Notes under the pieces: generated by a model | Database searches by the model: none | The model's input: only the letters and a program-made list of their open reading frames with translations | What the model was told of the DNA's origin: nothing | Made by a program: the position numbers and the translations under genes | Shown: positions 1 to 64,000 of the stretch, one piece after another | Numbering within the stretch: position 1 is the first letter of the stretch | Layout: each line of letters starts with the position of its first letter | DNA from: Synechococcus sp. | GTDB lineage: Bacteria > Cyanobacteriota > Cyanobacteriia > PCC-6307 > Cyanobiaceae | DNA length: 64,000 nucleotides | Direction of reading: 5' to 3' | Assembly (NCBI GenBank): GCA_047285805.1 | Contig: JBJBCN010000002.1 | Coordinates: 32,001 to 96,000, forward strand

Positions 1-905
1 TGGGCCTGCAGGGTGAACAGGCGCAGGGTCATCGGTGAGACCCCGGAATCCAGCAGGGCCCGGATAGTCGTGAAGTTGCCGAGGGATTTCGACATCTTCT
101 GGCCGCCCACATTGACCATGCCGTTGTGGAGCCAGTAGTGGGCAAGCTCTTTGCCGGTGGCGGCTTCCGATTGGGCGATCTCGTTCTCGTGGTGGGGGAA
201 GACCAGGTCCGCACCGCCAAGGTGGATGTCGATGGTGTCGCCGAGCTCCTCGCGCACCATCGCCGAGCACTCGATGTGCCAGCCCGGGCGCCCCTGGCCC
301 CAGGGTGAGGGGAAGCTGGGCTCGTCAGGTTTCGAGCCCTTCCAGAGGGCGAAATCAAAGGGATGTTGTTTGCGGGCTTCTTCGGTACTGGCGACCCGGC
401 CGGCGGCGTTGTCCTGCTGCTGCTCGAGATCCCGCCCGCTGAGTTTGCCGTAGCCGGCGTGCTTCATCACGGCGAAGTAAACGTCTCCATCGGCGGAGTA
501 GGCGGTCCCCTTGGCCTCTAGCTCACTGATCAGGGTGCGAATGGCATCGAGGCTGCGGGTGGCCCGCGGCATCCGATCCGCTGGAAGTATGTTCAGCCGT
601 CCCATGTCGGCGACGAAAGCCTCGATGTTGCGCTCGCTCACCGCGTCCATGGAGCTCCCTTCTTCACTTGCGCGGTTAAGGATCTTGTCGTCGATGTCGG
701 TGTAGTTCTGCACGAAGGTCACGGCGTAGCCGCTCCAACGCAGGTGGCGGCGAAGGATATCCCAGGCGATGTAGCTGCGGGCGTGGCCGAGGTGGCAGAG
801 GTCATAGACGGTGACCCCACAGCAGTAGATGCTGACCTTGCCAGGCTCGATCGGCGTGAACTCCTCGACGCGGCGGGTGAGGGTGTTGGTGAGCCGCAGG
901 GTCAT
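1..905 (-). CDS. cysS: Cysteine--tRNA ligase (5' part; runs off the window start)
   Basis: Manual translation from ATG at 905: [43 protein letters not shown] (HIGH-like), with KMSKSL near position 90. ATGA overlap with the polA stop. Absent from the ORF track because it is open-ended. Confidence 0.97.
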
Positions 906-3835
906 TTCGCTTCCATCCAGTTGGGGCCAACTCCGGTCTCGACTACCAGGGGTACAGACAGGGTCACCGCGCGCTCCATGGTTTCACGCGTCAGGTTGAG
1001 CACCGCGTCCAGGGCGTCCGGTGCCGCCTCGAGCACCAGTTCGTCATGGACCTGTAGTAGCAGGCGCGCCGGCAGGCCGCTCCCGGTGAGCCGTTGCTGC
1101 AGTTGCACCATGGCCAGCTTGATGATGTCGGCGCTGGAGCCCTGGATGGGGGCGTTGGCGGCTGCTCGAAGTTGCTGGGCCTCCATGCCGCCGCGGCGGG
1201 CCACATCCAGCTCAATCTCAAGCGGGTCCTTGCCCAGGTGACGGCCCAGGCCGCTGGGATCGAAGGCGAAGGGGCGACGGCGCCCCAGGATCGTCTCGAC
1301 GTAGCCGCGGCTGAGGGCGAGGCGCTCTTGCAGTTCCAGGAAGGCGAAGACCTTCGGGTAGCGCTGCTTGTACTTGCTGAGGAACTCTTTGGCTTCGGCC
1401 TGGCTGACGCCGGTCTCCCGGGCGAAGCGCTGAACGCCCATCCCGTAGATCACCCCGAAGTTGATCGTTTTGCCGAGGCGGCGTTCGTCGCTGCTGACCT
1501 CGTCTTTGTCGAAGAGCAGCCGGGCGGTCAGGCCGTGGACATCGTCACCGTTTTGGTAGGCCTGAACCAGCACCTCTTCGCCGGAGAGGTGGGCCAGGAT
1601 CCGCAGCTCGATCTGGGAGTAGTCGGCGCTGATCAGCGTCCAACCGGCCTCGGGCAGGAAGGCTTTGCGGATGCGGCGGGAGAACTCCGTACGAACAGGG
1701 ATGTTCTGCAGGTTGGGGTTGCTGCTGGAGAGCCGTCCGGTGGCGGTCACGGCTTGGTTGAAGTCTGTATGGACCCGGCCGGTTTCCGGCTCCATCAGGG
1801 CCGGAAGAGCATCGACGTAGGTGCTCTTGAGTTTGCTCAAGGTGCGGTGCTCGAGCACCAGGGGCACCATCGGGTGGGCGTCCTCGAGCTTCTCGAGCAC
1901 GGTCGCATCGGTGCTCCAGCCGGTCTTGGTCTTGCGTGACTTTTTGCGATCGAGACCAAGGGTGTCGAAGAGCAGTTCCCCGAGTTGCTTCGGTGAGGCC
2001 AGGTTGAACTCGGTGCCGGCGGCCTCCTTGGCCTCCGTCTCCAAGCGCTCGAGGGTGGCCTTGAGTTCACGGCTGAGGCTGCCGAGGTAGTCGGTGTCGA
2101 TGCGAATCCCGGTGGCTTCCATCTGGGCCAGAACCGGCTCCAGGGGCAGCTCCACCTGATCGAGCAGTTTCGGCAGGGGGGCGCCCAGGGCCTCCAGTTG
2201 TCCTCGTAGCAGGGGGGTGAGCCGGTACGTGACATGGACATCCATGCCGCAGTAGAGAGCGGCATGGGCCATCGGGACCGCCGAGAAGTTGGCCCCCTTG
2301 GGTACCAGTTCGCTGTAGCTGGTGGGCAGGAAGCCGAAGTTGCGCTGGGCGAGCAGCTCCAGCCCGTGTTTGGCGTTGGCGTCCCGTAGGTAGTCCGCCA
2401 GCAGGGTGTCCATGACCACTCCGGCCAAGGGCAGGCCATGGCGCAACAGGATCAGCCGGTCGTACTTGGTGTTCTGGAGCGTTTTGGGGTGACCGGTGCT
2501 GCCCAGCCAGGGGGCAAGGGCCCCCAGCACCTGGTCCAGGGGCAGTTGGGGCGGATCGCTGAGTTCGGCCTGATGGCCCAGGGGGATATAGGCCAGGTCG
2601 CTGAGGCCTGGGCCCCAGCACACGCCCAGGCCGACGAGTTCGGCTTGGAAGGGATTGAGGCTGGTGGTTTCGGTGTCGACGGCCACCGGGCTCAGTGGGT
2701 CTGTGCAGGCCAGCAAGCGATGCACTAAGGCCTCAAGGGTTTCGGGTCTGGTGATCAATTGGGGCTCGAGAGCAGGCGTTTCGCTGGCCGTGTCCTCGAT
2801 GGCTTCGGGTTCGGGTGTGGCCTCGGCTTTCGCTGCTGGTTCGGCGGATGGCGTTGGGGGTTCGCTGGAGAAGACCGTGGCGAAGCTGTTCACCTGGCGA
2901 CGCAGGCTGAAGAGCTCCAGTTCCTCGAGGCTTTCGGCGAGGGAGTCGCCGTTGACGGAGCCCAGGGGAAGACGCGGGTCGCTGGGGAGCGGGATGTCCA
3001 CCAGGATCTCGGCGAGCATCCGCGAGCGGTAGGCGTTCTCCCGGTCCGAGCTGAGCTTGCCGAGCAGGGCCCCCTTCAGTGCCCCCTTGGGATCTTTGGC
3101 CTTGGGGCCAGCGGCGTCGAGCTGCTCCAGGGCGGCATAGATCCCGTCGAGATCGCCGTGGGCATTGAGCAGGTTGATGGCGGTCTTCGGCCCCACCCCT
3201 TTGACGCCGGGGATGTTGTCGCTGCTGTCCCCCGTGAGGGCCTTGAGATCGACAACCTCTTCTGGGGTGACCCCCAGCTTGGCGATGACGCCGTCGCGGC
3301 GGATCTCGAGGGGTCCGCTGCTCTTGGCATAGGGACCGCCCCCCATGTAGAGCACGGCGATGTCGCGCTCGTCGTCCACCAGCTGGAAGAGGTCGCGGTC
3401 TCCAGAGAGGATGCGCACCCGCCAGCCGTCATTGGCCGCCCGGTTGGCCAGGGTCCCTAGGACATCGTCGGCTTCGTAGCCGGGAGCCATGCAGAGGGGG
3501 ATGTCGAGGGCCTGCTGAAGGATCTGCTGCAGGTTCCCGAGGTCCTGGAAGAAGTGTTCCGGGGCTGCGTCACGATGGGCTTTGTAGGCCTCGTCAGCTT
3601 CATGGCGGAAGGTGGGCTCAGCTGTGTCAAAGGCGATGACCACCCCTTTGGGGGCCAGGCCTTTGCAGTTGTCCAGCAGGGCCTTGAGGAACCCGTAGGT
3701 GACCGAGGTCGGGATGCCCTCTTTGGTACTCAGTCCCCCCTCACCCCCTTTGCTGAAGGCGTAGAAGCTGCGGAAGGCCAGGGAGTGGCCATCCACCAGC
3801 AGCAGCAGGGGTTTGAGGGTGGTGCCGCCGGTCAA
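902..3835 (-). CDS. polA: DNA polymerase I
   Basis: 5'-3' exonuclease N-terminus ([26 protein letters not shown]), 3'-5' exonuclease-like DTET, polymerase motifs ADYSQIELR and LQVHDELV. Confidence 0.98.
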
Positions 3836-3841
3836 AACGCC

Positions 3842-4399
3842 CTGGAAATTAAGTGGACCCAGCCTGGCAGAAGGGGCCGGGCTGCTTTTAGCGCCTGCGG
3901 CCGTTATCGCTGGTGGCTCGAGCGGCAGTGGCAGCCGCAGGCCCCGCGGTTGCTCTTCATCGGCCTGAATCCCTCCCTGGCCAATGGCAAGCGGGATGAC
4001 CCGACCCTGCGGCGGTTACTGGGCTTCGCCCAGTCCTGGGGCTATGGGGCGCTGGAGGTGCTGAATCTGTTTTCACGCATTTCCCCCACTCCTGCCGTGC
4101 TGAGGCGCAGTGCCGATCCCATCGGTCTGGAGACCGACCCATGGTTGCGGCGGCGCCTTGCGCACCTGGCGAGCTCGCCAGGATCGGCGGTCTGGCTTGG
4201 CTGGGGCAATGGCGGGCAATGGCGGGGCCGCGATCGGGCGGTTGCGTTGATCTTGCTCCAACAGGACCTGCCGCTGTTGGCCCTGGGGCTGACCGCCAGC
4301 GGCCAACCCCGCCATCCGCTTTATGCCGCCAAGGCTGCGCGGCCGCTGCGTTTGCCCCATTCTGGGGAGGAGCTTCGGTCTGGTTTCGCCCTCCGGTGA
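3842..4399 (+). CDS. DUF1643 family protein (start uncertain)
   Basis: Motifs FSxCGRYRWWLxRxW, FIGLNPS, DDPT, NLF, GWG and LGLTASGQPRHPLY, in the C-terminal part of ORF 3554..4399. Confidence 0.8.
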   Translation: MEIKWTQPGRRGRAAFSACGRYRWWLERQWQPQAPRLLFIGLNPSLANGKRDDPTLRRLLGFAQSWGYGALEVLNLFSRISPTPAVLRRSADPIGLETDPWLRRRLAHLASSPGSAVWLGWGNGGQWRGRDRAVALILLQQDLPLLALGLTASGQPRHPLYAAKAARPLRLPHSGEELRSGFALR

Positions 4400-4647
4400 C
4401 CCGCACCCCCAGCCGCTACGCGAGCCATCTGCTGCTGTCTGGAGGGCATGATCAGGTGGTGCACTGCCCCAGCCTGGATGCCTTCCAGCAGTGGTAGGGA
4501 ATGGTGCTGAACGCCGGTCCTGCAGATGCCTTCATTAATGTCCCAATCACCGAGCTCCCCGGGGAATATCTGGTGGTCCGCCCCATCGCCGTGAAGGGGA
4601 TTCGAGTGGAGCCGGTCTTCGGCGCCCTCGATGACGATGACCTCTGA
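4396..4647 (+). pseudogene. Small conserved-looking cyanobacterial protein interrupted by an in-frame TAG at 4495-4497
   Basis: GTG overlaps the DUF1643 TGA. Frame reads VTRTPSRYASHLLLSGGHDQVVHCPSLDAFQQW*GMVLNAGPADAFINVPITELPGEYLVVRPIAVKGIRVEPVFGALDDDDL*. From memory it resembles an ~83-aa cyanobacterial hypothetical family on both sides of the stop. Confidence 0.65.
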
Positions 4648-4757
4648 GTTGATCTGGGGTTTTTACCTTCTTTGAGGGGGCCTTGGCGTGCTTGGTTGCG
4701 CGCCTTAGCGGCTGGCATCCCGGGCGGCGCGCTCAAGTACCTGGTGTTCTTGACGAT

Positions 4758-6188
4758 CTAGAGGCTGCGCTCGATGCGAGCCCGGGCCTCACCGCTGGGC
4801 TGGAGCAGCAGCCAGGTGGTCAGCAGATCGGGGCCCTGGAGGCTGCCGAGTAGGGCGGCCCGCAGGGTTTTCATCAGCACGCCTTTCTTGACTCCGGCCG
4901 CCGCGACGGCCTTGCCCAGGAGCTCCTGGGCGGCCTCGGTGCTCAGGGGTCCCTCCGGGAGATGCTCCAGCAGGGCCTTCAGGGCTGGACGGGCACCCTC
5001 CAGATCGAGTTGCTTAAGGGCCGCTTCACTCAGCTCAGGCCGCTCAAAGAAGGGGCAGGCCTGCTCGAGGCCGTCCTTGAGGGTGACGAGAGAGGGGCCG
5101 ATGAGGGCGCAGAGCTCCTTCAACCAAGTCACATCGCTGTGGGTCCACCCCTGGGCGCTCCACTGGGGCTCAAGTTCCGCCAGCAGCTGCCCGGGACTCC
5201 GTTCATGAAGCACCTGGCTGTTCAGCCAGTTCAGCTTGTCCCAGTCGAAGCGGGCTCCGGCCTTGTTGACCCGATCGAAGCTAAAGACCTTGGCGGCGTC
5301 GTTGAGGTTGAATCGCTCCTCCATGCCCTCCGGCGGGGACCAGCCCAGCAGGGTCATGTAGTTGGCCAAGGCTTCCGCGGTGTAGCCCTCCTCGCGGAAG
5401 TCATTGACCGAGGTGACCCCATCGCGCTTGGAGAGCTTTTTACCCTCCTTGTTCAGGATCAAGGGGGTGTGGGCGAATTTGGGGGCAGGTGCGCCAAGGG
5501 CGCCGTAGAGCAGCAGCTGCTTGGCTGTATTGGCGATGTGGTCTTCGCCGCGGATGACATGGCTGATGGCCATGGCGGCGTCATCCACGACCACCACCAG
5601 GTTGTAGAGGGGGTCGCCGATCTGATCTGCAGGGGCCCGGCGGGCAATGACCATGTCGCCGCCAAGGTCGCTGCCGGACCAGCGCATGGCACCACGGACC
5701 AGGTCGTTCCAGGTGATGACGGCATCGTCGTCAATGCGGAAGCGAATGGTTGCTTCTCTTCCTTCTGCGATGAATGCCTGCTCCTGTTCCGGGCTCAGGT
5801 TGCGGTGAAGGTTGTCGTAGCGGGGTGCGCGGTTGGAGGCCGCTTGCTGCTCACGCATTTCGGTGAGCTCTGCTTCGGTGGCGTAGCAGCGGTAAGCCTT
5901 GCCCGATTCCAGCAATTGCTGAATGGCGGCGCGATGGGCCTCTATCCGCTCGCTCTGGATGACGGGTTTCGCGTCCCAGTCAATCCCGAGCCACTGCAGG
6001 CCCTCGAGGATGTTGGTCGTGTACTCGGATTTGCTGCGCTCTTTGTCGGTGTCCTCAATGCGCAGCAGAAATTCGCCACCAAGGTGCCTGGCAAACAGCC
6101 AGTTGAAGACTGCTGTACGCGCGGTACCGATGTGGAGGGTTCCAGTCGGACTGGGGGCGAGACGCACACGTACCGCCGCTCCAGTCAC
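4758..6188 (-). CDS. gltX: Glutamate--tRNA ligase
   Basis: [31 protein letters not shown] and KLSKR motifs; start at GTG 6188 is approximate. Confidence 0.98.
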
Positions 6189-6211
6189 TGGCGTTAACCT
6201 CAAGGTGGGAA

Positions 6212-6285
6212 CGGGACTGACGGGATTCGAACCCGCAACTTCCGCCGTGACAGGGCGGTGCTCTAACCGGTTGAACTACAGTCCC
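6212..6285 (-). tRNA. tRNA-Asp(GTC)
   Basis: Reverse complement GGGACTGTAGTTCAACCGGTTAGAGCACCGCCCTGTCACGGCGGAAGTTGCGGGTTCGAATCCCGTCAGTCCCG folds as a cloverleaf with anticodon GTC. Confidence 0.97.
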
Positions 6286-6355
6286 TTGAGTGCTCTAAGA
6301 GCTCTCTACGATTGGGATTTCAAGGCCCCAGCCATATCGCCTCGGCGACCTCAAA

Positions 6356-6385
6356 AGTATCCGTTGTCGCCCTGCCCTCCGTCAA
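6356..6385 (-). promoter_or_regulatory. Putative sigma70 promoter for tRNA-Asp/gltX
   Basis: Minus strand TTGACG-N18-GATACT about 70 nt upstream of tRNA-Asp. Confidence 0.45.
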
Positions 6386-6438
6386 TACACTCGCCTCTGA
6401 ACAGGGCAAACCTTGCGAACTGGCACGGGCTGAGCAAC

Positions 6439-6463
6439 AAAAAAGCCCACCTTGGGCGGGCTT
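6439..6463 (-). terminator. Rho-independent terminator after PSHCP
   Basis: Minus strand AAGCCCGCC-CAA-GGTGGGCTT followed by TTTT. Confidence 0.75.
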
Positions 6464-6490
6464 GAGAGGTGATGAGCGGAGCCCAAGCGT

Positions 6491-6679
6491 TCAGGGGCGG
6501 AAACCGGCGGGTTCGATCAGGCGGACCTGATTGCCACGAGCAGTGAACTCACGGCCTTGGTCGCTTTGGACGACAACGCGACCGCCGGATTTGACGCGGA
6601 TAACCCGGGCACGGACCCAGCCGAGGGCGGCGGATTCCAGAACCTTGACCACATCACCGGGCTGTAGATCCAACTCCAT
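6491..6679 (-). CDS. Prochlorococcus/Synechococcus hyperconserved protein (PSHCP/Hcp), 62 aa
   Basis: MELDLQPGDVVKVLESAALGWVRARVIRVKSGGRVVVQSDQGREFTARGNQVRLIEPAGFRP in the known rplS-tRNA-Trp-PSHCP-tRNA-Asp-gltX context. Confidence 0.92.
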   Translation of the reverse strand: MELDLQPGDVVKVLESAALGWVRARVIRVKSGGRVVVQSDQGREFTARGNQVRLIEPAGFRP

Positions 6680-6716
6680 GTCCGGAAACGAGAGACTGCA
6701 GGTAGGGGACATCGAA

Positions 6717-6789
6717 CGCGCCGTGGAGGACTTGAACCCCCGACATCAGGTTTTGGAGACCTGCGTTCTACCAACTGAACTAACGGCGC
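6717..6789 (-). tRNA. tRNA-Trp(CCA)
   Basis: Reverse complement GCGCCGTTAGTTCAGTTGGTAGAACGCAGGTCTCCAAAACCTGATGTCGGGGGTTCAAGTCCTCCACGGCGCG, anticodon CCA. Confidence 0.97.
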
Positions 6790-6839
6790 AGGGCCGATGT
6801 CCCCTCGTCAAAGACCTCTGAAAACCAGATGTCTTTAGT

Positions 6840-6862
6840 GGCCACGACGGTTTGACGTGGCC
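6840..6862. other. Hairpin between rplS and tRNA-Trp
   Basis: Perfect 7-bp inverted repeat GGCCACG-N9-CGTGGCC with no U tract. Confidence 0.4.
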
Positions 6863-6884
6863 GTGTTGATTGAGGCGGTGAGCC

Positions 6885-7388
6885 TCAGCGATCGAAGCGC
6901 TGCTTGACTCGAGTGGCTTTGCCCACCCGGTCCCGCAGATAGAAGAGCTTCGCCCGACGCACCTTACCGCGGCGCTCCACCTTGATGGAAGCTACCTGGG
7001 GGCTGTGGATCATGAAGACGCGCTCGACGCCGACGCCCTGGAAGATGCGGCGAACAGTGATGGTCTCGTTGAGGCCACCGTGGCGCTTGGCGATGATCAC
7101 GCCTTCGTAGGGCTGGATGCGCTCTTTGTTGCCCTCTTTGATGCGAACGCCAATCCGTACGGTGTCACCGACGTAGATGTCGGGGAGCTCCTTCGGGTTC
7201 TTGGCGATCTGCTCGGCCTCAAAGGCCTGCATCAGCGCATGGGCGCTGAGCTTGCCCACGGTTGCTTTAGCGGCAGCGGGCTTTTCGGCCACAGCTACGG
7301 CGGAGTCAGTTGCAGCCTCGGTGCTGGCGGCTTCCTGGGTCTCTTCGTTCTTGATCTCGTCGGTCATGTCCTTGGAATCCGCTGCCAT
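6885..7388 (-). CDS. rplS: 50S ribosomal protein L19 with Ala/Glu-rich N-terminal extension
   Basis: [23 protein letters not shown]...[14 protein letters not shown]. Confidence 0.98.
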
Positions 7389-7431
7389 CCAGCTCCGTGA
7401 AAACGCCTTGCCAAACAACCACTGTACTGGC

Positions 7432-7737
7432 TCAAGGTGCCCCCGATTCTCGGGAGCGCAGATGCCAGAGCCGGCGGATCGCCAGGGTGGTGCCTGTCAC
7501 CAGCATCCATAGCAGACCGAGCCCATTCAAGAGGACGTAAAACTGCTCGGCGGCTGGGCCGAGCCATTCCCCCTCATGCAGGACCATCAGCCAATGAACC
7601 TGGTCGTGGCCCAGGCCTCCCCAGTCCTTGAGCAGGCGGTAGGCCATGCCGCTGCAGACCGTGAGCAACAGGGGCACCACCACCACGGGTGCCACAGCGG
7701 CATGCAGGCGGCGCATCCAGGCCAAGGTCGCTTTCAT
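7432..7737 (-). CDS. PepSY-associated TM helix small membrane protein
   Basis: RRLH...PLLLTVCSG...[10 protein letters not shown]...[11 protein letters not shown] pattern with 2 TM segments. Confidence 0.7.
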
Positions 7738-7818
7738 GTGGTCTCGCCAGGGCTGTCGCGCGCGGCACAGATCGGGCTTCAGGTTCTAACTTGCCAATAG
7801 CAGGCCTGTACTGACGCG

Positions 7819-8685
7819 ATGAACCTCTTTGCTGATTTGCTGGCCGCCACCCAGAAAGACCAGGGTCAGGTGCCTCAGTCGGTGGTCACCCAGACCGGTC
7901 CCCGTATCCAAAAAAGCCGACGCGGGGTTGAGGTCAAAAGTCCGCGTGAAATCGAGACCATGCGCCAGGCCAGCCGGATTGTGGCCACAGTCCTGCGCGA
8001 AATCATGGAGCTGGCCCAACCCGGCATGACCACGGGTGATCTCGACGCCCATGCTGAAAAGCGGATTCGGGAGATGGGTGCCGTCCCGAGTTTCAAGGGC
8101 TACCACGGTTTCCCAGCCAGCATCTGCGCCTCCATCAATAGTGAGGTCGTTCACGGCATCCCGAGCAACAAGCGGGTGATCAAGCCGGGTGACCTCGTCA
8201 AGGTGGACACCGGCGCCTACTTCGACGGTTATCACGGCGACAGCTGCATCAGCCTGTTGGTCGGCGAGGGCGCCTCCCAGGAGGCGCAGGACCTGGCGCG
8301 AGTCGCCCAGGAGTCCCTGATGAAGGGCCTGGCCACCGTGAAGGCCGGCAGCACCTTGATGGAACTAGCAGGAGCCGTCCAGGACCATGTCGAGGCCAAC
8401 GGCTTCGCGGTGGTGGAGGACTACACCGGTCACGGCGTCGGTCGAAACCTGCACGAGGAGCCTTCGGTCTTCAACTACCGCACCCGGGAGCTGCCCAACC
8501 TGAAGCTGCGCCCGGGCATGACCCTGGCTGTCGAGCCGATCCTCAATGCCGGCAGCAACGCTTGCCGCACCTTGAAGGACCGTTGGACCGTGGTGACTGT
8601 GGACGGCAGCCTCTCGGCCCAGTGGGAGCACACGATCGCGGTGACCAGCGACGGCTGCGAAATCCTGACGGACCGCGACTTCTAA
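7819..8685 (+). CDS. map: Type I methionine aminopeptidase
   Basis: [40 protein letters not shown] metal ligands. Confidence 0.97.
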
Positions 8686-9428
8686 GCCCCTCGGCTCACC
8701 AGTCCGAAGTAGGCCCAGCGGCTCAAGGTGGCCAGGGGCATCAATACATAGGTCAAGGGGTTGGGGGTCACGATCACCAGCCCTAATCCCCACTGGGTTT
8801 GCCTAAGGATTTCCCGGGCCACAAAGTCTGCGGACATCAGCCCAATCGGATTGAGGGCGGAGCGGAAGGGCCCGAGCACCAGGCGGCGGATCCGGAAGTT
8901 GGGACCGGCCAGATCCAGGCTGCGCAGGCTCAGCAGTTGGCCCTGGAGCCGTTTGCTGATCTCGTAGAGCGGGCTAACCGCCGCTTGGATCTCTGCTTCC
9001 GAGGTGTTGATCCAGATCTCTCTGGGGGGGCTGCCGTCGTCCTGCTGGGCAAAGAGCTCGAGCAAGCGCCAGCTGCTCAGGGCATTGACCTCGAGGGAGC
9101 GTTGGATGGCCTCCGGGCTGCGCTCGCTATGGCAGTTCAGGCCATGATTGACCACAAGGATGTCGGTGCGGGCAAGGACTCCGCTGAGGTCTTGCTCTTG
9201 CCCCACGCTCCAGCGCACCTGCTCAAGGGGAACGGGCTCGCCGGAGCTGCGCTCCAGCAACAGCGGCTGATCGCTGCTGGTCAGCGCGATCAGCCCGGCG
9301 CCGGCGGCATCGAGCTGCAGCAGCAGGGCGCGCCCCAGGCTGCCGCTGGCTCCTGTGACGGCGACGGTGCGTCCTTGAAAGCGAGGCAGTCCCATGCGGC
9401 GGTGGGCGATTGCCTTAGCTTGCGCCAT
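8682..9428 (-). CDS. SDR family oxidoreductase
   Basis: TGASGSLG Rossmann motif, NHG, YEISK (YxxxK); start could be at 9455. Confidence 0.85.
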
Positions 9429-9453
9429 CCTCGGCGCAGAGGATGGTGCTGGC

Positions 9454-9840
9454 ATGTCGGCGGGGCTGGTGGCCTTGTTCCCTCCCTATTGCCAACGGAG
9501 CGCGCGCCCGGAGGAGCTGGAGCAAGCGCTCGAGACCTTGGCCCGTGTCTCCTGCACGGGGGTGTGTGAGCTCAAGCCGACCAGGCCGCGACCGTTTCGC
9601 CTCCGCTGGAGGGCGGGGGTGGCGCCCGCCGAGCCGGCGCAGTTGGAGTTGGTGGTTGAGGCGGATCCTTCTCGCCCGTCGCCAGCCTTGCCCGGGGCCT
9701 CCTACAGCTGTTCGGTTGCCACCTCCCAGCTGGTGCTTTGGTTGATGGATCGCCAGGGCCCAGAGGGTGCGGCGGATCTGCCGGAGAGCTTCTGGCAATG
9801 GTTGTTGCTCGGGCTCGAGCCGAGCCCTTGCACCCCTTAG
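9454..9840 (+). CDS. EbsA-like protein (divergent; type IV pilus/secretion associated)
   Basis: LFPPYC N-terminus and DLPESFWQWLL C-terminus; sits directly upstream of the DRTGG gene as ebsA does in other cyanobacteria (recalled context). Confidence 0.5.
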   Translation: MSAGLVALFPPYCQRSARPEELEQALETLARVSCTGVCELKPTRPRPFRLRWRAGVAPAEPAQLELVVEADPSRPSPALPGASYSCSVATSQLVLWLMDRQGPEGAADLPESFWQWLLLGLEPSPCTP

Positions 9841-9864
9841 ATTCAGCGAAAGAACTGGGGTGAC

Positions 9865-10983
9865 ATGGTCCAGGGCAATGCGGCGAATCACGCTTCCCCC
9901 GCCCTGTTGATCGGTTCCTGTGCGCCCTTCAGTGGCAAATCAGCGGTCGTGTTGGGTATGGCCCGCCAGCTGCTTCAGCGGGGAGTCACGGTCAGGCTCG
10001 GTAAACCCCTTGCCGATAGTGCGGACGCCAGCGGCTCCGAGGTGTCCGGTCCCCTGATTGACGACGACGTGCGTTTCGTCGGCCAGATCCTTGGGTTGAA
10101 GGACGACCAGCTGGTTCCCTCGATTCACCTCAAGGACGGCGAAGCGGCCCGCGGACGCTTGCTTGATGGAAACCTCCAGCCAGGGGCCGGCTTTGAGCAG
10201 CTGCGGCAGCAACTGCAGGCTTCTAGCGATGGTCTGACCTTGATGGAGGCCTCCGGAAGCCTCAACGATGGTCGGCTCTATGGCCTGAGCCTGGCCCAGG
10301 TGGCCCAAGGTCTTCAGGCACCGGTTCTCTTGGTCCATGCCTGGGAAGACAGCAGCAGCGTGGAGCCGTTGCTCGCTGCCTGCGATCAGTTGGGTGACCT
10401 GTTGGCTGGGGTGGTCCTCAACGGGGTTCCCCCCGCGCAGGTTGCGGCACTGCGTACCGAGGTGGTTCCGGCGCTGGAGCGTTTGGGTCTGCCGGTGCTG
10501 GGTGTGATGCCCCGCTCTCCGCTGCTGCGCAGCGTCACGGTAGAGGAGTTAGCCCGCCGGCTCGATGCCCGCACCCTGTGCTGCACAGAGCGCCACGATC
10601 TGCTGGTGGAGACGCTTTCCATTGGTGCGATGAACGTGAACTCCGCCATGGAGTTTTTCCGTCGTCGCCGCAACATGGCGGTTGTGACCGGTGCAGACCG
10701 GACCGACATCCAACTGGCGGCCCTCGAGGCCTCCACCCAGTGTTTGATCCTCACGGGCGCAGGCGATCCGCTCCCCCAATTGATTTCTCGGGCGGAGGAA
10801 CTGGAGGTTCCCTTGCTCAAGGTGGACCACGACACCTTGACCACTGTTGGTGTTATTGAAAACGCCTTTGGCCAGGTCCGGCTGCATGAATCGGTGAAGG
10901 CCACCTACGCCTTCCGCCTGGTGGAAGAGCATTGTGATTTTGAGCGGCTTTTTAGTCGTCTACGCCTGCCAGTCCCTGCTTAA
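9865..10983 (+). CDS. Phosphotransacetylase N-terminal-like (BioD-like + DRTGG) protein
   Basis: SGKS P-loop, GKP, IGAM and VTGADRTDIQLAAL...LILTG DRTGG domain. Confidence 0.9.
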   Translation: MVQGNAANHASPALLIGSCAPFSGKSAVVLGMARQLLQRGVTVRLGKPLADSADASGSEVSGPLIDDDVRFVGQILGLKDDQLVPSIHLKDGEAARGRLLDGNLQPGAGFEQLRQQLQASSDGLTLMEASGSLNDGRLYGLSLAQVAQGLQAPVLLVHAWEDSSSVEPLLAACDQLGDLLAGVVLNGVPPAQVAALRTEVVPALERLGLPVLGVMPRSPLLRSVTVEELARRLDARTLCCTERHDLLVETLSIGAMNVNSAMEFFRRRRNMAVVTGADRTDIQLAALEASTQCLILTGAGDPLPQLISRAEELEVPLLKVDHDTLTTVGVIENAFGQVRLHESVKATYAFRLVEEHCDFERLFSRLRLPVPA

Positions 10984-11020
10984 ACACTGCTAATTTTGAA
11001 GTGTCAGCTGGTGTTATGCG

Positions 11021-11533
11021 TTGACCCGGTCTCTTGATCTGCCGGCCCTCGACCGGATCGACACCCTGGCTCAAGAGCTGGCGATGCTCCAGGACAAGAG
11101 CAAGCGCCGTATTGCCATCCTCGGCAGTCGCCACGTCCCGGTGGTTTCGGTTCATCTGGTGGAGTTGGTGGCTCGCTCCCTGGCCCAAGAGGGACACAGC
11201 TTGATTACGTCGGGTTCCCAGGGCGTGAACGCCGCTGTGATTCGTGGCGTCCTCGAGGTCGACCCGTTACGGCTGACCGTTCTTTTGCCCCAGAGCCTGG
11301 ATCGCCAGCCCCGCGAATCCCGTGATCAGCTCGATCGAGTCCTGCATCTCGTGGAAAAACCCGAGAACGACGAGTTGCCGTTGCCGATGGCCAGCAGCCT
11401 CTGCAACCAGGAGATCATCCGCCGCTGCGACCAGCTGATTTGCTACGCCTTCCACGACAGTGAGACCCTGCTGACCAGCTGCCGGACCGCGGAGGACATG
11501 GGGAAGGTGGTCAGCCTGATGTTCTTCGATTGA
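11021..11533 (+). CDS. SLOG/DprA-like Rossmann protein (DNA recombination-mediator A family)
   Basis: IAILGSRH, LITSGSQGVNAAVIRG, CNQEII..CDQLICYAFHDS. Confidence 0.75.
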   Translation: MTRSLDLPALDRIDTLAQELAMLQDKSKRRIAILGSRHVPVVSVHLVELVARSLAQEGHSLITSGSQGVNAAVIRGVLEVDPLRLTVLLPQSLDRQPRESRDQLDRVLHLVEKPENDELPLPMASSLCNQEIIRRCDQLICYAFHDSETLLTSCRTAEDMGKVVSLMFFD

Positions 11534-11542
11534 CCCTGCTGC

Positions 11543-11959
11543 TCAGTTGGCTGCGGCAATGATGCTCTGCAGTCCTTCCCAATAGAGAAGGCCCGCGCAG
11601 GTCATCGCACCGGCCCAGCAGAGGGACCGGACCGGGGGGAGGTTGGCGACATAGGCCGCGATGTAGCCCAGCCGCAGGGCCGGATAGATCCAGGCGGCGG
11701 CGATGGCTACCGGTGAGCTGACCCCTGCGATCAGGCAGATCAGAGCTGCTGGGGCATAGATGGTGAAGGCCTCGAAGCTGTTGAGGTGCGCCCAGTTGGC
11801 CCGCTTACCCCAGTCCGGCAGCCGCTCGGCCATGGCCCGAGGGGCGGCGAGGTCACTCAGCTGGAAGTCCGCCTTGGAGCGGGCGGCTCCGAGGGGGACC
11901 AGGCTGGAGACCACGACACCGGCGCTGAGGAAAAGCGACCAGGCAAAGGCGGGATGCAT
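11543..11959 (-). CDS. MAPEG family membrane protein
   Basis: RANWAHLNSFEAF motif, R..YI.AY and RSLCW, 4 TM segments. Confidence 0.85.
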   Translation of the reverse strand: MHPAFAWSLFLSAGVVVSSLVPLGAARSKADFQLSDLAAPRAMAERLPDWGKRANWAHLNSFEAFTIYAPAALICLIAGVSSPVAIAAAWIYPALRLGYIAAYVANLPPVRSLCWAGAMTCAGLLYWEGLQSIIAAAN

Positions 11960-12023
11960 CGGAGCCAGAGTGCTCGGGTTGCCTCCTTTTCTAGGCTGGA
12001 CCCGGTTCACCCCGCGCGACCGC

Positions 12024-12515
12024 ATGGCCTCCAGCTACTCCTTCGACGTCGTCTCCGATTTCGATTGGCAGGAATTGGTGAACACCCTCGATCAAGTGCG
12101 CCGCGACGTTTCGACCCGCTACGACCTCAAGGATTCCGCTACCGAGTTGGACCTGGAAGAGACCAGCTTCACCATCACGACCGCCAGCGATATGACCCTC
12201 CAGGCCGTGGAGGACGTGCTGCGTCAGAAGGCGACCAGGCGCAATCTGTCCCTGAAGATCTTTGATTTCCAAACCCCCGAGCCCGTGGGCGGAAACAAGG
12301 TCAAGCAGGTGGTGAAATTGCGAAAAGGACTCACCCAGGACCTAGCGAAAAAGCTCAGCAAAACCATCCGCGACGAGCTCAGCAAAGTCACCGTGGCCAT
12401 CCAAGGTGATGCGCTGCGGGTGACCGGCAAAAGCAAAGATGACCTGCAGGCGGTGATCCAGCTGCTCAAAGATCAGGACGTGGAAGTGCCCCTTCAGTTC
12501 CAGAACTACCGCTAA
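12024..12515 (+). CDS. yajQ: YajQ family nucleotide-binding protein
   Basis: SFDVVS...RYDLK...IQGDALRVTGKSKDDLQ...LQFQNYR. Confidence 0.95.
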   Translation: MASSYSFDVVSDFDWQELVNTLDQVRRDVSTRYDLKDSATELDLEETSFTITTASDMTLQAVEDVLRQKATRRNLSLKIFDFQTPEPVGGNKVKQVVKLRKGLTQDLAKKLSKTIRDELSKVTVAIQGDALRVTGKSKDDLQAVIQLLKDQDVEVPLQFQNYR

Positions 12516-12536
12516 ATCGCGCCCTTTCGTCAGCCC

Positions 12537-15500
12537 ATGAGCCGCTCTGGCTGGCACTTTTGGATTGATCGAGGCGGCACCTTTACCGATGTCGTTGCCC
12601 GTTCCCCTTATGGAGAGCTGACGGTCGTCAAGGTGCTTTCGGAGCAACCCGACAGGCCGGGAGATCCCGCCGTGCGGGTGATTCGCGATTGCTTGGATCT
12701 GCCTGCCTCAGAACCCATTCCCGCGGGGCTGGTGGCGGAGGTGCGCCTGGGAACCACCGTGGCCACCAATGCCTTCTTGGAGCGGGGTGGTGCCCCCACT
12801 CTGTTGCTGATCAACCAAGGCTTTGCCGATCTGCTCGCGATCGGTGATCAGCACCGCCCTGACCTGTTTGCTCTTGCCATCCGCCGTCCCCAGCCGCTGC
12901 AGGGGCGGGTGGTCGAGGTCCAGGGCCGTTTGGCCGCCGACGGTGCTGAGCTCCAACCCCTCGTGCTGGATCAGGCCCTCGAGGCCGCTGTCTCCGCGGC
13001 GAAGGCCGATGGCTACCGCAGTGTTGCCGTTGCCCTGCTGCACAGCGCCATCAATGGGAGCCATGAGCAGCAACTCGGCTCCTGGTTGGAGTCGTTTGGC
13101 TTTGAGCATGTGGCGCTCTCCCACCAGGTGAGTCCCTTACCCCGTTTGGTGCCCCGCGGGCAAACGACGGTGCTCGAGGCCTCCGTGGGTCCAGTCCTGC
13201 AGGGGTATCTCCATCAGGTGCAGCAGGCTCTCGGCCCCGCAGTGCCGCTGCGGGTGATGCAGTCCAGTGGGGTCCTGGCCGCCCCGTCAGCCCTGCGCGC
13301 CAAGGACACGATCCTCTCCGGACCTGCCGGCGGCTTGGTCGGCGCTGTGCGCACGGCGGCCCAGGCTGGCTTTGGCCGCATCGTCGGTTTTGACATGGGC
13401 GGGACGTCGACGGACGTCTGTTATTGCGATGGGCCTTGGCCGCGCCATGAGCAGGTGGAGCTCGAGGGGCTGCCGATTCAGTCGCCGATGCTGGCGATTC
13501 ACACTGTTGCTGCCGGTGGTGGATCTCGGTTGCAGTTCGATGGCGTTCGCCTGCGGGTGGGCCCCGAGTCGGCGGGGGCGGATCCGGGTCCGGCTTGCTA
13601 TCGCCGCGGTGGGCCCCTGACCGTGACCGACGCCAACCTGTTGCTGGGACGCTTGCAGGTCAATCAGTTTCCCGCGGTCTTTGGTCCCAGGGGTGATCAG
13701 CCCCTTGATGCTGCGGTCGTTCGCGAGCAGTTCGAGGCCCTCGGCGAGCGCCTGCTCTGCTCCGCGGAAGCCGCTGCCGAGGGAGCCTTGGAGCTTGCCC
13801 TTGAGCGGATGGCGGAGGCGATTCGCCGCATCTCGATCCAACAGGGCCATGACGTGCGTGAGGCGGTGCTCTGCTGCTTCGGTGGGGCCGGTGGTCAACA
13901 CGCCTGTGCATTAGCGGAACGGTTGGGGATGCAGCAGGTGCTGCTGCATCCCTTTGCGGGGGTGCTCTCGGCCTATGGGATTGGCTTGGCCGATGAGGGG
14001 CAGGTGCTCGAGCAGGCCTGCGGTCGCCCGCTTGCGGCCAGCAGCCTGGTAGAGCTCGAGGAGATCACCGCTGAAAGGCTTGCAGCCGTGCCGGCCGGGG
14101 CCAAGCTTCAGCGCACCCTGCAGCTGCGCTTGCCCGGACGGGATCAGTGCCTGCCGCTGCCGTGGCCCAGTCCTTGCCCCGGTGTCCAGGGGCTGCGGCA
14201 GCACTTCATCGCCCAGTTCCAGCAGCGCTATGGCTACCTCCCCATTGGGCATCCGCTGGAGATCGTCGTGGACCGCCTGAGTTTGGAGTTCAGCTGGCCA
14301 GGTGCCACCGCTTGGCCCAAGCCGACGGCCGTCGCCGAGGCCGTTGCCGAGGCGGTAGAGGTGCCCCTCTATCTCGATGGCGCCTGGCGAACCGCCGCCC
14401 TCTGGCAGCGAAACGCGATCGCGGCTGGTCAGGTACTGAAGGGGCCGGCCTTGATCTGCGAGGCCACGGGAACGAACCTGTTGCCGGCCGGCTGGAGTGC
14501 CCGTTGCTTGCCGGGTGGCGAACTGCTCCTGTCCTTCGAGCAAGCGGATCGTCTCAGCAGCAGCGCCGAGTGCGCCAGCGAACCCGACCCCGTCAATTTG
14601 GAATTGTTTGGCCATCGCTTCATGGCGATCGCCGAGCAGATGGGGACGCGGCTTCAGCAGACGAGCGTCTCGGTGAACATCAAGGAGCGCCTTGATTTCT
14701 CCTGTGCCTTGTTCGATGGCCGCGGGCGCCTGGTGGCCAATGCTCCGCACATCCCCGTGCACCTGGGCTCCATGGGCGAGAGCGTATTGGCCTTGATGCG
14801 GTCTTTGGAGAACGGGGAGCTGGAACCGTTGAAGCCTGGCGACGCGCTGGTCTCCAACAACCCCTTCAACGGCGGCACCCACCTGCCTGACCTCACGCTG
14901 ATCTCGCCGCTGTTTTCCCCCTCAGGGGGGGATCAGCCCGTGGCCTTCGTGGCCTCGCGCGGTCACCACGCCGATGTGGGAGGCATCACGCCCGGGTCGA
15001 TGCCGTCCAGTAGCCGTTCCATCTCTGAGGAGGGACTGCTCTTCGACAATGTTCCGCTGGTGCGCGGCGGTCGCTTGCTGGAGCAGTCCTGGCGTGAGCG
15101 CTTGGCTGAGGGCCCGTGGCCGGCCCGCAATCCCGATCAGCTTTTGGCGGACCTACAGGCCCAGCTGGCGGCGAACGATCTCGGGGTCCAGCGCCTCTTG
15201 GCCTTGATAGCAGCAGCGGGCGAGGAGCGGGTGCTCGCCTACATGGGCCACGTTCAGGACCAAGCGGCCGCGGCGGTGCGCCAGGTCTTGAGCCGACTGA
15301 CCGATGGGGACGCGCGGGTCCAGCTCGATGCGGGACCCGAAATCGTTGTGCGTCTGCTCGTGGATCGCGCGGCCCAGCGGGCCCGGATCGATTTCAGCGG
15401 CACTTCCCCTCAGATCGCAGGCAATCTCAATGCGCCCTTGGCGATCACTAAGGCGGTAGTGATTTACGTCTTCCGCACGCTGGTGCGTGAGTCGATTCCC

Positions 15501-16136
15501 CTGAATGCGGGCTGCTTTGACCCCCTCGAGTTGGTGGTGCCCGAGGGGTGTCTGCTGAACCCCCGGCCACCGGCCGCCGTGGTGGCTGGGAACGTCGAGA
15601 CCTCGCAGGCGGTGGCAAACGCCCTCTTCGCGGCGGTGGGGGCCCTAGCGGCGTCCCAGGGAACGATGAACAACCTGAGTTTTGGCAACGCCCGCTGCCA
15701 GTACTACGAGACGGTCTGCGGTGGGACCGGAGCGGGGGATGGGTTTGCGGGAACCGATGCGGTCCAGAGCCATATGACCAATTCCCGCCTGACCGATCCA
15801 GAGATCCTTGAGCAACGCTTGCCGGTGCGGCTCGAGCAATTTGCGATCCGCCGCGGCAGCGCGGGGGTCGGTCGCTGGCCAGGCGGTAACGGCGTGCTGC
15901 GCACCTTGACCGCCCTGGAGCCCCTGACCGCGTCCTTGTTGAGCGGCAGTCGCCTCGTTCCCCCCTTTGGACTGGCCGGCGGTGGTGCGGGGGCCTGCGG
16001 TCAGAACAGCCTGCGGCGGGCGGGGGCGGTGCAGATTGAGCTCCTTCCGGGCTCCACCCAGGTGGAGTTGCACCCTGGTGATCAACTGCACCTGGCCACC
16101 CCCGGTGGCGGTGCCTATGGAGCGATCGAGCCATGA
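12537..16136 (+). CDS. oplA: Single-chain ATP-dependent 5-oxoprolinase (hydantoinase A+B fusion)
   Basis: IDRGGTFTD, SGPAGG, DMGGTSTD, IHTVAAGGGS, NIKERLDFSCA, HIPVHLGSM, GGTHLPD, TPGGG; 1199 aa. Confidence 0.93.
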   Translation: MSRSGWHFWIDRGGTFTDVVARSPYGELTVVKVLSEQPDRPGDPAVRVIRDCLDLPASEPIPAGLVAEVRLGTTVATNAFLERGGAPTLLLINQGFADLLAIGDQHRPDLFALAIRRPQPLQGRVVEVQGRLAADGAELQPLVLDQALEAAVSAAKADGYRSVAVALLHSAINGSHEQQLGSWLESFGFEHVALSHQVSPLPRLVPRGQTTVLEASVGPVLQGYLHQVQQALGPAVPLRVMQSSGVLAAPSALRAKDTILSGPAGGLVGAVRTAAQAGFGRIVGFDMGGTSTDVCYCDGPWPRHEQVELEGLPIQSPMLAIHTVAAGGGSRLQFDGVRLRVGPESAGADPGPACYRRGGPLTVTDANLLLGRLQVNQFPAVFGPRGDQPLDAAVVREQFEALGERLLCSAEAAAEGALELALERMAEAIRRISIQQGHDVREAVLCCFGGAGGQHACALAERLGMQQVLLHPFAGVLSAYGIGLADEGQVLEQACGRPLAASSLVELEEITAERLAAVPAGAKLQRTLQLRLPGRDQCLPLPWPSPCPGVQGLRQHFIAQFQQRYGYLPIGHPLEIVVDRLSLEFSWPGATAWPKPTAVAEAVAEAVEVPLYLDGAWRTAALWQRNAIAAGQVLKGPALICEATGTNLLPAGWSARCLPGGELLLSFEQADRLSSSAECASEPDPVNLELFGHRFMAIAEQMGTRLQQTSVSVNIKERLDFSCALFDGRGRLVANAPHIPVHLGSMGESVLALMRSLENGELEPLKPGDALVSNNPFNGGTHLPDLTLISPLFSPSGGDQPVAFVASRGHHADVGGITPGSMPSSSRSISEEGLLFDNVPLVRGGRLLEQSWRERLAEGPWPARNPDQLLADLQAQLAANDLGVQRLLALIAAAGEERVLAYMGHVQDQAAAAVRQVLSRLTDGDARVQLDAGPEIVVRLLVDRAAQRARIDFSGTSPQIAGNLNAPLAITKAVVIYVFRTLVRESIPLNAGCFDPLELVVPEGCLLNPRPPAAVVAGNVETSQAVANALFAAVGALAASQGTMNNLSFGNARCQYYETVCGGTGAGDGFAGTDAVQSHMTNSRLTDPEILEQRLPVRLEQFAIRRGSAGVGRWPGGNGVLRTLTALEPLTASLLSGSRLVPPFGLAGGGAGACGQNSLRRAGAVQIELLPGSTQVELHPGDQLHLATPGGGAYGAIEP

Positions 16137-17965
16137 CTCAGCCATCACGCCTTGCGCTGGGCCTCGCCGCGGTCGCCGTGGCGTTTCCCGATCCCGGCCT
16201 CGCGAACCTGTTGCAGGAGCGCATTCAACGCTTCCATCCGGTGGAGTCCTCCGCGGGAATCGTGGCGGCCCAGGAGGCCCAGGCCGCGGCGGTCGGCGCC
16301 CAGATCCTGAGGGAGGGCGGCAATGCCGTCGATGCGGCGGTGGCCACTTCCTTTGCCTTGGCGGTGACCTTGCCCCAGGCGGGGAATCTGGGGGGAGGAG
16401 GTTTTCTCGTGCTGTGGCTGCCCAAGCAGGGACCCATTACGACCTGCGCCGCCGCCGCCCGGGGGCCCCAGCTTCCTGAGGCCATCAACCTGGGCCGCGG
16501 CGAGGCCGTGGCCCTGAACTTCCGCGAGAAGGCTCCGCTGAAGGCCGGACCGGACCTGTTCTTGAACTCCGATGGCTCGGTCAATCGGCGCTTGGCCCTG
16601 CGCAGCCTGCTCAGCACGGGGGTGCCGGGCACCGTAGCGGGCTTGACCCAGGTGCAGCAGCGCTACGGCTGTCTGCCACTGGCGACGGTGATGCAGCCGG
16701 CGATTCGCCTTGCGGAGAACGGCTTTGCGGTGGGGCCGGAGTTGAGCGCTTCCTTGAAAGCGGCCGCACCAGTCCTGAAGGCCGACTCCAGCAGTGCCGC
16801 CCAGTTCTTCAAGGCCGGTGGTGCGCCCTACCTCCCCGGTCAGCTGTTGAAGCAACCGCTGCTGGCGGCCAGCCTGCGCTGCATCGCCCAGCAGGGCGCC
16901 CGCTGCTTCTACAGCGGCCCCTTGGCCCAGGCCCTGGTCGGCTTGATGCAGGACCAAGGCGGTCTGATCAGCCGGGAGGATCTGGAGCGCTACCAGGCCC
17001 CTTGGATGCGTCCGCTGCACGGCAAGTTCCGTGGCCATCCGGTACTGACCATGCCCCCACCCAGCGGCGGCGGCGCCACCCTGCTGCAGCTGCTCAACGT
17101 CCTGGAGCCGCTGCAGCTCCAGACCACGGGGCTCAACAGTGCGGAGACGATTCACCGGATGGTCGAGGCGATGAACCTGGCCTACCGGGATCGCAATCGG
17201 CTGCTGGGGGATCCCGATCAGGTGGCGATGCCACTGGATCGTCTCCTCAGCACGCGCTATGCCGATCTCCAACGGCGACAGATCCGGTTGGACCGTCATC
17301 GCCCCGCCGTAGAACTCGAAGCCGAACCCCTTCCGCTTCACGGCGGTAGCAACACGACTCACCTCTCGGTGGTGGACCGTGATGGGGGGATGGTGAGCAC
17401 GACCACCACCTTGAACACGGCCTACGGCAATGGCATCTCCGTTCCTGGCGCGGGCTTCCTGCTCAACAACGAGATGGATGACTTCACGGCCAAGCCAGGC
17501 GCGTCCAATGCCTATGGCTTGCGTCAGGGCAGTCAGAACGCCATCGCTCCAGAGCGCCGCCCCCTCAGCTCCATGACCCCCACCCTGGTTTTTGACAAGG
17601 ATGGTCGTCCGTTGCTGGCGACTGGCAGCCCCGGGGGAAGTCGAATCATCACCACAGTGCTGCAGGTGCTGCTGAACCGGTTGGTCCACGGCCTCAACCT
17701 GGCTTCAGCCGTGGCCGAGACCCGGATTCATAGCCAACTTTGGCCCGACCAGATCAGCGCTGAGCAGGGGTTGAGTCCGGATACCTGGCGCTTACTGGAG
17801 CAGCGCGGGCACCGGATCAAGCTGCGTCCGGCGATGGGATCGGCGAACTCCGCTGAGGTGCTCTACGGGAAGGACCTTCAGGCCGTTCCCTTTGGCAGTT
17901 TGGGTGTGGCAGACCCCCGGCGACCGGATGCGGCGGCCGTGCCCGAGCGCCGTCAAGCCGATTGA
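16133..17965 (+). CDS. ggt: Gamma-glutamyltranspeptidase (exported)
   Basis: Signal-peptide-like N-terminus, GGNAVDAAVA, GNLGGGGF, catalytic TTH, LNNEMDDF, PLSSMTP, GSPGG. Confidence 0.97.
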   Translation: MTQPSRLALGLAAVAVAFPDPGLANLLQERIQRFHPVESSAGIVAAQEAQAAAVGAQILREGGNAVDAAVATSFALAVTLPQAGNLGGGGFLVLWLPKQGPITTCAAAARGPQLPEAINLGRGEAVALNFREKAPLKAGPDLFLNSDGSVNRRLALRSLLSTGVPGTVAGLTQVQQRYGCLPLATVMQPAIRLAENGFAVGPELSASLKAAAPVLKADSSSAAQFFKAGGAPYLPGQLLKQPLLAASLRCIAQQGARCFYSGPLAQALVGLMQDQGGLISREDLERYQAPWMRPLHGKFRGHPVLTMPPPSGGGATLLQLLNVLEPLQLQTTGLNSAETIHRMVEAMNLAYRDRNRLLGDPDQVAMPLDRLLSTRYADLQRRQIRLDRHRPAVELEAEPLPLHGGSNTTHLSVVDRDGGMVSTTTTLNTAYGNGISVPGAGFLLNNEMDDFTAKPGASNAYGLRQGSQNAIAPERRPLSSMTPTLVFDKDGRPLLATGSPGGSRIITTVLQVLLNRLVHGLNLASAVAETRIHSQLWPDQISAEQGLSPDTWRLLEQRGHRIKLRPAMGSANSAEVLYGKDLQAVPFGSLGVADPRRPDAAAVPERRQAD

Positions 17966-19326
17966 AGGATGGACGGCAGCCAGTTCACCAAGGATGGGAA
18001 GCACACGATCAGCAGCAGAACGGCCAGCTGAACCCCGATGAAGGGCCACGCTCCGCGATAGATCGCTTGGGTGCTGACGTCTTTGGGGGCCACGCCCCGC
18101 AGGAAGAAGAGGGCAAAGCCGAAGGGCGGTGAGAGGAAGGAGGTCTGAAGGTTGGCGCCAATCAGCACGCCAAACCAGATCAGCGACTCCGGTCCAAGCA
18201 GCTGCCGGGCGCTGGGCAGCAGCAAGGGCAAGACGATGAAGGCGATCTCAAAGAAGTCGATGAAGAAGCCCAGGCCGAAGATCACGGCCATGCTCAACAG
18301 CAAAAAGCCGGCTTTGCCCCCCGGCAGGTTGAGTAGCAGATCGCTGATCAGATGATCGCCGCCGACGCCGCGGAATACCAGGCTGAAGGCCGTTGACCCC
18401 AGCAGGATGGCCATCACCATCGCGGTGGTGCGTAGGGTGTCGTCGCAGACCTGGCTTAGGCCGCGGCGGTTCAGTCCACCCTGTAGGGAAGCGAGGGCCA
18501 TCGCGCCGATGGCGCCAATAGCACCGGCTTCCGTCGGGGTGGCCAGGCCAAAAAAGATGCTGCCCAGCACCAGCAGGATCAAACCCAGGGGCGGTAGCAG
18601 CACCCGCAACAGCTGCTGGCCGCTGGGCCGCTCGGCGCTGGGATCTGTGTCGACGGGGGGGGCCAGCTTGGGCTTCAGGCTGCTGACGCTCACGACGTAT
18701 AGGGCAAAGCCCGTGGTCATCAACAACCCGGGGATGAGCGAGCCCAGGAAGAGGTCGCCGACGGACACGCCGAGCTGGTCGGCGAGTACCACAAGGACGA
18801 TGCTCGGCGGAATGATCTGGCCCAAGGTGCCCGAGGCGGCGATTACGCCGGTGGCCAACGAACGGTCGTATCCCGCCCTTAGCATCACCGGCAAGGAGAT
18901 GAGCCCCATCGTCGTCACCGTGGCGGCGACGACACCGGTGGTGGCGGCGAGAATTGCCCCCACCAGCACGACGGCCAGCGCGAGACCGCCGCGGACGCCA
19001 CGCAGCAGTTGCCCCATGGCCACCAGCAGGCGTTCAGCGATGCCCGAGCGCTCGAGCATCGTCCCCATGAAGACGAAGGCCGGAATCGCCAGCAACGTGA
19101 AGTTGCTCATGATCCCGAAGATCCGCTGCGGCAGAGCCGTGAGGAACTGGGGATCAATCACCCCAAAGGCCATTCCCAGCAGCGCAAACAGCACCGAGAT
19201 GCCGCCAAGGCCGAAGGCCACCGGATAGCCGCTCAATAGCGCCAGCACCAGGGCGATGAACATGGCCGGTCCCAGGACTTCACCCGGGAACAACGTGATG
19301 ACGTAGCCGAAGGCCTCGAGTTCCAT
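17953..19326 (-). CDS. dctM: TRAP transporter large permease (DctM)
   Basis: GTLGQIIPPS, TPTEA, FFIDFFEI, SPPFG; multi-TM. Confidence 0.93.
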   Translation of the reverse strand: MELEAFGYVITLFPGEVLGPAMFIALVLALLSGYPVAFGLGGISVLFALLGMAFGVIDPQFLTALPQRIFGIMSNFTLLAIPAFVFMGTMLERSGIAERLLVAMGQLLRGVRGGLALAVVLVGAILAATTGVVAATVTTMGLISLPVMLRAGYDRSLATGVIAASGTLGQIIPPSIVLVVLADQLGVSVGDLFLGSLIPGLLMTTGFALYVVSVSSLKPKLAPPVDTDPSAERPSGQQLLRVLLPPLGLILLVLGSIFFGLATPTEAGAIGAIGAMALASLQGGLNRRGLSQVCDDTLRTTAMVMAILLGSTAFSLVFRGVGGDHLISDLLLNLPGGKAGFLLLSMAVIFGLGFFIDFFEIAFIVLPLLLPSARQLLGPESLIWFGVLIGANLQTSFLSPPFGFALFFLRGVAPKDVSTQAIYRGAWPFIGVQLAVLLLIVCFPSLVNWLPSILQSA

Positions 19327-19832
19327 CAGCGCTCACGCCGCAAGCGCAGCGCCTGGGCCAGGCCCTGCAGGCCTAGCAGGCCGAAGCCCAGAGGAATCAG
19401 GCTCTTGATCCAGTAGCGTGGCAGGCCGTTGGGATCGGGGGACTGCTCCCAGATCTGCCAGGACTGCACGGCGGGCAGAAGGGAGACCAGAAGCACCATG
19501 ACCGCGAAGGGGAGGAGCAGTAGCAGCGTGCCGCCCAGTTCAATGCGCCGTTGCTTGCGGGCCGACCAGCGGCTTTGGAGCACATCCACTCGGACATGGC
19601 CGTTGCGTTGGAGCGTGTAGCCCAGCCCCAGCAAAAAGGCCACGGAGAAAAGGGCCCACTGGGCTTCGATCAAGGCGTTGGAGCTCAGGCTCATCCCCAG
19701 GGCGACGCCGAGGTAGCGCCCGACCACATTCCAGGCGCCGACCACCAACATCAGCAGGATCGACCAGCGGCCAATCCAGGCGGCGCACTGATTGAGGCGA
19801 TTGATCTGAGCAGGCCAATCGATGCGTGCCAT
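19326..19832 (-). CDS. dctQ: TRAP transporter small permease (DctQ)
   Basis: 4 TM segments, GHVRVD motif, located between dctP and dctM. Confidence 0.9.
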   Translation of the reverse strand: MARIDWPAQINRLNQCAAWIGRWSILLMLVVGAWNVVGRYLGVALGMSLSSNALIEAQWALFSVAFLLGLGYTLQRNGHVRVDVLQSRWSARKQRRIELGGTLLLLLPFAVMVLLVSLLPAVQSWQIWEQSPDPNGLPRYWIKSLIPLGFGLLGLQGLAQALRLRRER

Positions 19833-20947
19833 CAGCGGGGTTGGCTGTAGCTGAAGCTGGCGTAGGAAAGCTGGTTGACCCGGTTCCAGGCCCAGATTTG
19901 ATCGCGGAAGTTCTGCCAGCCCCCGTAGATCGTTTTGAAGTCCTGGTTCGCCCGCGATGTGTCGGCGTAGAGCTGATCGCTGGCTGCGCGGGCCTCCTTC
20001 AAGATCGCCTCGTCGTAGGGCCGTAGTTGGGTCCCGCTGCTGATCAGCCGCTGCAGGGCTTCGCCGTTCAGGCTGTCGTAACGGCTCAGCATCGAGAGGT
20101 TCGCTTCGTAGCAGGCCGTGCTGAACATCGCCTGGTAGTCATCGGGGAGGCTGCGCCAGGCCCGTTGGTTGACCAGGGCCGCGAGGGTCGGTCCCGGTTC
20201 CCACCATCCCGGGTAGTAGTAGAAGCGGGCCGCCCGCGGCAGGCCGAGCTTCTCGTCGTCATAGGGGCCCGTCCATTCCGCGGCATCGATGGCACCGCGG
20301 TCGAGGGCAAGGTAGATCTCTCCGCCTGGGAGCACCTGGACATTGACGCCGAGGGAGGCCATGACCCTGCCCCCCAAGCCAGGGATGCGCATCTTCAAGC
20401 CCCGCAGCGACTGGAGACCCTCCAGTTGCCGCTTAAACCAGCCCCCCATTTGCGCCCCGGTGTTGCCCGCAGGGAAGCTGAGCACGCCGAAATCGGCGTA
20501 GAGACGGTTGATCGCTTCATTGCCGCCGCCCTCGTAGAGCCAAGCGTTTTGCTGCTGTGCCGTGAGGCCAAAGGGCACGGAGGTGCCGAAGGCCAGTGCG
20601 GGGTTCTTGCCGACGTAGTAGTAGCTGGATGTGTGGCCGCATTCGACTGAGCCGTTCTGGACGGCATCGAGCACCTCGAGGCCAGGCACCAGTTCACCGG
20701 CGGCGTAGGGCTCGATCTGGAAGTGGCCGTCGCTGAGTTCGGCGATCCGGCGGCTGATGGTCTGGGCGCCGCCAAAAATCGTCTCGAGGGAGTGTGGCCA
20801 GCTGGTGGCCATTCGCCAGCGGACCTGAGGCCGGGCGAATCCGGAGGCCTCACCGGCCTTGCGAATGCGGCAGGCCCCGAGAAGTCCGGCGCCACCTGCC
20901 GAGCCGGCCGCTGTGGCAGCAGCCCGGAGCAGGCCCCGCCGTTGCAT
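19832..20947 (-). CDS. dctP: TRAP substrate-binding protein, TakP-like (2-oxoacid/monocarboxylate)
   Basis: Tat-like RRGLL plus lipobox LGAC; WRMATSWP, GNTGAQMGGWF, KMRIPG, DAAEW, GWWEPG. Confidence 0.88.
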   Translation of the reverse strand: MQRRGLLRAAATAAGSAGGAGLLGACRIRKAGEASGFARPQVRWRMATSWPHSLETIFGGAQTISRRIAELSDGHFQIEPYAAGELVPGLEVLDAVQNGSVECGHTSSYYYVGKNPALAFGTSVPFGLTAQQQNAWLYEGGGNEAINRLYADFGVLSFPAGNTGAQMGGWFKRQLEGLQSLRGLKMRIPGLGGRVMASLGVNVQVLPGGEIYLALDRGAIDAAEWTGPYDDEKLGLPRAARFYYYPGWWEPGPTLAALVNQRAWRSLPDDYQAMFSTACYEANLSMLSRYDSLNGEALQRLISSGTQLRPYDEAILKEARAASDQLYADTSRANQDFKTIYGGWQNFRDQIWAWNRVNQLSYASFSYSQPR

Positions 20948-20949
20948 GG

Positions 20950-22266
20950 TCAGGCCACCGCAGCGAAGCACTCGCGGAAGGCCGCGATGGTGGCGTCGAT
21001 GTCCTCGTCGGAGTGGGCCAGGGAGGTGAAGCCGGCCTCGAAAGCACTCGGTGCCAGGTAGATACCGCGTTCAAGCATGGCGCGATGGACCTTGCCAAAG
21101 CGCTCTGCATCGGCGGCCTTGGCCTCTTCGAAGTTGCGCACTGGGCCCTCGCAGAGGAAGAATCCGAACATGGCGCTGACCGAACCACCAGTAATGGGAA
21201 GGCCCGCCGCGCGGGCACCCTCCATTATTCCGTTGATCAGCCGGCTGGTGACTGCTTCAAGGCGCTCGTAGCTGCCGGGTTGCTTGAGCAGTTCTAGGGT
21301 CTTGATCCCGGCGGTCATCGCCAGGGGGTTTCCGCTCAGGGTGCCGGCCTGATACATCGGACCTGCGGGGGCAACCATGCTCATGATGTCGGCGCGGCCG
21401 CCGTAGGCACCCACCGGCAGGCCACCACCAATGACCTTGCCCATGGTGGTCAGGTCAGGGGTGACGCCAAACTTGGCCTGGGCTCCGCCGTAGCTGATGC
21501 GGAAGCCGGTCATCACTTCGTCGAAGACCAGTAGGGCGCCGTTCTCCTTAGTGAGCTCGCGGATGCCTTCGAGGAAGCCGGGCTCGGGGGTGATGAAGCC
21601 CGCGTTGCCTACGATCGGCTCGAGGATCACACCAGCGATTTCGCCGGGGTTCTCAGCGAAGAGCTGCTTGACCGCTTCCAGGTCGTTGTAAGGAGCGGTG
21701 AGGGTGCTGGCGGCCGTCGTGCGCGGCACGCCGGGGGAATCGGGCAGGCCCAGGGTGGCTACACCAGAGCCGGCCTTCACCAGGAACATGTCCGCGTGGC
21801 CGTGGTAGCAGCCTTCGAACTTGATGATCTTTTCGCGGCCGGTAAAGGCGCGCATGAGGCGCAGCACCGACATGCAGGCCTCGGTGCCGCTATTGACGAA
21901 GCGCACCATCTCCACGGAGGGGACCGCGTCGATCACCATCTCCGCCAGCTGGTTCTCCAGGGCGCAGGGGGCGCCGAAGCTGGTGCCCTTTTCCAAGGCG
22001 TCGTGCAGTGCGCCGATCACCTCAGGATGGGCGTGGCCGCAGATGGCCGGGCCCCAGCTGCCGATGTAATCGATATAGCGATTGCCGTCGACGTCCCAGG
22101 CGTAGGCCCCTTTCACGCGGTCGAACACGATCGGCTGGCCGCCTACCGAGCGGAAGGCGCGTACGGGTGAACTCACTCCGCCCGGCATCAGCTTCTGGGC
22201 GGCACTGAAGAGTTCCTGGGACAGGGTGGTGTTGTGCACAGGTGCCGAGACAGGAGCCGAGGTCAA
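20950..22266 (-). CDS. hemL: Glutamate-1-semialdehyde 2,1-aminomutase
   Basis: [45 protein letters not shown] start estimated. Confidence 0.98.
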
Positions 22267-22402
22267 AACGGAATCCGCAGACTGAATTGGGGGCTCGAGA
22301 CCCCAAATAGGCCTTAAGCGTCGCCCATCCTTACTCAATCCCGGCCCCAGTGGTCGAGACCGTGCCAGCTCGTTAAGGTCGGTGGGTGTCCCGGCAATCG
22401 CC

Positions 22403-23875
22403 GTGAATCCAGACTGGGGCTTGGTTGAACGCCGATTGAGGGCACTGCTTCCTGCGCGCTCAGTCGTAGCCAAGCGTCAGGAGTTGCTGGCCTACGACTG
22501 CGATGGATTGACGCTGCATCGCCATCAACCTCCCCTGGTGGTCCTGCCGGAGACCACCGATGAGGTGGCCTCGGTGGTGCGTCTGTGCAATGAGCTTCAG
22601 GTTCCGTTTATCGCCCGGGGTAGTGGAACGGGTCTCTCCGGCGGCGCCTTGGCCGAGCAGCCCGCCCTGGTGATCGCCACCAGTCGCATGCGCCGAGTCA
22701 TCGCCATTGACTTACCCAATGAGCGCATCACGGTTGAGCCCGGGGTGATCAATAGCTGGGTCACCCGCGCGGTGGCGGGGGATGGCTTTTACTACGCGCC
22801 GGATCCTTCGAGCCAGGTGGCCTGCAGCATCGGCGGCAACGTCGCCGAGAACTCCGGGGGCGTGCACTGCCTGAAGTACGGCGTGACGAGCAACCACGTC
22901 CTCTCCATGGAGGTCGTTCTGCCCGATGGCAGCGTGACTACCTTGGGCTCGGGGATGGCGGAGACCCCCGAGCTGGACCTGCGCGGCGTCTTCATCGGCA
23001 GCGAGGGAACCCTGGGGATTGCGACGGCCATCACCCTCCGTCTGCTGCGTCAACCCGCCTGCGTGGCCGTGTTATTGGCGGACTTTGCCTCGATGGAGGC
23101 AGCTGGAGAGGCCGTGCGTCTGATCACCGCCGCTGGGGTGCTGCCGGCGGGCATGGAAATCATGGATCGGCGCTGCATCCATGCTGTTAACGATTTTTTT
23201 GGGGTCGATGAGTACCCCCGTGAGGCCGCGGCGGTGCTCCTGGTGGAGCTTGATGGACACCCCTTGGAGGTCGAGGAGTCGGTGCGGTTGGCGGCTGAGC
23301 TCTGCCGGGAGGCCGGAGCGGGCGGCGTTCGCGAGGCCTGGAGCGAGGAGGAGCGGGATCGGCTTTGGAAGGGCCGCAAGAGTGCGATCTCAGCCCTGGG
23401 CCGTCAATTTCCTAACTACTACCTCCAGGACGGAGTGGTTCCACGCACGGCTCTGCCCTGGGTCTTGGCCGCGATTGAGCGTCTGAGTGAGGAGCAAGGC
23501 TTGGCGGTGGCCAACGTCTTCCATGCCGGTGACGGCAACCTCCACCCCTTGATCCTTTACCGCTCGGATGAACCGGGGGTGAACGAGCGGGTGACCGCCC
23601 TTGGGGCGGCCATCTTGAAGCTCTGCCTGGATGCCGGCGGCAGCATCAGCGGTGAACATGGGGTTGGCAGCGACAAGCGTTGCTACATGGACTGGATGTT
23701 CAGCCCGGACGACCTCGAGACGATGCAACTGGTGCGCCGGGCCTTCGATCCCGATGGTCTGGCGAACCCCGGAAAAATCTTCCCCACCCCCAAGACCTGC
23801 GGCGAATCGGCTCGCCGCTGGGTCGAGCTGAAGGAGGAAGGCCGCAAGCTCCCCGAAGGAGTCGAGCTCTATTAG
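22403..23875 (+). CDS. glcD: Glycolate oxidase/dehydrogenase subunit GlcD (FAD-linked)
   Basis: [52 protein letters not shown]. Confidence 0.92.
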
Positions 23876-24687
23876 GGCCAGCTCTCGTCCTCCTCTTCTG
23901 GCGGCCAGGCCAGGTTGACGACGACGGGGGCATGGTCACTGGGCTGGACGTTGCCTCGGGGTTGTTTGTCGATGACGCAGCCGGTGGCGCAACCCAGCAG
24001 CTCCTCAGACAAATAGATGTGGTCGATCCGCCAGCCCAGGTCCCGGTCCCAGGCGCCGCTGCGGTAATCCCACCAGCTCCAATGGCCGTTTCCCGGCTCG
24101 AAGACCCGGAAGATGTCCGTCAGCCGATCGCCCAGGGCGCCGCGTAGGGCGGTGCGCTCGGGCTCGCTGGCCATGATCGTTCCATTCAGGCGTTCCGGAT
24201 TCGGAAGATCCCGGTCCTCCAGTCCGATGTTGAAGTCTCCAACCATGCAAAGCGGATCGCCTTGCTCCTCCTGGACGGTGAGATAGCGCTGCAAGCAGCT
24301 CAACCACTCCAGCTTGTAAGGGTATTTCTCGCTCTTTAGGGAGCTGCCATTGGGGACGTAGAGGTTCAGGATCCGCACCCCATCCAGTAGGCCGCTGATC
24401 ACCCGTTTTTGTTCACTCAGCTGCGCTGCGTCAGGCAGAAGCGCTTCAAAACCCACTTGAACGTCCTCAAGGGGTTCACGGCTAATCAGTGCGACGCCGT
24501 TGTAGGCCTTCTGTCCACTGATCGCGCAGTAGTAACCGATCTGTTCAAAGGCCTTCAGCGGGAAGAGGTCATCGCTGACCTTGGTTTCCTGGAGGCAGAG
24601 CACATCCGGTTGATGGGCCTGCAGCCAAGCCAGCACCTGCTCCAGGCGGGTCCGCACCGAATTGACGTTCCAGCTGGCGATGCGCAT
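23872..24687 (-). CDS. xth: Exodeoxyribonuclease III (AP endonuclease)
   Basis: SWNVNS, LQETK, YVPNG, GDFN, WWDYR, RIDH, SDHAP. Confidence 0.97.
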   Translation of the reverse strand: MRIASWNVNSVRTRLEQVLAWLQAHQPDVLCLQETKVSDDLFPLKAFEQIGYYCAISGQKAYNGVALISREPLEDVQVGFEALLPDAAQLSEQKRVISGLLDGVRILNLYVPNGSSLKSEKYPYKLEWLSCLQRYLTVQEEQGDPLCMVGDFNIGLEDRDLPNPERLNGTIMASEPERTALRGALGDRLTDIFRVFEPGNGHWSWWDYRSGAWDRDLGWRIDHIYLSEELLGCATGCVIDKQPRGNVQPSDHAPVVVNLAWPPEEEDESWP

Positions 24688-24743
24688 CGGCGGGAGTTTG
24701 GTCTGGGGCTGCTCCTAGCATTCCGAGGTTCGACGGATGTGCC

Positions 24744-25067
24744 ATGCCTCGGGGACTTGCTAGCGGCTTCACCGCGTCCTTGATCGCTGCAGCGGCAGTG
24801 GTGTCCCCGGTGGCTCGCGCTCAGACCACCAACACCAGTCTTGCCCCTGAAACCAGCGTCTTTGACCAGGGGCCCGGTGGAACGAGCCGCCAAGGGGGAT
24901 CGCTGCTGGACAGCACGAACCCGATCGACTTGATGAATAAGTTGCGCCGCAGCGCGGCGATGGATGACGCGACCGATCCGGGCGATGCCATCGACGCGGC
25001 CCTGCGCCAGCTGGATTCGCAGTCGGCGGCTTCTAGCCCTGCTTCACCTTTGGTGACGGCTCCTTAG
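24744..25067 (+). CDS. Hypothetical exported protein
   Basis: Signal peptide ending ARA; NPIDLMNKLRR...MDDATDPGDAIDAAL. Confidence 0.6.
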   Translation: MPRGLASGFTASLIAAAAVVSPVARAQTTNTSLAPETSVFDQGPGGTSRQGGSLLDSTNPIDLMNKLRRSAAMDDATDPGDAIDAALRQLDSQSAASSPASPLVTAP

Positions 25068-25866
25068 CCGGCGGCTTCTTGGTCTCGCGGAGAATCTGCA
25101 GTTCCCAGCTGGCGGCGACACTATCCAGACGCGGGTCCTTCTTCTCGGGTTGCCTGGCCTGGGCTTGGGCGAGGGCTTGAGAGGCCCCGGGCAGGTCCCC
25201 CTCGTCTTGCTTCAACAAGGCAATGGCCAATAGGGGCTTGGGGTCCCGCGGGAAGTCCTTGGCCAGTTGGTCATAGAGGGCCAGGGCGTCTGCCGATTTG
25301 CCTTGGCGTTGGCGGAGATCGCCCAAGAGCAGGCCGATCCCCAACTTTTGCGGCTGGGGAGTCGGGTTGCTGTTGGCCTCCAAAAGGGTCTTGAGCTGGG
25401 CTTCAGCCTCGGCCCCTCGACCCTGCTCCAGTTGCAGCAGGGTCAGTAATTGCAGGGCCTCGATTTGATCGGGCTTGAGGTTCAGGATCAGGCGCAACTC
25501 CCGCTCGGCCCCGGTGCGGTCGTTGTTGTTCCGGCGCAACTCGGCCAGGAGCAGACGCAGTTGCCAGTTCTGGGACTGTTGATCTGCCAGGCGCTCCAGC
25601 ACCAGGCTGGCCTCCTGGAATTGGCCCTGTTGGATCAGCAGGTCAACGAGCCGCTGTTGATCGGTCGCGCTCGCCGATCCGTCCCCAAGCCGGGCCTGAA
25701 GCAGGGCGACTTGACGCTCGCTGCTGCCCCCGGAGCTCCCTTGGGCCTTGATGGCTTGGTGCTGACCGAGCAGCCAGCCACCGATGATGGAGACGGTCAC
25801 CAACGCCGAGGCGACCAGAGCGGTCAGCACGCCATCGCGCTGGTTGTGGCGGCCTCGTGCCTGCAT
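25033..25866 (-). CDS. Membrane-anchored TPR protein
   Basis: N-terminal TM segment followed by repeated helical TPR-like units (A..L...P..). Confidence 0.75.
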   Translation of the reverse strand: MQARGRHNQRDGVLTALVASALVTVSIIGGWLLGQHQAIKAQGSSGGSSERQVALLQARLGDGSASATDQQRLVDLLIQQGQFQEASLVLERLADQQSQNWQLRLLLAELRRNNNDRTGAERELRLILNLKPDQIEALQLLTLLQLEQGRGAEAEAQLKTLLEANSNPTPQPQKLGIGLLLGDLRQRQGKSADALALYDQLAKDFPRDPKPLLAIALLKQDEGDLPGASQALAQAQARQPEKKDPRLDSVAASWELQILRETKKPPAKEPSPKVKQG

Positions 25867-25968
25867 CGAGGGAGCTGCAAGTCGGGCTAAGTCTGGGGCC
25901 TTTCTGCAAGCTCGGTACATTGTCTGCGGGCGATGGATTTCGCGAGCGCCCAGAGGGTTTCAGCCACG

Positions 25969-26574
25969 ATGCGTCAACACCCCATTTCCCCGGTCACAGA
26001 GCCGATGCAGTACCGCGCCATAGGCGTGGTGCGGGGGACTTACGAGCCTGCTGATCCGGATCAGCTCACCCGTGGAGTGATTCAGACCGAGGACGGCTCC
26101 GAGATTGATGCTGTTGTGCTCGGTCGCGTGCTGACGTTGATGCGTCGTCACCTCGACCTCAGCAAGCCCCACCTCTGGGTCGCCTACCCCCGATTCCGCG
26201 ATCCCGATCAGCTGCACCTGCAGCTCGTGGGTGTGTGGGAACCCAGCACCCTCTCCCCCGATGAAGGCGATGGGGACGATCTGCCCGAAGGCGACGGTTA
26301 CTTCTCCGTGCGCGGTGAGCTGATCTATACGCGCCCTGACGATGGTGACCTGGTGGTCAAGATTCGCCAGCAGCCCCGCCCCGACGGGCGTCGCCCGACC
26401 CCGTTCAAGCTGCAGCTGAAGGGCCAGGTTGATCCGGCCCATCTGCGTCACTTCGTCTCCCTGGACTTGCGCCGTAACGGGCAAACCCTGCAGGTCGAGA
26501 ACCACGAGGTGATTGCTCCAGTGCCCCAACGGGCTGGCCGGGGTCGCGGTGGTGCCCGCGGCGGCCGCCGCTAG
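25969..26574 (+). CDS. Conserved cyanobacterial hypothetical protein
   Basis: HPISPVTEPMQYRAIGVVRG, HLWVAYPR, GVWEP, FSVRGEL; RGG-rich tail. Confidence 0.75.
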   Translation: MRQHPISPVTEPMQYRAIGVVRGTYEPADPDQLTRGVIQTEDGSEIDAVVLGRVLTLMRRHLDLSKPHLWVAYPRFRDPDQLHLQLVGVWEPSTLSPDEGDGDDLPEGDGYFSVRGELIYTRPDDGDLVVKIRQQPRPDGRRPTPFKLQLKGQVDPAHLRHFVSLDLRRNGQTLQVENHEVIAPVPQRAGRGRGGARGGRR

Positions 26575-26589
26575 GAACGGGATGGGGCC

Positions 26590-27252
26590 ATGACTTTGCC
26601 GCCTCTGTTGCGACTGGCGAGCTCCGATCAAGGCTCAACGGCCGCCCTGCGGGCCGGGGTTGCTGTTGCAGGGGTCAGTGTGGTGTCGGTGGTGGGCCCC
26701 GTGCTAGGCCTCTCTCCTTGGCTGATTGCCACTGCGGTGGGTGGGGGGCTGACGGCCCTCACCGTGGATGCGGCCCGCTTTGGCGGCCTGGGGGGCCATC
26801 TCTTGGCGGAATCGCTTCCCTTTGGTTTGGGCCGTGCACGGCTGCGCCGCATCGCGTTCCATGAGGCTGGTCACCTGCTGTTGGCAGCCGAGAACCAGCT
26901 ACCGGTTAAGCAGGTCCTCGTGGGCAGCCGGGCTTGTTTTCGCCATGGTTTGCGGGTGAATGGCTGCACCGAGTTGGAGCCCCCCACGCAGTTGAAGATG
27001 CCGCTGGAGGACCTGCGCCGTTGGAGCCGGGTGCTGCTGGCCGGGATGGTGGCCGAGACCGTGGAATACGGCGGCTCCTGTGGTGGCGCCGATGACCGGG
27101 CGCTGCTGGGGCGGCTTTGGGGTCTCTCCGGCCACGACGTGACGACAGCCCAAAACGAACAACGCCGGGCCCGCCGCGAGGTGCAGCAGTGGCTGGAGCA
27201 GCACCGTGAGCAGCTGCAGGCCAGTGCGGAGCAGCTTCTCCAGGAGGCCTGA
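26590..27252 (+). CDS. FtsH/M41-like Zn peptidase domain protein (no AAA domain)
   Basis: N-terminal TM segments, RIAFHEAGH, LAGMVAE, GGADD. Confidence 0.75.
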   Translation: MTLPPLLRLASSDQGSTAALRAGVAVAGVSVVSVVGPVLGLSPWLIATAVGGGLTALTVDAARFGGLGGHLLAESLPFGLGRARLRRIAFHEAGHLLLAAENQLPVKQVLVGSRACFRHGLRVNGCTELEPPTQLKMPLEDLRRWSRVLLAGMVAETVEYGGSCGGADDRALLGRLWGLSGHDVTTAQNEQRRARREVQQWLEQHREQLQASAEQLLQEA

Positions 27253-28451
27253 TGGGAGCGCTGGCGGTCGTCGATTGCCCGACGGGATTGGCCGGCAACA
27301 TGCTGCTCGCGGCACTTTTTGACTGCGGTCTACCGGAAGAGGTGGTCCACGAACCCCTGGCAGCCCTGGGCTTGGGCGGCCTCTATCGCTTGCAGCTAGA
27401 GGAGCGGCGCAGCGCGGGTCTGCGAGGGCTGCACCTGGAAGTGGAACCGCTCGAACAGCAGCCGCCCCACCGCCACTGGGCCAGCCTGCGCGATCAAATC
27501 CAGACCGCCGAGCTGGATCCGGCGTTGCTGCGGATGGTCTTGAGGGTGTTTGGCGTCCTGGCGGAGGCTGAGGCCGCCGTTCATGGGTCGGCGCCGGAGC
27601 AGGTGCACTTCCACGAGGTGGGCGCCCTAGATGCGCTGGTGGATGTGATCGGGGTCTGTGCCGGCCTGCAGCACTTCGGCGTGGAGCGCCTGATCTGCAG
27701 TCCGCCGCCCGCGGGCCACGGCCAGGTGACGACGGCCCACGGCCTCTTGTCGGTTCCCGTGCCTGCTGTGCTGGAGCTCGCCACACGCCATGGGGTTCCC
27801 TTGGCGAGCAGCGCTGGCTTTCCCCCGGCTGAACTGACGACCCCCACCGGTTTGGCCTTGATGGTGGCTTTGGCGGAGGGCTTCGACGCGGCACCGGCCC
27901 TGACCCCCAGCCGTTTGGGCATTGGCTTGGGGACGCGGGAGTTGGATCGCCCGAATCAGCTGCGCCTGCTCTTGGCTGAAGCGGAGGTCGCCCCCGGCGT
28001 AGGGCCCGCATTGCAGACGTTGGTCCAGCAGCAGGCCCAGATCGACGACGCCACTGCGGAGGATCTGGCGTTTCTTCAGGAGTCTCTGCGGGGGGCGGGG
28101 GCCTTGGAGGTCTTTGCCCAGCCGGTGCTGATGAAGAAAGGGCGTGCCGGCAGCTTGATCACGGCTCTGGCTTGGCCCGAGCAGGCCGAAGCCCTGCGGG
28201 CGATCTGGTGGCGCTTCGGCAGCAGCCTGGGGGTGCGGGAAGAGCTGCAGCAGCGCTGGACCCTGCCCCGCCAGATCGAGGAGCATCAGACCCCCTGGGG
28301 GCCGGTGCGCTTCAAGACGTCGACACGGCCGGATGGCAGCGTGCGGCGCAAGCCGGAGTTTGAGGACCTGGTGCGGTTGGCCGAGGAGCGGCAGCTGCCC
28401 CTCGATCAGCTGCGCCAGGCCCTGCTGCAGTGGCGGGAGGAGCAGCGGTGA
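27252..28451 (+). CDS. larC: Nickel pincer cofactor biosynthesis protein LarC
   Basis: DCPTGLAGNMLL, AEAAVHG, VHFHEVGALD, ELTTPTG, IDD, MKKGR, KPEFED. Confidence 0.93.
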   Translation: MGALAVVDCPTGLAGNMLLAALFDCGLPEEVVHEPLAALGLGGLYRLQLEERRSAGLRGLHLEVEPLEQQPPHRHWASLRDQIQTAELDPALLRMVLRVFGVLAEAEAAVHGSAPEQVHFHEVGALDALVDVIGVCAGLQHFGVERLICSPPPAGHGQVTTAHGLLSVPVPAVLELATRHGVPLASSAGFPPAELTTPTGLALMVALAEGFDAAPALTPSRLGIGLGTRELDRPNQLRLLLAEAEVAPGVGPALQTLVQQQAQIDDATAEDLAFLQESLRGAGALEVFAQPVLMKKGRAGSLITALAWPEQAEALRAIWWRFGSSLGVREELQQRWTLPRQIEEHQTPWGPVRFKTSTRPDGSVRRKPEFEDLVRLAEERQLPLDQLRQALLQWREEQR

Positions 28452-29386
28452 TCGAGCGGCTCAGACGCGTCGCGCTGCCCGGGGGCGCCCGGCTGTGGTT
28501 GACCGCCGCCAGTGTTGCCTTTGTGGTCTCTGCGGTGGTGTCCCACGGCAGTCAGTTGCTGCAGTTGAGCCTGGATCGTCAGTCGTGGCTCTGGCTGGCC
28601 TTGGGCTTGGGTCTGAGTGCCTTGAGCCTGGTGGTCAATGGCCTGGCCTGGGGGGTGGTGCTGCGCTGGCTGGGGGCGATGCCCCGCTGGACGCCCGTGG
28701 TGTTGCTCTTTCTGGAGTCCAACCTGCGCAAGTACCTGCCTGGTGGGGTCTGGCACCTGCTGGCTCGGCTGCGGGCCCTGCGCGCGGGGGGACCCTGCCG
28801 GCAACCGCTGAGTGGGCGCCAGGCCCTTGGGGCGGTGCTGCTCGATCCGTTGTTGATGGCCGTGGCGGCCTTGGCGTTGGTGGCCCTGGGGGGTGGTGTC
28901 TCCTTGCTGGCCTTGCTGCCCCTGTTGGCCTTACTGCCCCGTTGGCTGAACCCGCTGCTGGAGGGTTTGGAGCGTCGCCGCGCGAAGGCCCTCGAGGTGG
29001 ATCCCTCGGACCTGCGTTCGGGAAGCCTGCGCCTTCCGGGCTATCCCTGGGTCCCCCTGGCGGCGGAGCTGGTCTTTGTCCTGTGCCGCTTTGCCGGGTT
29101 TGCCTGCTGCGTTCAAGCCTTTGATCTGGCTTTCCAGCTGGATTGGCTCGGCTGGTTGTCGGGTTTTGCCCTGGCCTGGACCGCCGGCTTAGTCGTGCCG
29201 GCGGCCCCTGGCGGCTTGGGGGTGTTTGAAGCGGTCTTGGTTCTGCGTCTGGCCGCCGCCGTTCCCGAGGCTCCGCTGCTGGCCGTCGCCTTGAGCTATC
29301 GACTTGTGGTGTCTTTGGCGGATCTGCTGATGGCGGCCACCGCCCGCCGGGACCTGGCGGCGCTTCGCAACAGTGGGTATTGTTGA
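28448..29386 (+). CDS. Lysylphosphatidylglycerol synthase TM-domain (UPF0104) flippase-like protein
   Basis: KYLPGGVW, APGGLGVFE, YRL; multi-TM. Confidence 0.85.
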   Translation: MIERLRRVALPGGARLWLTAASVAFVVSAVVSHGSQLLQLSLDRQSWLWLALGLGLSALSLVVNGLAWGVVLRWLGAMPRWTPVVLLFLESNLRKYLPGGVWHLLARLRALRAGGPCRQPLSGRQALGAVLLDPLLMAVAALALVALGGGVSLLALLPLLALLPRWLNPLLEGLERRRAKALEVDPSDLRSGSLRLPGYPWVPLAAELVFVLCRFAGFACCVQAFDLAFQLDWLGWLSGFALAWTAGLVVPAAPGGLGVFEAVLVLRLAAAVPEAPLLAVALSYRLVVSLADLLMAATARRDLAALRNSGYC

Positions 29387-29407
29387 GAAGTGCCCTGAGG
29401 GAACGTC

Positions 29408-29881
29408 GTGCCTGCTGGTCCTGTCTCCCCGGTGCAGGCCGATGCGTTGCGCAGCTCCCTGCATGATCGCGGCCAGCGTCTGACGCCCCAGCGCCAACGG
29501 GTCTTGGCCCTGTTCGAGCGCCTCGGCGAGGGCAGTCACCTGAGCGCTGAGGAGGTGCATCAGCGCCTGCTCAAGGCCGATGAACGGGTCTCCCTGGCCA
29601 CGGTGTATCGGACGCTGCGGCTCCTGAGTTCGATGGAGCTGCTCTGTGAACTCGAGCTGCCAGAAGGCGGGCGCCGCTTTGAGTTGGCCAGTGATGAGGC
29701 CCACCGGGACCATCACCACCTGGTCTGTGCGCGCTGCGGCCACACCGAAGAATTTGAGAGCGAAGCCGTGCTGCGGGCCGGCGGCGAGGCGGCGGCGCAG
29801 CACGGCTTCCAGTTGCTCAATTGTGTCTTGAACGTTCGGGCGCTCTGCCCGAGCTGCGCCCAGCAGGACGCCGAGGGCTAA
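29408..29881 (+). CDS. fur: Fur family transcriptional regulator (ferric uptake regulator type)
   Basis: RLTPQR, HLSAEE, SLATVYRTL, HHHLVCxxC, C-terminal CxxC. Confidence 0.9.
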   Translation: MPAGPVSPVQADALRSSLHDRGQRLTPQRQRVLALFERLGEGSHLSAEEVHQRLLKADERVSLATVYRTLRLLSSMELLCELELPEGGRRFELASDEAHRDHHHLVCARCGHTEEFESEAVLRAGGEAAAQHGFQLLNCVLNVRALCPSCAQQDAEG

Positions 29882-30022
29882 TCAGCGGCGGTTGACGCGA
29901 ACGGGGACGAGGGCCGGCTGCATCAAGCCGCCGCCACCGTTGTCGTCGTCGGAATCGGTGCCGAGCCAGTAGATCAGGCCAACGAGCCCGAAAACCGTCG
30001 TGAGTGCAACGAACTCGGCCAT
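29882..30022 (-). CDS. 46-aa single-TM microprotein with DSDDDNGGGGLMQP motif
   Basis: Manual translation MAEFVALTTVFGLVGLIYWLGTDSDDDNGGGGLMQPALVPVRVNRR*; below the ORF-track size cutoff. Confidence 0.65.
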   Translation of the reverse strand: MAEFVALTTVFGLVGLIYWLGTDSDDDNGGGGLMQPALVPVRVNRR

Positions 30023-30087
30023 CCAGGGGATGCGGTTCGACACACCATAACGGCGTTTTTCGCTTCTGCTGTCGCGGTTGCTGCAGC

Positions 30088-30663
30088 TCAGAGGGGAGCG
30101 AGGGCGAGCAGGCCGCCGGCCAGCGCCAGCAGAGCGGCCCCGAAGGAAGCGCCGCCGCGCTCAAGCCTTTGGCTCAGCCAGGCGCTGGCGCCGACGACGG
30201 CGACCGAGCCCAGCAGTGCACCAGCCCACCAGAAGGAGCTGCCGCTGGACTCCAGGCCGTGGAGCAGGGCGTGGACCGAAACACCGCCGGCCACGGTCAG
30301 GGCCAGGATCTGACGGCTGCAGAGACCGCGCAGCACCAGAACCAATACGGCGGCCACGGCGGAGAGCGCCAGGGCTGCCAGCACTTCGGCTCCAGGCAGT
30401 TGACCGCCGAAGCTGCCGAAGACCGAGCCGATCAGCGCTCCGGCCAGGGCGTAACCCAGGATTTGGCGGCCTGCCTGGGCGGCGCAGAGGCCAATGGCCA
30501 CCAGCATCAGCAGGTGGTCCAGACCCAGCAGCGGGTGCAGGGCGCCATCGATGACTCCGTGCTCGGCGCCGCCATGGGCGCCGGCGGGCAGCAACGACAG
30601 CAGGCTCAGGCTGAGACCGGCGGCGGCGCTGCTCAGCAGTGATCTGGTCAGTTTGGAGGTCAT
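30088..30663 (-). CDS. hupE: HupE/UreJ family Co/Ni transporter
   Basis: Signal peptide then HGG; HPLLGLDHLL (HPxxGxDH) and HALLHG motifs; cobalamin riboswitch upstream. Confidence 0.92.
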   Translation of the reverse strand: MTSKLTRSLLSSAAAGLSLSLLSLLPAGAHGGAEHGVIDGALHPLLGLDHLLMLVAIGLCAAQAGRQILGYALAGALIGSVFGSFGGQLPGAEVLAALALSAVAAVLVLVLRGLCSRQILALTVAGGVSVHALLHGLESSGSSFWWAGALLGSVAVVGASAWLSQRLERGGASFGAALLALAGGLLALAPL

Positions 30664-30699
30664 GGCAGATCCGGTCCGCGCCGGTACTGAAGGGGAAGG

Positions 30700-30820
30700 A
30701 CGGAGGGCGGCGAGCGTTCTAACTGGGGAGCGGCGCGCTCCCATCACAGCTGCGGGACAGTGCCGGATTCGCGCCGGACTTTCCTCGTTGCCTTCCTGGG
30801 CTGAATCCAGGAAACCGCTG
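30700..30820 (-). ncRNA. Cobalamin riboswitch
   Basis: Minus strand CGGTTTCC...AACGAGGAAAGTCCGGCGCGAATCCGGCACTGTCCCGCAGCTGTGA...CAGTTAGAACGCTCGCCG matches B12-element core motifs; lies in the hupE leader, with a CATAAT -10-like box at 30826-30831. Confidence 0.88.
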
Positions 30821-30834
30821 CTTGGATTATGGCT

Positions 30835-31944
30835 TTAGGAGAAACCCTTGCCTGCATCCTTGGCGACGCAGGCCTGGAGTTGTTTGCGGATTTTGGCGTG
30901 GTCGAGGTTCTTGCCGATCACGACCAACTGGTTCTTGCGGTCGCTGGGCTTGCTCCACTCGCTGTCGTCGATGGAGAAGCGTTTGCCGGCCAGGTGGAAG
31001 ACGTGGCGCTTGCTGCTCTCGTTGAACCAGAGGATTCCCTTGGCGCGGAAGACTCCGGCAGGAAGCTGGTTGTCGAGGAAGTTCTGAAACTTCCTTAGGG
31101 AGAAGGGGTCTGCGCTGTCAAAGGAGAGGGACGTGAATCCCTCGATGGCGAGGTGATCGGCGTGGGAATGGTCGTGGGAGTGCCCGTGATCGTGGGCATG
31201 GCTGTGATCGTGGTCGTGGTCGTGGTGATCGTGGGAATGGTCGTGATCGTGCTCATGCACGCAGTGACCGTGGTCGTGGTCGCAGTCGTCGTGGTTTTGC
31301 TGCGCGGCCACCTTGTCGCTCTCAAAGAGGCCAACGCTGAGCAGGAGCGGCAGGCTGACCTCCCCTTTGACCGAGCGCAGGATCCGCGCATCGGTTTTGA
31401 TCTCCCGCAGCTTCTCCTCCACGGCAGTGAGGCGCTCCTCGCTGACCAGGTCGCACTTGTTGAGCAAAAGGATGTCGCCATAGACCACCTGGGCCCGGGC
31501 CACTTCCCCAACAAGGATCTCGTCGCTGAAGTTCTCGGCATCGACCAGGGTGATGATCGAGTCGAGCCGGGTCTGATCCCGTAGATCACTTCCAATGAAG
31601 GTCATGGCCACCGGCAGCGGGTCGGCGAGACCCGTGGTTTCCACGACCAGATAGTCGACGGGATCCGGACGATCGAGGATTCGATAGACGGCGTCCAACA
31701 GCTCCCCGTTGATGGAGCAGCAGATGCAGCCATTGCTGAGTTCGACCATGTCATCGCTGGTGGCGATGATCAGATCGTTGTCGATGCCGATCTCACCGAA
31801 CTCGTTCACTAGAACAGCGGTTTTGACACCCTGCTGGTTGCTGAGAATGTGGTTGAGCAGCGTGGTTTTTCCCGCGCCAAGGAAGCCCGTCAGGATGGTG
31901 ACGGGGAGCCCGCTATGGGCCTGATCCATCAGGCTGCTGCTCAT
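30835..31944 (-). CDS. COG0523 (CobW/ZigA-like) metallochaperone GTPase with His-rich insert
   Basis: GFLGAGKTT, NEFG, GCICC, ETTG, NKCD, long HDHDHSH tract, CobW_C FRAKG. Confidence 0.95.
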   Translation of the reverse strand: MSSSLMDQAHSGLPVTILTGFLGAGKTTLLNHILSNQQGVKTAVLVNEFGEIGIDNDLIIATSDDMVELSNGCICCSINGELLDAVYRILDRPDPVDYLVVETTGLADPLPVAMTFIGSDLRDQTRLDSIITLVDAENFSDEILVGEVARAQVVYGDILLLNKCDLVSEERLTAVEEKLREIKTDARILRSVKGEVSLPLLLSVGLFESDKVAAQQNHDDCDHDHGHCVHEHDHDHSHDHHDHDHDHSHAHDHGHSHDHSHADHLAIEGFTSLSFDSADPFSLRKFQNFLDNQLPAGVFRAKGILWFNESSKRHVFHLAGKRFSIDDSEWSKPSDRKNQLVVIGKNLDHAKIRKQLQACVAKDAGKGFS

Positions 31945-32029
31945 GGTCAAGGCGGCTTGCTGCGGCTTCGAATCGTTCCTAAGTCTGGCTGGTTACGTGC
32001 TGGCAGAAAGACCAAGGTTGCTCCAAGCG

Positions 32030-32044
32030 TGAGAACTGTTATCA
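32030..32044. promoter_or_regulatory. Putative Zur box (7-1-7 palindrome) in the divergent COG0523/znuA promoter
   Basis: TGAGAAC-T-GTTATCA, 6 of 7 positions symmetric and close to the cyanobacterial Zur consensus TGATAATNATTATCA. Confidence 0.75.
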
Positions 32045-32066
32045 TTCCCAAAATCGCTCCACGTAT

Positions 32067-33005
32067 TTGTCGCGCTTTCTGGCGCTCGCCCCTGGGGGAG
32101 CTCTCGCTGCCGGCTTGGCAGCTTTTTCACTTGGGCCGATCGCGGTCGCTCAACCCATTCCGTCTGTGGTAGCGGCGAACGGGATTCTTTGTGATCTTGT
32201 TCGAGTTGTCGCAGGCGCAGATGTTTCTGTCGTCTGCCTTGTCCCGAACGGGGGTGACCCTCACGATTACCGATTAACCGCTCGTGATCGATCGGCGATT
32301 CAGTCGGCTTCGGTGGTTTTCCTCAACGGTTACCAGTTGAGCCCCGCCTTGGATCGGATCGGGCGTCTGAAGCGGACCGTCAAGGTTGCTGAAGTGGCTG
32401 TGCCCTCGAGCCCTCGCCGCGACCCGCATGTTTGGCACGACCCCATGCAAGCGGCGTCGATGGCGACTGTGGTTTCGAATCAACTCAAGGGTCTTGTTCC
32501 ATTACAGACGGTCGCCGGGATCGGTGCCCGCGCGTCGCGAGTGCGTTCCGAGCTGAAGCGGTTGGACAAGTGGGCTTCTAGTCAATTCGACACGATTCCC
32601 AAAAGCCATCGCGTGATCGTCACCGAGCATGACGCGCTCTCTTCTATGGCTACGCGCTACAAAGTTCGCTACTTGCCCCTCATGCAATCGTTCGCATCGG
32701 GTGGCCCCTTGCGTCCAAGCAGCCTCGGTTTCATTGTGCAGGCTGCACAATCATCAGGGACCAAGTATCTCTTTTCTGAAGCAAAGAATCCCTCCAAAAC
32801 TCTCAGGCGAATTAGCAAGGTTTCTGGAGTTCCCATTTATCGGTCTCAATTCCTGTCCGTTGATGGTGTCGCGAATGGCGGGACGTATGTCTCGACATTT
32901 GTCTCCAATGTTTGCTCGGTGGTGACGGCCCAGGGTGGCGTGTGTGATCGCACTTCAGGAGACGCTCTTGCGGCTCAGTGGAAGGCCTTGGGTCGTTCTC
33001 AATAA
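32067..33005 (+). CDS. znuA: Zn/Mn ABC transporter substrate-binding protein (ZnuA-like)
   Basis: DPHDY, DPHVWHDP and HDA ligands of cluster A-I binding proteins; signal peptide; no His-rich loop. Confidence 0.85.
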   Translation: MSRFLALAPGGALAAGLAAFSLGPIAVAQPIPSVVAANGILCDLVRVVAGADVSVVCLVPNGGDPHDYRLTARDRSAIQSASVVFLNGYQLSPALDRIGRLKRTVKVAEVAVPSSPRRDPHVWHDPMQAASMATVVSNQLKGLVPLQTVAGIGARASRVRSELKRLDKWASSQFDTIPKSHRVIVTEHDALSSMATRYKVRYLPLMQSFASGGPLRPSSLGFIVQAAQSSGTKYLFSEAKNPSKTLRRISKVSGVPIYRSQFLSVDGVANGGTYVSTFVSNVCSVVTAQGGVCDRTSGDALAAQWKALGRSQ

Positions 33006-33040
33006 ACCTACTACCCGAGCTCAAAAACAACTTAACTTCC

Positions 33041-34015
33041 ATGCAAAAACTTCTGATTGGTCTCTCCAAAAAACTCGCTGTCGGCCTCGGTTGCGTTGCA
33101 TCCTTCACGCTCCCTGCCTCTGCACATGGCGGAGCGGAAGGCTCTGATCTAAAGCCTGGTGAATACAAAGCCTCTCCCATCCTCACGATTGAGGGCCACG
33201 GTGGTCTGGAAAACAATCTTCAGGGCCAACCAAGGCACTACGCCATTGACGGTCTGTTTGGAACGGTCCTGGAGTGGGGCCTGAGCAACGAGGGCAGTTT
33301 TGCGATTGAGGCGGCTATCGGGCCGGCGCTGGTTTGGGGTGAAGCGGAGCACTTTTATGGTCAAGTCCATATTCATGGGGCTGAAGAGGCGCATGAAGAT
33401 GAACATGAAGACGAGGACCATGCCGAAGAAGAAGGCCATGACGATGAGGTCGTGACATCGGCTAGCCCTTGGAGACGTACGGATATCAAGGGCTATCTCT
33501 CTGCTCGCTACCAGCCGAACAAAAATTTAAGCATTCAGGCCACCTACAAGCCCTACTACATCACACGTACACAAGACGAAGATAAGCTTGGTCTTCGCAA
33601 CGAAGTGCAGGCTGGTGCTACATACGCATTTGGCGATGGTGACGTCAACTTCGCCCTTGGAGATGGCTTGGAAAATATTGTTGACGGCATTTTTGTGTCT
33701 GCCTACAACAACACCGGTTGGGACAGCGATGGGACCTATCTGGGTAACTACACCGACACCTGGGCTGGGTTTGGCTTTAATTACGACAAGCTCAATGTGA
33801 CTCTCTCGGGCGGTCCTCGCTTTTACACCCCTGGTAGCTACGCCAACCTCCCCCAGCGCACGGACTGGGGTGGTGAGATCGAATTCGAGTACCCGATCGC
33901 TGAGAACGTTGTTGCCTTTGCCCATTGGGAAGCGATATACAGCTCTCAAAATGGAGAAGGTTGGGGTGTCGGGTTCCAGCACCACATCGGCACGGGTGTC
34001 AGTTTCCGCTTCTAA
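33041..34015 (+). CDS. Uncharacterised exported protein, putative outer-membrane beta-barrel with His/Glu/Asp loop
   Basis: Signal peptide ASA|HGG, amphipathic aromatic beta strands, HIHGAEEAHEDEHEDEDHAEEEGHDDE loop, C-terminal GTGVSFRF. Confidence 0.7.
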   Translation: MQKLLIGLSKKLAVGLGCVASFTLPASAHGGAEGSDLKPGEYKASPILTIEGHGGLENNLQGQPRHYAIDGLFGTVLEWGLSNEGSFAIEAAIGPALVWGEAEHFYGQVHIHGAEEAHEDEHEDEDHAEEEGHDDEVVTSASPWRRTDIKGYLSARYQPNKNLSIQATYKPYYITRTQDEDKLGLRNEVQAGATYAFGDGDVNFALGDGLENIVDGIFVSAYNNTGWDSDGTYLGNYTDTWAGFGFNYDKLNVTLSGGPRFYTPGSYANLPQRTDWGGEIEFEYPIAENVVAFAHWEAIYSSQNGEGWGVGFQHHIGTGVSFRF

Positions 34016-34064
34016 GGCGTAGTGCTGAGATCCGTCTAGCGTGAACTGACTACTCCGAAACGCT

Positions 34065-34757
34065 TTGCTTCGCGTCCGCAACCTCTGCGTCCATCGCGGT
34101 CAGCAATTGGTCTTGGACCATCTCTCCTTTCAGATCAACCAAGGCTCCTTAGTCGCCTTGGTTGGCCCGAATGGAGCAGGAAAAACCACTCTGCTTCATG
34201 CCCTCGAGGCCCAGTTACCGGTGACCTCAGGTTCCATGGAATTGGCTGGTTCTCCGTTAACACCACCCCTAGCTCGCAGCCAGATCGCCCTAATGCCCCA
34301 GCGGGGAACTATCGACTGGAGCTTCCCCATCACGGTCCAGGACTTGGTCTCCCTGGGACGACTGTCTGGCCGTCGACCAGGCTGTTGCGACGTTGATGCG
34401 GCGCTGCAACGGGTTGGTCTTGCTGGATTGGGTAGGCGTCGATTGGATGAACTCTCAGGCGGTCAGCAGCAACGTGCTCTTTTGGCCCGAACGTTGTTGC
34501 AGCCGGCAAATCTCTTGCTTCTCGACGAGCCCTGTGCCGCGATTGACCCTCCCTCTCGCACCAACCTGTTGCAGGTGATGCGTCAACTCTGCGATTCAGG
34601 CTTGACCCTCGTCGTCAGTAGTCACGACTGGGGCAGTGACCTGGATCGTTACGATCAGGTGCTCGTGTTGGATCGTGCCCTGCTGGCTCAAGGGCCTCCT
34701 GAGACGGTCCGGCGCTCATTGGGTGATTTGAGAGTCGGCCACGACTGCTGTGGTTAG
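34065..34757 (+). CDS. znuC: Metal ABC transporter ATPase (ZnuC)
   Basis: GPNGAGKTT, PQR..IDWSFP, LSGGQQQR, LLDEP, SHD. Confidence 0.9.
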   Translation: MLRVRNLCVHRGQQLVLDHLSFQINQGSLVALVGPNGAGKTTLLHALEAQLPVTSGSMELAGSPLTPPLARSQIALMPQRGTIDWSFPITVQDLVSLGRLSGRRPGCCDVDAALQRVGLAGLGRRRLDELSGGQQQRALLARTLLQPANLLLLDEPCAAIDPPSRTNLLQVMRQLCDSGLTLVVSSHDWGSDLDRYDQVLVLDRALLAQGPPETVRRSLGDLRVGHDCCG

Positions 34758-35155
34758 TCACGTGGCCGGGACTTGCACTGCTCGCACAGGCCAAAAAACT
34801 CCAGGGTGTGGAAGAGCAGTGCGAACCCCTGGCTGTCTTCCGTCTCGAGGTCGACATGATGCACAGGGCAGCGCTTGAGCACAGCCGTTGTGCCGCAGTC
34901 AACGCAGGTGATGTGGTGTTCGTCTCGCCCCAACGGGGCAAACAGGGCTTCGCCGCTGGGGAGATGTCTGCAGCGGATCTGTCCCCGTTGCTGCAGTTGG
35001 CGCAGGTGCCGGTAGACCGTGGCCAGTCCCATCGGACTGTTGCTGGCCCGGAGACGAGCGTGCAAGTCCTGCCCGGACAGCTCTTGGTTGGCCTCCTCCA
35101 AGTGCTGGATGATCAGCTGCTGCCGCTCGCTAATGCCGGCAACCTGGGAGGGCAT
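34754..35155 (-). CDS. zur: Zinc uptake regulator (Fur family)
   Basis: LATVYRHL, DEHHITCVDCG, CPVH, HTLEFFGLCEQC; embedded in the znu cluster. Confidence 0.85.
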   Translation of the reverse strand: MPSQVAGISERQQLIIQHLEEANQELSGQDLHARLRASNSPMGLATVYRHLRQLQQRGQIRCRHLPSGEALFAPLGRDEHHITCVDCGTTAVLKRCPVHHVDLETEDSQGFALLFHTLEFFGLCEQCKSRPRD

Positions 35156-35187
35156 GCGCTTCCGCCTTGGACGTAATTCCAGATCCT

Positions 35188-35979
35188 ATGGCTGACTCTT
35201 GGTGGCTCACACCCTTCGGGATCGCCCTGGTGGTGGGCATGCTCTGTCCCTTGGCGGGAACGGCACTGTTGGTGCAGCGCCGGCTCTTTCAGGTCAATTT
35301 GATTTCCCATGCGGTGCTGCCTGGGCTGGCCATCGCCCTCTTTTGGGGCATTGAACCGGGACTGGGTGGATTGATTAGCGGGGTGTTGTTTGCCTTGGTG
35401 GCCGAGCGGATGACCAGCGCTCTTCCCCAGGGGGATCGCAACCGGGAGGCCGTCCTGAATTCGGTCTTGGCCGGATCGCTGGGCCTTGGCGTTCTGCTCA
35501 TTCCCTTGTTGGGGATTCGGGTGGATCTCGAGGCTGTGCTGTTTGGGGACCTCCTGGCCGCGGGTCCCCGTGAGCTGATCCAAAGCCTCTTGGCCTTCGC
35601 CGTGATCGTGATGCTCTTGACGCTTCGCTACCGGCAGTACGTCTATCTCGGGGTCGACCCTGTGGGCGCCCAGGCCGCTGGTTTGCGGGTGAATTCCCTG
35701 CGTTTCTTGCTGACGCTCGTGGCCGCGGTGGCGGTCGTGAGCGCGGTGAGCGCCGTTGGCATTGTGTTGGTGGTGAGTCTCATGGCGGCGCCGGCCCTCT
35801 TGGCGATGCCCAAGGCCAGGAGTCTCCGGCAGGCCCTGTTGCGCTCAGCCCTTTGGGGATTGCTGATCTCCGGCGCTGGTTTCGTTGTTGCGGTGCAACC
35901 TGCGATCAACCTTCCCCCCGGGCCCGTGATTGGGTTTGTGTGCATGTTGACCCTGCCCTTGCAGTTATTGCGCCGGTAG
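35188..35979 (+). CDS. znuB: Metal ABC transporter permease (ZnuB)
   Basis: ISHAVLPGLA, LFGDLL, DP..A...G, AVGIVLV, PPGP. Confidence 0.9.
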   Translation: MADSWWLTPFGIALVVGMLCPLAGTALLVQRRLFQVNLISHAVLPGLAIALFWGIEPGLGGLISGVLFALVAERMTSALPQGDRNREAVLNSVLAGSLGLGVLLIPLLGIRVDLEAVLFGDLLAAGPRELIQSLLAFAVIVMLLTLRYRQYVYLGVDPVGAQAAGLRVNSLRFLLTLVAAVAVVSAVSAVGIVLVVSLMAAPALLAMPKARSLRQALLRSALWGLLISGAGFVVAVQPAINLPPGPVIGFVCMLTLPLQLLRR

Positions 35980-37278
35980 CCAAAAAGCCTGCTTGATCGG
36001 TTTGTCCAGGACCTTCAACGCCAAGGTGGAGGCCTGAAGCTCTGCCGCACGCCCCAGTGACTCCTTGGGATTGCGCAGGGCCAGCAGCAGCACATCTCGG
36101 GTGGGATCCAAGGCAAAGCCACTGCGCATTTCCAGTTCCCATCCTTTGAGTTCGCGCTGGGTTTGGACGACGCCCGATCGGTTCATCACTACGACGCGCG
36201 GGGTTTGGCTGTTGGTCGCTTGGTCCCAGTGGGTCAGCAAGAGCCAGATGCGTTCCCCGCTGCGTTCGCAGGCCGTTCCCATCACGGCATCCAGGCCAAT
36301 CCAGAGCTGCTTGGGGGGTTGCCCGGGCTCCAGCAGTTCAACGGATTGGCGGTAGTCCGGCCATCGCCGCGTCAGTAACGCTCGGCCCCCCGTTGGACAA
36401 ACACTGCTCAGGTCGCGGCTCCCCGGCAGGAACTGCCGTCGCGGTGGGTGGCCCGGGAGGTTGCTCAGCACCAGGCCATCGGCCTCGGGCGCAATCAGTG
36501 CTCCGCCTCCCGGAAGCAGCTGAGCCGTTCCTGAGGCGTCCAGATCGAGGCGCCTGCGTTGCCCATTGGCTTGGATCAACGACGTGAATGAGCGGGCGAA
36601 CCCTGGAGCTCCCCACTGAATCAACAGATCGCCTTTTCTGTTGCTGCTGAAGTGGCTGAAGGTCAGTGGACTCTCGAGCAGTCGCTTGATTCCCTTCACG
36701 ACAAGGGATTGGGGCTTGGACGCAAAGGTGGCCTGTTGATCGAGTTCAAGCAGCCAGGTCTCTTCAGTGCGCCCGCCACTGGTGCTGAAGGCAATTCCCG
36801 CTCCATTGCCGAGGGGCTCCACGGAGGTGATGGGGCCGTTGGCTTCGCTCAGGAGTCTCCAGTGGCCATCGCGTCCAAGGAGCTCGAGTTGGTCCCCTTG
36901 GGGGCCAGGACTGACGACCACCAGCCAGGGCCTGGGATCCCACCAGAACTGTTGTTGAGCGAGAGCAACACCGCGTTGATCGGCTCCCCTCAGGACGACC
37001 TTCAAGGGGGCTGTGATGGTTTGTCCTGGATCCAGCAACAGGCGCAGAAGATTGCCGCTGCCCAGCCATTGGTGGGTCAGCGCCGGCTCCAGCTGGCTCG
37101 TCTTGGCCACGCTGGCTCGCTCCATGGGCCGGCTGAATTTCGCGCTGAGCGCTGCAGGTCCAGAGGCGACGGTGCTGGATTCCAACCGGCGGAGTTGGGG
37201 CGGCCTCTGCAGCAGAACCTGTTGCTGCAGTGCGGATAGGGCCAGTCCAGCCGCCAGGAACCAGCGCAGTTGTCTCAT
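35965..37278 (-). CDS. Uncharacterised membrane-anchored periplasmic protein (Ig-like + putative beta-propeller)
   Basis: N-terminal hydrophobic segment, FSRPM Ig-like motif, repeated beta-rich blades; overlaps the stop of the TIGR03943 gene. Confidence 0.6.
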   Translation of the reverse strand: MRQLRWFLAAGLALSALQQQVLLQRPPQLRRLESSTVASGPAALSAKFSRPMERASVAKTSQLEPALTHQWLGSGNLLRLLLDPGQTITAPLKVVLRGADQRGVALAQQQFWWDPRPWLVVVSPGPQGDQLELLGRDGHWRLLSEANGPITSVEPLGNGAGIAFSTSGGRTEETWLLELDQQATFASKPQSLVVKGIKRLLESPLTFSHFSSNRKGDLLIQWGAPGFARSFTSLIQANGQRRRLDLDASGTAQLLPGGGALIAPEADGLVLSNLPGHPPRRQFLPGSRDLSSVCPTGGRALLTRRWPDYRQSVELLEPGQPPKQLWIGLDAVMGTACERSGERIWLLLTHWDQATNSQTPRVVVMNRSGVVQTQRELKGWELEMRSGFALDPTRDVLLLALRNPKESLGRAAELQASTLALKVLDKPIKQAFWLPAQ

Positions 37279-37958
37279 GGTTCGAGGGGTTGCTCGGGCC
37301 GTGGGATCGCTCGGATCTCCTCGGCGAGCACGATGCTCTGACTCGATCCACTGGTGGTGGTCTCCACGGCCATTTGGCCGCGGATCGAGAGCCAGGTGTC
37401 GCGTTGGGGTTTGTAGTCCTCCGGCCACCGAATGGGAAGGCCAATCGGAGTGGCATCCGCCAGGCAGCAGCGCACCGTCAGGCGACCCAATTGGGGGCGG
37501 CCCCCGTTCGGGGTGTACACGAAGCCGCTGATGTTGACGGGATCACCGACATAGAGCTGGGGGTCGGGTTGGCTGCGCAATAACCGCACCCAATCGGTCA
37601 AGGTCCGCTGCGAGGGGGGGAGGACAAATTCCAGCTCCGACGTCCCATTGAAGGCCTCACTGCGACTGGCGGCGAGATCGCTGAAGGACGGATTCGGTGG
37701 TGCCAAGAGAACCGCGATAGCCATCGCGCTGCTGAACAGCCAGGCCCGTTGGGTTTGGACGGACTCACGCCCTGCGGCGGGCTGAAGCCATTGCTGAAGG
37801 GCCAGGGCCAAGAGGGCGACACCGCAGATCCCCACCAGGGGATGGAAGGCGCCCCTCAGCAGAAGGTCCAGGCGCCCGCTCAGGGTGCTCAGCACTAGGG
37901 CGGCTCCCCAGAGTCCCAAGGTCAGCGGGCGGATCAGAGCAGCCAAAGGTTGACCCAT
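37275..37958 (-). CDS. TIGR03943/YcgQ (DUF1980) putative permease subunit
   Basis: 3 TM segments, then G.PVNISGFV, RLTVRCCLADATPIG and W..IRG. Confidence 0.88.
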   Translation of the reverse strand: MGQPLAALIRPLTLGLWGAALVLSTLSGRLDLLLRGAFHPLVGICGVALLALALQQWLQPAAGRESVQTQRAWLFSSAMAIAVLLAPPNPSFSDLAASRSEAFNGTSELEFVLPPSQRTLTDWVRLLRSQPDPQLYVGDPVNISGFVYTPNGGRPQLGRLTVRCCLADATPIGLPIRWPEDYKPQRDTWLSIRGQMAVETTTSGSSQSIVLAEEIRAIPRPEQPLEP

Positions 37959-38884
37959 TGCCCCAGTAGCAACACAACAACACTGGCTCCAATCGCGGTG
38001 ATCGCGATCGCTTTGGGCCGCATGATCACCCCAAATAACCCCAGCAATTTGAGGTCCACCACCGGCCCCAGCACCAGAAAGGCCAGCAGCGCGCCCGGTG
38101 TGATTTGAGCGGCGAAGCCCAGCGCCAGAAAGGCGTCCACGCTTGAGCACACCGAAATCACCACCGCCATCAACATCAAGCTGAGGATTGAGAGGGTCGG
38201 TGCTCCTCCGACCGCCAGCAGCCAGCTGCGAGGCAGAAGGGTTTGGACGGTGGCGGCGATCAAGCTGCCCAGGATCAGCAACACCGCCAGGTTGAGAAAC
38301 TCCCTCGTGCTGTGCTCGAGAACCGTCCTCAGGCTGGGCCGACTGGGCTCGGCTCGAGGGGGCGGGGGTGTGCCAAGAACGCCACCTTTGCGCTCCAGCA
38401 GGCTGGCTTCCTCGAGCGGCTGGCTGAGCCGGCGCTCCGCCAGGAGGCTCCTTTCCAGCAGTTGCCCCTCGGGCAGCCGCTGCAGCACGCCTGAGAGGAC
38501 CACGGCCACCAAGAGGGCGCCGAGGGGGCGAGCGGCGATCAACCAGGGCTGATCGGGGAAGGCCGCCCAGGTGCTGGCCAACACGATGGGGTTCAGGACC
38601 GGGGCCGCGAACAAAAAGCCCAGTGCCGAGCCCATCGAAGCGCCGCCCGCGAGCAGCCGCCGGGCGACAGGGACGTTGCCGCATTCGCAGGCTGGCAGGG
38701 CAAAGCCCAGGGCGGCACCGCTGAGGGGCGCCAAGATTGGCTGGTCCGGCAGGCGCTGCAGCCAACGGCCACCCGGCGCGATCCAGCGCGCCAAGCCGGC
38801 AATGAGGACCCCAATGAAGAGAAAGGGCAGGGCCTCAATCAGAAGCCCTTGGAAGATCGCCCAAATCGTCGCGATTTGAGCCAA
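37934..38884 (-). CDS. DUF318/YcgR putative permease
   Basis: EALPFL, PACECGNVP, AAPVLNP, SVCSSVDAF, GPVVD. Confidence 0.9.
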   Translation of the reverse strand: MAQIATIWAIFQGLLIEALPFLFIGVLIAGLARWIAPGGRWLQRLPDQPILAPLSGAALGFALPACECGNVPVARRLLAGGASMGSALGFLFAAPVLNPIVLASTWAAFPDQPWLIAARPLGALLVAVVLSGVLQRLPEGQLLERSLLAERRLSQPLEEASLLERKGGVLGTPPPPRAEPSRPSLRTVLEHSTREFLNLAVLLILGSLIAATVQTLLPRSWLLAVGGAPTLSILSLMLMAVVISVCSSVDAFLALGFAAQITPGALLAFLVLGPVVDLKLLGLFGVIMRPKAIAITAIGASVVVLLLGQWVNLWLL

Positions 38885-38908
38885 GGGCGCTCGCTAGGTC
38901 GGGAGCCC

Positions 38909-39367
38909 TCAGTCTCGCCCCATCAGCGCGGCGGGGGAACCACCTGTGCCCTGGCTTGCCGTGGACGGAGGGGCGGGGTCTTGGGCGACCTCGCTGTAGA
39001 AGCTCGTATCCAGGTTGCTCAGTAAATAAGGACGGTTGGTCTCGAAGTGCAGGTGGGGGCCGGTGGTCCAGGCGCCGGTGTTCCCGCAAAGCCCGATCAG
39101 GTCACCCCGCTTGTAGTTGCCCGGGGCCTGGGTGCTGTGCAGGTGGCTGTAGCTGGTTTCGAGGCCGTTGTTGCCCACTAGCACCACGGTGTTGCCGTGG
39201 GTGTGGCTGCGGACCACGGAGGCCACACCGTCATGGGCCGCGCGCACCGGAGTGCCAACGGCGCAGGCGATGTCCAAGGCCGGATGCTCAGCGTGGGCGT
39301 CTTGGGTCACAACCCCTGGCATGGGATTGAGCAACTGCAGTGCTGGAACCAGGAGTGCAACGGGCAA
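38909..39367 (-). CDS. M23 family metallopeptidase (small; start uncertain)
   Basis: HPALD (HxxxD), GTPVRAAHDG, YSHL, GNTG..TGPHLHFE. Confidence 0.88.
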   Translation of the reverse strand: MPVALLVPALQLLNPMPGVVTQDAHAEHPALDIACAVGTPVRAAHDGVASVVRSHTHGNTVVLVGNNGLETSYSHLHSTQAPGNYKRGDLIGLCGNTGAWTTGPHLHFETNRPYLLSNLDTSFYSEVAQDPAPPSTASQGTGGSPAALMGRD

Positions 39368-39413
39368 GAAAAAGCTTTCGCGAAATCGAAAGCGAATCTT
39401 AAGTTGCGACCCC

Positions 39414-39453
39414 TGAGACTTGAATGTCGCCTATGCGACAGGATTGGGTCTCA
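39414..39453. other. Interrupted stem-loop at the end of the DUF3721 gene
   Basis: TGAGAC..TGTCGC-CTAT-GCGACA..GTCTCA nested inverted repeats. Confidence 0.45.
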
Positions 39454-39876
39454 ATCGGGATGGCTGTTGCAGGGCATCCAGCCAGAGCCCATCCGATGGG
39501 CGCCGCTGCAGCCGAGGGTTCGGGCTTGATCGAGGGCCTCCTGCTGGCTGGGATAGAGCCTGAGTTCCTTGGCGGCCGGTCGGTGGGCGTGGGCCTGGCT
39601 GGGGTCTGGGCTCCACGTCCAAAGCCCCATCGCGTTCAGTCCAGCGACGGCCACGCCCATGCCGACGAGGCAGGCATTGAGCACGCCCATGCCGACAACC
39701 CCCAGGCTCACCACGCCCATGGGCACCACGCCAATGCTCACCACACCCATGGGCACGATGCCGATGGAGACGATTCCCAGCGGCGCTATGCCAATGGCCA
39801 CGCGTTTGGGCGGGGCCGAGCAGCTCGAAGTAATGAAGGTCTGGGTCTCGGCCTGACGTTCAGGACTGCGGACCAT
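39451..39876 (-). CDS. Gly-periodic hydrophobic repeat protein fused to a DUF3721-like domain
   Basis: GIVSIGIVPMGVVSIGVVPMGVVSLGVVGMG repeats; C-terminal YPSQQEA..A..LGCSGAHRMG..WMPC. Confidence 0.75.
   Translation of the reverse strand: MVRSPERQAETQTFITSSCSAPPKRVAIGIAPLGIVSIGIVPMGVVSIGVVPMGVVSLGVVGMGVLNACLVGMGVAVAGLNAMGLWTWSPDPSQAHAHRPAAKELRLYPSQQEALDQARTLGCSGAHRMGSGWMPCNSHPD
39651..39800. repeat. Degenerate 30-bp tandem repeat (coding)
   Basis: CAC(G/A)CCCAT recurs at 39652, 39682, 39712 and 39742, a 30-bp period equal to the 10-aa unit. Confidence 0.75.
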
Positions 39877-39914
39877 GGGCGCTCCTGCGATCGCGCCATC
39901 CTGCTGCCGATGAA

Positions 39915-40391
39915 TCAGTTGGCCTGCGCTTTGTTGTTAAACCACGTTGGGACGGCGGTGTAACAAGCCGCGTTCTTCTCGTTCTCCCGGGCTTCCACCT
40001 TCCAGCAACAGCTGCGGCCGCCATCACGGGCCTTCAGCAGCGTGTTGGCCCAGTCCCAGACCAGGGCGGCACTGGCTTCCATGCCGACGTTGTCCATCAC
40101 CCGCAGATCCAGGGCCCCCTGTGCGTGGAGGCTCTGCCACTGCTCCAGCAGCGGGTCGTCGGCGTTGACCAAAAACGTGTGGTCAAACTGCTGCCTGAGG
40201 CGTTGTTCCAGCTCGCTGAGACTGGAGAAATCCACCACAAAGCCGTTCTCGTCGAGCTCCTCGGCTTGGAACCAGAAGCAGAAACTGCGGCTGTAACCGT
40301 GCACAAAACGGCAATGCCCGGCGTGTCGCCACTGACGGTGGCAACAGGGGTAGCCGCTAAAGGCTTTGCTGCAGGTGTAGACGGCGGTCAT
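39915..40391 (-). CDS. queD: 6-carboxytetrahydropterin / 6-pyruvoyl-tetrahydropterin synthase family
   Basis: HCRFVHGYS, VVDF, FDHTFL and E.RE motifs. Confidence 0.8.
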   Translation of the reverse strand: MTAVYTCSKAFSGYPCCHRQWRHAGHCRFVHGYSRSFCFWFQAEELDENGFVVDFSSLSELEQRLRQQFDHTFLVNADDPLLEQWQSLHAQGALDLRVMDNVGMEASAALVWDWANTLLKARDGGRSCCWKVEARENEKNAACYTAVPTWFNNKAQAN

Positions 40392-40436
40392 CCCCGGTGA
40401 ATGCTGGATGTGGGTCTTGAGGGAGGATCGGGGTAG

Positions 40437-41132
40437 ATGGATCGACAGCCCTTGCAGGCATCATTTCAGGCCCCAGATCCGGCCTTCATCAGCTCGCTTC
40501 GTTTTAACGAGGCCGGCCTGATCCCGGCGGTCGCGCAGGACTGGCTCGACGGTGCCGTCCTGATGGTCGCCTGGATGAACCAAGAGGCGATCGAGCGCAC
40601 GCTGGCTACGGGCGAGGTGCACTACTGGAGTCGCTCCAGGCAGGAGCTTTGGCACAAGGGGGCCACCAGCGGCCACACCCAGGCCCTGCGCGGCCTCCGC
40701 TACGACTGCGATGCCGATGTTCTGCTGCTCACAATCGAGCAACAGGGTGATGTCGCCTGCCACACCGGCGCCCGCAGTTGCTTCTACGACGACGGCCCCA
40801 GCCCAACAGAAGGTGGTGCCAGCGCCGCGCCTCCGCCGGCCGATGTGTGTACGGAGCTGATGCGGGTCATCGAAGGACGCCGCGATCAGCCCGAGCCCGA
40901 CAGCTACACCAACAAGTTGCTGGAGGGGGGTGACAACCGAATCCTCAAAAAGATCGGGGAGGAGAGCGCCGAATTTGTGATGGCGTGCAAGGACAACAGT
41001 CCCGATGAGATGGCGGGTGAGGCGGCCGACATCGTCTTCCACCTCCAGGTCGCCTTGGCCCACCACGGCGTGAGCTGGCGCAAGGTGCAACAGGTGCTCG
41101 CGGCGCGCCGCGGAGCACCCCGTCGCGAGTAG
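40437..41132 (+). CDS. hisIE: Bifunctional phosphoribosyl-AMP cyclohydrolase / phosphoribosyl-ATP pyrophosphatase
   Basis: [42 protein letters not shown]. Confidence 0.97.
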
Positions 41133-41134
41133 GC

Positions 41135-42214
41135 CTACTTCAGCTGAATCGTGCTCCCGTGGCGGAGCCCCGAGCGGTTGCTCAGGATCACGCGATCCGT
41201 TGGGGACAGTCCGCTGAGCACCGGATAGCGATCGCCCTGCAGGGGACCCAAGAGGATGCTGCGTTGCAGCGCCACGGTGCTGTTCGCCTGCAGGCGTTCA
41301 ATGCTTGCCAGGGGCGTTTTGCCGGGGTCCTTCTTCCATTCGGCCGGGGTGCCGACCACAAATACGAAGCTTTGGCCGAACTGGCGTGTGACCGCCTCAA
41401 AGGGGACGGCGAGCTGGCGCTCAGCACCAATGATCAAACGGGTTCTCAGCCGTTGCCCGTCCCGCAGCATGCCGTTGGGGTTGTCGACCTTGGCCTTCGC
41501 CAGCAAGGTCTGGCTGCTCGGGTTGATGTTGGGGTCGATCATCGTCACCCGCCCCTTTGCAATGGGCCGTTGCCCTTGCCCATCCAGCAGTTGCACCAGT
41601 TGGCCGCTGGCTAGACGGTTCGCCTGGGCTGCGGGGACGTCGATGCGGGCCTGCAGGGCCTCATTGCGGATGATCCGGCTGAAGGGGCTACCGGCCTGGA
41701 GAACATCCCCCGCTTTGACGCTCAGATCGCTGATGACACCTGCGATGGGAGCGCGGACATCCTTGTAGGAGAGGTCTGCCAACTTGGCCCGCAGGGCTTG
41801 GTTGGAGCCGATGGCCTTGGCTTCAAATTCATCCCGCTGCAGGGCGGTGGCGGCACCCTCCTTCACCAGGCCCGCTAAGCGTTCGTAGGCCAGCTGATCG
41901 CTCTTGCTCTGTGCTTTGAGGGCGGAGACATCGGCTTTGAGTTGGGTTTGATCGAGGACCAGCAGCAGCTGCCCCTCCTCCACGGACTGCCCGGACTGGA
42001 CCAGGACTCGTTGAATGCGTCCGCCGGCCTGGGCCGCGAGTTCTATCTCATCGGTGGCCTCCAGGGTGCTGACGGTATCGATGCTTTGTACGAACACCTC
42101 CCGCGCCAGGGGCGCGGCCTTGACCTTTTGCGGCGGCCGTCCTGTGGGGGAGCCGCAGCCGCAGAGCGTTAGGAGTCCAAGAACGGCCAAGGCCAGCCAG
42201 GGCGGTTTAGGCAT
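41135..42214 (-). CDS. RND efflux periplasmic adaptor (MFP), lipoprotein
   Basis: Lipobox LCGC, lipoyl half-motifs G..V..GQ.L and VRAPIAG. Confidence 0.9.
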   Translation of the reverse strand: MPKPPWLALAVLGLLTLCGCGSPTGRPPQKVKAAPLAREVFVQSIDTVSTLEATDEIELAAQAGGRIQRVLVQSGQSVEEGQLLLVLDQTQLKADVSALKAQSKSDQLAYERLAGLVKEGAATALQRDEFEAKAIGSNQALRAKLADLSYKDVRAPIAGVISDLSVKAGDVLQAGSPFSRIIRNEALQARIDVPAAQANRLASGQLVQLLDGQGQRPIAKGRVTMIDPNINPSSQTLLAKAKVDNPNGMLRDGQRLRTRLIIGAERQLAVPFEAVTRQFGQSFVFVVGTPAEWKKDPGKTPLASIERLQANSTVALQRSILLGPLQGDRYPVLSGLSPTDRVILSNRSGLRHGSTIQLK

Positions 42215-45200
42215 GGGTCCTCCGGGCTTTGAGTTGGAGCTCCCAGCCCTTGATCAACCTGTAGCTACTGGGCACGACAAACAGGCTTAAAACGGTGGCC
42301 ACCAGCAGGCCGAAGAACACCACGGTGCCGATGCTGATCCGGCTGCTGGCGCTGCTGCCACTGGCGAGCAGCAAGGGCAGGAATCCAGCGAGGGAGGAGA
42401 TCGCCGTAAGCAGAATCGGCCGCAGCCGGGAGCGGGCCGACTCGCGGATGGCCGTGTTCAAGCTCAGGCCCTCCCGCAGGCGCTGGTTGGCGAATTCCAC
42501 GATCAGGATGCCGTTTTTGGCCGCCAGGGCCACCAGGACCAGGAGTCCCATCTGGCCGTAAACATCCAGTGGCAGCCCCCGCAGCACCAGGCCCCCCAGG
42601 GCCCCCAGCAGGGCCAGGGGAACTGTGATCAAGATGATCACCGGGTCCAGCAGGTTCTCGTAGAGGCCGGCCAGCACGAGCCCCATCACCAAGACCGCCA
42701 GGGCAAAGACCCGGATGGTGCTGCGACCTGAGCGCCGCTCTTCTGCGGCAAGCCCCCTCCAAGCCAAGTCGGTGCTGCGGCCGCCGAGTTGCTGTTGCAG
42801 CCGCTCCAGTTCGGCCATCGCTTGTCCGGTGCTGACCCCCGAGGCCGGGAGGGCGCGGATGCCGATGGAGCGCACCAGACGGCTGTGGTTGATAGTGCTG
42901 GCTCCGCTGGAGGCCTCCACCTGCACCAACTGACCGACGGGGATCAGGACTCCTTTCTTCGATCGCACCTGCAGGGCCAGCACGTCATCGAGGTTGCGTC
43001 GTCCTCCGCCGTCGAGTTGAACAATCACCCGGCGGACCTGGTCCCCCTCAAAGCTGTCGTTGACGTAGCTGCTGCCCAAGCTGGCCTGCAAGGTGCTTAC
43101 CAACTGGCTCAGCTCGACCCCGAGGGAGGCCATTTGCAGCCGATCGGGCTCCAGGCGCAAGAGCGGTGAATCGGCGCTGAAGCGCGTGGAGACCCGCTCG
43201 AACCTCCCTGTGGCGTTGGCGGCTTGGATCAGCCGCTGCGCTTCCCCGGCAAATTGCTGCAGGGACAACTGGCCATTGCTGGTGTCGAGCAGCTCCAGCT
43301 CGAGGCCCCCCTCACTGCTGAAGCCCCGCACGCTGGGCGGTTGGCTGACGATCACCGTCGCCCCCGTGATTTGCTTGCGCAGAACACTGTTCAGGCGTTG
43401 GGCCACCGCTTCAGTGCTGGGGCGGCCCGGTCCCCGCTTACCGATCGGTTGGAGACGCAGGAAGAGCAGCCCCTTGTTGGGGGTGCTGTCGCCGAAGGAC
43501 CGTCCGGCATAGAAGTTGCCGGTTCGAATCGCCGGGTCTGCCTCCGCCAGTTCTTGCACTTGCTGCATCACCGCTTCGGTGCGCTGCAGTGAGAGCCCCT
43601 CCGGGAGGACAAGGACCCCCCGCAACTGTCCATTGTCTTCCTGGGGAATGAAGGCTGTCGGTCTCCAGCTCAAGCCCAGGGCCGTGATCAGCAGACCCAG
43701 CACGACGCTGGCCATTACGCGGCGTCGCAGCCGCAACGAGCCCTCGAGCCAGCGGCCATAGGGCGCTTCCAGTGATTCCAGCCAACGCCGGGGTGGATCG
43801 ATCCAGCGCAGCAGCCAGGCGGGCTCGCGCTGCTCGGCGTGGAGCAATCGACTGGCTGCCACCGGGGTGAAGCTGATGGCGTTAAAAGTCGACATCGCGA
43901 TCGCCGCACTGATGCTGATGGCGATGGGGGCATAGAGCCGGCCCACGCTGCCCTCCAGGCCGATGACCGGGAGGAAGACGACCACCAGCACCAGGGAGGT
44001 GGCGACCACCGCGCCTCCGAGTTCGGCCATTGATGCGCGAGCCGCTGCCAGCGGGGAGGCATCGGCTTTTAAGCGTCGGCCGATGTCCTCGCTGACCACG
44101 ATGGCGTCATCCACGACGAGGCCCGAGGCCAGCACCATCCCAAACAGGCTGAGGGTGTTGATGGAACCCCCCGCTAGCTTGATCAGGCTGATCGAGCCGA
44201 GCAGTGAGACCGGGACGGCCAGGGCACTGATCAGGGCGAGGCGGCTGTTGCCGAGCCCGAGGAGCAGCGCCAAGAAAACCAGCAAGACCGCATCCCGAAG
44301 GCTGCCGGCCGTCTCCCCAATACTGGTGCGAATCGTCTCCGCTTCGTTGACGATCAGCTGCAGATCAATGCCCGGGGGGATGTCCGGCTGGAGTTCGGCC
44401 AGGGCCCGCTCGACCGACTCACTGACCGCGAGGGCGTTCGTTCCGTCCCGTTGGTAGACGCCAATGGCGACCGCGCTGCTGCCCTGGAGGTTGGTGGCGA
44501 CGGCGTCATAGCTCTCGCTGCCAAGGACCACATGACCGATATCCCTGAGCAGCACGACCCCACCCTCGGGGCCCTCGCCGACTACCAGCTGTTCGAGTTC
44601 CTCGCTGCTGCGGAGCCGCCCTTCCATCTCCAGCGGCAGGGTGGTGACCTGCCCGGGGGGCATCGGCGCCTCACCGGTTTGTCCGAGAGCGGCCAAGACG
44701 TTCTGGGCTTCCAGGGCCCGCTCCACGTCGTTAATCGTGAGTTGCCGCTCCAGCAGCGCCGCGGGATTCAGCCATAGACGGAAGGCCAGGGGGCTGCCTC
44801 CGAACAGACGGACATCACCGACCCCTTCGACCCGCTGCAGCCGCTGCTGCACGACCTGGCTGACCCAGCCGTTGAGGAACTGCGTTGTGTAGCGCTGGGG
44901 ATCTGCGCTGAAGCTCAGGACCATTAAGAGGTCATCGGAGCTGCGCCGGACTTGCACGCCAAGGCGGGCGACCTGGGCCGGAAGCCGCCGCAGGACTTGG
45001 GCGATCTCGTTTTGGGTGTTGACCTGGTTGAGCTCCGGGGAGCCGCCGCGGAAGGTCAGCTGAATGCTGCTGCCGCTACCGCTGCTGCTCGAGCGGATAC
45101 TCTCCAAGCTGTCAAGCCCATTCAGTTGCTGCTCGATCAGGGCCGTGACCCCCTGCTCGACAACCTCAGGGCTACCCCCGGGATAGGAGCTCCGGACACT

Positions 45201-45350
45201 AACTCGATCCGGCGCAATGCTAGGCAAGTTCTCAACCTGCAGGCCGCTCAGGCTGAGGGTCCCCATCAACAGCAGAAGCAGGCTCAGCACCAAGCTGAAT
45301 ACGGGCCGTCTCAAGAACAGATCCGAGAGGGTCCGCTTCGGCGGAGTCAT
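42207..45350 (-). CDS. RND efflux permease (HAE1/AcrB family)
   Basis: 1047 aa; GLVVDDAIVV, AKNGILIVEFA and RLRPILLT proton-relay motifs. Confidence 0.95.
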   Translation of the reverse strand: MTPPKRTLSDLFLRRPVFSLVLSLLLLLMGTLSLSGLQVENLPSIAPDRVSVRSSYPGGSPEVVEQGVTALIEQQLNGLDSLESIRSSSSGSGSSIQLTFRGGSPELNQVNTQNEIAQVLRRLPAQVARLGVQVRRSSDDLLMVLSFSADPQRYTTQFLNGWVSQVVQQRLQRVEGVGDVRLFGGSPLAFRLWLNPAALLERQLTINDVERALEAQNVLAALGQTGEAPMPPGQVTTLPLEMEGRLRSSEELEQLVVGEGPEGGVVLLRDIGHVVLGSESYDAVATNLQGSSAVAIGVYQRDGTNALAVSESVERALAELQPDIPPGIDLQLIVNEAETIRTSIGETAGSLRDAVLLVFLALLLGLGNSRLALISALAVPVSLLGSISLIKLAGGSINTLSLFGMVLASGLVVDDAIVVSEDIGRRLKADASPLAAARASMAELGGAVVATSLVLVVVFLPVIGLEGSVGRLYAPIAISISAAIAMSTFNAISFTPVAASRLLHAEQREPAWLLRWIDPPRRWLESLEAPYGRWLEGSLRLRRRVMASVVLGLLITALGLSWRPTAFIPQEDNGQLRGVLVLPEGLSLQRTEAVMQQVQELAEADPAIRTGNFYAGRSFGDSTPNKGLLFLRLQPIGKRGPGRPSTEAVAQRLNSVLRKQITGATVIVSQPPSVRGFSSEGGLELELLDTSNGQLSLQQFAGEAQRLIQAANATGRFERVSTRFSADSPLLRLEPDRLQMASLGVELSQLVSTLQASLGSSYVNDSFEGDQVRRVIVQLDGGGRRNLDDVLALQVRSKKGVLIPVGQLVQVEASSGASTINHSRLVRSIGIRALPASGVSTGQAMAELERLQQQLGGRSTDLAWRGLAAEERRSGRSTIRVFALAVLVMGLVLAGLYENLLDPVIILITVPLALLGALGGLVLRGLPLDVYGQMGLLVLVALAAKNGILIVEFANQRLREGLSLNTAIRESARSRLRPILLTAISSLAGFLPLLLASGSSASSRISIGTVVFFGLLVATVLSLFVVPSSYRLIKGWELQLKARRTHA

Positions 45351-45997
45351 GGATGGTTGGAGGGCAGTTCAGCCTGGGTCAGCCCTGGCTGTTCTTGCAA
45401 CCACGTCAAGGTGGTTCGATCGCGGGGGCTGAGCTCGAGCACCGGGATCGGTCCGGCTTTCACGGCCAGTGCATCGCCGGCTTGGTCGCTATGGCCCCAG
45501 AGGCCAAATGCGTGGCCCAGTTCATGGAGGCTCGTGGCCTGGATAGCCGTTTGGGCTTGGCCGGGGCTGATCAACACGTTCACCAGCGGTTCCCGTTGCC
45601 AGCGCTGCTGCCGGCGCACGTCCTGCAGTTGCAGCAGGGCCCGTCCGTTGCTGGCGCGGTTGTTGCGCAGGGGAGGCCGCCGCCGTTCCACACGGACCTG
45701 GGCCCGCAGCGGATCGGAGACCAGCTCGATCGGCAGCAGCTCCTGCCAGGTGCGCAGGGCGGCGCTGACGGCTTGATGCCAGCGCTGCTCCCAGATCGCT
45801 CCCGGTCCATCTGACTCCACAGGGTGGACCCAGACGCACCAGTGCTTGCGTCTCGGCCAGCCCGCCTGCGTCGTCTTCAGGCGATCGCTGTAGCCAGCAC
45901 CTTTGGTCGCTGCGGCCTCGATCAAGAGCGCCCCCTGACCAGCCCAGGGCCGCACATCGGAAGCGACGGGACAGCGGTCTGGAGGCGGCAGCTCCAT
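45347..45997 (-). CDS. Zinc metallopeptidase (matrixin-like)
   Basis: HELGHAFGLWGHS (HExxHxxGxxH-like) and LSPRD. Confidence 0.85.
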   Translation of the reverse strand: MELPPPDRCPVASDVRPWAGQGALLIEAAATKGAGYSDRLKTTQAGWPRRKHWCVWVHPVESDGPGAIWEQRWHQAVSAALRTWQELLPIELVSDPLRAQVRVERRRPPLRNNRASNGRALLQLQDVRRQQRWQREPLVNVLISPGQAQTAIQATSLHELGHAFGLWGHSDQAGDALAVKAGPIPVLELSPRDRTTLTWLQEQPGLTQAELPSNHP

Positions 45998-46005
45998 CGT
46001 TGGAG

Positions 46006-46503
46006 TTAACCGGGCAGGCCGACGCCCCGGGCCATCAAGGTGGCGAGGAACGGAACAAAAGCAAAGCCCACTAATTCGATATTCAGGATCCAGGCCAGGC
46101 GCTTCGCCAGGGCTTCAGTCACCTGGGGCAGCTCACCTTTGCGAAGTGGGATGGCCCAGGTGATGTAGGTGATCGTTGGGTAGAGGGAGAGGCCTCCAAC
46201 GGAGAGGTAGATGCCGACCTTCCACCAGAACAGGGGGTTCTCCGTATAGAACTCTGAGCCCTGCCCGAAGTACATCACCCGCAGTATGCCGCTCACCAGC
46301 AGGGCTAGGGCTGCTATGCCGTAGACCACGTCTGTGATCACCATCAAAGTGGCGTCCTTGCGGTTCGGGTTGGGCTGGATCAAACGGCGTTCCAGCACCA
46401 GGGCGCCAAAGCAGAGCATAAAGCTGAGGTAGTGGACGTAGGCCACGCCGGCTCGGGTGAAGACGGTCGGTGCGATGTCGGCGATCAGAGCCGGGGCGGG
46501 CAT
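46006..46503 (-). CDS. DUF2214 family membrane protein
   Basis: AYVHYL, D.VYG, FYTENPLFWWK, SLYPT, MARGVG. Confidence 0.85.
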   Translation of the reverse strand: MPAPALIADIAPTVFTRAGVAYVHYLSFMLCFGALVLERRLIQPNPNRKDATLMVITDVVYGIAALALLVSGILRVMYFGQGSEFYTENPLFWWKVGIYLSVGGLSLYPTITYITWAIPLRKGELPQVTEALAKRLAWILNIELVGFAFVPFLATLMARGVGLPG

Positions 46504-46695
46504 TGCCTTGGACTAGATGGGTTATAGACCGTAGCGACTAAGGGGCTGCGCTGGTTTTGTTCAGGATTTGGAAGCCAATCCGCAGTTGCGAAGCAAATAT
46601 GAATTAGGAAAGAACTTTGAAACTTGGAAGCTTTTTAGTGCCTTTTTTTATTGAGCAAAAATGCCCTTAGGTTCAAATCAGCAGAACGCGCAATC

Positions 46696-47631
46696 ATGGC
46701 CAGCTCGCTGAGTGCTTTCTTGGGTGAAATTGGTCGCCACCAATTGTTGACACCAGAGCAAGAGCTGATGCTCGGCCGCAAGGTACAAGCGATGGTGCAC
46801 TTGCATGAGCGCTGCGCTATGGCTGGTGGTGTCGGCGAGGCCTGCAGCTACAACGACATTGAAAAGCGCACCATGCGTGTGGGCGAGCGGGCCAAGGACC
46901 AGATGATCACCGCCAATCTGCGCCTGGTGGTCAATTTGGCCAAGCGTTATCAGGGCAAGGGTCTTGATCTCTTGGACCTCATTCAAGAGGGAACCCTGGG
47001 GTTGACCCGGGCGGTGGAGAAATACGACCCCACCCGCGGTCATCGCTTCAGTACTTATGCCTACTGGTGGATTCGTCAGGGTCTTAATCGTGCGCTTTCG
47101 ACCCAAAGTCGCACGATTCGGATTCCTGTCAATGTCAACGAAAAATTGACACGACTCCGGGCGGCGAAGGCGCGCTTGATGCAGCGCAATGGCATGGCGC
47201 CGACTTCTCAACAGTTGGCGACGGCGATGGGTTTGCCGCTCGATGAAATTGAGGATTTGCTGGGTTGCGAGCTGCGCAGTGTCACTGTCAGCCTGCAGGG
47301 CACCGTCAAATCAAAATCCGATCCCACGGAGTTGGTGGACGTGCTTCCCAGCGAGGACCTTCCGCCGATGGAGCGTTGTGAATTGGCGGAGCGCAATGCC
47401 GCCGTATGGAAGCTCCTTGATCAGTCGAACCTCACCCCGAAGGAGCGGACCGTTGTGATGCTGCGCTTCGGCCTGGATGGCAGCCATGAATGGCGGACCT
47501 TGGCGGAGGTGGCGCGCCTGCTGGGCTGCAGCCGGGAGTACTGCCGTCAGGTCGTCCAACGGTCCCTGCGCAAGCTGCGCAAGGTGGGGATCCAGAGCGG
47601 CCTGGTGGACGTCAGTTCTGTCGTCCAGTAA
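46696..47631 (+). CDS. Group 2-like sigma-70 factor
   Basis: Region 1.2 LLTPEQE; region 2 ANLRLVV, DLIQEG..GL.RAVEKYD, RFSTYAYWWIRQ; region 4 LRFGLDG..TLAEV; no region 1.1. Confidence 0.93.
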   Translation: MASSLSAFLGEIGRHQLLTPEQELMLGRKVQAMVHLHERCAMAGGVGEACSYNDIEKRTMRVGERAKDQMITANLRLVVNLAKRYQGKGLDLLDLIQEGTLGLTRAVEKYDPTRGHRFSTYAYWWIRQGLNRALSTQSRTIRIPVNVNEKLTRLRAAKARLMQRNGMAPTSQQLATAMGLPLDEIEDLLGCELRSVTVSLQGTVKSKSDPTELVDVLPSEDLPPMERCELAERNAAVWKLLDQSNLTPKERTVVMLRFGLDGSHEWRTLAEVARLLGCSREYCRQVVQRSLRKLRKVGIQSGLVDVSSVVQ

Positions 47632-47675
47632 GTCCGCCCTCAGAATGGTGTCATCGCTTGAGGTGACACCAGCCC

Positions 47676-48041
47676 ATGGCTGTAGATCCTGCTGCCAAGC
47701 CCATTGATGCCCAGGTGCTGGGCAGCACCGAGGTTGATGAGGGTGCATTGCGTCACCTGTTGCGCCGTGCCGGTCGCGCCATCGCCCGTCCAGCCCTGGA
47801 GTGTCTGGAGCTGATGCTCGATCCGGGCACGCCGCCGCAGGTGCGCCTGACGATGCTGGCGGCCTTGACCTATCTCCTGGTGCCTGTAGATCTGATCCCT
47901 GATTTCATTCCGGCCGCCGGCTTTAGCGATGACCTGGTGGCCTTGACTGGTCTACTGGGGCTCTGCACGAGTCATATGAGCGACCCCATTCGGTTGCGGG
48001 CGCAACGCAAACTGGATCGCTGGTTCCCCCCGACGCGCTGA
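47676..48041 (+). CDS. DUF1232/YkvA family protein
   Basis: ALTYLLVPVDLIPDFIP..GFSDD. Confidence 0.9.
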   Translation: MAVDPAAKPIDAQVLGSTEVDEGALRHLLRRAGRAIARPALECLELMLDPGTPPQVRLTMLAALTYLLVPVDLIPDFIPAAGFSDDLVALTGLLGLCTSHMSDPIRLRAQRKLDRWFPPTR

Positions 48042-48370
48042 TGGCTGCTCTGACCTCTGAGCAGTTAGACGAACTGCAATCGTTTATCAAGGACTGGCTG
48101 CGCCATAGCGGCAGGACGCAATCGGACTTGCGCCGGGCGCTGCGGGCCAGTTCGATTCGGATGCCGGTGCTGCTCGATGAGCTCGATCGCACCTACCGGC
48201 GCGACGGCCTGGTGGGGTTGGCAGAACGCCTCTGTGACATCGAGGCGGTCTGGCAAAGCGAGGATCAAGGAGGTGGGGATGTGACTGAGGCTTCACCCGC
48301 CGTCGAGGATTCCTTGGGGCAATTGGACCTGCTTCTCGAAGAAATCCGACTGGAAGTCGGAGACGGCTGA
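48041..48370 (+). CDS. Hypothetical protein (possible XRE-like N-terminal helices)
   Basis: Translationally coupled to DUF1232 (TGATG); WLRHSGRTQSDLRRAL; C-terminal QLDLLLEEI. Confidence 0.65.
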   Translation: MAALTSEQLDELQSFIKDWLRHSGRTQSDLRRALRASSIRMPVLLDELDRTYRRDGLVGLAERLCDIEAVWQSEDQGGGDVTEASPAVEDSLGQLDLLLEEIRLEVGDG

Positions 48371-48417
48371 CGGCTGCCCTCAGTCACGTCACAGTGGGTG
48401 CAAGTTGCACCGTTGAG

Positions 48418-48663
48418 ATGTCCCGCACCCGTTGGCTGGCCTGGGCTTCCGCCGTTGCTCTGGGCGCGGCCTGCCCCGCAGCCGTTCAGGCCCAGTCGGA
48501 AAGCTTTCTCTGGGGACCGGGTAGCAATGTGGGTCCCGCCACCACGGTCGAGCCCAAAAACTGCGTGACCGCAGCGGACGGAAGTATCACTTGCGACACC
48601 AAGTTGGTGAACCCTCCGGGAGATACTCCCGCGAAGCCCCAGTACACGCCCTTTCGTAATTGA
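48418..48663 (+). CDS. Small exported hypothetical protein
   Basis: Signal peptide ending AQA-like VQA; NCV..ADGSITCDT Cys pair. Confidence 0.6.
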   Translation: MSRTRWLAWASAVALGAACPAAVQAQSESFLWGPGSNVGPATTVEPKNCVTAADGSITCDTKLVNPPGDTPAKPQYTPFRN

Positions 48664-49148
48664 AGTCTCTGTTCTGTGATCGCGCCTTCCTGAGAGGGAT
48701 CTCAGGGTTTGAGCGCGCGCTCGCCAAGGTCCTCTCGGTCACCCTCACGGTGGTCCTGGTGGTCGCGACCCTGCAACTGCTGATCTTCCTGGGCGGCGAC
48801 CTGCTGGATCTCCAGGTCAATTGGACCGGTGAGGGCCTGGTCGGTCTCCTGGATCAAGTCCTGGTGATCTTGATTGCCGTGGAGGTCCTCCAGAACCTCA
48901 CCGCTTACCTGCGGGAACACGTCGTTCAGATCGAGTTGGTGCTGGTGACGGCGTTGACAGCCGTAGCTCGAAAGGTGATCGTCTTCCCTCCGGGGATGCA
49001 GAAGGACCCGGCAGTGCTAATCGGCTTGGGGGTGGCGATCGTCTCCTTGGCGGCTGCCTACTGGCTGGTGCGCAAATCGCACCTCAAGCGTCCGCCGACC
49101 AGAACAGAGCCAGCCACACCGTCCCAGGATCCGGATCGGTTGCTGTAA
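48660..49148 (+). CDS. PsiE-like (phosphate-starvation-inducible) membrane protein
   Basis: LIAVEVLQN..YL, LVTALTAVARKVI; 4 TM segments. Confidence 0.8.
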   Translation: MKSLFCDRAFLRGISGFERALAKVLSVTLTVVLVVATLQLLIFLGGDLLDLQVNWTGEGLVGLLDQVLVILIAVEVLQNLTAYLREHVVQIELVLVTALTAVARKVIVFPPGMQKDPAVLIGLGVAIVSLAAAYWLVRKSHLKRPPTRTEPATPSQDPDRLL

Positions 49149-49617
49149 CCCGATGCCGGCGGTTCGGGGCAATCAAGAGTGCATCGCCGACGCAGAGGTC
49201 CCGAGGGTGGTCTTCGTCTTCAAACTCCAGCGTCGCGCTTCCACTTAGGAGCAGGACCCATTCGCTCTCCGCTTGGTCATACCAGCCTTGAGCCGGGCTG
49301 ATGGCTTGGCAGGAATGAATGCGCTCTAGCCGCCAGTGCTGCCCACTTGCGAGGACCTCGGTGCGTTCCTGGCCTGATGCAGGGCACTCCCCCCGCAGCA
49401 GGTTGGGTTGACCGGACGGTCCCTCCGGTTTCATTGGGCTGTCCCCCCAGCGCCGGCCAATGTCAAAGCCGAACTGGGCCGCCAGTTGCACCACATCGTG
49501 GTGATTGCTGCAGTCCCCCAGCGCCTGGCGCAGGTCAGGCTGGGCCTCGGTCAAGGCCACAAAGGCATTGAGTTGCTCGATCTTCTTGAGGAACTGTTGG
49601 AGCTGCGCGTCGGCCAT
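49084..49617 (-). CDS. Nif11-like domain / cupin fusion protein
   Basis: N-terminal QLNAF....DLRQAL......VVQLA..FGF (Nif11-like); C-terminal ERIHS, WYDQ..SEWV.LLSG, HRV cupin. Confidence 0.75.
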   Translation of the reverse strand: MADAQLQQFLKKIEQLNAFVALTEAQPDLRQALGDCSNHHDVVQLAAQFGFDIGRRWGDSPMKPEGPSGQPNLLRGECPASGQERTEVLASGQHWRLERIHSCQAISPAQGWYDQAESEWVLLLSGSATLEFEDEDHPRDLCVGDALLIAPNRRHRVTATDPDPGTVWLALFWSADA

Positions 49618-50090
49618 CAGTTCAGTATCGGTTTCAGCGATTTGCTCAGGTTGAACCGCTCGAACGGGACTCCGCGGATCAGCAACGTTTCTCTCCAGCG
49701 AATGCGCCAGCCCAAGGAGAGGAGCAGTGGGGTGGAGATCAAGCTGGCTTCGGTTTGCAGGTCTGAGAGGCCCTCCTGTGCGGCTGCGGCTTCCGCGGCT
49801 TTCACCAATGCCCGTCCATGGCCCTGGTGTTGAGCCTCGGGACGGCAATAGAGCAGCGAAAGTCGCGCTTTGGGATCGCGCAGCGCAAAGGCGAGCAGTT
49901 CCCCTTTGGGGTCTTCACTCGCCAGCCCTTGACCTCGTGTCAGGGCTGAATAGAGTGATGCACCTTGTGCGGCCCAGGCTTCTCTTTGTGCCTGTGTGTA
50001 CAGCTTTTGGTCGCAACTCAGGACCGCCTGCTGATAGATGCGGATCGCTTCAGTGTGCTCCTCCCTGCGTAATTCTCGGATCCGATGCAT
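49617..50090 (-). CDS. GNAT acetyltransferase (YafP-like)
   Basis: YT..Q..AW, LYCRPEAQHQGHGRAL acetyl-CoA motif, TEAS. Confidence 0.85.
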   Translation of the reverse strand: MHRIRELRREEHTEAIRIYQQAVLSCDQKLYTQAQREAWAAQGASLYSALTRGQGLASEDPKGELLAFALRDPKARLSLLYCRPEAQHQGHGRALVKAAEAAAAQEGLSDLQTEASLISTPLLLSLGWRIRWRETLLIRGVPFERFNLSKSLKPILN

Positions 50091-50210
50091 CGAGGGCTGT
50101 GTTACTCAACTGCTTGCCGAATTCTCCCTTGATTTGGATTTCTTGGCGCTGGTCGCTAGCTAAACCGTGCTGTATGTTGCAACGGTATCCGGCTAACACC
50201 CTCTACTTCG

Positions 50211-50576
50211 ATGCTCACGGGTTCTGATCTGCTGGCCAAAGTTAAAGAGCTTGGCGATGTAAGTAAGTCCGATATCGTCCGCGCCTGCGGTTATGTCTCC
50301 TCGAAGAAGGACGGTGGTGAGCGCCTGAACTTCACCGCGTTCTACGAGGCCCTTCTGGAAGCGAAAGGCGTTGAACTGGGCGGTAGCAGCAAGGTTGGTA
50401 AGGGCGGCCGTAAGCTCAGCTATGTCGCCACTGTTCAGGGTAACGGCAACCTGCTGATCGGTAAGGCTTACACCGCCATGCTCGATCTGCAGCCCGGCGA
50501 CGAGTTCGAAATCAAGCTTGGCCGCAAGCAGATCCGTCTGATCCCGGCCGGCGGTAGCGACGAAGATGAGGAGTGA
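50211..50576 (+). CDS. Cyanobacterial AbrB-like regulator (cyAbrB)
   Basis: LTGSDLLAKVK, CGY, FTAFYEALLEAKG, VQGNGNLLIGKAYT, FEIKLG. Confidence 0.95.
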   Translation: MLTGSDLLAKVKELGDVSKSDIVRACGYVSSKKDGGERLNFTAFYEALLEAKGVELGGSSKVGKGGRKLSYVATVQGNGNLLIGKAYTAMLDLQPGDEFEIKLGRKQIRLIPAGGSDEDEE

Positions 50577-50579
50577 TCA

Positions 50580-53291
50580 TCAGCTCAAACGGCTGAGATT
50601 TACCTCAACTCCTGCAGCCCCTTCGATGGATTCGAGGGGGCTTTTTTCTTTGGCCCAGTTCAGGACGTGTTGATAGTCCTCGGGATGACAGCTCAGCAAG
50701 ATCACTTGAAGGCCCTGCTCCATCCCCCGTTGGAGCATGCCCTGCAAGTGGGCGAGCCGCTGACGATCGGTATTCGTGAACGCATCGTCAAAGACCAGTG
50801 GCAGGGCGCCGTCATAGGCCTCCATCAGGACTTCGGCCATGGCTAGACGCAACGCACCCGCCAGTTGTTCGCGCATCCCACCACTGAGCCGCCCAAAGTC
50901 GTAGGCCTGGTTGTCTTGCAGCAGTTGCAGTTGCTCGAAGCCGTGTTTGGGATTGAACTCCAGTAGGGCCCGCTCAGACGCGGCATTCAGCAGTACATCG
51001 AGATAGGGGTTGAGGGCGGCACAGAGCGGTTCGCTGTAGCGATTCGCGAGCTCGGCTTGGGCTTCATGGAAGTGCTCCTGCAGGAGTTGGAGGGCTTGTG
51101 CTTCCCGCTTCTGATGGAGCCTCTCCTGTTGCACGTTGTCCAAGCGGGCTTGGGCCAGCTCCAGTTGAGCGCTGGGGTTCTGGGCTCCGAGGCTGACGCA
51201 ACGTTGTTCGTTCTGCCCCCGCTCATGCAGCAGCAGCTCTTTCTCCTGGTTGAGTTGCTCGAGCAGTTGCGCTGCCCCAAGGGATCCGGGGCGCAGCAGC
51301 ATCAGCAGCTGTTGACGCTCCGATTCGATGGCACCCAGGGCGCCTCGGCGATGCAGAACGTCCTGCTCGAGTTCCTTCAGCCGTTTGGCGCTGGCCTCGG
51401 GGGATTGGGCAGGGGACTCCTCCTGCAGCCGGGCGTTCAGCATGGCCAAGGATCCGGCAAGTTGCTCGAGGCGGCCTCGTTGTTGCTCGAGCTGGCGGGT
51501 CAGAACCTGCTCTTGTTGGCGCTCCTGGTTTTGCCGTTGCTGCTGTGCCTCGAGGGCGCTGCTCTCCCGCTGGATTCTCTCGCGCAGCTCCGTATCCATC
51601 GCTTCAAGTGCCGTGGGATCGTCGGGCAGCTCCTCTGGGCTGGTCTGGGCGATGGCCCGCTCGAGCTCGCCCTGCCGCGGCACCAACGCGCCAAGTCGCT
51701 CGCTGAGCCCGGACCAGGGGATGGCCTTGGCGGCTTGGCGCAGGGTGGAGAGTTCCTGCTCGAGGCTCCGGCGTTGCTGCTCGATCGCCTCCGCCACTTC
51801 GCTGTTGGCGGCTCCGAGGTGTTTCGCGAGCAGCCCGCACTCTTGGCGGCAACGTTCCAGTTTGGCCTGGGACTGGGGCAGCGCATCGCCGCCGCCAGGA
51901 CTCACCCTCAGGCGCACCCCATCACCGACCTGTAGAACGCTGATGCTGTTGAGTTGCCTTCGCTCACCCGGCTGGATCAGCGTTTCGCCCAGCTGGATGA
52001 CTTGATCGCTTTGGAGCACCTCAATGCTGCTGGCCATGGCCTCGAGCCGTGCCTCCGCTTGGGAGATGGCCTGCTCGGCCCGCCGCAAGCTGCGCACATG
52101 TTCGGCCGTGATGGGCGGCAGGTCGGCCAGGGTCTGCTTGAGCCGTGAGGCTTCCGTCTGCAGTCGGTTCATCTTCTGCTGGTGGGCCTCGAGCTGTTGG
52201 CGTTCCCGCTGCACTTGCTGCAGATTCAGCCGCTGGCGAACCCCCTCTTGCTTGGCCCGCAGGCTTTGCAGTTGCTGCTGTGCTGCTTTGGTCTTCTGCT
52301 CCTGGCGCTCCTGCTCAGCGCTCCGCTGGGCCTGTTGCGCAAGGGCCTGCTCGAGTTGCTGTTGAAGCTGGCGTTGCTCCTTCTGTTGCTCCTGCTGGGC
52401 TCGCTCGAGCTCTTGGCGTTGTTTGAGTTGCCGCTCGAGGGTCTGGCGTTGCAACAGCACCGGCTCGAGTTCGGCCTGCAGCAGTTGCTCGCGTTGCTCA
52501 AGTTCCCGCTCCCGCAGCAACCCTGGCCGCAGGTTCTGATCAATGCTTTTGAGGCGTTCGGCGATGGCCCCCAGCCGCTCCATCGCCAGCTCCAGCTCCA
52601 GCAGTTGTTGCTTAGCCGCATTGCACTGCTCAAGGCAGTCCTCTTCTCGCTGGATGACCTCGGCGAGGGGGGAGCCGGCTTTGATGCGGCCCGTTGCGGT
52701 GAACAACTGCCCGAGCCGTTGCTGCAGTTGCTCGACCACTTGGCGATCAAGCGGGGACTGCATCGTCCCGAGGTTGGTCTTGGATTGCAGTTGCTGCAGC
52801 AACCGCTCGTAGTCGTAGCTTTCCGGTTTGCCCTCCAAGGGATTAGATCCCGAGTCCCCTTGACGTACCCAGAGGTGGGCCCAGCGCTCGGGCAGTTGGG
52901 CAATCCGCCGACCTTCGATGGGGCCCTCCAGACCCAGCAGGCGAGCTAGCTCCTCTTCCGCGGCGGGACCGCTATGGGCTTGCCCCTGCTGATTGCTCAG
53001 CTGACAGGTTCCGCCAGCGCCCGCAAAGCGTTTGCGCAGGGTCCAACGTTGTCCCCGGGCGGAAAAGCAGAGCTCAATCTCCGGTAGGCCGCCATGGGTG
53101 CGCGAGCGGAGTTCCTCCACGCCCCGGCCGGTCGCGGTGGAGCGCAGGAAGAGGCTTTTGTGCAGCGCCTCAACCAGGGTGCTCTTGCCGGATTCATTGA
53201 CCCCACCAATCAGGGTCAGCTGACGGCCAAAGCTCAGTTGTAGATCGAGGTGTTGGCGGACCCGTTGCAGGCGGCAGGAGAGCAGGTGCAT
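50580..53291 (-). CDS. SMC-like coiled-coil ABC ATPase (Rad50/SbcC-like, YhaN/AAA_27 type)
   Basis: Walker A GVNESGKST, QG Q-loop, long Gln/Glu coiled coils, LSGG signature, Walker B VFDD, SCH. Confidence 0.9.
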   Translation of the reverse strand: MHLLSCRLQRVRQHLDLQLSFGRQLTLIGGVNESGKSTLVEALHKSLFLRSTATGRGVEELRSRTHGGLPEIELCFSARGQRWTLRKRFAGAGGTCQLSNQQGQAHSGPAAEEELARLLGLEGPIEGRRIAQLPERWAHLWVRQGDSGSNPLEGKPESYDYERLLQQLQSKTNLGTMQSPLDRQVVEQLQQRLGQLFTATGRIKAGSPLAEVIQREEDCLEQCNAAKQQLLELELAMERLGAIAERLKSIDQNLRPGLLRERELEQREQLLQAELEPVLLQRQTLERQLKQRQELERAQQEQQKEQRQLQQQLEQALAQQAQRSAEQERQEQKTKAAQQQLQSLRAKQEGVRQRLNLQQVQRERQQLEAHQQKMNRLQTEASRLKQTLADLPPITAEHVRSLRRAEQAISQAEARLEAMASSIEVLQSDQVIQLGETLIQPGERRQLNSISVLQVGDGVRLRVSPGGGDALPQSQAKLERCRQECGLLAKHLGAANSEVAEAIEQQRRSLEQELSTLRQAAKAIPWSGLSERLGALVPRQGELERAIAQTSPEELPDDPTALEAMDTELRERIQRESSALEAQQQRQNQERQQEQVLTRQLEQQRGRLEQLAGSLAMLNARLQEESPAQSPEASAKRLKELEQDVLHRRGALGAIESERQQLLMLLRPGSLGAAQLLEQLNQEKELLLHERGQNEQRCVSLGAQNPSAQLELAQARLDNVQQERLHQKREAQALQLLQEHFHEAQAELANRYSEPLCAALNPYLDVLLNAASERALLEFNPKHGFEQLQLLQDNQAYDFGRLSGGMREQLAGALRLAMAEVLMEAYDGALPLVFDDAFTNTDRQRLAHLQGMLQRGMEQGLQVILLSCHPEDYQHVLNWAKEKSPLESIEGAAGVEVNLSRLS
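50616..50651 (+). terminator. Rho-independent terminator of cyAbrB, lying inside the convergent ATPase gene
   Basis: AGCCCCTTCGA-TGGAT-TCGAGGGGGCT followed by TTTTTCTTT. Confidence 0.75.
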
Positions 53292-53294
53292 CGC

Positions 53295-54473
53295 TCAGGT
53301 CCCCGCGCAGCGGTGCAGTTCGGCCAGGGCCAGCTGGACGAGTTCACGGCGCTCCTCCAGTAGAGCGCTGTCCTCCAGTTCGCTCTGCAGACGCTGGGCG
53401 ACGTTGGCGATCAGGGGGTCGCTGGGCCGTTGGCTGAGGGCCTGGAGTTCGCCTGGGTCTGGAGCCTTGGCGCAGCGGCCCCGGCGCTTCAGCCGGAGGA
53501 GTTGGGCCTCCAGCCGCTCCAGCAGGGCGTCGTAGCGGCGATGCCCCTCGAGGCTCAAGCTCCCGCTCTCCTCCAGCAGCAGGAGATGCCGTCCGGGTTC
53601 ATCCTCGAGCAGGGGCTGGAGTGTCGCTTCAAAGCGCTCCAGCTCTTCGTCGCCACTGAGATGGACTGCTGTGGTGTGCCATTGCAGGGCCGCGGTGGGG
53701 AGCGGTGTGACCTGGGGTGGCGCCCCACGTTCGACATGGACCCCGAGCACGACGCCATCGCGGTAGGCGTCATGGCGGGGAAAGCGATCGGGTTCCGGGG
53801 TACCGCTGTACCAGCCCTTGGCATGGACCTGCTTGAGGCTGTGCCAATCCCCGAGCGCGACGTAGTCCAGCTGTCCCAGGAGTCCGTCGTCTAGGCGCAA
53901 TTGGTTCTGGCTGCTGGCGGGGTTTTCTCCATCGGCGTCCAGGTCCTTGGAGCCGAAGCCATGGATGGAGCCATGGGCCAGGAGGAGTCGGGGGCGGTCA
54001 CTGGGGAGGGCCTCCCAATCGATGGTGCGCACCCAAGCGGTGGGGTCCTGGCTGTCGGTTCGGCGCAGCAGGGGGCAGGGCAGCACTATTGCCTCCTCCA
54101 GCACGAGTGGTTCGCGGGTTAGGAGCACCTGAAGGTTGGGGGCCCGCCGCTGGCACTCCTCCTGGAAAAAACGTTGGTGCCAAACACTGCCGGGGGCGCC
54201 ATGGTCATGGTTCCCGGGGATCACCAGCACCGGACAGCTCAGTCGCCCGAGGGCTTGGCAGACGGCGCTGATGTCGCTGCTGCTCGGGGTTGGTGAGTCG
54301 AAGAGATCGCCTGCGATGAGAAGAAAGGCGGCCTGCTGATCCAGCGCACACTGGCCGATGCGATCGATGGCCTCAATGCGCACATGCCGCAACTTCGCCC
54401 GTTTGTCTGGGTCCTCGACCCGGGCGTAGGGCTTGCCGATCTGCCAGTCGGCACTGTGCAGAAAAGACAGCAT
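53295..54473 (-). CDS. Mre11/SbcD-like metallophosphoesterase nuclease (YhaO type)
   Basis: HSADWQIG, AGDLFD, PGNHD, AHG, ALGDWH, YSGTPE. Confidence 0.92.
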   Translation of the reverse strand: MLSFLHSADWQIGKPYARVEDPDKRAKLRHVRIEAIDRIGQCALDQQAAFLLIAGDLFDSPTPSSSDISAVCQALGRLSCPVLVIPGNHDHGAPGSVWHQRFFQEECQRRAPNLQVLLTREPLVLEEAIVLPCPLLRRTDSQDPTAWVRTIDWEALPSDRPRLLLAHGSIHGFGSKDLDADGENPASSQNQLRLDDGLLGQLDYVALGDWHSLKQVHAKGWYSGTPEPDRFPRHDAYRDGVVLGVHVERGAPPQVTPLPTAALQWHTTAVHLSGDEELERFEATLQPLLEDEPGRHLLLLEESGSLSLEGHRRYDALLERLEAQLLRLKRRGRCAKAPDPGELQALSQRPSDPLIANVAQRLQSELEDSALLEERRELVQLALAELHRCAGT

Positions 54474-54531
54474 TAGACCAAGAATCACATGTCAATAAAT
54501 ACCCTTAAATGGATATTCCGCAGTAGCGGAC

Positions 54532-55920
54532 TCAATTCCTATTCAAAAAAAGCACCAGTGACCTGAAATGCTCGCCCCGCGCTTCAAAGTCGCGGTATTG
54601 GTCGAAGCTGGCGCAGGCCGGTGAGAGCAAGACGGCTCGGCAGCCTCCCCCTTCGCTCAGGCGCTGGGCCGACTCCACGGCAGCGCTCAGATCGTCGCAG
54701 CATTCGATCACCCCCTCGTATCCGCCGGAGTTCAGCAGCTCCTGGAAGTGGGACTGGGAAGCGCCAAATAGCACAACGGCCTTCGCCTTGCTTTGCAGGG
54801 CGGCAATCCAGGCGCGCGCCTCCCCCTGTTTGGCTTCGCCGCCGGCCAGGGCCACCAGAGGGCCCTCGACAGACCTCAGGGCCACCTCGGCCGCGTCGTA
54901 GTTGGTCGCTTTGCTGTCGTTGATCCAGGCGACTCCATCGAGGTTGCGGATCAGCTCCAGCCGGTGGGGCACACCAGGGAATACCCGTAGGGCCGCCTCC
55001 ATCGCTGGGCCACTCAGCCCCAGCTCGAGGCCAACGGCCACGGCCATCATCATGTTTTGGCGGTTATGGGCCCCGGGCATGGCCAGGGCATTGGCCGCAA
55101 TAAGAGCGCCGCTGCTGTGCATGACTTGATCCCCCTCAATCCAGAGCCAGGGATCAATGCCCTTGCCCAGGGCTGCCTCCTTGGACTCCGCCGTCGTCCA
55201 GCGTGCGCCGCTCCAGCTCGCGGCATGGGCGCAGAGGTCCGGGTCATCGGCGTTCAGCACTTGGATGGCCGAGCGCTCGAGCAGGCCCCGTTTGATCGCC
55301 CGGTAGTTTTCCAGGGTTCCGTGACGCTCCAGGTGATCGGGGGTCAGGGTGGTCCAGAGTCCGATGGCCGGTGCCAACTCCGGGGCCGATTCGATCTGAT
55401 AGCTGCTCAGCTCGACCACTAGGGCCTGGGGAGGCGTCTGACCGCCCTGAAAGCGCTCGAGCGCTAACTCCGCGGCGGAGTGGCCAACGTTGCCGCACAT
55501 CGGCGCATCCAGCCTGCCCTGCTCCAGCAGGTGGGCCACCAGGTGAGTGACGGTGGTTTTGCCGTTCGTGCCGGTGATCCCAATCCAGGGGGTTGGTTGG
55601 CTGGCCTCCCAGGCCGTACTGATCTCCCCGTTGGTGGGGATCCCCTGGTCGCGCAGCCAGTCCAGGGTGGGGTGGTCCCAGCGGATACCCGGACTGACGA
55701 TCACCCGATTGCAGGTCGCCAGGAGCGGCTTGAAACTTTCCGGCGCCAGGGGCTTGCCCAGTTCAACAGCGATGCCTTCGGCACGCAGCCCCTCGGCTTT
55801 GTGTTGATGCTGGGGTCCCGCACCGCTCTCGAAGACAAGGACGTCGGTGCCCTGCCTGGCCAAGAGTCGGGCTGCTCCCAGTCCGGATCGGCCCAGCCCG
55901 AGAACCACCGTCACTGGCAT
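54532..55920 (-). CDS. murD: UDP-N-acetylmuramoyl-L-alanine--D-glutamate ligase
   Basis: GLGRSG, VSPGI, GTNGKTT, ELSSYQ, DHLERH, NDSKATN, SPACASFDQY. Confidence 0.97.
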   Translation of the reverse strand: MPVTVVLGLGRSGLGAARLLARQGTDVLVFESGAGPQHQHKAEGLRAEGIAVELGKPLAPESFKPLLATCNRVIVSPGIRWDHPTLDWLRDQGIPTNGEISTAWEASQPTPWIGITGTNGKTTVTHLVAHLLEQGRLDAPMCGNVGHSAAELALERFQGGQTPPQALVVELSSYQIESAPELAPAIGLWTTLTPDHLERHGTLENYRAIKRGLLERSAIQVLNADDPDLCAHAASWSGARWTTAESKEAALGKGIDPWLWIEGDQVMHSSGALIAANALAMPGAHNRQNMMMAVAVGLELGLSGPAMEAALRVFPGVPHRLELIRNLDGVAWINDSKATNYDAAEVALRSVEGPLVALAGGEAKQGEARAWIAALQSKAKAVVLFGASQSHFQELLNSGGYEGVIECCDDLSAAVESAQRLSEGGGCRAVLLSPACASFDQYRDFEARGEHFRSLVLFLNRN

Positions 55921-55949
55921 GGGCTGACGCTCTGGAACCGACTCAAAAG

Positions 55950-56021
55950 TGGGCGATACTGGAATCGAACCAGTGACTCCTACCGTGTCAAGGTAGTGCT
56001 CTACCTCTGAGCTAATCGCCC
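55950..56021 (-). tRNA. tRNA-Val(GAC)
   Basis: Reverse complement GGGCGATTAGCTCAGAGGTAGAGCACTACCTTGACACGGTAGGAGTCACTGGTTCGATTCCAGTATCGCCCA. Confidence 0.97.
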
Positions 56022-56061
56022 TCAGAAGCCTTTCGGCTTGAGGAACCTAGCAGTCGGTGGA

Positions 56062-56844
56062 TCAGCTTCTCTGCATGGCCAGTCGCCAGCGCTCCCGCTT
56101 GGTCGGCTGAATCTCCACGATCTCCAGCTCTCCGCGGCCGTCGAGGCGAATGCGGTCCCCTTGTTTGAGCTCACGGCTTGGGCTGGTGACCACGTTCCAG
56201 TTCACCCGAACCGCGCCGGAACGTATCCAGTCAGCCATTTTTTTGCGGGAGACCCCAAGGCCCGCGGAGGCCACGGCGTCTAGGCGCAGAGAGGCCTCGA
56301 CGCTGCTCAGCTTCTTGGGACTACGGCTGGCGGGAAGCTGCAGCCCACTGATCTCAATGAGTTCTGTTTTGACCTCGACGCTGCGCACCTGCGCCGTTTG
56401 CCCCTGCCAGAACTCGGCGACTTCTTCGCGCGCGATCAGCTGCGCTCCGCGGTCACCGCGCATCCAAATGTCCCCCAGGTCTCCGGGTTGGGCCCCAGCA
56501 GCGATCAGGCCCGCACGGACGTCCGCGGGTTCAGCCGGGTCAAAGAGGAAGTTCCCAGTGATGACGAGCCCCCGCAGCGGTACGGCCGGGATCTCGCCGT
56601 CGCTGATTTCGACGCGGCGGACTAGCAGCCGCCGGCGTTCGGCTTGGGGCCAGCCACCCTCGCTGGCCAGGCTCAGCTCGGTCAGTCTTCCGAAGCGCTG
56701 CTGCACATCCTCCAGCAGGTCGGCGGCGAGGAAGTCACTCCAGATCGGTTCCCAGGTGCGAAGGGCTTGTTCGGCTAGGCCAATCAGCCTTCCCATGGCC
56801 TCGGGGTTGCGGCAGCCCTGCAGCAGCTCATCGCGCGGAAGCAT
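56062..56844 (-). CDS. Photosystem II S4-domain protein (YlmH/Sll1252 family)
   Basis: MLPRDELL, GG.PQAERRR, GNFLFD, GDI, S4 domain SVEASLRLDAVASAG. Confidence 0.9.
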   Translation of the reverse strand: MLPRDELLQGCRNPEAMGRLIGLAEQALRTWEPIWSDFLAADLLEDVQQRFGRLTELSLASEGGWPQAERRRLLVRRVEISDGEIPAVPLRGLVITGNFLFDPAEPADVRAGLIAAGAQPGDLGDIWMRGDRGAQLIAREEVAEFWQGQTAQVRSVEVKTELIEISGLQLPASRSPKKLSSVEASLRLDAVASAGLGVSRKKMADWIRSGAVRVNWNVVTSPSRELKQGDRIRLDGRGELEIVEIQPTKRERWRLAMQRS

Positions 56845-56855
56845 CGGCGCTGCTC

Positions 56856-57359
56856 CTAGTTGTCGCTGAGTCGCACCACGCTTTGTGGCTTGGCCTCCTG
56901 GAGCCGGGTCCAGGGCACCTCAACGCCGGTGGCGGTTTCCAGCAGCAGCAGCCAATTGCCCTCTTCGAGGCGGTTGCGCAGCGCGCGGATGCGGTCGTCG
57001 CTATCGGAGCTGACGCTGGCCGCCGCGGCATAGCTGCCCATCAGGCCTGAACCGAGGCCCAGCAATCCGCAGATGAGATGGGAGCCCACATCTCCGGCAA
57101 AGGCAAAGGTGTCCAGGTCAGTCATGAAGTTGAATGTCACCCCGGCGAAGAATCCGAAGGGCATCAGCCAGGTCGCCATTCCTTTTTGACGCCGCTTGCG
57201 ACCAATCGAGGGGTTGAGCTCATCCACGTCGGCCATCGCGGTTTCTCCCGCGCCGACGGCGACCAGGCGCGCCGGGGCGGGGCTCATGGAGGCCAACTGT
57301 TCTTTGAGTTGGTGCAATCGCTTTCGCGACGAGAGCACCACCACCACGCTGTTGCCCAC
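56856..57359 (-). CDS. Conserved hypothetical membrane protein
   Basis: WLMPFGFFAG..F..MT, 2 TM segments. Confidence 0.7.
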   Translation of the reverse strand: MGNSVVVVLSSRKRLHQLKEQLASMSPAPARLVAVGAGETAMADVDELNPSIGRKRRQKGMATWLMPFGFFAGVTFNFMTDLDTFAFAGDVGSHLICGLLGLGSGLMGSYAAAASVSSDSDDRIRALRNRLEEGNWLLLLETATGVEVPWTRLQEAKPQSVVRLSDN

Positions 57360-57465
57360 GGGTCACGCTTCAGACCTGCCGATTCTCCATGCTCCGGCCG
57401 GCCGCTGCGGGGCCTACAAGGTCCCTCTCTACACTTCACCTCCGGCCGCTCCACTCCGCCGGGTC

Positions 57466-59052
57466 ATGACGAAGGTTCTGGTATCCGATCCCATCGATCA
57501 AACAGGGATCGACATCCTGTCCCAGGTGGCTGAGGTGGATGTGCGAACGGGCCTGCCACCGGAAGAGCTGAAGTCGATCATTGGCGACTACGACGCCTTG
57601 ATGATTCGCTCCGGCACCACGGTGACCGCCGACATCATCGAGGCGGCCTCCAATCTGCGGATCATTGGCCGGGCTGGCGTCGGCGTCGACAATGTGGATG
57701 TGCCGGCGGCCACCAAGCGCGGCGTGATTGTCGTGAATTCCCCCGAGGGGAACACGATTGCGGCGGCTGAGCATGCCTTGGCCTTGATGCTGTCGCTCTC
57801 CCGGCACGTGCCCCACGCCCATGGCAGCACCATGGCTGGCGGCTGGGACCGGAAGAAATATGTGGGCAACGAGCTCTACAAGAAAAAGCTCGGTGTGGTC
57901 GGCCTGGGCAAGATCGGCTCCCACGTCGCCCGGGTTGCCAAGGCGATGGGCATGGACGTGATGGCCTACGACCCCTTCGTCTCGGCTGAGCGGGCCCAAC
58001 AGATTCAGGTGCGTCTCCAGGAGCTCCCTGCCCTATTCGCCGAGGCCGACTACGTCAGCCTTCACCTGCCCCGCACACCGGACACCGAAAACCTTGTGAA
58101 TGCGGATCTGCTGAGCACCATGAAGCCCACCGCGCGGATCGTGAACTGCGCCCGCGGCGGAATCATCGATGAAGCGGCCCTGGCCGAGGCGGTCGAGAAC
58201 GGCGTCATCGCCGGTGCGGCCCTGGACGTCTACGCCAAGGAGCCCCTCGCCGCTGACAGCCTCCTGCGCAAGGTCAGCGAGCGCCTGATCTTGACCCCCC
58301 ACCTGGGTGCGTCCACCGAAGAGGCCCAAGAAAACGTCGCGGTTGACGTGGCGGAGCAGATCCGCGACGTCCTGCTTGGTCTTCCCGCCCGCAGCGCCGT
58401 GAACATCCCCGGCCTGAACGCCGAGGTGATGGAGCGCCTGAAGCCCCACCTGCAGCTAGCCGAGATCCTGGGACAACTGGTCAGCCAGCTGGCCGGCGGT
58501 CAGATCAGCGAGCTCGAGGTGCGTCTGCAGGGCGAATTCGCTAACCACCCCGCCCAGCCCCTGGTGATTGCCTCCCAGAAGGGCCTGCTCTCCACCGCCC
58601 TGGGCGATTCGATCAACTTCGTGAACGCCGGCCTCGAAGCCAAGGACCGCGGCATCCACGTCGTGGAGGTCAAAGATGACGCGGCACGTGACTTCGCCGG
58701 TGGTTCGCTGCAGCTCACCGCCAAGGGCGCCAACGGCACCCACGTGGTGACCGGTGCCGTCTTCGCAGACGGCGAGCTCCGGGTGACCACCATTGACGAG
58801 TTCCCCGTCAGCGTGACCCCGAGCAAGCACATGCTCTTCACCCGTCACCGCGACATGCCCGGGATCATTGGACACATCGGCTCGGTCCTCGGCGAGCACA
58901 ACGTCAACATCGCTTCGATGCAGGTGGGCCGCCGCATCGTTCGCGGTGATGCCGTGATGGTCCTCAGCCTCGATGACCCGCTGCCCGCTGATCTTCTGGC
59001 TGGCATTCATGCCATTGAGGGCATTCAGCAGGCTCACCCCGTCACCCTCTGA
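57466..59052 (+). CDS. serA: D-3-phosphoglycerate dehydrogenase
   Basis: GRAGVGVDNVD, GLGKIG, NCARGG, TPHLGASTEEAQ, C-terminal ACT domain. Confidence 0.97.
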   Translation: MTKVLVSDPIDQTGIDILSQVAEVDVRTGLPPEELKSIIGDYDALMIRSGTTVTADIIEAASNLRIIGRAGVGVDNVDVPAATKRGVIVVNSPEGNTIAAAEHALALMLSLSRHVPHAHGSTMAGGWDRKKYVGNELYKKKLGVVGLGKIGSHVARVAKAMGMDVMAYDPFVSAERAQQIQVRLQELPALFAEADYVSLHLPRTPDTENLVNADLLSTMKPTARIVNCARGGIIDEAALAEAVENGVIAGAALDVYAKEPLAADSLLRKVSERLILTPHLGASTEEAQENVAVDVAEQIRDVLLGLPARSAVNIPGLNAEVMERLKPHLQLAEILGQLVSQLAGGQISELEVRLQGEFANHPAQPLVIASQKGLLSTALGDSINFVNAGLEAKDRGIHVVEVKDDAARDFAGGSLQLTAKGANGTHVVTGAVFADGELRVTTIDEFPVSVTPSKHMLFTRHRDMPGIIGHIGSVLGEHNVNIASMQVGRRIVRGDAVMVLSLDDPLPADLLAGIHAIEGIQQAHPVTL

Positions 59053-59057
59053 TTTCG

Positions 59058-59969
59058 ATGGCCCTGGCTTGGTGGCGGCTTGAGCTGCTTGCGCTTCCAG
59101 AACTCGAGGAATCGCTCATCTGGAAGCTCAATACCCTCGGGATTCCCCGGGTGGCGGTGCGGTACAGCCCCGAGCAGCCTCAGGATCCGAAGCTGGTGGC
59201 CTGGTTGCCGGCCTCCGATTGGCCGGAGAGTGAACGCCAGCAGCTCGAGCAGGCCCTCGAGCCCCTGGCGGACACCTTTGCGTTGACCCTGCCGACCATC
59301 CATTGGTTCGAGCAGGACGATGAGGACTGGAGCCTGAGCTGGAAGCAGCACTGGGAACCCGATCCGGTTGGCCAGCGCCTCTTGATCCTTCCCGCCTGGC
59401 TGGAGCTGCCGCCCGAGCACGCGGAACGTCATCTGATTCGGATGGACCCCGGTAGTGCCTTTGGCACCGGGAGCCATCCCACGACCCGGCTCTGCCTTGA
59501 GGCGATCGAACAGCTGTCAGACGAGCGTGGCGGCAGCCTGGGCCCCATTCGCGTGGCCGATCTGGGCTGCGGCACCGGGATTTTGGGCATCGCCGCCCTG
59601 CTCGAAGGCGCCAGCAGCGTGGCGGCCGCCGATACGGACTCCCTCGCGGTCCGCGCCACCCGAGACAATGCCGTGGTCAGCGGCTTCGCGGAGCAGTTCC
59701 AGGTGGATCTGGGCTCGATTGAACGCCTGGCCGAGCTGCTCGAGGGCCGCCCGGCGGACCTGCTGCTCTGCAACATCCTGGCCCCGGTGATTGAGGCCCT
59801 CTGTCCTGCCTTTGACACCGTCCTGGCTCCAGGCGGTTTCGGCCTCCTCAGTGGCCTGCTGGTCAGTCAGGCCACGCGCCTGCAGGAGGTCCTCGCGGAG
59901 CAGGGCTGGAGTGCGGAACTCACCGCTCAGCAGAGCCAGTGGGGCTTGATGACCATCAGGCGCTCCTGA
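59058..59969 (+). CDS. prmA: Ribosomal protein L11 methyltransferase
   Basis: DW...WK, DPGSAFGTGSHPTT, DLGCGTGIL, NIL, SG. Confidence 0.95.
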   Translation: MALAWWRLELLALPELEESLIWKLNTLGIPRVAVRYSPEQPQDPKLVAWLPASDWPESERQQLEQALEPLADTFALTLPTIHWFEQDDEDWSLSWKQHWEPDPVGQRLLILPAWLELPPEHAERHLIRMDPGSAFGTGSHPTTRLCLEAIEQLSDERGGSLGPIRVADLGCGTGILGIAALLEGASSVAAADTDSLAVRATRDNAVVSGFAEQFQVDLGSIERLAELLEGRPADLLLCNILAPVIEALCPAFDTVLAPGGFGLLSGLLVSQATRLQEVLAEQGWSAELTAQQSQWGLMTIRRS

Positions 59970-60147
59970 CAAAATACAAAACAGTGGCTTGTTGTATAAG
60001 TCACGCTGATGTGTGCCCGAGGTTCCTATTGGCCTTCGCCTTGGGATCCCCTCGAAAGCCCAGCAACTGCCCTTGTCGGATGTAGGAAGGGTCCGTCCTA
60101 CAGGGCCTGGGTGTTTTGTCCAGGAGCCTGTGAGCCCCATTCCTTTC

Positions 60148-60447
60148 ATGGCTTCCTACAAGGTCACCCTCATCAGCGAGGCAGAGGGCCTCAACAAGAC
60201 CATCGAGGTTCCTGACGACCAGTACATCCTCGACGCCGCTGAAGAGCAGGGCATCGATCTCCCCTACTCCTGCCGTGCTGGTGCTTGCAGCACCTGCGCC
60301 GGCAAGATCACCGCTGGGACCGTTGACCAGTCCGATCAGAGCTTCCTAGACGACGACCAGATCGAAGCAGGTTTCGTTCTGACCTGCGTCGCTTATCCCA
60401 CCAGCGACTGCACCATCAAGACCCACGCCGAAGAAGAGCTGTACTGA
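60148..60447 (+). CDS. petF: Plant-type [2Fe-2S] ferredoxin
   Basis: MASYKVTL...CRAGACSTC...LTCVAYP...EEELY. Confidence 0.98.
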
Positions 60448-60496
60448 GCTCGACACTGGGCGTGCCCCTTTACGCCCCGTCTCTTTGTGCTTCCTG

Positions 60497-60527
60497 AACC
60501 ACCCCTCGGGGTGGTTTTTTTGTTTTG
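60497..60527 (+). terminator. Rho-independent terminator of petF
   Basis: AACCACCCC-TC-GGGGTGGTT followed by TTTTT. Confidence 0.8.
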
Positions 60528-60543
60528 AGTCCCCGCTGCCCTC

Positions 60544-60930
60544 GTGACTGCCTCAACCCCTCCTCAGGTTCAAGAGGTCTATGCACCAGGTAGTGAGCAC
60601 ACCAGCCCCGGTGCGCAGTACAGCTTTCGTGTGATTGGTCCCTGTTGCCGTCTGTTCGATCGGGAAGAACTGCCGTGGCCCTGTTGCCGGCTCTCTTGGC
60701 GCAGCAAGGAACCAAGCTGGCGCCGTGTCGGTAAGCGCTTTGTTCCCGATCTAGCCGCCCGCCGTTGCCCCTCCTATGCGGTCGAGCTGCTGCAGCCTGG
60801 CTCCAGGCCCACTCAGACGGTGCTCACGCTCTTCTCCCAGCGTTTGAGTGGCCCGCTCCAGGAGTGGTGGTATAGCAAGCAGCCGGCATCCTGCGATCCC
60901 AGCAATGGCCTGCCGCCGGCTGCCGGCTGA
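60544..60930 (+). CDS. Cys/Trp-rich hypothetical protein
   Basis: GPCCRL...WPCCRL...RRCPSY...EWWY; bounded by terminators. Confidence 0.6.
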   Translation: MTASTPPQVQEVYAPGSEHTSPGAQYSFRVIGPCCRLFDREELPWPCCRLSWRSKEPSWRRVGKRFVPDLAARRCPSYAVELLQPGSRPTQTVLTLFSQRLSGPLQEWWYSKQPASCDPSNGLPPAAG

Positions 60931-60941
60931 GTCCAGGCCAC

Positions 60942-60971
60942 AAAAAAGCCCCGCCTGTGAGGCGGGGCTTT
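60942..60971. terminator. Bidirectional terminator (psbV / hypothetical)
   Basis: AAAAAAGCCCCGCCT-GTG-AGGCGGGGCTTT. Confidence 0.85.
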
Positions 60972-60995
60972 GAGGTAAGGGGCGTTGAAGCGGGA

Positions 60996-61505
60996 TCAGA
61001 AGTAGATCTTGCCGCCGCCCCACTGGGGACCCAGCACTTTCGGTGCGGTCAGAATGAAGCCGGCCATCAGGCGCAGGTCTTCATCGTTCATGTTGCGCAT
61101 CTGCACGAAGACGTCGCTGCTGCGGATGCTGGGGTGCACGTCAGCAATGCTGTACTCGCCGTCGTAGCTGGTGGGGTCCTTCATGTAGTCCACCAGGCCC
61201 TCGACGTTGTCGCGGGCCGGGCTGGCCAGGGCGAGGGTCTCGGGGTCCAGGCCAACGTTGTGGTTGGTCTTTGTGATGCCGCCGGCGTGGCAGACGCCGC
61301 AGCTGTTGTTGAAGGTCTTGCGACCGGCGTTGATTTCCTGCTCGCTGAAGGTCACCGAGGTGCCAGCGGGATCGGCTGGAACGGTGAGCTGCTCAGTGGT
61401 CCACTGGGCGGCCTGGGCAGGGCCGGCAAGACCCACCAGCAGAGCCAGGGGCAGAAGCATCAGCCGGGCCAGGGACCGGAGTGCAGAGGAGAAAACAGAG
61501 GCCAT
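60996..61505 (-). CDS. psbV: Photosystem II cytochrome c550
   Basis: Signal peptide, CGVCH heme motif, GITKTN, PTSYDG, WGGGKIYF. Confidence 0.96.
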   Translation of the reverse strand: MASVFSSALRSLARLMLLPLALLVGLAGPAQAAQWTTEQLTVPADPAGTSVTFSEQEINAGRKTFNNSCGVCHAGGITKTNHNVGLDPETLALASPARDNVEGLVDYMKDPTSYDGEYSIADVHPSIRSSDVFVQMRNMNDEDLRLMAGFILTAPKVLGPQWGGGKIYF

Positions 61506-61611
61506 CGAAAAAGCCGGCAACGTGGCGTTTAAAAAGCGCCTGAATCCTTGTATCACGGCCACTGGGCCCACTGCTTGGCCAGGCCCAAGGCACTAACGAA
61601 CTGTTGCAGGC

Positions 61612-62562
61612 CTAGGTCTCTGGCGCGGCCACCTCAAGGGTCAGGAAATCCTTGGCCAGAACCGTGTTCGGAAAGATCGCCTGGGCCTCGGCCAGCAGGT
61701 CGTCCGGCGTGACCGAGTTGCCGGGGGCATAGCGCGGGCTGAGGTGAGTCAAAGCCAGTTGCTTGACCCCCGCCGCCAGAGCGGTTTGGGCGGCCATCGT
61801 GCTGGTGGAGTGTTGCTTGGCGAAAGCCATCTCGGACTCCGCATGGGCAAAGGTGCTCTCGTGGATCAGCAGGTCTGCTCCGGCGGCGAGCGTCACTGCC
61901 GCCTCGCTGAAGACGGTGTCCGTGCAGTAGACGACGCTGCAGCCCGGACGCTCGGGGCCGCAGAGGGACGCTCCATTGATGATCCGGCCGTCCTCCAAGC
62001 TGACGCTGCGGCCGGCCTTCAGCTCGGCGTAGATCGGTCCGGGTGGGATGCCGAGAGCTTTGGCCTGCTCCACATCGAAATGACCTGGGCGGGGTTTTTG
62101 GTCCACCCGGTAGGCAAAGGCGGGCACTCTGTGGGTCAGGGCGGTGCAGCGCACCGTGATGTCGTCGTCATCCAACAAGACGGCGCCGCTGCGGGCGGCC
62201 TCCTTCACCCGGTGGCTGCGCAGGGGATACCCAATGCGCATGGAGGACGTGCGCATGACCCCCTCGAGGTAGTCCCGCAAAGGATCCGGCCCGTAGAGGT
62301 CGATGCCGCTACAGGTGCCGGCCAGCCCCAAGCTGGCTAGGAGCCCCGGTAGGCCAAAGGTGTGGTCGCCGTGCATGTGGGTGATGAACACCCGGCGCAG
62401 CTGGCTCACCCGCAGCTCACTGCGCAGGAATTGGTGCTGCGTTCCCTCGCCGCAATCAAACAGCCAGAGCTCCGCCCGCTGCGGGAGCCGCAGGGCCACC
62501 GCCGACACGTTGCGGGCTCGTGTTGGGACTCCGGAGCTGGTGCCGAGGAAGGTGACCTGCAC
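61612..62562 (-). CDS. rnz: Ribonuclease Z
   Basis: [24 protein letters not shown] exosite, HEST, HST, HLSPRY. Confidence 0.96.
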
Positions 62563-62665
62563 GGCCGGTGTTCTCCCCGGTCTCTCTGGTTTGATCGTCC
62601 CACGGCGGGGCTGGCAGGGCCCGTTCAGGCTCGTCACAATGACCTGCCCGTTCTCCCTGGGGTTG

Positions 62666-63967
62666 ATGCTGCCGCGCACTCCTCTCCGAGCCATCGCCTG
62701 GGTCGCTGGGATCTGTGCTGCCTTGGCAGTGGCGCCCCTGCAGGCGGCGGAGCCTTGGTTGCGGGTGCTCGTCCTGGAGGCCCCCAGCCTGCTCTTGCGG
62801 GCGGCTGCGCCCTCGGGCGGCCTTCGCGTTTTCGATGGGCGGGGTCAGCAGCTGGGGTTGGAGCCCCCCGGGGCTGAATTGCGCTTCGAGGCCCAGTGGC
62901 AAGAGAAGGAGTTGTGGTTTGAGGCGGTCCCCAGGGGATCCGACTCAGACCCTGGGCTCTGGCTCGGCCAGCGTCGCTACCGCGGCCGCCTGCAGCTGCG
63001 GCGTCAGGGGGCGCAGCTTCAGGTGGTCAATCACGTGCCCGTGGAGACATATCTCCCAAGCGTGGTGGGCAGCGAAATGCCCGCGAGCTGGCCCGATGCG
63101 GCCTTGAAGGCCCAGGCGGTGGCGGCCCGTACCTATGCCCTCAAGGCTCGCAAGCCCGCCTCGGCCTTTGATCTGAAGGCCACCGTGGCCAGCCAGGTCT
63201 ACAAGGGGGTGGAGACGGAGACCGCCAGCACCTGGGGAGCGGTCCAGCAGACCCGGGGACTGGTGCTGACCTTCAACGATGCCCTTATTGATGCGGTCTT
63301 CCACAGCAGCAGTGGGGGAGCGACCGAAAGCAGCGGTGACCTCTGGACCCGCCAGATGCCCTATCTCGTCAGTGTCCCGGACTTTGACCACGCCTCTCCG
63401 GTGCATCAGTGGAGCAAGCCCCTCGATGGGCCGCTGTTGCTGCGGGCGTTCCCTGAGCTCAACCAGGTTCTAGCGATTGAGGTGCTCTCCAGAACGGCCA
63501 CTGGCCGGGTCCGTGAGGCGCGCGTGCTTGGGGCTGGCGGTCGGCGGGTCCTGCTCAGCGGTGCCCAGCTGCGCAGTCGCCTGGGACTGCGCAGCACCTG
63601 GGTCCGCTTTGCGTTGGCCCCCACCAAGACCTCCAGCGTTGAGCCCTTCGGACTGACGGACAGCCATGCCCCCCTGGGCTGGCCGCCGCCGCCGCCGCCC
63701 TTGCCGGCCTTCTCCCTGCCCCAGGCCCGGCCGCTTCCGGGCGCGGCCGTGCAGCTGGTGGCCGTGGGCCGCGGCTATGGCCATGGCATCGGCATGAGTC
63801 AATGGGGGGCGCTGGCGCTCGCGCAGCGGGGCGAGAGTTTCGACGCGATCCTGCGCCATTACTACCGAGGCGTTCAGCTCGAGTTCTACGGGGCCCTGGC
63901 ACAACGGACCCGGCCTCAGCCAGGCTCAAGGCCGGAGGCATGGCAGGCGATGGCCCCCCGGTTGTGA
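62666..63967 (+). CDS. SpoIID/LytB domain lytic transglycosylase
   Basis: Signal peptide, [14 protein letters not shown]...[36 protein letters not shown]. Confidence 0.92.
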
Positions 63968-64000
63968 GACCCCAGCTAATCAACCTGACGCTGGCTGCCG

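Follow-up and report, generated by a model that had tools for sequence, protein, structure and literature searches.

Marine picocyanobacteria need zinc and live at extremely low free zinc, and the question raised by the znu locus of this Synechococcus genome is how the metal crosses the outer membrane. According to a genome survey of 2012, no specific mechanism was then known by which cyanobacteria take zinc up through their outer membrane (PMC3323870). The present genome (100% complete) gave no match to the TonB-dependent receptor barrel (PF00593), and the zinc route known from Neisseria is therefore unavailable to it. The first-pass annotation, made from the sequence alone, had singled out an ORF next to znuA, here called X, as a candidate Zur-regulated outer-membrane metal channel or receptor. 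Following up this proposal, we consider it probable, though by no means certain, that X is a Sec-exported, BAM-assembled 12-stranded outer-membrane barrel of the Zur regulon that serves TonB-independent zinc acquisition. The Zur boxes, the linkage to znuA and the His/acid loop make X a concrete candidate for the missing outer-membrane zinc step.

The features of the locus are collected in Table 1; by "window" we mean the whole stretch of DNA analysed, which is 64,000 nt long. The ORF opens with an ATG, closes with a stop codon at 34013–34015, and lies 35 nt from the znuA stop and 49 nt from the znuC start. Its place between these two genes and downstream of a Zur-box palindrome is as described initially. 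No terminator-like sites were found between znuA, X and znuC, including the 49-nt gap after X, and a scan of positions 31800–36100 found no sigma-70-like promoter. The zur gene of the window is 50–98% identical to FUR genes adjoining znu genes at other loci. The COG0523 gene diverges from znuA and has the Zur box in common with it; its top NCBIfam match is ZigA, at a score below the ZigA cut-off. The linkage of X to znuA is general: X follows znuA directly on the same strand at 77 of 80 loci, which bears out the proposed co-occurrence with znu genes, and the three exceptions have a Zur box of their own. The claim that X lies inside the znu operon, in contrast, stands for the present genome (znuA-X-znuC) and fails elsewhere, as this arrangement is peculiar to the lineage: znuC follows X at only one of the 80 loci (L001), and at the others X ends a znuA-X pair.

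Table 1. Features of the znu locus and of gene X, in window coordinates.
Feature	Position	Strand	Description
COG0523/CobW-type GTPase	30835..31950	-	PF02492 (189.7 bits) and PF07683 (CobW_C, 91.3 bits); His-rich stretch
Zur box	32030-32044		palindrome TGAGAAC-T-GTTATCA; divergent promoter between COG0523 gene and znuA
znuA	32067..33005	+	PF01297 (157.6 bits); periplasmic metal-binding protein, cluster A-I type
X	33041..34015	+	324-aa ORF; predicted 12-stranded outer-membrane beta-barrel
X, signal peptide (residues 1-28)	33041..33124	+	predicted cleavage between ASA and HGG by the A-x-A rule
X, mature N-terminal tail (residues 29-41)	33125..33163	+	HGGAEGSDLKPGE; expected in periplasm or barrel lumen
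X, loop L2 (residues 101-145)	33341..33475	+	conserved base EAEHFYGxVH, then His/Asp/Glu stretch; between strands 3 and 4
X, turn T3 (residues 197-215)	33629..33685	+	FGDGDVNFALGDGLENIVD; best-conserved non-strand segment, predicted periplasmic
X, last strand and C-terminal beta-signal	33971..34012	+	...GTGVSFRF; strand 12 in model
znuC, ABC ATPase	34065..34757	+	PF00005 (ABC_tran, 101.7 bits)
zur, FUR-family regulator	34754..35155	-	PF01475 (FUR, 63.1 bits)
znuB, ABC permease	35167..35979	+	PF00950 (ABC-3, 135.9 bits)

The Zur box reads TGAGAACTGTTATCA and is the sole site in the 64-kb window with at most 2 mismatches from TGAGAAYNRTTATCA, where 0.17 such sites would be expected; the consensus comes from the available part of PMC9337993. 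The form that is unique in the window is the shifted 7-1-7 form, and a window scan with the published core AATGATNATCATT alone at 3 mismatches is uninformative (4 sites versus 6.06 expected). Upstream of znuA in other genomes we find either this variant again (ATGAGAACCGTTATCAT) or the core in its canonical form, and sites that differ from the published core at no more than 2 positions occur in 47 of 73 znuA upstream regions as compared to 62 of 2000 random segments. Each of the three X genes that do not adjoin znuA has its box 27–39 nt upstream of X. By this predicted promoter site, conserved before znuA-X pairs and before stand-alone X genes alike, X is a putative member of the Zur regulon.

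Dependence of expression on Zur and zinc, which had been anticipated for X, is published for a presumed orthologue. The available part of PMC9337993 reports that synw0972, the gene after znuA in strain WH8102, is up when zur is mutated and when no Zn is added (0 nM), and its authors term the gene uncharacterised. Gene order and clade-III relatives indicate that synw0972 is probably the orthologue of X; protein search and cluster look-ups returned no WH8102 record, and three searched supplementary files, a part of the material of PMC9337993, held nothing on synw0972. The presumed orthologue thus comes with transcript data from a tractable strain. Contigs from two of three metatranscriptome runs cover parts of X and serve as evidence of presence only; run X1 is probably DNA, and uncovered parts of the stretch in X5–X7 carry no meaning.

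An AlphaFold2 model of X built on an alignment of 49 relatives (pLDDT 77.6, pTM 0.73) contains 12 strands, all of which alternate polar and hydrophobic faces. A single-sequence model (pLDDT 32.7) was useless and was replaced by the alignment-based one. The strands are joined by turns of 3, 4, 19, 2 and 2 residues and by loops of 7, 45, 9, 4, 8 and 9 residues, the 19-residue turn T3 being the exception to the short-turn rule. Because pLDDT falls below 50 for residues 12–34, 113–141 and 200–208, the model leaves the positions of loop L2 (which is disordered in it), of the N-terminal tail and of the conserved turn undefined. The three motifs with alternating aromatic residues and glycines that had first pointed to a barrel, WAGFGFNY (241–248), WGGEIEFEY (276–284) and VAFAHWEAIY (291–300), fall in predicted strands 8, 10 and 11, and the C-terminal HHIGTGVSFRF, read as similar to a beta-signal, coincides with predicted strand 12; the C-terminal residue of the 78 complete locus ORFs is Phe in 77 and Tyr in one. 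The N-terminus, MQKLLIGLSKKLAVGLGCVASFTLPASA followed by HGG, resembles a Sec signal, as recognized in the first pass; it has no lipobox, and its cleavage site is read by the A-x-A rule. A hydrophobic leader precedes A-H-G, with the cut after the Ala, in all 80 locus proteins, and His29, directly after the predicted cleavage, is invariant in 64 sequences.

Structure comparison places the model among membrane barrels. Foldseek returned 180 PDB matches at E ≤ 0.001, and the best 49 of the 180 are all outer-membrane barrels or engineered forms of them. The highest VIA-align score was obtained with AaaA (Z 18.6, rmsd 3.1 Å, 235 residues aligned), followed by the autotransporter barrels AIDA-I (18.3), Hbp (17.4), BrkA (17.3) and NalP (16.8); scores for other barrels were 16.8 for the COG4313 channel, 14.9 for KdgM, 13.9 for NanC and 11.2 for the copper transporter PcoB, and for enzyme or secretion barrels 15.2 for FapF, 13.2 for LpxR and 10.5 for OMPLA. 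The solved 12-stranded barrels share the predicted architecture of X (Z 18.6 to 13.9, rmsd 2.7–3.9 Å, 165–235 residues) but only 8–10% sequence identity and no Pfam match, and a shared fold does not amount to a shared function. The likeness to type Va autotransporters in particular concerns the fold only: X has no passenger domain, 13 residues before strand 1 and no Pfam match to them. The small beta-barrel proposed initially is therefore supported by the model, which predicts for X a closed outer-membrane barrel of 12 strands and no soluble fold.

We found members of the X family in picocyanobacterial records only, in no source searched under a name other than "hypothetical" or "conserved secreted protein", and our literature search found no experiment on any of them. 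The only Pfam match of X at E ≤ 0.1 is PF24653 (Phage_OMP), at 23.8 bits versus a gathering cut-off of 27. Three close relatives score 30.8 (P0063), 33.1 (P0068) and 29.1 bits (P0104), and two further ones 22.9 (P0122) and 25.5 bits (P0123), both below the cut-off. Judged by these scores, X is a divergent relative of PF24653 and not a clean member. An NCBIfam search of X yielded no family, a PDB sequence search one chance-level match (E 0.66), and the ESM Atlas matches consist of the family's own unnamed clusters, one PF24653 cluster and OmpG-like clusters. None of these searches gave a hit to a characterised porin family, in line with the initial reading of X as possibly undescribed. Among viral contigs, 26 stretches matched a pattern and none encodes a relative of X. 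The gene was found in 119 of 401 genomes of the taxonomic family and in 11 of 29 other genomes of its own genus, so that many relatives, themselves equipped with general OprB porins, can do without X; its patchy distribution could mark adaptation to zinc scarcity.

The His/acidic loop reported at the outset is present in L2 as the stretch HIHGAEEAHEDEHEDEDHAEEEGHDDE (residues 110–136, nt 33368–33448), which contains 6 His and 15 Asp/Glu. Across 77 loci L2 spans 19–105 aa with 24% His and 36% Asp+Glu, and at two loci (L047 and L067) the loop is without any His and has only Glu. Barrels of this type usually have both ends of the chain in the periplasm, and by this topology rule L2 is assigned to the outside and would be a long, outward-facing external loop. 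Turn T3 has a mean conservation of 84%, with G198–D208 invariant in 64 sequences. Six His are invariant in the same 64 sequences (H29, H53, H66, H104, H295 and H315), and the mature N-terminal tail carries one to three His at the 76 loci where its anchoring motif was found. Strand alternation alone would turn a conserved set, E51, H53, H66, D70, E90, D148, D275, E279, H295 and H315, toward the lumen.

From these features we infer metal conduction by X, zinc as the metal, a path through the lumen, the orientation of the loop and a hand-off to ZnuA. At low zinc, Zur would leave its box and znuA-X-znuC would be transcribed; the long flexible His/Asp/Glu loop, facing seawater, would collect Zn2+ and pass it to the conserved inward-facing His/Asp/Glu of the barrel; release to the periplasm would take place close to the N-terminal His and to GDGDVNFALGDG, the invariant acidic turn; and ZnuA, which has no His-rich loop of its own, would take it up for ZnuBC. 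A more elaborate version, in which X is a complete passive zinc relay with a His/acid antenna turned to the seawater, an inward His/Asp/Glu ladder, the turn GDGDVNFALGDG with the N-terminal His and direct docking of ZnuA, is put forward tentatively and strikes us as somewhat doubtful. If true, it would mean that in this lineage the loop that captures the metal has passed from the binding protein in the periplasm to a partner in the outer membrane, and that cells without TonB possess a directional, high-affinity zinc route at picomolar levels. A prediction of the complex of X (residues 29–324) with ZnuA (29–312) gave scores of 0.51, 0.01 and 0.01, the mark being 0.32, and is uninformative either way on binding.

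MnoP is a metal-regulated and TonB-independent outer-membrane protein, and to our knowledge no His-rich loop is known for it. It imports manganese in Bradyrhizobium, as described in the available part of PMC9334652, and is by analogy a system of the kind that X may be, a small dedicated outer-membrane protein for a scarce divalent metal; the metal and the phylum differ, and X matches no other named outer-membrane family by sequence. Closer in purpose is ZnuD of Neisseria meningitidis, which acquires zinc at the outer membrane and whose flexible external loop 3 bears His/Asp/Glu clusters that form a "fishing net" above a buried site (available part of PMC4557270); in X, similarly, a predicted external His/Asp/Glu loop would lie above conserved inward-facing His. 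ZnuD is TonB-dependent, with a plug in its barrel, and has no sequence relationship to X. In agreement with the first-pass annotation, X, at 324 aa and 12 predicted strands, is neither a TonB-dependent receptor nor an SLH protein: Pfam finds no plug, TonB-receptor domain or SLH/OprB domain in it. The SLH/OprB porins of cyanobacteria, which combine an OprB barrel (PF04966) with an N-terminal SLH domain, and the porin MspD of Mycobacterium smegmatis, a member of the octameric mycobacterial Msp family, resemble X as TonB-independent outer-membrane routes proposed for metal, and MspD, like the presumed orthologue of X, is induced by zinc starvation, as well as by loss of Zur (available part of PMC13098993).

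The best structural matches of X are autotransporter barrels, whose pores are filled, and 12 strands therefore do not guarantee an open channel. X could thus be a surface device that captures or buffers zinc, with the barrel a plugged or closed anchor and the metal entering through general OprB-type porins; the genome has 6 OprB-porin matches, in open frames of 428–559 aa away from X, and a repetitive loop of such variable length looks more like an antenna than a gate. This reading seems unlikely to us, since conservation peaks not in the loop but in the inward-facing polar and His residues of the strands and in the predicted periplasmic turn, a pattern not readily expected of a simple anchor.

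ZnuA is the sole PF01297 match in the genome. His66, His121 and His188 are invariant in 42 X-linked homologues of this protein, and three invariant His at the ligand positions are what we take to be the zinc-type pattern, not the Mn type. Ahead of the second His ligand the protein reads VPSSPRRDPHVW and has no His-rich loop, as had been remarked of it, and among X-linked ZnuA proteins the loop is likewise missing in every one of the 67 scorable cases. Among NCBIfam models it scores 111.9 bits with the Mn model MntC and 101.6 bits with the Zn model AztC, all below cut-offs. With ZnuA fitting the Mn and Zn models to much the same degree, and with no second cluster A-I binding protein in the genome, the substrate of X could also be something other than free zinc, either a different metal (Co, Ni, Mn, Cd, Fe) or a complex of metal and ligand, with fold and regulation unchanged. 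His/Asp/Glu ligands are not selective, and a HupE_UreJ gene lies 2.3 kb from X, the HupE product having in common with X the mature N-terminus HGGAE (AGA before HGGAEHG in HupE, ASA before HGGAEGS in X), an identity of predicted mature starts that the first pass had already read from the sequence. Furthermore, accumulation of Co, Fe and Mn is also altered in the WH8102 zur mutant (available part of PMC9337993), and zinc in the ocean is for the most part complexed by unknown ligands (PMC3323870). We nevertheless hold a different substrate to be quite improbable, given the Zur boxes before X, whether linked to znuA or alone, the response of synw0972 to zinc supply, and the three invariant His of X-linked ZnuA.

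It is very unlikely, in our judgement, that X sits in the outer membrane for some purpose other than metal uptake (structural, enzymatic, in export, or as a zinc-independent replacement for another envelope protein) and shares the regulation of znuA on this account. Enzymes and secretion pores do occur among 12-stranded barrels (LpxR, OMPLA, FapF), and zinc-free paralogues are found in the Zur regulons of other bacteria (PMC3323870), but the His/acid loop runs throughout the family apart from the two His-free loci, the conserved His are predicted to face inward and are absent from the His-less paralogue P0189, and no catalytic family was matched in Pfam or NCBIfam. That X is no barrel at all but a soluble zinc chaperone, periplasmic or secreted, like ZinT or ZepA, as the annotation of relatives as "conserved secreted protein" and the His at the mature N-terminus, found also in ZepA (available part of PMC10957091), might suggest, is hardly credible in view of the 12 amphipathic strands, the terminal Phe, the Z scores of 16.8–18.6 to membrane barrels over 211–235 residues and the relatives that pass the PF24653 outer-membrane barrel cut-off. 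ZepA of Anabaena is, like X, a Zur-regulated cyanobacterial protein located beyond the plasma membrane, and its mature N-terminus holds His and acidic residues; it is an exoprotein for zinc uptake, found in the exoproteome and equipped with a PEP-CTERM sorting domain (available part of PMC10957091), whereas the prediction for X is an integral membrane barrel.

X has sequence relatives in one family only, PF24653 ("Cyanophage outer membrane protein like beta barrel domain") together with the picocyanobacterial paralogues P0172 and P0189, which were retrieved from 1.84 billion proteins by the A1 profile at E values of 1.8e-12 and 4.5e-7, respectively. The two paralogues are 256–260 aa long, and P0189 is without the L2 insertion and the conserved His of X. 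Comparison of A1 with P0189 by hhalign gave a probability of 90.8% over X residues 145–324. From the comparison of A2 with P0189 we used the alignment alone, since P0189 is a row of A2 and the probability is circular; in this alignment X positions 53, 66, 295 and 315 are occupied in P0189 by E, A, E and I. A BLASTP comparison of X residues 29–200 with residues 201–324 gave no sign of an internal duplication (E 0.16). Despite the lack of an internal repeat found in X, P0172 and P0189 each match PF24653 twice.

The open reading frame between znuA and znuC (here X), which the first-pass annotation had proposed from sequence alone to encode a Zur-regulated outer-membrane metal channel or receptor, is present together with the features ascribed to it, namely the leader ending in ASA before HGG, three Gly/aromatic strand motifs, the C-terminal ending HHIGTGVSFRF, and the loop HIHGAEEAHEDEHEDEDHAEEEGHDDE at residues 110-136, which contains 6 His and 15 Asp/Glu. 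On balance, we favor reading X as a Zur-controlled, TonB-independent outer-membrane barrel with a role in zinc uptake.

Features of the X locus and of the predicted X protein (window positions unless marked as residues)
Feature	Position	Strand	Remark
Second FUR-family gene	29408-29881	+	PF01475, 116.5 bits; 5 kb from zur
HupE gene	30088-30747	-	HupE/UreJ family, PF04955, 46.7 bits
COG0523/CobW GTPase gene	30835-31950	-	His-rich stretch; upstream of znuA
Palindrome TGAGAAC-T-GTTATCA	32030-32044		COG0523-znuA intergenic region
znuA (ZnuA family)	32067-33005	+	PF01297, 157.6 bits; stop 35 nt before X start
X	33041-34015	+	open frame, 324 codons
T3 (turn FGDGDVNFALGDGLENIVD)	33629-33685		residues 197-215
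ABC ATPase gene (znuC)	34065-34757	+	begins 49 nt past X end
FUR-family gene (zur)	34754-35155	-	3' of znuC
ABC-3 permease gene (znuB)	35167-35979	+	next gene after zur along the window
X strands 1-6	residues 42-57, 65-81, 85-100, 146-158, 163-174, 184-196		AF2 model
X strands 7-12	residues 216-228, 233-248, 251-264, 273-287, 290-301, 311-323		AF2 model

The Zur-box palindrome noted upstream of znuA and X is present, and such sites recur before znuA in other genomes. A scan of the 64-kb window for TGAGAAYNRTTATCA with up to 2 mismatches gives this one site, against 0.17 expected. The cyanobacterial Zur-box consensus is given as NTNANAATGATNATCATTNTNAN in the accessible text of PMC9337993; its 13-letter core taken by itself was uninformative for the window, where at 3 mismatches 6.06 sites are expected and 4 occur. 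Among znuA upstream regions of other genomes, 47 of 73 contain a site with at most 2 mismatches to the core, compared with 62 of 2000 random 320-nt segments taken from the same loci, and the regions with 3 mismatches mostly carry the window's own variant ATGAGAACCGTTATCAT. It is because of this cross-genome comparison that we accept the window palindrome as a Zur box. No terminator-like site was found in the gaps znuA-X and X-znuC, and therefore the simplest reading is a single Zur-controlled transcript of znuA, X and znuC.

Species-representative genomes yielded 249 pattern-matched stretches, 133 of which encode an X relative, and the best 80 of the 133 were kept as loci. The anticipated synteny with znu genes was found: in 77 of these best 80 loci a ZnuA homologue directly precedes X on the same strand, ending at most 450 nt upstream. 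At the other three (L047, L067 and L079) the neighbours are unrelated genes (penicillin-binding protein, RsmB, rhomboid and cupin), and a Zur box lies 27-39 nt before the X start (GAGAATGATTATCGTTCTC, with 1 mismatch to the core, in L047 and L067; 2 mismatches in L079); the association of X with Zur therefore holds without znuA. We assign X to the Zur regulon with good confidence. L047 (5890-6831) and L067 (2631-3470), both behind their Zur box, represent a stand-alone X subtype (WH 8017 / WH 7805 group) whose loop, RVEIEEEGEEEEEGEGSPY, has only Glu and no His; the L047 protein ends in Tyr and the L067 X is incomplete at its end.

The placement of X inside a znu operon stands for the window and falls as a general order, as znuA-X-znuC recurs in one of the best 80 loci of 133 (L001), the usual arrangement elsewhere being znuC and znuB either divergent from znuA-X or upstream of it. 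The window cluster (32067-35979) resembles a merger of two adjoining znu clusters of locus L057 (2276-11203): identity to the window proteins is 71% for ZnuC, 68% for Zur and 67% for ZnuB of the second cluster, and just ~40-45% for the ZnuC and ZnuB beside the L057 znuA-X. Such a merger would explain the position of X between znuA and znuC in the window and L001 only. Across COG0523-znuA-X-znuC (30500-36000), G+C falls from ~0.69 to 0.52-0.58 and then rises to ~0.63. X is also missing from most of the other genomes of its genus (counts below), and the cluster may have been gained or exchanged by horizontal transfer. The COG0523 GTPase has a 40-residue His-rich insertion, HDHGHCVHEHDHDHSHDHHDHDHDHSHAHDHGHSHDHSH, and its gene has the single Zur box in common with the divergent znuA. 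For the second FUR-family protein, Fur/PerR models give higher scores than Zur models do.

X is found in strains A18-40 and BOUM118, which we take to be clade III, and the layout znuB-znuC / znuA-X occurs in the Parasynechococcus-labelled locus L071, with the same order in L072 and L074. Because of this layout and these strains, the gene after znuA in WH8102, synw0972, is very likely the X orthologue, an assignment made from gene order and occurrence in clade III and not from the synw0972 sequence. In the accessible text of Mikhaylina et al. 2022 (PMC9337993), znuA of WH8102 is synw0971, expression of the cluster synw0968-0973 rises in the zur mutant, and just four genes, synw0970-0973, respond with an increase to loss of Zur as well as to low zinc; synw0972 is called uncharacterised there. 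In the literature searched, synw0972 is named in PMC9337993 only, the supplements searched with that paper have nothing on it, and no description of an X-like protein was found.

An AF2 model of X computed without an alignment has a pLDDT of 32.7; with 49 relatives the pLDDT is 77.6 and the pTM 0.73, and the model has twelve strands, all 12 with polar/hydrophobic face alternation. Foldseek returned 180 PDB matches at E <= 0.001, and among those listed (to rank 49) all are outer-membrane barrels or engineered forms, with TM-scores of just 0.23-0.52. A second structure comparison, independent of Foldseek, gave Z scores for solved chains that we take to be 12-stranded barrels (AaaA to PcoB in the table below); a further match, 9fdg, bears a title that describes a designed 12-stranded barrel.

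Solved structures aligned to the X model
Structure	Z	rmsd (A)	Residues aligned
AaaA	18.6	3.1	235
AIDA-I	18.3	3.9	234
Hbp	17.4	3.3	225
BrkA	17.3	3.2	211
NalP	16.8	3.2	216
COG4313 channel	16.8	3.3	229
FapF	15.2	3.4	219
KdgM	14.9	2.7	165
NanC	13.9	3.8	187
PcoB (copper transporter)	11.2	5.2	190

Structure prediction and fold search thus agree with the beta-barrel first proposed and predict a 12-stranded outer-membrane form, and 77 of the 78 complete orthologues end in Phe; that X is an outer-membrane barrel we consider highly probable. The solved folds closest to X have filled pores, which speaks for the alternative that X may capture zinc at the surface only, without conducting it. Barrels of this kind have both chain ends in the periplasm, and because both ends of X are taken as such, the His/acid stretch is predicted to lie in an external loop, L2, which spans residues 101-145. 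By the same rule the odd connections, or external loops, comprise 7, 45, 9, 4, 8 and 9 residues and the even ones, or periplasmic turns, 3, 4, 19, 2 and 2. Model pLDDT is below 50 in the His/acid loop, the N-terminal tail and residues 200-208. T3, the predicted 19-residue periplasmic turn (the others have 2-4), is modeled with low confidence and is the best-conserved stretch outside the strands (mean 84%, G198-D208 invariant); its Asp/Asn spacing presumably resembles that of calcium-binding loops.

L2 has recognisable limits in 77 of the best 80 loci of 133, where its length is 19-105 residues (median 35), with 0-35 His (median 8) and 5-44 Asp+Glu (median 11); overall it is 24% His and 36% Asp+Glu, repeats such as HGDEDHGDED are frequent, and in two loci it is all-Glu without His. 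Among the residues invariant in 64 X sequences are H29, with which mature X is predicted to begin, H53, H66, H104, H295, H315, E51, D70, D148, D275 and the block G198-D208. Strand alternation in the model would turn inward E51, H53, H66, D70, E90, R146, D148, D239, R260, R273, D275, E279, H295, H315 and many invariant Gly. The predicted mature ends of HupE (HGGAEHG) and X (HGGAEGS) are indeed alike, and the N-terminal His of both may be a common metal-binding device.

Window ZnuA lacks the His-rich loop, as annotated, and reads VPSSPRRDPHVW. Of 69 X-linked ZnuA proteins taken in, 2 are incomplete, and all 67 with the DPHxW motif have just 1-2 His in the 45 residues through it. H66, H121 and H188, together with four Cys, are invariant in 42 aligned sequences, and three His form a zinc-type ligand pattern. 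The cysteines (C42, C57, C283, C293) may pair into two disulfides peculiar to this subtype. Mn and Zn models give window ZnuA similar scores, and as the genome's only PF01297 protein it may also have to serve manganese; on the same grounds the metal of X may be other than zinc. If X does act in zinc uptake, as we favor, it may hand the metal to ZnuA.

The assembly, rated 100% complete, has no match to a TonB-dependent receptor barrel, 6 OprB-porin matches, one copy of X and a single ZnuA-family gene, adjoining X. A Metallomics article of 2014, on proteins that bind zinc in a marine cyanobacterium, reportedly described porins. The available text of Barnett et al. 2012 (PMC3323870) states that no specific outer-membrane zinc uptake mechanism had been identified in cyanobacteria. 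As a kind, metal-regulated outer-membrane proteins that let metal in and bear a His/acid capture loop are already known. Related systems, as far as the accessible texts describe them, include ZnuD, whose external loop 3 has two His/Asp/Glu clusters likened to a "fishing net" over a buried site (PMC4557270), the Bradyrhizobium manganese importer MnoP (PMC9334652), the Zur-induced Mycobacterium smegmatis porin MspD (PMC13098993) and the Anabaena exoprotein ZepA, under Zur (PMC10957091). The literature searched describes neither the X family nor its 12-strand architecture, its picocyanobacterial restriction or its constant pairing with a loop-less ZnuA.

A word-indexed search with X gave 537 relatives at E <= 0.001; those with a stated organism come from Synechococcus, Cyanobium, Vulcanococcus, Prochlorococcus or unclassified cyanobacterial records, the few otherwise-labelled bins being probably mislabelled; source names are just "hypothetical protein", "Uncharacterized conserved secreted protein" (RCC307) and "putative conserved secreted protein". 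An exhaustive profile search of 1.84 billion representatives gave 80 proteins at E <= 0.001, mostly X-family fragments, with two distant proteins, P0172 (260 aa, E 1.8e-12) and P0189 (256 aa, E 4.5e-7; its cluster has a same-length member from Synechococcus sp. MIT S9452). Each matches Pfam PF24653 twice; X itself scores 23.8 bits (cut-off 27), and three X relatives pass. An X profile without P0189 aligns to P0189 in hhalign with 90.8% probability over X residues 145-324. P0189 lacks the L2 insertion and has E, A, E and I opposite H53, H66, H295 and H315, as read from an hhalign alignment that includes P0189 and whose probability was not used. By sequence comparison, X is therefore a diverged offshoot of a family of small picocyanobacterial barrels, marked by histidines and the inserted loop.

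X matches occur in 119 of 401 genomes of the taxonomic family (87 of 272 high-quality ones), in 31 of 64 genera, and in 11 of 29 other genomes of the window's genus, one genus having 29/29 and another 0/29; no X relative was found in a viral contig collection. Four sequencing runs were compared with the window, three of them metatranscriptomes (X5, X6, X7). Contigs inside X came from two runs of two studies (X5, 33036-33186 and 33366-33636; X6, 33870-34020), X6 also covering the znuA 5' region and X7 the end of znuA; such libraries can contain DNA, and therefore the X contigs show presence and not transcription. One relative, P0138 (293 aa, a singleton cluster on a single 2752-nt metagenome contig), is a chimera: its N-terminal ~120 residues correspond to X up to the start of the His loop, the join lies within the His-rich stretch, and the remainder is the C-terminal two thirds of a His-loop-type ZnuA (PF01297, 141.3 bits, profile positions 84-263). 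Misassembly may have produced this protein, or else a recombination between the two His-rich coding repeats.
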